From: a virus
Lineage: Duplodnaviria > Caudoviricetes
IMG/VR virus record: IMGVR_UViG_3300047400_000214
Span: 1 to 24,025 of that record
Strand: one strand, 5' to 3'
Length of the DNA stretch: 24,025 nt
Positions 1 through 24,025 of the stretch are shown one piece after another (the first letter of the stretch is position 1; each line of letters starts with the position of its first letter). The notes below the pieces were generated by a model that was not told where the DNA came from, did no database searches, and was given only the letters and a program-made list of their open reading frames with translations. Made by a program: the position numbers and the translations under genes.

Positions 1-356
1 ACATTACATAATACTTGAAGGTTATCTATCTCACAAAACAATCTTTCTACAAATCCTGGAAGATCATTAGCACATCTAAGAGTACCTGCCGGTATAATAT
101 GATCTACATTGATTTCTTTATCTGGATACCAGTCTTTACAAACATTACACTGATATTCAAACTTCTGTCTTTTATTTGGACCTTTATACTTTCTTTTAGC
201 AGCTAGTTTAGCTTGACTAATAGGTTTCCACCATCTAGATTTCTGTCTGAGAGCAGATCTTATAAAACTCCAGAAGGCAGCTTCTGTCATGCTACCAGCA
301 TTTCTAGTCTTAGGTGATGCATTCTTTCTAGGCTTTGCAGCTTTTTTCTTAGCCAT
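1..356 (-). CDS. HNH endonuclease (partial, runs off the left edge; absent from ORF track)
   Basis: Manual translation from ATG at 356: MAKKKAAKPRKNASPKTRNAGSMTEAAFWSFIRSALRQKSRWWKPISQAKLAAKRKYKGPNKRQKFEYQCNVCKDWYPDKEINVDHIIPAG...NLQVLCN. Contains CxxC, VDHIIP and NLQVLC HNH motifs; start overlaps the primase stop. Confidence 0.88.
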   Translation of the reverse strand, partial: MAKKKAAKPRKNASPKTRNAGSMTEAAFWSFIRSALRQKSRWWKPISQAKLAAKRKYKGPNKRQKFEYQCNVCKDWYPDKEINVDHIIPAGTLRCANDLPGFVERLFCEIDNLQVLCN

Positions 357-1320
357 TGTTCAATTTTTTATCTAAGATAGGAACTAATCTGTTAAAAACT
401 TCTTTAGCTCCAAAATCTTTTATGCTGTCTGATACATCTTTACTCATAGGAAGAACAGCAATTTCTATAAAAGGATACTTTTCTTTATAAGTCTTCATAG
501 ACTTTATACCGGCTTCATCATTATCAAATAAAAGAACAATCTTTTTATACTTTTTCTGAAGCTGTTTTATAAACTCTTCTTTCAACATAGTGTTTTCACT
601 ATCAGGAGCAATCACATCTATATTAAGCTTCAATGACTTAATAGACATTACATCTTTAAGACTAGAAGTGATGATGAGATGTGGATGCTTACCCACTTGC
701 TCCCAGCCCTGGATATAACTATTCACTTTAATAAACTTCTTATCAAGAGTTTTAGGCTGATAAATCTTATACAGGGTACCATCTTCTTTAAAATAACCAT
801 AGAGATAAAGTCCTTTGATACAAAGTTCTTTATCTTCATTAGTCATTTTGTAACTTTCTAAAGGCCTAATATGATGAGCCTCAAGTAGTTTAGATCCAAT
901 ATTAAACTGAGTCCAGAAATATTGATCTTGTGTGGTCCATTTTCTAGTTTTATAAGTGGTCACTCTATATCTAGACTGTAATTTAAATTCTCCTACATCA
1001 TAGCCTCCATTATTATGCAATACAAAATCATTATAAGTTTCTATAATTAACTGACATGCTTTATGAAATGGAAGTTGATGAATATCTTTAACTAAGTCTA
1101 CAGCCGATCCTCCCTTACCTGTAGAGAAATCTTTATACTTATAGGTATTATTCTTATCGGTATAAATACACATACTAGGAGTACGTTCACTAGGATTAAA
1201 CAGAGATTTAATCTTTACATCTTGACCTGTAAGCTTTTGTCTAAGTTTACAGAAATGCTGAAACATCCATGGTATAGGAACATCTTTTATATTGTGTACT
1301 AAATTCTTTGTTTTAAACAT
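349..1320 (-). CDS. DnaG-type (Toprim) DNA primase
   Basis: N-terminal ZBD-like ERTPS...KDFSTGKGG; Toprim LLFDNDEAG and KDVSD motifs; in an operon with the helicase. ATG at 1320 preferred to 1359, which lies inside the terminator hairpin. Confidence 0.85.
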   Translation of the reverse strand: MFKTKNLVHNIKDVPIPWMFQHFCKLRQKLTGQDVKIKSLFNPSERTPSMCIYTDKNNTYKYKDFSTGKGGSAVDLVKDIHQLPFHKACQLIIETYNDFVLHNNGGYDVGEFKLQSRYRVTTYKTRKWTTQDQYFWTQFNIGSKLLEAHHIRPLESYKMTNEDKELCIKGLYLYGYFKEDGTLYKIYQPKTLDKKFIKVNSYIQGWEQVGKHPHLIITSSLKDVMSIKSLKLNIDVIAPDSENTMLKEEFIKQLQKKYKKIVLLFDNDEAGIKSMKTYKEKYPFIEIAVLPMSKDVSDSIKDFGAKEVFNRLVPILDKKLNNG

Positions 1321-1332
1321 AATTATAGATTT

Positions 1333-1366
1333 AAAAAAAGAGGGGGCAAGTAGAAACAAGCCCCCG
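1333..1366 (-). terminator. Intrinsic terminator between SSB-like gene and primase
   Basis: Minus strand GGGGGC-N12-GCCCCC followed by TCTTTTTTT; a GC stem in an AT-rich intergenic gap. Confidence 0.7.
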
Positions 1367-1391
1367 TATTACTCAAAATTGAAACCTAAAA

Positions 1392-2015
1392 TCAAATATT
1401 AAAATCATTATTTATTGGCTCAAATCCACTAACTGCTTTGTTAGCAAATGGAACATAATGATACTTGTTAGTTTTATCAAACTTATTTAGTTTGGTCTCA
1501 TCCATAGAGCAAAGTTTAAACTTAGGAAGAGAAAGTCTAACAATGATTTTTCCATTATACTCATCTTCTTTACCAACAAGGAACCAATACATGTCATGTC
1601 CTTTAAGGATATTAACAGCAGCATCCACCCATTGTTCAATAGATTTAATAGAACCATCACCAGAAAGAGCATCTACTTCTCTTCTAAGACCAAGCTCATT
1701 TGAAATGATAAGAACTTTATTTAAGATGTCATTCTTAGTAACATCATCACTATTATACTCTTTGGTATAAATAGTTGCACTAACCTTTGCAGATTGTCCT
1801 TTGAACTTTGGTCCTTCAGGATTTTCTCTATCAATTGCCCAACCTTCAAAGTTGACAATAGATGGTCCTTCTAATACCAATTCTAAAGCTTTAGATCCTG
1901 TTGAAGCAGTTCTTACATTTGCACTGTGGATGTGTGCATAAACTACTCCTGGTTCAAACGTCTTGTTTAAACCTCCACCTGATTGTGTGACTTCTTGTCC
2001 TTCTGTTTTGAACAT
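1392..2015 (-). CDS. Putative single-stranded DNA-binding protein
   Basis: FEPGVVYAHI...SKALELVLEG beta-rich N-terminus, aromatic/acidic tail (GFEPINNDFNI), directly downstream of a Sak4-like ATPase, the usual pairing. Confidence 0.55.
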   Translation of the reverse strand: MFKTEGQEVTQSGGGLNKTFEPGVVYAHIHSANVRTASTGSKALELVLEGPSIVNFEGWAIDRENPEGPKFKGQSAKVSATIYTKEYNSDDVTKNDILNKVLIISNELGLRREVDALSGDGSIKSIEQWVDAAVNILKGHDMYWFLVGKEDEYNGKIIVRLSLPKFKLCSMDETKLNKFDKTNKYHYVPFANKAVSGFEPINNDFNI

Positions 2016-2050
2016 GTCTTTGTGTTTTTTAATTAATAAATGAGTGAAAA

Positions 2051-2731
2051 TTATTCATAGTCCTTCATACATTTGATTACATAATTTAAATCATTAGGAA
2101 TTTCAAAAGATTCAAACATTCCTCTTGGTGATTTACATGTATTATCTCCTGTAGTCTGGGTTTCAAATATATATCTAATCTCTCCTTCTTTGTTCTTTTT
2201 AACTTTACCAAACAAAACTACGGAAAATAATCCTTCTAAGGTTAACTTTTCATCAACCATTTTACCAATAGTCTTTGCTTTGAATTTACGTTTACCTTCT
2301 ACATCAGTACCTTCTTCAGCATGTGTAAGAAAAACAACCGTTAAATCATCTCTCAGATCTTTAGGCATTTTTGATATACGTGCTAAGTGTGCACCTATAG
2401 AAGTAAACTTCTCATAGCCTTTCTCGTTAGCTTTGTCAAAGAACTCAAATGATGACATGTATTGAAAGTCATCAACAATTAGATTTTTAATTTCTAACCT
2501 TTTTTCACTAACATACTTAATACAAGCTTCTATGTTTTCAGGGGTGGCTTTGTCATACATATTACCTGTAGGATTATCCTTGCTCCAGATAGTGTACTTT
2601 TTTTTCCATCCCTTAAATGGAAGAGGCTTGTTAGCCACATTAATAATAAAGGTTTCTTTAGGGTTGAGAGCCTCAATACTGGTTGATTTACCAGCACCAC
2701 TCTCTGCAATAATTAATACTCCTTGTGCCAT
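2051..2731 (-). CDS. AAA_24 / Sak4-like P-loop ATPase (single-strand annealing recombinase)
   Basis: Walker A AESGAGKST, Walker B LIVDDFQY, FLTH, KTIGKMVD, CKSPRGMF; 226 aa. Confidence 0.8.
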   Translation of the reverse strand: MAQGVLIIAESGAGKSTSIEALNPKETFIINVANKPLPFKGWKKKYTIWSKDNPTGNMYDKATPENIEACIKYVSEKRLEIKNLIVDDFQYMSSFEFFDKANEKGYEKFTSIGAHLARISKMPKDLRDDLTVVFLTHAEEGTDVEGKRKFKAKTIGKMVDEKLTLEGLFSVVLFGKVKKNKEGEIRYIFETQTTGDNTCKSPRGMFESFEIPNDLNYVIKCMKDYE

Positions 2732-2741
2732 ATGTGATTGT

Positions 2742-3329
2742 TTATTTGTTTTTAATTAAATCATTTAACCAAAGTTTAGCACTCACAGGCTTACCTGTAT
2801 GTATAGCATAATAATCTCTTATAGTCATATCACTATAAGGTGCATCTTCCATAGGAGAAGGAGCTTTAGGAACAGAAGCCATTATTTCTTGAGCTTTCTG
2901 TGTAACCTTGAAAACTTCTTTCTCTTCTATACCTGTAAATGCTGACAATTTACTAATGGCAACAGAACTTCTGTGCACCACTTTTAATTCTTCTAAAGGA
3001 ACTAAATATGAACCTTTTGCATTTAGTTCATACTCTTCTTCAAAAGAAGGATGGTAGGGCACTCTGTAAACTTTTCTTTCTGGATCCACTGGATTTAAAT
3101 CTGAGTCAATAAGCTCAAAGAAAAATCCTTTTGGTTTTTTAAATTCTGATGAAAAGATTCCTACTACAAGTCTTCCTTGTTCATCTCTGAACTGAGACTT
3201 CATGTTAAAATCATAGATGGTAATTCCTAAGTCTTCAATAAGACTAGCATTATAATCTCTGATTTCTTTTGTTTTTTTAGCCTTGTAGGCAGTCCTCTCT
3301 TCAGGGGACATTTTGTGCATGATACTCAT
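2742..3329 (-). CDS. Hypothetical phage protein
   Basis: 195-aa ORF tightly packed in the operon with an A-rich start; C-terminal DMTIRDYYAI resembles the common phage MTLRDYFA motif. Confidence 0.75.
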   Translation of the reverse strand: MSIMHKMSPEERTAYKAKKTKEIRDYNASLIEDLGITIYDFNMKSQFRDEQGRLVVGIFSSEFKKPKGFFFELIDSDLNPVDPERKVYRVPYHPSFEEEYELNAKGSYLVPLEELKVVHRSSVAISKLSAFTGIEEKEVFKVTQKAQEIMASVPKAPSPMEDAPYSDMTIRDYYAIHTGKPVSAKLWLNDLIKNK

Positions 3330-3340
3330 TGTTTTTTGTT

Positions 3341-4390
3341 TTATGGTGTTTGTTGATTTTGAAATCTATTAGCAGTTCTTCTAACTGGGGGAGCACCTGT
3401 TGGATTAGCACCCTGTGGTTCAGGAACTTCATATGCAGTTTGTTTAGGGAAATCAGCTTTCATAAAAAGTAGATTTCTATTATCATTTGCATTTCTGTTC
3501 TTAAGGATATGTACAAATATATCATCTGATGTAGTGGGGTATTCCTTATTACCATAAGATAGTATATCTGATTTAAAAGGTCTGTTTAATACTACTACCA
3601 TATCAGAACCTTGCTGTAAAGCATCACCACCAAATATATCACTACTAGTGGGATAGTTACCTAATGTACCTGGAAGTTTTCTATTTGGTTCATCAATACT
3701 TCTATTAAGCTGAGATATCATAAGAACAATAATAGGAAGCTTATTCTTTACATTCATTAGCATTTCCACTGTATTATATAAAGTGTTTAGCTTTTCTCTT
3801 TCTTTAAAGTCTTGCTTAATCAGCCAGCTATGATCAATAGTAACAACCAAAGGTTTGCCTCCTAGTCCTTCATAAACCACTTTAATAGCCTCCTCCATCT
3901 GCTTCACTGTAACAGGATTATTAATCTGAGTTCTATGTGTACCTAATAATCTAAGAGTCTTCACTTCATTTATATACCTTTCCATTTGTCTTATGGCAAA
4001 GTCATCTATTTGTTTATTAGTGCTTAACACTTGATTATAATCTAGTCCTGTCTGAGCAACAAAGTCTCTAGTGGATGTTTGTTTAGCACCCATCTCAAAT
4101 TGAAATTCTAAAATATTAAAATCTTGAAAAGGATTATTTACTTTAGACTCTCTAAGAATTTGACTGACAAACATAGTCTTACCAGCACCCGGTCTAGCAC
4201 CTATAGTTAACATACTTCCCCATTCTAATCCTCCTATACCAAGATCATTAAATCCTTTCCAAGGCAACATGAAAGATTTAATCTTACCTGCTTGCCTATC
4301 TTTAACGTATTGTAAACCTTCTTGTAAGATTTCATCATAAGTCCTTATACCAAAGGGACGTTCATTAAGTGGGAGGGTTAGTATATTCAT
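3341..4390 (-). CDS. dnaB: DnaB-family (SF4) replicative helicase, motor domain only
   Basis: Walker A GARPGAGKT, H1a FQFEM, H2 VTIDH, H3 ISQLNR, H4 region SDIFGGDALQQGSD, ILKNR. Confidence 0.9.
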   Translation of the reverse strand: MNILTLPLNERPFGIRTYDEILQEGLQYVKDRQAGKIKSFMLPWKGFNDLGIGGLEWGSMLTIGARPGAGKTMFVSQILRESKVNNPFQDFNILEFQFEMGAKQTSTRDFVAQTGLDYNQVLSTNKQIDDFAIRQMERYINEVKTLRLLGTHRTQINNPVTVKQMEEAIKVVYEGLGGKPLVVTIDHSWLIKQDFKEREKLNTLYNTVEMLMNVKNKLPIIVLMISQLNRSIDEPNRKLPGTLGNYPTSSDIFGGDALQQGSDMVVVLNRPFKSDILSYGNKEYPTTSDDIFVHILKNRNANDNRNLLFMKADFPKQTAYEVPEPQGANPTGAPPVRRTANRFQNQQTP

Positions 4391-4391
4391 T

Positions 4392-4574
4392 TTAGATGTT
4401 CAATTTTAGTTTTGTAAATTTAAATAATTTTATTGAAATAACCAAAATTATTTCAATAAAAATGTACTGAGAAATAGATAGAGTAGTAACAAACTTATCT
4501 ATCAATAACCAATTGAGAAGACTAAAACAAACACCTAATATAAAACCATGAATAATTTTTTCTAATAGTGTCAT
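4392..4574 (-). CDS. Small two-TM membrane protein
   Basis: 60 aa, two hydrophobic stretches and a basic tail; fills the gap between neighbours with 1-2 nt spacing. Confidence 0.65.
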   Translation of the reverse strand: MTLLEKIIHGFILGVCFSLLNWLLIDKFVTTLSISQYIFIEIILVISIKLFKFTKLKLNI

Positions 4575-4576
4575 AA

Positions 4577-5161
4577 TTATGTATTATCATTTAATAAATC
4601 AGGATTATCTATAATTTGCTGACAGTAATCAGCAAGCTTTGACATAGTTTCTTTTGTTACAGGATTAGTTTTCTTTATAAAATAACTACTAGTGGCCATA
4701 TACAAATAGTTCTTACGTTTAAAAACTTCATTATAATAGTCTGTAGCATCTAATACAAGATCCCAATCATATTCTGGATGTGTTTTAAAGAACCACACAA
4801 ACTTATCTTTTAATTCATTTACTGACTGCCGGGCAAGCTCACCAGAAGGTAATCTTTTACTGGGCCAGATATTTCTATACTCATTGATACGTTCATTCAT
4901 ATCAGTTCCTAACACTTCACTTGCCACTTTCTTTTTAGTTTTAACTATATAAGTGTCAAGCTCATCAAGAATAGTGAAAGCTTTTTCTGTAAGTTTACCT
5001 TCTGCATTTATAAGTCCTTTTTTTTCAGCTATTATTCTTTCTGCATCTACATTAATTAATGTTTTAGAAGGTATGATGTTATCTTTACAACAATCAAGAA
5101 AGTAGGTTAGATTAGGACTCAAGTTCCACTTCAGTGAGGTGGTCCATAATTGATGGCTCAT
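4577..5161 (-). CDS. Hypothetical protein, possible replication initiator/helicase loader
   Basis: 194-aa ORF; GLINAEGKLTEKA resembles a winged-helix wing; lies between the DnaA-like gene and the helicase. Function inferred from position only. Confidence 0.6.
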   Translation of the reverse strand: MSHQLWTTSLKWNLSPNLTYFLDCCKDNIIPSKTLINVDAERIIAEKKGLINAEGKLTEKAFTILDELDTYIVKTKKKVASEVLGTDMNERINEYRNIWPSKRLPSGELARQSVNELKDKFVWFFKTHPEYDWDLVLDATDYYNEVFKRKNYLYMATSSYFIKKTNPVTKETMSKLADYCQQIIDNPDLLNDNT

Positions 5162-5588
5162 AGTTTAGTTTTATATAGTTGATAATTTTATAATACTTAT
5201 CTCTAAAAGAATCAGATGTTTCATATAAATTTCTGAAGGTAGTGAGCCCATGCAGTACAGATGTATGATCCATTTGTATAGATCTTCCTATAGTTACTAC
5301 ATTGTATTTCATACATCTAGCTATAAAAAAGTAAATAAATCTTAGCTCCACTATATATCTAGATCTGTTTCTTGCTGGAAGCTTTAGCTTCTTACCATAC
5401 TGTGTAGGAAGAAAAGGTTCAAAATAGCTTTGAAGAGTTTCTAAACTAATCACTTTAATATCCTCCTTATTATACATAGTATTATTTTTTGTAATAACTG
5501 TGGGATAATAATTCATAGTGTCATAAAACTGCTCCATAAAGTTTTTAACCAATTCTTTTTCTGTAGTTGATTTTTCTTGTTCTGTCAT
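5112..5588 (-). CDS. DnaA C-terminal (domain IV)-like HTH DNA-binding protein
   Basis: RNRSRYIVELRFIYFFIAR...IGRSIQMDHTSVLHG matches the DnaA domain IV pattern (R.R.I...R..AMYL.R...IG..F..RDHTTVLHA); no AAA+ domain. Confidence 0.75.
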   Translation of the reverse strand: MTEQEKSTTEKELVKNFMEQFYDTMNYYPTVITKNNTMYNKEDIKVISLETLQSYFEPFLPTQYGKKLKLPARNRSRYIVELRFIYFFIARCMKYNVVTIGRSIQMDHTSVLHGLTTFRNLYETSDSFRDKYYKIINYIKLNYEPSIMDHLTEVELES

Positions 5589-5611
5589 AATTTTTAGGTG
5601 GTTTTTGTATT

Positions 5612-5632
5612 TTTTCGTATATTATATTGTAT
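5612..5632 (+). promoter_or_regulatory. Candidate phage late promoter motif, copy 1
   Basis: TTTTCGTATATTATATTGTAT; 19/21 identical to 19318-19338; both are intergenic and precede + strand genes. Confidence 0.5.
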
Positions 5633-5644
5633 AGAAAAGGGCAT

Positions 5645-5652
5645 CAAAGTTA
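5645..5652 (-). promoter_or_regulatory. Bacteroidota sigma-A -7 element for the leftward replication operon
   Basis: Minus strand TAACTTTG fits TAnnTTTG, about 57 nt upstream of ATG 5588; no clean TTG -33 element. Confidence 0.5.
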
Positions 5653-5707
5653 ATGCTTTTTCTTGAAAAATCTATTTATTTATGTAATTTTTTCAATTTT
5701 TTTGGAC

Positions 5708-6058
5708 ATGAGTGGAATACCCAATCCTAAAAATAGTGTAGGAAATGCTATCAAAATTTATCTTTTCCCTGCACTAGTGACCATTTTAGCCACCCTTATT
5801 TGGAGGGATGTAACAGAGATGAGAGCAGATGTAAAAGCTCTTTTAGCCCAGTCAAATATAGACAAGACTGACATTCAGAACCTCAAAAGAGATGTCCAGA
5901 TGCTAGACCAGGCTGTATTTAGTAAAAAAATAATAGCTCAATTAGAGTCTAAAAATACAGAAGATAATAAAAAACTTCCATATAATGTAGTGGTTTATAG
6001 AGATGAGTTTTATAAACCAGAGGAAGAATATGATGTTACTAAATATTTAAAATCTTAA
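5708..6058 (+). CDS. Single-TM coiled-coil membrane protein (holin/antiholin-like)
   Basis: ATG at 5708; TM IYLFPALVTILATLIW followed by a heptad-like segment; first gene of the lysis region. Confidence 0.6.
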   Translation: MSGIPNPKNSVGNAIKIYLFPALVTILATLIWRDVTEMRADVKALLAQSNIDKTDIQNLKRDVQMLDQAVFSKKIIAQLESKNTEDNKKLPYNVVVYRDEFYKPEEEYDVTKYLKS

Positions 6059-6062
6059 TAAA

Positions 6063-6440
6063 ATGGCACAATATCCACAAGGTATATTTCAAAGTTTACA
6101 ATGGTTAATGAAGAAAGTAAAAATACTTGCTCTTCAAAAAGAACCAACATATATTATTGATTTAACAAATGCTCCATATACAATGCCAGGGAGAGGAATA
6201 TATTTTATTAGTTCTGCTAGTAATTCTAATCAAATTACTTTTCCAAATCCAGAATTTTGTAATGGAGAGTCTATTACTGTTTTTAATGAAGGAGGGCAAT
6301 CTCAATCTATAAATACTAGTATAAATTGTCCAAAAGAATTAGATGGGAGTAATTTTAGCAGTGCTTTTGATTCTGCTTCATATTATGAATTTAAATCTAT
6401 TAATGGTAATTGGTTAACAACGTCTTATAGAAATATTTAA
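6063..6440 (+). CDS. Hypothetical virion-type beta-domain protein
   Basis: ITFP...G..ITV.N...LDG...F.S.NG.W pattern shared with the C-terminus of 10831-11604. Confidence 0.6.
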   Translation: MAQYPQGIFQSLQWLMKKVKILALQKEPTYIIDLTNAPYTMPGRGIYFISSASNSNQITFPNPEFCNGESITVFNEGGQSQSINTSINCPKELDGSNFSSAFDSASYYEFKSINGNWLTTSYRNI

Positions 6441-6451
6441 AATTTAAATAT

Positions 6452-6655
6452 ATGAAATTTACACTTAAAGGTTATTGGGAACCCACTCCTAAAGGAATAA
6501 GAAAAATAGCTGATAGTGTATTAGCTGGAGCTACAATTAGTGGAACATTTGCAGCTATGAATGAACATCCTAAATTAGCTACAGGTGTGATGATTATTGC
6601 TGTTATTGCTAAAATATTATCAAACTTTTTTACTGATGATAGTCAAGGATCTTAA
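6452..6655 (+). CDS. Putative holin (2 TM)
   Basis: 67 aa; PTPKGIRKIAD followed by two hydrophobic helices; overlaps the spanin-like gene. Confidence 0.6.
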   Translation: MKFTLKGYWEPTPKGIRKIADSVLAGATISGTFAAMNEHPKLATGVMIIAVIAKILSNFFTDDSQGS

Positions 6656-7271
6656 AAAAATAAGTATATCAGAACTAGCTGTACTGGTTCTATTAGTTAT
6701 TATACTTCTACAAAGATGTGGTGGAGGTAAACCTATTAAAGAAGTTCCTAAAATAGTTAGAGATACAGTTTGGGTTACTAATACAGGAACTAGTATAACT
6801 AAACCCACAGTTACTAATACAGTTCCTTATGCTGTACCTATTGATAGATGGAACACAGAATATCTACCGGATACATCTAGTATGTCTAAGCTTGTTAAGC
6901 AGTATGAAGAGTTAGTTAAGAAATTCTTATCTACTAATATACAGGAGGATAGTGTAAAGATTGATAGTATAGGACATATATATATCACAGACTCAGTGAC
7001 TAGTAATATAGTTAAGAATAGAAATGTTACTTGGAATTTGAAGTATCCACAAATAACAACTACTATTACTATTCCTGAACCTAAAAAAACTCAGTGGTAT
7101 TATGGAATTAGTATACAGGGTGAGCAGGGTAATCTTATAAGTGAGATTAATGGTAATCTTCTTATAAAAAATAAGAAAGATAAAATGTTTGGAGGATATA
7201 TAGGAATTGATGAAGTTGGTAAATTTCAGTTAGGTGTATCTACTTTTTGGAAAATTAAAATTAAAAAATGA
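6636..7271 (+). CDS. Spanin-like envelope protein
   Basis: ATG at 6636; N-terminal hydrophobic helix ending LLQRC; VRDTVWV, DTS and DSV motifs; C-terminal amphipathic beta strands ending GVSTFWKIK; lysis context. Confidence 0.55.
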   Translation: MIVKDLKKISISELAVLVLLVIILLQRCGGGKPIKEVPKIVRDTVWVTNTGTSITKPTVTNTVPYAVPIDRWNTEYLPDTSSMSKLVKQYEELVKKFLSTNIQEDSVKIDSIGHIYITDSVTSNIVKNRNVTWNLKYPQITTTITIPEPKKTQWYYGISIQGEQGNLISEINGNLLIKNKKDKMFGGYIGIDEVGKFQLGVSTFWKIKIKK

Positions 7272-7690
7272 ACTGGAAAGAATTTGGTCAAGGCTTATCT
7301 GATAAAGTGGCTGGTTTCGTAGGAAGCTGGCAATTTATTATATGGCAAACTGTAATTCTTTTAATATGGATGTATATTAATGTAGAACAATTAGTTCACT
7401 TTGATCCCTATCCCTTTATACTAATGAACTTATTATTATCATCCCAGGCAGCTTATGCTACACCTATGATACTTATGAGCTCTAATAGACAAGCTTCTAG
7501 AGATAGAGAAGAGCTTATTAAAGATCTTAAAGTGGATGAGAATACTAATGAGCTTATTAAAGAGCTTCATGTAGCTATAGCTAGAATAGAAGAAGATCTT
7601 AAAATTGATAGACAAGCTTTAAAAGATCATGCTGAAATATTAGCAGAACTTAAAAAACTTAAATCACCAAAAAAAGTAAAAAATGTTTAG
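7268..7690 (+). CDS. DUF1003-family membrane protein
   Basis: SDKVAGFVGSWQFI...FDPYPFILMNLLLS.QAAYATPMILMSSNRQ is the DUF1003 signature; ATGA overlap with the upstream gene. Confidence 0.85.
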   Translation: MNWKEFGQGLSDKVAGFVGSWQFIIWQTVILLIWMYINVEQLVHFDPYPFILMNLLLSSQAAYATPMILMSSNRQASRDREELIKDLKVDENTNELIKELHVAIARIEEDLKIDRQALKDHAEILAELKKLKSPKKVKNV

Positions 7691-7988
7691 TAGTCCGTAT
7701 TTATGGGTGATGATAATGGCTGTTATTATGGGAATGGCTTTTATTATGTTCTGTGTATATTATGTAAACAAGCTATTTGTAAATCACACTAAAGAAATAC
7801 TAGTTAGATTTATACTATTAGTATTTGCTTCTTTAGTAGGAGTATTTATAGTGGATAAGGTGATTGCATTTAAAATAAATCTCTTATCTGATGAACAGAA
7901 TAATCAGCTGTTTGACTTAATTAAAACATTAACTCTTATGATATTTTCATACTATTTTGGTACACAAAAATCTGAGAAAAAAGAATAA
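7683..7988 (+). CDS. Putative holin (3 TM)
   Basis: Three hydrophobic segments, terminal SYYFGTQKSEKKE charged tail, immediately upstream of the endolysin. Confidence 0.6.
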   Translation: MFSSPYLWVMIMAVIMGMAFIMFCVYYVNKLFVNHTKEILVRFILLVFASLVGVFIVDKVIAFKINLLSDEQNNQLFDLIKTLTLMIFSYYFGTQKSEKKE

Positions 7989-7991
7989 TAT

Positions 7992-8579
7992 ATGGACTTA
8001 AATAAATTAAAAGGACACATTCCTGATGCAGTGATAGATCAAATTCCTGATGTGATGACAAAGTTTAAGATTGATACAGCTCTTAAGCTAGCTCATTTCC
8101 TTTCTCAATGTGGTCATGAATCAGGTGGATTTAAGATTGTTAATGAAAACCTTAATTATGGAGCTAAAGGTTTACTTTCTGTATTCCCTAAATACTTTAA
8201 TGCTGAAACAGCAGCTTTATATGAACGTAAACCAGAAAAAATAGCTAATATAGTTTATGCTAACAGAATGGGTAATGGTGATAAATCATCAGGGGATGGA
8301 TATAAATTCAGAGGTAGAGGATTTATTCAGTTAACAGGAAAAGATAATTACACTGCATTTTCTAAAGCTATTGGTGAAGATTGTGTAGCTAATCCTGATT
8401 TAGTTGCTACTAAATATCCATTAGCATCGGCTGCTTGGTTCTTTACAAGATGTCTACCTAAATGTACTGATGCTTCTGATGCAGCTGTTACAGCAGTGAC
8501 TAAATGTGTTAATGGTGGAACTATTGGATTGGAAGATAGAAAGAAACATTTTAAAGAATATCACACTTTATTATCTTAA
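7992..8579 (+). CDS. Glycoside hydrolase family 19 endolysin
   Basis: AHFLSQCGHESGGF, ENLNY, YANRMGNG, GYKFRGRGFIQLTGKDNY, SAAWFF, VNGGTIGLEDR. Confidence 0.93.
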   Translation: MDLNKLKGHIPDAVIDQIPDVMTKFKIDTALKLAHFLSQCGHESGGFKIVNENLNYGAKGLLSVFPKYFNAETAALYERKPEKIANIVYANRMGNGDKSSGDGYKFRGRGFIQLTGKDNYTAFSKAIGEDCVANPDLVATKYPLASAAWFFTRCLPKCTDASDAAVTAVTKCVNGGTIGLEDRKKHFKEYHTLLS

Positions 8580-8581
8580 TT

Positions 8582-8905
8582 ATGGCTGTTAGAAGTGGAA
8601 ATGGTAGTGGTACAATAAATCTACCTAAATTTGAAGTACATAATCGTATTGTTTCTCTTAGTATAACTAATAGAGCAGGTAGTAGTATTACATTTACTAT
8701 TTACATAAAAGATTCTTTAAATCCTTCTTCTAGTGTAGCAATTAGTTCTGTAGCAGGAACTCTTTCTACAGGACAAGCTTATGTACGTGAATCTCCAATA
8801 GAGCTTAAAGCAAATAATTATATTTCTATTGTATCAAGTGGAAGTATTGATTACCACTTTACATATGATCTTGCATTTAATACATCCTTTGGACCTAAAT
8901 ATTAA
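8582..8905 (+). CDS. Small beta-rich putative virion protein
   Basis: 107 aa, Ser/Ile-rich, spaced 2-3 nt from its neighbours. Confidence 0.65.
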   Translation: MAVRSGNGSGTINLPKFEVHNRIVSLSITNRAGSSITFTIYIKDSLNPSSSVAISSVAGTLSTGQAYVRESPIELKANNYISIVSSGSIDYHFTYDLAFNTSFGPKY

Positions 8906-8908
8906 AAA

Positions 8909-10831
8909 ATGTCTGTAGACTCTAGAAAAGAACTCACTAATGGTAAATACATTGATGACCAAATGGCCAATGGAGTTCCTGCTGGTGGAAGTACAGGGCA
9001 AGTTTTAAAAAAAAATTCTAATTCAGATTATGATGTAGGATGGGGTGCTGGAGGTGGAGGGGGTACAGGTAGTGGAACTGTAACACAAGTAGATACAGCA
9101 GGATTAATATCTGGAGGACCTATCACTGATTCAGGTACTATTACTACTAATATGAATACCAATAAATTAGTTGGTAGATATGATAGTAATTCTGGTATAA
9201 TGCAAGAAATATCATTAGGAACTGGTATTTCTATAGTAGAAGGTACACTCACTGTTGCTGGTGTATCTGCAGGACAAGCTCTCACTAGAACAAATGATAC
9301 AAATGTCACTCTCACTTTAGGAGGATCTCCTACCACAGCTTTATTTGCTGCTACATCTCTTACACTTGGATGGACCGGTCAGCTTTCTGTAGCTAGAGGT
9401 GGTACAGGTCTTAGTACTTTAGGAACTGCTAATCAACTTCTTAGAGTGAATATAGGACAAACAGGTTTAGAATACTTCACTCCTGCTTTTGAACTTACAG
9501 CTAATAAAAATCAACCTAACGGTTATCCTGGATTAAATTCTAGTAGTGAAATTACATCTTCACAAGTGAAGGGTGTTTTACAATATACAGATTTTGCTTC
9601 TTTCCCTGCCACAGGAGATCAATATAAATTATACATTGATCAATCTACAAGACTTCATTATTATTGGAATCCTAATACATCTGCTTATGTAAAAATAGGT
9701 AGTTATAGTAGTGATTTTACTGTTTATTTAAAACAAACAGATGGATTTAAAACTTTTTTAAAGTGGAAAAATGGTGAAACTGTACCGGCTGCAGGTAAAC
9801 ATCCTCAAGAATTATTAAAACTTGGTGCTCAAGAAGGTATCCCTCCTGTTGTAGGTATATCATTAAGTGTTTCAAGTGTACCTTTTTATACTACATCTGT
9901 AAGTACTACAATAACTCTTACTAAAACTGTAAATCTTCCTGCCACTGCATTTTCTTCTGTTCTTTTAGAATGGAAAAGAAATAATGGATCAATATGGACT
10001 ACACTTAGTACAGATATAAATACAACAACTTATTCTTTTACTAATGCTAATAGTCCGGCAAATAATACTAATGCTTATAATTTTAGATACACTGTAGTGG
10101 ATAATGTAGGAGCATCTACAACGGTAACTACTGACTTAACAGTGCAAGGATATGCTGCTCCTAGTGTAGGTGGATTTACAACAAGTGGAGGATCAACAAG
10201 AGAGCTTGGTAATGTTGCTAGCACTGTAACAGGAACAATTTATAGAAATTCTCCTAACATTAATTTAGTTAGTTATCAAATTGAATATCAATTAAATGGT
10301 ACAGGTGCTTGGACAGCTATTGGTACACCAACTAATATTACAGCAGGAGTTAGTTCTGTAGATTTTAGTGTTAATCATGCTAGTTCTGCTGGAACATTAA
10401 ATGCCACTTCTATTTCTTATAGGGTGAAGGTGGCAGATGCTTATGTTTCTGTAACATATCTTGGTGAAGGAGATAATGTTGTTTATTTCTATATTAAAAG
10501 AATATTAGGGTTTAGTTCTAATACATCATTAACTGTAGCACAAATAAATGCAATAACAAATCTTGCAGATGTTAGTTTTACAAATAATGTTTATGCTGAT
10601 ATTTCTAATGTTACATCTGGTGGAGCAAACTACACTTATTATTGTTATTCATCATCAGCTACTGATATAACTAATATTACTTTAGATGGATCAGCTCCTG
10701 TAACTACATCATTTGTTAAACAAGTACCAGATGTAACAGGAACAAATTCTTATGGAGCAACAGTAACTTATAAAGTATATAAATCAGATGCTAAAGGTGC
10801 TTATACAAATAATCGTTTAACTATTTCATAA
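8909..10831 (+). CDS. Tail fibre/adhesin-like structural protein
   Basis: [40 protein letters not shown] and [13 protein letters not shown] fibre motifs, then Ig/FN3-like Thr/Ser-rich domains. Confidence 0.7.
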
Positions 10832-11604
10832 TGCCAATTTATAGACCTTCTGAATATCAGCATAATAATCAACTTCTTGCTATTGTTGATTCTAACTTTG
10901 TTAGAGGAGGAGGTAGAGTTGTTGCTAATTTAACTGCTTTATATGCATTGCCATCAGATCAATTAAAAGAACGTGTTACAAGAGTTTGGGTTACAGGATC
11001 TAGTGCTTATTATATTTTAATTAGTTTAGCTAATGCTAATAATGCAAATGGCTGGCAGGTGGAAAGTTCAGGAACAGGATCAGGTACAGTTACTTCTGTT
11101 GGTGGCACTGGTTCTGTAAATGGTATTACATTAACTGGTACAGTGACAACTTCAGGAAATTTAACATTAGGAGGAAGTTTATCTGGTGTAAACTTAACTA
11201 CTCAAGTTACAGGTAACTTACCTGTAAATAATTTAAATAATGGAACTAATGCTTCTGCTTCAACTTTTTGGAGAGGAGATGGAACATGGGCCACTCCATC
11301 TGGAGGAACAGGTGGTGGAATAACCAGAGTGGTAAGTAGTCCAACTCAAAATACCACTGCAGGAAACACTGCTAATACTGATTATGTATATTTTGTAAAT
11401 GGTAATTTTACAATTACTCTTCCTAATGCATCTGGTAATACTAATCAATACACTATAAAACATATAGGAGCAACTACTAATACAGTGTCAATAGCAACAA
11501 CTGCATCAGCAACTATAGATGGATCAACTGCACCAATTACAATCACTGTTCCTTATACATCAATCACTCTTGTTAGTAATGGAACAGGCTGGTTTATAAT
11601 ATAA
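10831..11604 (+). CDS. Tail fibre-like structural protein
   Basis: [39 protein letters not shown] motifs; TAATG coupling with the upstream gene. Confidence 0.7.
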
Positions 11605-11617
11605 AAAACTAAATAAT

Positions 11618-12184
11618 ATGGCATACAATCCTCAACCACCTTTAGGGCAAGATACAATGGCAAAATCTTTGCCTGTAGCTATTGCAAATAATCAAACAAA
11701 TGTTCCTGTTAGTGGAACAGTGACAGCTAATATATCAGGATCTATAGGTAATACATCTTTTATTGCAACACAGGGTACAGCCACCAATCTTAAAACTCAA
11801 GCTGAGAATTATGTAAATGGTGCTATAGTGAGTGCTACTAATCCATTGTTTGTATCACAAAACCCTCCAGGTATACTTGCATTAAGTGGAACAGTAACAA
11901 ATACTATATTAACTTTAGTAAATGCTTCTGCCACTGTTTATGGATGGTATGTATTTAATAATAATAATGTTCCTCTCTATCTTCAATTTTTTAATACAGC
12001 AAGTCCCACTCTTGGAACAACTGATCCTTATTATTCTATAGCAATTCCAGCATCATCTGGTGCTAACGTTTTTGGACCAGGTATTCTTCATAGTAATTCT
12101 ATTAAAATAGCTGCAACAACAGGAAGAAAAGATAATATATCAGGAGGAAATTTAGACTATAATATATTTTATAAAGCTAATTAA
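11618..12184 (+). CDS. Putative virion protein
   Basis: LGQDTMAKSLPVAIA, VSGTVTA, VYGWYVFN...YLQFFN motifs typical of phage structural clusters. Confidence 0.6.
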   Translation: MAYNPQPPLGQDTMAKSLPVAIANNQTNVPVSGTVTANISGSIGNTSFIATQGTATNLKTQAENYVNGAIVSATNPLFVSQNPPGILALSGTVTNTILTLVNASATVYGWYVFNNNNVPLYLQFFNTASPTLGTTDPYYSIAIPASSGANVFGPGILHSNSIKIAATTGRKDNISGGNLDYNIFYKAN

Positions 12185-12186
12185 TT

Positions 12187-15100
12187 ATGGCCACTAAATA
12201 CTGGGCAGGGACATCAACTAGTACTAGCTGGAGTGTGGCATCTAACTGGTATACTCCTCCATCTACTCCTGGAGGCACTCCACCTGCACGTACTATACCT
12301 GCTAAAGGAGATGATATTATTTTTGATGATGCTTATTCTCCATATTCATGTGTTATTAATGTTAATACAGCTTGGATAGAAAGTATTAATTTTTCTAATT
12401 GGACAGGGTCTCTTTCTGGTGCTACATATGCATTAACTGTTATGGGAGCCGTAACTTTTCCTCCTTCTTCTTCAAGAGCAGCTACACAATTTTATGGATT
12501 TACAGGTATTTTTACATTGTATGATGCAGGTCATTATCTTACATCATCTGGAATATATTATCAAATAGCAACAAACGGGTATGTTTTAAATTGTAATTTT
12601 ACTATAGTGGGTGGAAATGATACCACCTATGAATTTATTGATTATTTTAGAACTGCAAAAGTAACACATCAAATTGGCACTTTAATATTTTCTGGAAAAA
12701 ATTCAAGCAATACATATAATGCTTCTATAGGATCTATTATAATGACCACTCTTCCTAATCCTGCTCCTGGTATTTCATATTATCAAAAAATTATTTGTCG
12801 TAGTTCTGATGACACTGTAAAAGCATTAGAATTAAATGGATTACTCACTGGAGGAAACGTATTAGAACTTTATAATAGTTATATTTTTGATATAGAAAAT
12901 ATTTATATTACAGGAAATGCTACAGGAGCAAGGTATATTAAAGGTAATACTAGTTTTAATCAATTAAAAAATGTATTCTTTAGACATACAGGAACTGCTG
13001 ATTTTGGTTATACAACAATAGCAACTGCAGCAGAAAGTACATATTTAGGCTCAACATCTGGAAGATTTAGTGTTGTAAAAGGAAGTTACTTAAAAAATGT
13101 TTATTTTGAAACAAATTCAGCAACATCATGGGTTTCTACAGGAACAACAGGAAATATTAACATATATGGAGGAACAGAAGAAGAACCAGGTGTAATTAAT
13201 TTTGGTACAATTGCAGGAAGATTGACTATTCCTAATTTAGTATTTACATCTGGATGTTACACAGAAGTGATAACTAATAGTAAAATAATTGCAAATAATG
13301 ATCTTGGTACTACTTTAAATACTACTTTTACAGTTGCAGGGGGGTATTTAAAGTTTATGGATGAAATATTACCGTCTGGAACTAATGCAAATAGTGCTGG
13401 ATATGGATTAACTAATCTATATATAGATGATGGCACTGTAGAACTTTTAGAAGATTCTCGGTTTCTTGGTATAAGAATAGGAGGAAATAGTTCTTTAAAT
13501 GGATATGCAGATCTTATAACTCATTATGGAAAGTTTTTAAAACTTTATTATGGAAATGATGTTGGAAAACTTACTATAGGACCATACAGCCATATAAATA
13601 CATTTAATTTAAACTGTAAGTTAACAGCTTCTAATGGAATAAATATAATTTCTACTAGTAAAACATTAAACTGTAATGATGGTATTGCATGGAGTGGGAC
13701 AAGTAGTGCCACTGACACAGGATTGTTAGTACGTGGAACTTTAAATTTAAAAAAAGGAAGTATTGAAGCTGCCACTGAAAATGGTGATATTCATGTATAT
13801 CAATATGGTACACTTAATGTTGGACAAGAAGTACAATATCCTTATTGGTCTTCAAATCATTCATATTCATTAGGAGATGTTGTAATTCCTACAACAATTC
13901 AAACTGGTTATTATTATGAAGCATCATATATCACTGGAGATGGAATGTCAGGTTCTACTGAACCTGGTTATTGGCCACTTGGTGGAAGTTTTGTTGATAA
14001 TGAAGTGACATGGGTGGCTAAAAATTTTGTTACAGAACCAATAGGTGATATCAGATTTATGGATTTATATACAGAAGGAAATGAACAAATTGAATCTGGT
14101 TCTAAAATAACAATTTATAATAATATAAATTCTCATAGAGCAATAAATATAACAGGAGGTTCGTATGTAGAATTTAATACATTTGCTGGTAAAGAATTAA
14201 AATCTAGTTATGCAAGTGCATCTTATGGATTAATTACTGTTTCTGGTGCTGGTACTAATATTACTATTCCTGCAAATATTAATAATAGAAAAGGACTACT
14301 TACATCAACAGTAGGATCACTTACAGTAACTGGAGCATTTACTTATATAGCATCAGCAGGAGATGTTGGATCTATTGGATCTATTGGAGCAGATGCTAAT
14401 AGCACTTTAACAATTATTCCACCTACTGGATATGATACTTTTAAAATAACAAGTGGTATATCTACAGCATATGGAAATATAAATATGGGTAGTTCTACAA
14501 ACCCTGCTAATTTTATTATACCAGGTTATTCTGGTATAACATTACCTTTTGCAACAATTACTTATTGGCCTTCTAATAGTGGAACAGTTTTAAGAACTTT
14601 TACAAAAGGTGAAAAAATATTTCCCACTATTCCAAATGGTTATTTTTATGAAGTTACTAATCCAGGAAGTTATCAGGGACCAGAACCTAATTGGCCAACT
14701 ATATTGGGTGATTCAATTACACTTGGAAGTTTAATATTTACTTGTAGAATTTCTAAACTTGAAATTTATGGAAGTCCAAATGTTTATTTTTTAACTGTTA
14801 GAAACTCTGGAAATATTATAACTCATGAAGGAGATTTTTTTACTACAAGAACATTAACATTTGATAGTAAAAAAAATGTTGATCCAGATACAAATACAGT
14901 TGTTCCATTTGTTTTTAAATCAGGATGTTCAATAGGAGTAGGTGGAATGACAATTACATCTGGATGGCTAGTTTTTGGAGAAACGGTGCCTACAGAACCA
15001 GCAAGTTTAGCTAATAAAAAATATGTAGTAACAAATTCAACTTCTATTACACACACTGATGGTAAAATAGATTTTAATTATGAGTTAAATACTACAGTGT

Positions 15101-18100
15101 CAGAAGGAAGTGTTTCTAGTAATTACACATTAACAAAAGGAGATTTAAGTTTTAATAATAAAAGTGTTATACGGAGCTTTTCATCAAGTAATAGTAATAC
15201 AAGATCTCTAACAATAGCTTCAAATAAATCACTATTTCTTACTGGTTTCTATACAGTATGGTTAACTAATACAGATCCATCATTAACTATAAATGCTTTA
15301 GGATCTTCAATAATACTTACACAATCAGCTGATTACAGAGCTCTTGATACTGTTTTTAATGGAGGATATAATATAAATGCTGTAATTGATTCAGCTACAA
15401 AAACAGTCACTTCATATAGTATTATAAATGATAACATTAAATTTGGAACATTAGAGTTTAGAAAAGCACCTAGTGGTGGTACTGGTAGAAATTCAATTCT
15501 TGGTTCTAATAAATTTGAAAATATTATTGATGGTAATGCAGCTGTTCCACAGGCTCATACATTGTCTATTGAAGAAAATCAAGTTCAAGTTGTAGATAAC
15601 TTTAGTGTTAATGGATTAAATGCATCTAATAAAATTACATTAAGTTCCTGTAGTGCAGCTAATGCTCAAACTTCAAATTTGCATTATTTAGTAAGATCTT
15701 TTGATTTAGAAAATAGTATAACTGTTAATTATTTAGATATTTATCATTCTGCTGTCACTCCAGCTGCTTCTGGAGGAAGTGGTATATGGAATGCTAAAAA
15801 CTCTGTTAATAGAACAACAACTCTACCAAATTATGGATGGAATTTTATAAATGTTAGATATTGGGTGGGAGGCACTGATACATGGAATGCTACAGCTGCT
15901 AATAAATGGTCTTCTGATAAAGGAGGAATTGGAGGATCCACTGCACCCACTGTAAATGATGATGTAATATTTGATGACACTCCTGCTCCGGAATGGCAAG
16001 CACGTACTGCTTATACAGCTAATGTATCAATTGTTTCACCTTCTAGTGCTGATGCAACAGGATATTATTATATGGCTGTAGCAACTACAGGTAACAATAA
16101 ATCAGGAGATACACATCCAAATTGGCCTAATACATATGATCCAGATAATCCATCAAATAATCAATTTGTTGATAATAATGTTACATGGGAAACTAGAAAA
16201 GCTACAGTTACTTTTGGAACAGTTAGTTGTATGGACTTAACATTTAAAGGAGAAAGTGGAGAGAATCATTTTATAGGAAATATTGTTTCAGCTTCTACAA
16301 CTACAGTTAGTGTTAATGGAACATTTACTTTAGGAGATGAAGGTAATTTAGATTATACAGCATATTTAGGAACTTTTACATTTACAGGTAGTTCATTAAA
16401 TAATCAAATATTCACTGGTGGAAGAACTGTAACATTTGGTTTAATATTCACTCAAGCAGTTGATAATGCCACTTATACTTTTCCTGAATATTTTGTAACA
16501 AGTCCACGTACTAGAGTGACAATTAATAGAGGAGTTGTTAAATTTGAAGGTGTATCTGATGTTGCAAGTGCAGATAATCCTAATGTATATTATAATGCAT
16601 CAATAGGTGGTATAACAACAACTGGTACAACTAAAAGAAAAATTATTTTTGATGATATTGAATTAACAGGTGGAGTGACATCAAACTGGGATTCTTGGAG
16701 CTCAGCTGTTTTTGTATCAGGAACACCATCAAGTGATACATTAATAATATCTAGAAATAATATAAGCCCTTCTACTAATCTTTCTAATATTCATATAGGA
16801 GGACCTATAAGTACAGGATATAAAAATGTAGTGGGAAATATAACATATGCTATTCCTGCAAATATTATTTTTTATGGGAGAGCTTCTATGGTGGGTTTTT
16901 GTACAACAGCTTCTTTAATAAAAAATGTATATTTTAGAATTGCTGAATCATCTAATAGCACAAATATTTCTTTAATAACAGGTAGTATAGTGGTAGATGA
17001 TTTAGATTTTGGATTAACATATGGAAATTGGAATCAAACAATAGGAGGAGGAAGTATCACTTTGAATAAAAGTATAACACTTTCTACAATTATGACATAC
17101 AGTAATCCTCAAGATTTAATAATTAGTAATACAGGGACAAATGTATGTAATGTAACTATGAATGGGATAGCATATAAAGGAGGAATTACTGTATCTGCTG
17201 GAGTTTTAAATTTTATAGAAGAAAATACAAGTATTGACTTTTTTACAGCATCTGGAAATTCTAATAAAACTATAAATTTTTTAGATGAAGAAGTAGGAAT
17301 TAGTACATTAATTTTAACGGGAGCTAATGCAAACACTCCTACATGGAATTTTCCTAGTACAATATCCAATTTAACATTTAATAACTTAAATAAAGCTATT
17401 ATTAAATTTACTAATGAAACAGCTACAGCTTTAATATTTGAAGGAGGAAATAGAACTTATGGCACTGTATGGTTTAATAGAAATAATTCATTAGCTAATG
17501 GTGTTATAACAATAAGAGGTAATAATACTTTTGATTATTTAAAAGATGGAAATTTATACACTGAAAATGGTAATCCAATTACAAATTTTACAGATATTCC
17601 AGCTCACACATTAGCTTTTGCAGATGGAAGTACTCAATATATAAAGAAAGACTTTTTAGTGAGTGGACAGGCTAATAAAAAAATAACTTTAGATAATGTT
17701 GGAACAGGAACAACTAATTTTACATTAGTAAATCAAGCTCCAAATCCTTATGTAAATTGTTATTTTTTAACTATCCAAAATTCAACAGTTAGTCCTTATA
17801 CTGCTCCAGATCCAAATGCAGATCCCCCAATACAAGAACAATTTTTTTGGTATGCTAATGCTAGTAATGTTGGTACAGGTCCTAATATAGGATGGCAAAT
17901 TCTTGATGATAGATATTGGATTGGTGGAACACCTGATGCTAATGGTTATTATCAATGGACTAATACTGCTAATTGGGCTCTTTCTGCAGATGGTACTGGT
18001 CCAAATGCTGGTGCTCCTACAACATCTTCTAATGCTTATTTTACAAGTTATTTTTCAGATCCTGTTACATTAAATGCAGTAGCAAATAGTAGTCAAGTTT

Positions 18101-19299
18101 TAAATTGTCATGATTTAATATGTAGTCATCCTGTACATGGAAATTACACTGGTATATTTAGAGGATATTTAGGATTTAGAGTTGGTTTTACTACACTTGG
18201 TAATATAGTATTAAGTCCTGATTTATTTAATGCTAGTGACCCATTAACTGGAAGTGCTTGGTATATAGGAGGAGCTAATAATAGCACTATAAATTTAGAT
18301 TTTAATAATAATCAAGTATCATTACCAATATTTCTTGGAAGAAGTGGAAACAATATTACATATAATTTAAAAAGCAATTTAACAGCAATAAATGATATAA
18401 AATTAAGTGGAACTTGTATTTTTAATACAGGATATATTGCAGATGGTGTTACAACTTCTTATGATATAATAGCTAATACTTTTACAACATATATCTCTAC
18501 TAATGTAACATTAAATTTATTTAATAGTAATATTTATTTAACTGGTTATTATAATGGATTTGGATGGCTTCCTTGGCAAATTCCAAATACAACAGTTACA
18601 GTTAATGCAGGAAATAGTAATATAGTGGTAACACCAATGGCCACTGGAACATTTAGAACAGGAGTTGCTTTTGAAGGAGGAGGACAAACTTATTATAATT
18701 TAACGTTTTTAAGGGATAGAGTAGCTAAAACATGGACTCCAGATACATATTATATTATAGATGATATAATAGTTCCTACAACTCCTAACGGATATTATTA
18801 TAGAGCATCTGATTTTGGAAAATCAGGAAACACAGAACCTGTATGGAATACAGATGTTGGAACCAATCCAACAACTGATTATACAATTTCATGGATTTGT
18901 ATGAGTAGTTTAGGAAACATTGTTAATCAAATAGCTATTTATGGAGATAACACTTTTAATAATATTACTGCAATAGGAGGAAAAGGATATAATTTTTATT
19001 TTATACCTGATACAAATCCTGGCACAATAACAAATACTGTTAATAAACTTAATATATCTGGTAGAGCAGGAGGTATTGTAACAATTGCTAATTATTATGG
19101 TGGCACTAGATGGAATATTGTTTCTTCATCTGCAACTGATATTAGTGTTTGTAATTATGTAAGTGTTGTTAATTCTGATGCCACTCCTCCAGATAAATTT
19201 TATGTGGGAGTTATGAGTAGTATAGTTAGTTCAACAGGATGGGGTAATTATGTTTCTCAAGGTAATAAAGAACTATTATTATTAGGAGTGGGACAATAA
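12187..19299 (+). CDS. Giant (2370 aa) repeat-containing virion adhesin/tailspike-like protein
   Basis: Uninterrupted ORF rich in T/N/G/S/I; three units each starting (K/R)YWxG and ending in a GW motif; four inserted Trp/Tyr-rich modules. Confidence 0.75.
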   Translation: MATKYWAGTSTSTSWSVASNWYTPPSTPGGTPPARTIPAKGDDIIFDDAYSPYSCVINVNTAWIESINFSNWTGSLSGATYALTVMGAVTFPPSSSRAATQFYGFTGIFTLYDAGHYLTSSGIYYQIATNGYVLNCNFTIVGGNDTTYEFIDYFRTAKVTHQIGTLIFSGKNSSNTYNASIGSIIMTTLPNPAPGISYYQKIICRSSDDTVKALELNGLLTGGNVLELYNSYIFDIENIYITGNATGARYIKGNTSFNQLKNVFFRHTGTADFGYTTIATAAESTYLGSTSGRFSVVKGSYLKNVYFETNSATSWVSTGTTGNINIYGGTEEEPGVINFGTIAGRLTIPNLVFTSGCYTEVITNSKIIANNDLGTTLNTTFTVAGGYLKFMDEILPSGTNANSAGYGLTNLYIDDGTVELLEDSRFLGIRIGGNSSLNGYADLITHYGKFLKLYYGNDVGKLTIGPYSHINTFNLNCKLTASNGINIISTSKTLNCNDGIAWSGTSSATDTGLLVRGTLNLKKGSIEAATENGDIHVYQYGTLNVGQEVQYPYWSSNHSYSLGDVVIPTTIQTGYYYEASYITGDGMSGSTEPGYWPLGGSFVDNEVTWVAKNFVTEPIGDIRFMDLYTEGNEQIESGSKITIYNNINSHRAINITGGSYVEFNTFAGKELKSSYASASYGLITVSGAGTNITIPANINNRKGLLTSTVGSLTVTGAFTYIASAGDVGSIGSIGADANSTLTIIPPTGYDTFKITSGISTAYGNINMGSSTNPANFIIPGYSGITLPFATITYWPSNSGTVLRTFTKGEKIFPTIPNGYFYEVTNPGSYQGPEPNWPTILGDSITLGSLIFTCRISKLEIYGSPNVYFLTVRNSGNIITHEGDFFTTRTLTFDSKKNVDPDTNTVVPFVFKSGCSIGVGGMTITSGWLVFGETVPTEPASLANKKYVVTNSTSITHTDGKIDFNYELNTTVSEGSVSSNYTLTKGDLSFNNKSVIRSFSSSNSNTRSLTIASNKSLFLTGFYTVWLTNTDPSLTINALGSSIILTQSADYRALDTVFNGGYNINAVIDSATKTVTSYSIINDNIKFGTLEFRKAPSGGTGRNSILGSNKFENIIDGNAAVPQAHTLSIEENQVQVVDNFSVNGLNASNKITLSSCSAANAQTSNLHYLVRSFDLENSITVNYLDIYHSAVTPAASGGSGIWNAKNSVNRTTTLPNYGWNFINVRYWVGGTDTWNATAANKWSSDKGGIGGSTAPTVNDDVIFDDTPAPEWQARTAYTANVSIVSPSSADATGYYYMAVATTGNNKSGDTHPNWPNTYDPDNPSNNQFVDNNVTWETRKATVTFGTVSCMDLTFKGESGENHFIGNIVSASTTTVSVNGTFTLGDEGNLDYTAYLGTFTFTGSSLNNQIFTGGRTVTFGLIFTQAVDNATYTFPEYFVTSPRTRVTINRGVVKFEGVSDVASADNPNVYYNASIGGITTTGTTKRKIIFDDIELTGGVTSNWDSWSSAVFVSGTPSSDTLIISRNNISPSTNLSNIHIGGPISTGYKNVVGNITYAIPANIIFYGRASMVGFCTTASLIKNVYFRIAESSNSTNISLITGSIVVDDLDFGLTYGNWNQTIGGGSITLNKSITLSTIMTYSNPQDLIISNTGTNVCNVTMNGIAYKGGITVSAGVLNFIEENTSIDFFTASGNSNKTINFLDEEVGISTLILTGANANTPTWNFPSTISNLTFNNLNKAIIKFTNETATALIFEGGNRTYGTVWFNRNNSLANGVITIRGNNTFDYLKDGNLYTENGNPITNFTDIPAHTLAFADGSTQYIKKDFLVSGQANKKITLDNVGTGTTNFTLVNQAPNPYVNCYFLTIQNSTVSPYTAPDPNADPPIQEQFFWYANASNVGTGPNIGWQILDDRYWIGGTPDANGYYQWTNTANWALSADGTGPNAGAPTTSSNAYFTSYFSDPVTLNAVANSSQVLNCHDLICSHPVHGNYTGIFRGYLGFRVGFTTLGNIVLSPDLFNASDPLTGSAWYIGGANNSTINLDFNNNQVSLPIFLGRSGNNITYNLKSNLTAINDIKLSGTCIFNTGYIADGVTTSYDIIANTFTTYISTNVTLNLFNSNIYLTGYYNGFGWLPWQIPNTTVTVNAGNSNIVVTPMATGTFRTGVAFEGGGQTYYNLTFLRDRVAKTWTPDTYYIIDDIIVPTTPNGYYYRASDFGKSGNTEPVWNTDVGTNPTTDYTISWICMSSLGNIVNQIAIYGDNTFNNITAIGGKGYNFYFIPDTNPGTITNTVNKLNISGRAGGIVTIANYYGGTRWNIVSSSATDISVCNYVSVVNSDATPPDKFYVGVMSSIVSSTGWGNYVSQGNKELLLLGVGQ

Positions 19300-19317
19300 T
19301 TTGGTAATTTTTTATAA

Positions 19318-19338
19318 TTTTCTTATATTATATTATAT
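19318..19338 (+). promoter_or_regulatory. Candidate phage late promoter motif, copy 2
   Basis: TTTTCTTATATTATATTATAT running directly into ATG 19337. Confidence 0.45.
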
Positions 19339-19465
19339 GGCAAAAAGTAAATCATTAGGTGAAGCTAGAAAAATAAGCTTTGGTAAAAGAAAAAAAGGAA
19401 GTGCTAAAAAGTCTTACAATAAACACACTCCTAGACCAAAAGCTTATGTTGGACAAGGTAAATAA
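19337..19465 (+). CDS. 42-aa highly basic peptide (below ORF-track cutoff)
   Basis: MAKSKSLGEARKISFGKRKKGSAKKSYNKHTPRPKAYVGQGK; ATG...TAATAA; sits between a promoter-like motif and a terminator. Confidence 0.75.
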   Translation: MAKSKSLGEARKISFGKRKKGSAKKSYNKHTPRPKAYVGQGK

Positions 19466-19498
19466 TAACCCTCTCCGTATATTCTGTTGTTCTAACAG

Positions 19499-19535
19499 AA
19501 AAAATGGGCCCTACATTACATAGGGCCCTATTTTT
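19499..19535. terminator. Bidirectional intrinsic terminator
   Basis: AAAAAAT-GGGCCCTA-N7-TAGGGCCC-TATTTTT between convergent gene blocks. Confidence 0.85.
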
Positions 19536-21051
19536 ATTTACCCACTATATTACCTTTTTCATCTACTTTTCTTATAGAAGAACCATTAAATATAACCACT
19601 TGACCTTTCTTAGAATATTCTTTAATAGTTTCATTATCAAAGTGATTAAATCTAGCTCCTTCTAAACCAATAAAGAAAGCTTTATCAGAATATGTATTAC
19701 AATGATCTTCTGCATCTGTAATTATTAGAGCATTTCTACCTTCTCTTTCTATATTCTGTACAGCAGCATTGATGGTTGTACCACCACCACAGTCCATACT
19801 AGCAATAGATAGAATGTCATTCTTACATTTCTTAACTCTTGTATCAAATGTATACACTTCATTAAGAAGATCCATGCTTTTTAGTTTAGCTGCAAAAGAC
19901 TTACAGAAATCCATTCTACTAATATAACCTCCGTCTGCATTTTTTGCTCCACATGTACTAGACATAGATCCTGATCTATCTATATAGATGTCAATTTTAC
20001 CTATAGCTCTAGTGTCTTTCACTTGTAAATCTTCAGCAAAGATTTTTCTAAGCTTGGGATGAAGTAGTTCATAGTCTTCCAGGCCAGCTATATTGTCTGA
20101 ATTAAACAAGTCTTCATATGTAGTTTCTTTCTTAGAGCTAAAATAACTAACAGACTTATCTAGAAGTTTTTTAATAGTCTCTTTAAGAGATCCCATAGAC
20201 ATACTAATATTCTCTAGTTTAGCTGCAACCTGTCTGATATAATCCGGACTAAGTTTAGCAGCTCCATTAGACTGCCCTGGTTCATTTACATTCTCAAACA
20301 TCTGTTCTTGAATGTCTTGATCCATAGCATCATCCATCTCTTTACATAAATCTTGAGCTTTCTGCATAGCATCTTCAAGCATATTCTTACCTTGTGTACT
20401 ATCTAACATCTTCTTCATACCTTCATCAGCTCCATCTGAATCAAAATCAGAATCTCCATTTAGACCATTCTTAACATTCTGAGAAGCATCTGGATCTACA
20501 AAATCCATAATAGTCATCCGGGCAACAAAATAAGCTAGTATATTTCTAGCAAAGATTGCTGACTTAAGATTAGAATTCTCAGACATAATCTTACCTACAG
20601 GATTATTAGCTTTCTCTAAGAACTTAAACTTGGTGTTGTTAATATCAGTTCTTTCTTCAAAATCAAGATTTTCTATTTTATTATAGAACATCTTGAATAT
20701 ATCTGCAGGCATGTGTTTAGGAAACTTCTTATAGTTTTCTATAAACTTGGTATGGAAGTCATTCATGTTTGGTTTCTTACCTTCTTCAAGTTTCTTAAAG
20801 TCTGTAGTTTTGTTAAACTTATTATAGATATCCTGTACAGTTTTACCATCCATCATATAGGATTGCATAATAGCATCAAGTCTATTCTGATCTAGATAGT
20901 GCAGGTGTGGTTTAATAAGATCAGGCTTTTTATAGAAGTTTAGTTTACCAAACAAGCCTCCATCATTTTCTTTATAATAGGATTTTATTTCTCCCTTTTT
21001 TACTTTCTCAAGAATGGTATATACATTCTTATATTTTCTAGGACTTGCCAT
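19534..21051 (-). CDS. VWA (MIDAS) domain protein, ViaA/CoxE-like partner of MoxR ATPase
   Basis: C-terminal IYIDRSGSM (DxSxS), GGGTTI, LIITDAED; helical N-terminus; directly downstream of a MoxR-type ATPase. Confidence 0.85.
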   Translation of the reverse strand: MASPRKYKNVYTILEKVKKGEIKSYYKENDGGLFGKLNFYKKPDLIKPHLHYLDQNRLDAIMQSYMMDGKTVQDIYNKFNKTTDFKKLEEGKKPNMNDFHTKFIENYKKFPKHMPADIFKMFYNKIENLDFEERTDINNTKFKFLEKANNPVGKIMSENSNLKSAIFARNILAYFVARMTIMDFVDPDASQNVKNGLNGDSDFDSDGADEGMKKMLDSTQGKNMLEDAMQKAQDLCKEMDDAMDQDIQEQMFENVNEPGQSNGAAKLSPDYIRQVAAKLENISMSMGSLKETIKKLLDKSVSYFSSKKETTYEDLFNSDNIAGLEDYELLHPKLRKIFAEDLQVKDTRAIGKIDIYIDRSGSMSSTCGAKNADGGYISRMDFCKSFAAKLKSMDLLNEVYTFDTRVKKCKNDILSIASMDCGGGTTINAAVQNIEREGRNALIITDAEDHCNTYSDKAFFIGLEGARFNHFDNETIKEYSKKGQVVIFNGSSIRKVDEKGNIVGK

Positions 21052-21172
21052 CAATAAGTTTTTTAGCTAAGTTATCAATTTCTATCTGAGCAGCCTTATA
21101 GAGGTCTTCCAATGAAGTTCCAGGAGAAATAAATTCTCCTGGATTCACTGGCTTAAGAAAACCCCTTCTTAA
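21038..21172 (-). other. Open -1 frame (44 codons) with long hairpin bridging ATPase stop and VWA start; frameshift extension or 36-aa GTG-start ORF (21148-21038)
   Basis: LRRGFLKPVNPGEFISPGTSLEDLYKAAQIEIDNLAKKLIDGKS*; perfect 10-bp inverted repeat at 21119-21128/21134-21143 with further outer pairing. Confidence 0.5.
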
Positions 21173-22548
21173 AAAGCTTGAGAAGCATCATTCATTGGTG
21201 CTGCTTCTTCAATCATATTATCAAATTCTTCAGAAGATTGATAGTCTTTACGTGCAGGATGGTTCTCAAGAACTACTTGCATAGACATTTCTATTTCTTC
21301 CACTTGACTTTGGTCCATAACACCTCTAGTGGTATATGCATTAATCAAACTCTCAATCTCTGCCACAGCTAGCTCAAGAGCTTCATTATTACTGTGAGAG
21401 TATAACATATCCACCTTAGACATCACTGCCTTAATCTCTGGACTCATTAGTTTATTCTGTAATTCAGAAGCTGCATTCTGATTAATCATAATCTGTGCAG
21501 TCTTTACAAGAGCCTTATCTATACTAATATCCCAGATATAGCTTACAGCTTTAGTAAGTTTAGGTACAAAAGTTAAAGTTCTGTCTGAGCTCTTTGTATA
21601 ACCCACTTCTAAATACTTATCTAACTTATTACCTACAACTTCTACACTGTTTAGTTCAGCATCATTTGGAATTCCAATTTTAAAGCTCTCTTTATAGTTA
21701 CGAGCACCTTTAGAGTAATACTTACTCATATCACCTGCAGATACACGGTTAACCGTCATCTTCAACATAAATCTATCCCAGAAAGGACTACCTATCTCAT
21801 CCTTAGGAATTTCATTACATGTAGCTACAAATAGCTTCCATTTACAAGGAATCTTGTGCTTACCATTGAAGAGAAACTTCTCATTCATAACACCCAACAT
21901 AGCATTTCTAATAGCTGAACTAGCTTTGTCCACCTCATTGATGATGACAATATCAGCATCTGCTATAGGAGTGTTAAGATCATACTTATTCTCTGTAAAC
22001 AACTTCTCAAGATCTGGCATACCCTTAATCTCTGATGCTTTAGTGCCCTCATCAGTTTCTAGAACATAAATCTTGTTCATGAAGTCAGCTTGTGTCATCT
22101 TACCATCTCTGTTCAACCAAGCTTTTGCATAATCTATAATAGTTTTGGTCTTTGCTACACCTGGCTCACCCACTAGTAATAATGGTAATCCTGTAGCTTC
22201 TGCTAATGCTAGCATCTTAAATACTTCTTCCTTATTAATTAAGGAAGTTTCAATCTGACGTACTTCTTGAGTAGTCTTTTTTGTAATGGTTTTAGTTGAT
22301 TTAGCCATTTTGTTTAAATTAAGGGGTTTTACTTCTGGTTTGTTTGTAACTATATTAAACTGCTGTCCATAAGATGGATGTTTAGGAGACAGTATTTCAT
22401 GTGGTAGAACTATACGAGCACTAGGAATCCATCTATGTATACCAGCTGCTGTTACATTTATGGTATACATGTTACCATCATTACCTTGTTTATATGTGCC
22501 AAATTCATACCATGTAGCACTATCTGTTGGACTTGGTCTTTCTTTCAT
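21169..22548 (-). CDS. RavA/MoxR-family AAA+ ATPase
   Basis: Walker A GEPGVAKT, Walker B-like VIINEVDKA, NAMLGVMNE, sensor ATCNEIP, FWDRF. Start at 22548 (4 nt after the upstream stop) or internal ATG 22308. Confidence 0.88.
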   Translation of the reverse strand: MKERPSPTDSATWYEFGTYKQGNDGNMYTINVTAAGIHRWIPSARIVLPHEILSPKHPSYGQQFNIVTNKPEVKPLNLNKMAKSTKTITKKTTQEVRQIETSLINKEEVFKMLALAEATGLPLLLVGEPGVAKTKTIIDYAKAWLNRDGKMTQADFMNKIYVLETDEGTKASEIKGMPDLEKLFTENKYDLNTPIADADIVIINEVDKASSAIRNAMLGVMNEKFLFNGKHKIPCKWKLFVATCNEIPKDEIGSPFWDRFMLKMTVNRVSAGDMSKYYSKGARNYKESFKIGIPNDAELNSVEVVGNKLDKYLEVGYTKSSDRTLTFVPKLTKAVSYIWDISIDKALVKTAQIMINQNAASELQNKLMSPEIKAVMSKVDMLYSHSNNEALELAVAEIESLINAYTTRGVMDQSQVEEIEMSMQVVLENHPARKDYQSSEEFDNMIEEAAPMNDASQAF

Positions 22549-22552
22549 ATTC

Positions 22553-22921
22553 TTATAGGTTTGCAAAGATGTCTGCTGCTTCGGCTGTAGCATCTGAGGT
22601 ATCAATTCCCACTTCTGATTGGATACTATCCACTGGTACCACTGGTTTCCTATCTTCATTTGTTGTCCTAGAAGTTGTGGATTCTTTGGTGTTGTTAGTT
22701 GTAACATTTTTAGTGTCATCTATAATGTTAAAGATTGTGATATTAGTTTCTGCATCCTTTAAAGAAGGATGTTTTCTAATAGCCATAATCTGAGCAGGGT
22801 TAGCACCATACTTAGTTTCTATACTTCCATAGCCAAGATCATCTTTCTTAAACCATGTATAACCTGAATTCAGGTCATTGATTAATTGACTTACTGTTAA
22901 GTCTACTTTATTTACTGCCAT
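22553..22921 (-). CDS. Hypothetical protein
   Basis: ORF filling the gap between UNG and the ATPase; compact N-terminal domain and Thr/acidic tail; ATG 22921 preferred. Confidence 0.7.
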   Translation of the reverse strand: MAVNKVDLTVSQLINDLNSGYTWFKKDDLGYGSIETKYGANPAQIMAIRKHPSLKDAETNITIFNIIDDTKNVTTNNTKESTTSRTTNEDRKPVVPVDSIQSEVGIDTSDATAEAADIFANL

Positions 22922-22932
22922 ATAAGGGGTTT

Positions 22933-23652
22933 TTACCAATTAATTGAATATCCAGGACCATGTTGTCCTTTAATAATAGTGTTTATTTCATTGAACATAT
23001 CATTACAATCCCAAGTTTCTTTTTTATAAGCTGCTGAGGCTGGATGAGATGTTTTTATAACATAATGATGCTCTCCTATGAATCCTTCTAGCTCTTGAGC
23101 TTGTTTACCCATCAATACAAATATCATTCCTGTATCTGTATAGTTAAGAATATCCATTACATAAGCCATGAAATCCTTCCATATATGGTAATGGGACCCT
23201 ATTTTATCTACTTGACATGTGAGAGCTGAGTTTAGTAGTAACACACCTTGTTTAGCCCATCTAGTAAGATTGGGATCTTGATATGTTGGAAAGTCTTGAT
23301 ACACTGTATGTTCTATAGCATGAAATATATTTTGTAAACTAGGTTGTACTTTGTTTGTATTACTACAACTAAATGCCAGTCCATCTGCCACTCCAAAATA
23401 TGGATAGGGGTCTTGTCCTACAATAATAACCTTTAGTTTATTTACAGGACATTCTTCAAATGCTCTAAACACTTGTTTAAGAGGAGGAGTGAATCTTTTA
23501 CCTGCATCTCTTTCATCTAATAAAGCCTGAAGAGTTTTAGTAAAATCTTGTCCTTTAATAAATCCTCTTAATTTATTAGCCCAACCTGATGGGGTGAGTC
23601 TTTCTATAAGTTTTTCTTTAACTTCTTCTAAGTTAACTGCTTGTTGTATCAT
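22933..23652 (-). CDS. ung: Uracil-DNA glycosylase, family 1
   Basis: VIIVGQDPYP, ADGLAFS, QPSLQNI, WAKQGVLLLNSALT, SHPAS. Confidence 0.95.
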   Translation of the reverse strand: MIQQAVNLEEVKEKLIERLTPSGWANKLRGFIKGQDFTKTLQALLDERDAGKRFTPPLKQVFRAFEECPVNKLKVIIVGQDPYPYFGVADGLAFSCSNTNKVQPSLQNIFHAIEHTVYQDFPTYQDPNLTRWAKQGVLLLNSALTCQVDKIGSHYHIWKDFMAYVMDILNYTDTGMIFVLMGKQAQELEGFIGEHHYVIKTSHPASAAYKKETWDCNDMFNEINTIIKGQHGPGYSINW

Positions 23653-23669
23653 AAAATAGTCTATATTTG
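23641..23669 (+). promoter_or_regulatory. Bacteroidota sigma-A promoter (TTG-N18-TATATTTG)
   Basis: TTG at 23641-23643 and TAnnTTTG at 23662-23669, 16 nt upstream of ATG 23686. Confidence 0.6.
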
Positions 23670-23685
23670 TAAAAAAATAATTATT

Positions 23686-24018
23686 ATGGAAACAGTAAAA
23701 GTAACAATGATTAAAAAAGATGCAGTAATAGATATTAAAGTTGGTGCAGGCTTTATGGGAAGACTACAACAAACTCTTTCATTTATTATTAAACCTTTGA
23801 CAAAAGAAGATATAGAAAAATACACTGAAGAATTAAAAAATATAACTTCAGATAATGCTGAATTTAGTGAACCTTGGATGACAGCATTAAGCTGTGTAAG
23901 TCTTCTTTTAAAAAATTTAGAAGAAGCAGCTAAACAACAAGGGCACACTTATGAAAAAGAATTATCTGAAGATTCTAATAAGCCTGATCAGCTTGATGAT
24001 CTTCTTAATGAAGAATAA
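23686..24018 (+). CDS. Hypothetical acidic protein
   Basis: ATG at 23686 after an A-rich leader and promoter; 110 aa; divergent from ung. Confidence 0.7.
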   Translation: METVKVTMIKKDAVIDIKVGAGFMGRLQQTLSFIIKPLTKEDIEKYTEELKNITSDNAEFSEPWMTALSCVSLLLKNLEEAAKQQGHTYEKELSEDSNKPDQLDDLLNEE

Positions 24019-24025
24019 AACCAAC

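Follow-up and report, generated by a model that had tools for sequence, protein, structure and literature searches.

Does the end of a phage MoxR ATPase gene, where the minus strand reads GCT TTT TAA shortly ahead of a long hairpin, divert some ribosomes into the -1 frame and, if so, which product of the shift is selected? An initial annotation of the DNA stretch analysed here (24,025 nt, hereafter the window) had proposed that a fraction of ribosomes makes a C-terminally extended ATPase and is delivered to the start of the adjoining VWA-domain gene. Our comparison of the window with its relatives indicates that a -1 programmed frameshift, specified by a slippery site, a stop-containing spacer of 5-7 nt and a long hairpin, probably does give rise to a C-terminally extended ATPase.

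The window is an entire contig, whose genes include those for a primase, a DnaB-like helicase, a uracil-DNA glycosylase and a GH19 lysin. It is present in aquatic and freshwater sequencing runs, and the related sequences come from IMG/VR and from metagenomes, as contigs reaching ~130 kb. The phage family is uncultured and from freshwater; no cultured relative was found, the best GenBank phage matches covering 26% of the ATPase at <40% identity. Shine-Dalgarno motifs were not found at the gene starts in the window, and starts without such motifs are typical of Bacteroidota. Contigs from four metatranscriptome runs of one study cover both the ATPase and the VWA gene, one of them spanning 21086-21714; as these contigs are mute on strand, level and true transcription, nothing was drawn from their depth.

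The genes that meet at the junction, and the hairpin behind the second of them, are:

21169..22719, minus strand: MoxR (RavA-like) AAA+ ATPase reading frame (Pfam bpMoxR E 2.5e-24, AAA_5 E 2.2e-9)
from 22308, minus strand: ATPase core (379 aa), preceded by an in-frame N-terminal module from the ATG at 22548
19534..21051, minus strand: VWA-domain partner, 505 aa, with a helical N-terminal part and a C-terminal VWA fold
19506..19528, both strands: terminator-like hairpin directly 3′ of the VWA gene

The ATPase combines a MoxR profile match with a RavA-like fold (its best Foldseek matches are RavA), and a MIDAS-bearing VWA protein is encoded beside it. In the predicted model, the C-terminal end of the ATPase, an acidic tail that closes with Phe, is disordered, residues 356-379 having a pLDDT <50. 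For the VWA partner, the Pfam search gave no VWA match, and its assignment is based on invariant alignment columns, which include the MIDAS residues D358-x-S-x-S, T425 and D446, on the structure model, on Foldseek matches to VWA domains and on Atlas neighbours; the top Foldseek matches to Ro60/TROVE have TM-scores near 0.2.

Between the two genes, the following elements can be placed:

21172..21178, minus strand: predicted shift site A_GCT_TTT, with the tetramer T_TTT (21175-21172) as its working core
21167..21171, minus strand: 5-nt spacer from shift site to stem, made up of the ATPase stop TAA (21171-21169) and 2 nt; the first G-C pair comes at 6 nt
21100..21166, minus strand: three-helix stem-loop, the predicted frameshift stimulator (from fold and covariation)
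21166-21157/21109-21100, minus strand: outer stem
21150-21144/21116-21110, minus strand: middle stem
21143-21134/21128-21119, minus strand: core stem
21038..21172, minus strand: -1 frame of 44 codons plus TAG, encoding a predicted C-terminal tail (~4.8 kDa) and overlapping the VWA start by 14 nt
within 21038..21172, minus strand: S-L-E-D-L motif in the predicted tail, opening a likely amphipathic helix
21146..21148, minus strand: in-frame GTG (tail codon 9), a possible independent start, predicted to be fully paired in the stem
21153..21172, minus strand: small competing hairpin of the initial annotation, weak and not conserved

This layout agrees with the initial annotation in every particular: the ATPase ends in GCT TTT TAA, the hairpin begins two nucleotides past the stop (at 21166, five nucleotides past the last sense codon), the -1 frame stays open for 44 codons and stops at 21040-21038, just inside the VWA gene (ATG at 21051), and the 0 and +1 frames close early, after seven and five sense codons, respectively. 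It is also true of the window that the site is not a canonical heptamer, only the tetramer T_TTT being present. Folding returned the described hairpin (-44.8 kcal/mol, z -2.15, with 2 of 200 shuffles as stable), and of the ten outer-stem pairs, nine have probabilities of 0.82-0.99 and one of 0.35. Upstream of the shift site, we saw no Shine-Dalgarno-like stimulator in the window. Taken alone, the window's open frame is only modestly unusual (P = 0.041, 5000 dinucleotide shuffles); the strong evidence is comparative.

The hairpin is conserved and covaries. Across the 18 sequences of the window's family, a 24-pair consensus has 99.3% of its cells paired and two-sided changes at 7 of the 24 pairs, and covariation exceeds that of 500/500 shuffles and of all slid controls, the consensus having been derived from the same 18 sequences on which covariation was scored. 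Two other families have a basal stem at the same distance but of different sequence. When the window was searched with a covariance model built from its family, no second copy rose above noise (E 0.61); in three other families carrying the hairpin, the model gave weak matches to four junctions (E 0.0003-0.002).

One proposal of the initial annotation did not survive folding, namely that the small competing hairpin forms an RNA switch with the long one. The competing hairpin can be drawn, but at -4.8 kcal/mol, with a pair probability <0.01 and <1% of the ensemble; among 17 family members, eight can form it, with energies from -3.3 to -4.8 kcal/mol. As there is no conserved alternative fold of comparable stability, a two-state switch was rejected.

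For the comparison between relatives, six protein-query scans and one pattern scan yielded at least 325 records with a recognisable ATPase end, the window included. Records with <200 nt downstream were dropped and duplicates merged, which left 116 distinct junctions, and clustering at 85% junction identity reduced these to 88 non-redundant clusters. Each scan gave the best 80 loci at most, so that the sample is biased toward closer relatives; a scan with a distant ATPase as query contributed one further usable locus. We defined a cassette by predicted structure alone, as a long stem starting at most 9 nt past the last codon. Such a cassette is found in 41 of the 88 clusters, the remainder comprising 32 with a simple hairpin, 10 in which no stem was confidently predicted and 5 whose spacer is very short. 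Because 47 of the 88 clusters do without it, the cassette is dispensable. The sole GTDB match, a 9-kb contig in a Micavibrio bin, has a cassette-free junction and was not counted as host evidence.

T_TTN stands ahead of the stop in 37/41 cassettes vs 7/47 other junctions (P 5e-13, a value that ignores relatedness), and a canonical heptamer in 24/41 vs 2/47; the slippery run is thus kept, usually as the heptamer, and most relatives carry C_CCT_TTY at the shift site; A_GCT_TTT, the window's version, is found in three of the 39 clusters with an open cassette. In 30 of the 41 cassettes, the distance from the last codon to the stem is 6-7 nt. Moreover, the -1 frame is free of stops through the hairpin in 28 of the 41, compared with three for the 0 frame, one for the +1 frame and 7.05 expected from shuffles. 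In seven of the remaining 13 cassettes, the tail runs for 38-43 codons and stops shortly ahead of the 3′ arm; in the other six (L038, L062, L135, L141, L155 and L240), the -1 frame closes early. A T-rich run (at least 5 T of 8) follows the hairpin at 31/40 cassette-free junctions vs 11/35 cassettes, and the cassette-free hairpins mostly look terminator-like.

On the tree, drawn with the ATPase tail trimmed and L329 left out, the cassette state changes about 26 times. Seven independent pairs on well-supported branches gave on average 5.2 concordant and 0.0 discordant comparisons (median P 0.06), and the same test among Phe-ending genes only gave P 0.03. The 11 most distant junctions in the midpoint-drawn tree lack a complete cassette. 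Site, stem and frame tend to decay jointly, as in L021 and L155. There are counter-examples: the open frame and the stem are present but the slippery site is missing in L153, the frame is closed in L062 despite its heptamer and stem, and a related peptide remains intact in L038 and L141, but in the +1 and 0 frames, respectively. At L007, the stop is shifted by one codon, yet T_TTT remains 6 nt from the stem, a geometry which suggests that the stop codon is not the frameshift trigger.

Codon choice at the slippery site argues in the same direction. Many of the ATPases end in an acidic tail plus Pro-Phe, with or without a cassette. Where they do, the Pro codon is CCT at 28/28 open-frame loci vs 4/21 closed ones (the associated P ignores relatedness), with the full C_CCT_TTY at 23 of the 28. 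By comparison, internal Pro-Phe pairs use CCT in 33/88 cases and form the full heptamer in 1/88, background CCT usage is 47%, and other gene ends in these loci have T_TTY in 3/383 cases, none with a long stem. These codon counts show selection on synonymous positions of the predicted shift site.

Could the tail or the VWA gene be reached by another recoding route, such as transcriptional slippage, stop readthrough or ribosome hopping? The five-T run in the window, the placement of the VWA gene in the 0 frame relative to the ATPase (in the window and throughout its family, 18/18) and L038, which would suit a +1 shift at TTT-T, are compatible with such routes. However, many relatives have C_CCT_TTC, with just three T in a row, a 0-frame stop lies within the hairpin in 38/41 cassettes, a matching Phe landing codon was not seen before the window's VWA start, and the coding signal described below resides in the -1 frame. 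We consider these routes very improbable.

That the -1 frame is translated is suggested by how it changes between relatives. Internal gaps come in multiples of three in 22 of 25 cases over five families (this count does not include the 1-nt offsets of L038 and L141, which fall at the edge of the alignment), as do the spacers in 18/18 members of the window's family. Past the hairpin, this family has no -1 stops in 232 codons vs 22/233 and 39/219 in the other two frames (17 sequences, L131 left out). In a position permutation on 33 spanning-tree edges, from which six divergent or decayed members were left out, the pooled synonymous fraction in the -1 frame was 0.26 vs 0.18 under the null (P 0.0005), and conservative replacements were also commoner; the count of zero new stops in this test is circular, because the decayed members were left out. 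Only in the -1 frame is there such an excess of synonymous and conservative change, and two families account for it; in the window's own family (P 0.35) and in the five-member LGxGLW family, the amino-acid signal does not reach significance. The tail sequences vary widely: a single Leu is invariant among 24 aligned tails, and a late Asp-Leu motif common to four families is in part imposed by the 3′ arm of the stem. Neither Pfam nor PHROGs gave a match to the tail.

An open frame of this kind could also be a small gene of its own, initiated at an internal GTG or ATG, with the slippery look a by-product of a Phe-terminated protein. All 18 members of the window's family do have ATG or GTG at the GTG position, and L038 and L141 keep the peptide in other frames. 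However, the start codon is predicted to be paired in 17/18, and the A/G variation there fits pairing with U. Furthermore, the -1 frame is already stop-free upstream of the GTG (0/18 with stops vs 13/18 and 18/18 in the other frames), and two indels in that part keep the frame. Elsewhere, 13 of 53 tails lack any ATG or GTG, and in 12/13 members of the QGY family the first one comes at codon 24-29. A small gene would also leave the CCT bias and the fixed spacer unexplained, and we regard it as distinctly unlikely. The initial annotation had named three comparative findings that would speak against frameshifting: homologues lacking the slippery run, homologues lacking the open -1 frame, and conservation that begins only at a start codon. 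None of them was encountered; the relatives keep the open frame, and conservation starts upstream of the GTG.

Similarly, the long, conserved and covarying stem might act at the RNA level alone, as an RNase III site, a stability element or an attenuator, with the open frame incidental, and the simple hairpins that cassette-free relatives have in the same spacer would suit such a role. At the junction itself, no intrinsic terminator was called (three T of eight after the core stem), and no Rfam match was obtained up to E 5. An RNA-only element would not explain the association with a slippery site, the fixed distance of 6-7 nt, the frame-keeping indels or the avoidance of stops past the stem, and appears unlikely. 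The hairpin may have an additional RNA-level role beside frameshifting.

All marks of a -1 signal that we looked for are thus present: a slippery motif (a tetramer in the window), a 3′ structure, a conserved open frame and synonymous restriction. The arrangement suits slippage on the two final codons, with the stem at the mRNA entry. During decoding of these codons, the stem would make ribosomes pause, tRNA-Phe would re-pair on the overlapping TTT, and the shifted ribosome would bypass the stop and translate through the hairpin. In this way, a minority of ribosomes would slip into the -1 frame on the last Phe codon, extending the ATPase by 44 residues to a point just inside the VWA start. In the available text on E. 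coli assays (PMC4066793), C_CC.U_UU.Y belongs to the most efficient class of heptamers; U_UU.Y tetramers needed a strong stimulator and, with one, shifted about tenfold less than the efficient class, 0.26-5.6% at most. As the window's site is a tetramer rather than a heptamer, its frameshift efficiency is probably low.

The two predicted products differ in how the ATPase ends. In the major one, the acidic tail would be free and finish with Phe; in the minor one, an extra helical segment would follow. The frameshift tail would replace the free terminal Phe on a disordered acidic arm by a helix, and, with two ATPase forms present, hexamers would be mixed. Provided that frameshifting takes place, the tail peptide itself is the likeliest selected product, with roughly an even chance, and coupling to the VWA gene comes second, close behind.

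In the coupling variant, the frameshift is real and the tail a by-product: shifted ribosomes would stop at the VWA start, reinitiate there and thereby fix a low VWA:ATPase ratio. The position of the tail ends agrees with this, since 46 of 48 lie between -25 and +23 nt relative to the VWA ATG, including those of the window's family, all 18 of which end 11-23 nt inside the VWA gene across spacers of 99-144 nt. The same family avoids stops, yet its amino-acid selection is not significant. The T-rich-run hairpins at cassette-free junctions would be a second possible way to lower VWA, and a single NorD is bound per NorQ hexamer according to the accessible portion of PMC9976466. Nevertheless, a frame crossing a hairpin that ends near the ATG would stop nearby anyway (the VWA start lies 3-67 nt past the hairpin), 8/48 tails end >7 nt before the ATG, and two families show significant amino-acid-level selection. 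Moreover, the VWA ATG at 21051 lies outside the hairpin, in an A-rich leader resembling those of other window genes, and may initiate alone. That ribosome delivery to the VWA start sets ATPase:VWA stoichiometry, as the initial annotation had suggested, is, given this leader, no more than plausible; we assign to coupling a possible but minor share of our confidence in frameshifting.

More tentatively still, the two functions might be joined in a swappable cassette that builds mixed MoxR hexamers and hands ribosomes over to the VWA gene, one signal setting both tether and adaptor dose, with cassette-free lineages using a terminator instead. Most subunits would then carry the free acidic Phe tail and the frameshifted minority a putative short docking helix.

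The proposed signal has several partial precedents. It would share with bacterial -1 signals of the IS3 family and dnaX, as described in the consulted sections of PMC4066793 and PMC5009743, the efficient-class motif (in most relatives), a spacer within the 5-9 nt that PMC5009743 gives for the distance from site to stem, and a 3′ stem-loop; unlike them, the window's site is formed by the last codons of a phage chaperone ATPase gene, whose stop codon falls inside the spacer. Reversed-type dnaX (e.g. Chlorobium; excerpts of PMC5009743 and PMC3711429) likewise has short and C-terminally extended forms of an AAA+ protein and a 0-frame stop right after the site, but it belongs to another ATPase clade, uses a poly-A site, for which the PMC3711429 excerpt favours transcriptional slippage, and adds a third of the protein, compared with ~40 residues here. 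Phage proteins with a minority -1 C-terminally extended form (T7/T3 gene 10, Lactobacillus A2, Listeria A118 and the tail chaperone G/GT; listed in the part of PMC5009743 consulted) belong to the virion or to tail assembly and gain folded domains, whereas here a MoxR ATPase would receive a short, variable tail. Adjacent genes for a MoxR ATPase and a MIDAS-bearing VWA protein are shared with RavA-ViaA, NorQ-NorD, jumbo phages and haloviruses; recoding at that junction is not mentioned in the available portions of PMC9976466, PMC7824862 and PMC7911831, and the slippery site in the halovirus paper lies in the tail chaperone. In the literature, we found no description of a frameshift in a phage MoxR or AAA+ gene, and the cluster tables of PMC4066793 and PMC3711429, outside the text available, could list one. 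The mechanism is that of a standard -1 signal; what appears to be new is a form of it in which the added tail is short and ends at the VWA start, and which trades places with a terminator-like hairpin between relatives.

If this reading is correct, a MoxR chaperone ATPase, a non-structural protein, would join the short list of phage frameshift targets, with a tail that gene callers miss entirely. The family also offers a natural experiment, as dozens of close relatives have the cassette, lack it or are losing it. It further provides a testable case of whether MoxR-VWA machines might set their subunit make-up or adaptor dose by recoding without fusion, a counterpart of the chlD-type fusions. 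Frameshifted chlD of the Mg/Co chelatase shares with the window a -1 shift after a chelatase ATPase module and two products per locus, and its frameshifting was measured at 10-63% in E. coli (accessible text of PMC3711429 and PMC9227772). In chlD, the shift produces the complete medium subunit, with both ATPase and VWA parts (domains after the excerpt of PMC10186761), while in the window it would add a short tail only. An ATPase-VWA fusion was rejected for the window, where the -1 frame runs only 14 nt into the VWA gene, itself in the 0 frame. The VWA gene is in the -1 frame at four junctions (L067, L069, L114 and L171), all of them without T_TTY and a long stem; none of the 116 junctions combines a VWA gene in the -1 frame with a preceding slippery site and stem.

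Five relatives (L028, L126, L130, L134 and L142) have spacers of only 22-23 nt between the ATPase and VWA genes. The cassette, which elsewhere combines a slippery site, a long hairpin and an open -1 frame, appears to have been cleanly deleted from them, leaving T_CCT_TTY together with the last part of the 3′ stem arm. Simple terminator-like hairpins occur at cassette-free junctions, and another follows the VWA gene:

L004:2927-2994, simple terminator-like hairpin, same clade
L011:1567-1642, simple terminator-like hairpin, same clade
window 19506-19528, terminator-like hairpin that could serve either strand, where two convergent gene blocks meet

By eye, the L004 and L011 hairpins resemble an inverted copy of the top hairpin of the cassette, a likeness that hints at a common origin of the two.

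At two further junctions, an intact peptide related to the predicted C-terminal extension of the ATPase (the tail) lies in another frame:

L038:4087-4181, +1 frame
L141:2590-2686, 0 frame, behind the ATPase stop

Decay may lie behind both out-of-frame peptides; alternatively, L038 may instead have changed to +1 shifting at TTT-T. One RNA contig from run X6 matches the window until 21107 and continues with 29 unrelated letters, which could mean either that the tail varies between strains or that the contig is chimeric. The ATPase-VWA spacer of L297 (3105-3431) and L300 measures 324 nt and contains a small extra reading frame.

Variable in-frame N-terminal modules, of the R-P-S-P...W type and often with a second module of roughly 80 residues, precede the conserved second methionine of the ATPase (window 22309-22548, minus strand; P0001-P0045), resulting in ATPase lengths of 372-553 aa. 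Possibly, two starts give rise to long and short forms.

Elsewhere, the window encodes a large protein, probably a tail fibre or adhesin, with several fibre-like genes upstream:

window 12187-19299, plus strand, 2370-aa protein with repeated short motifs
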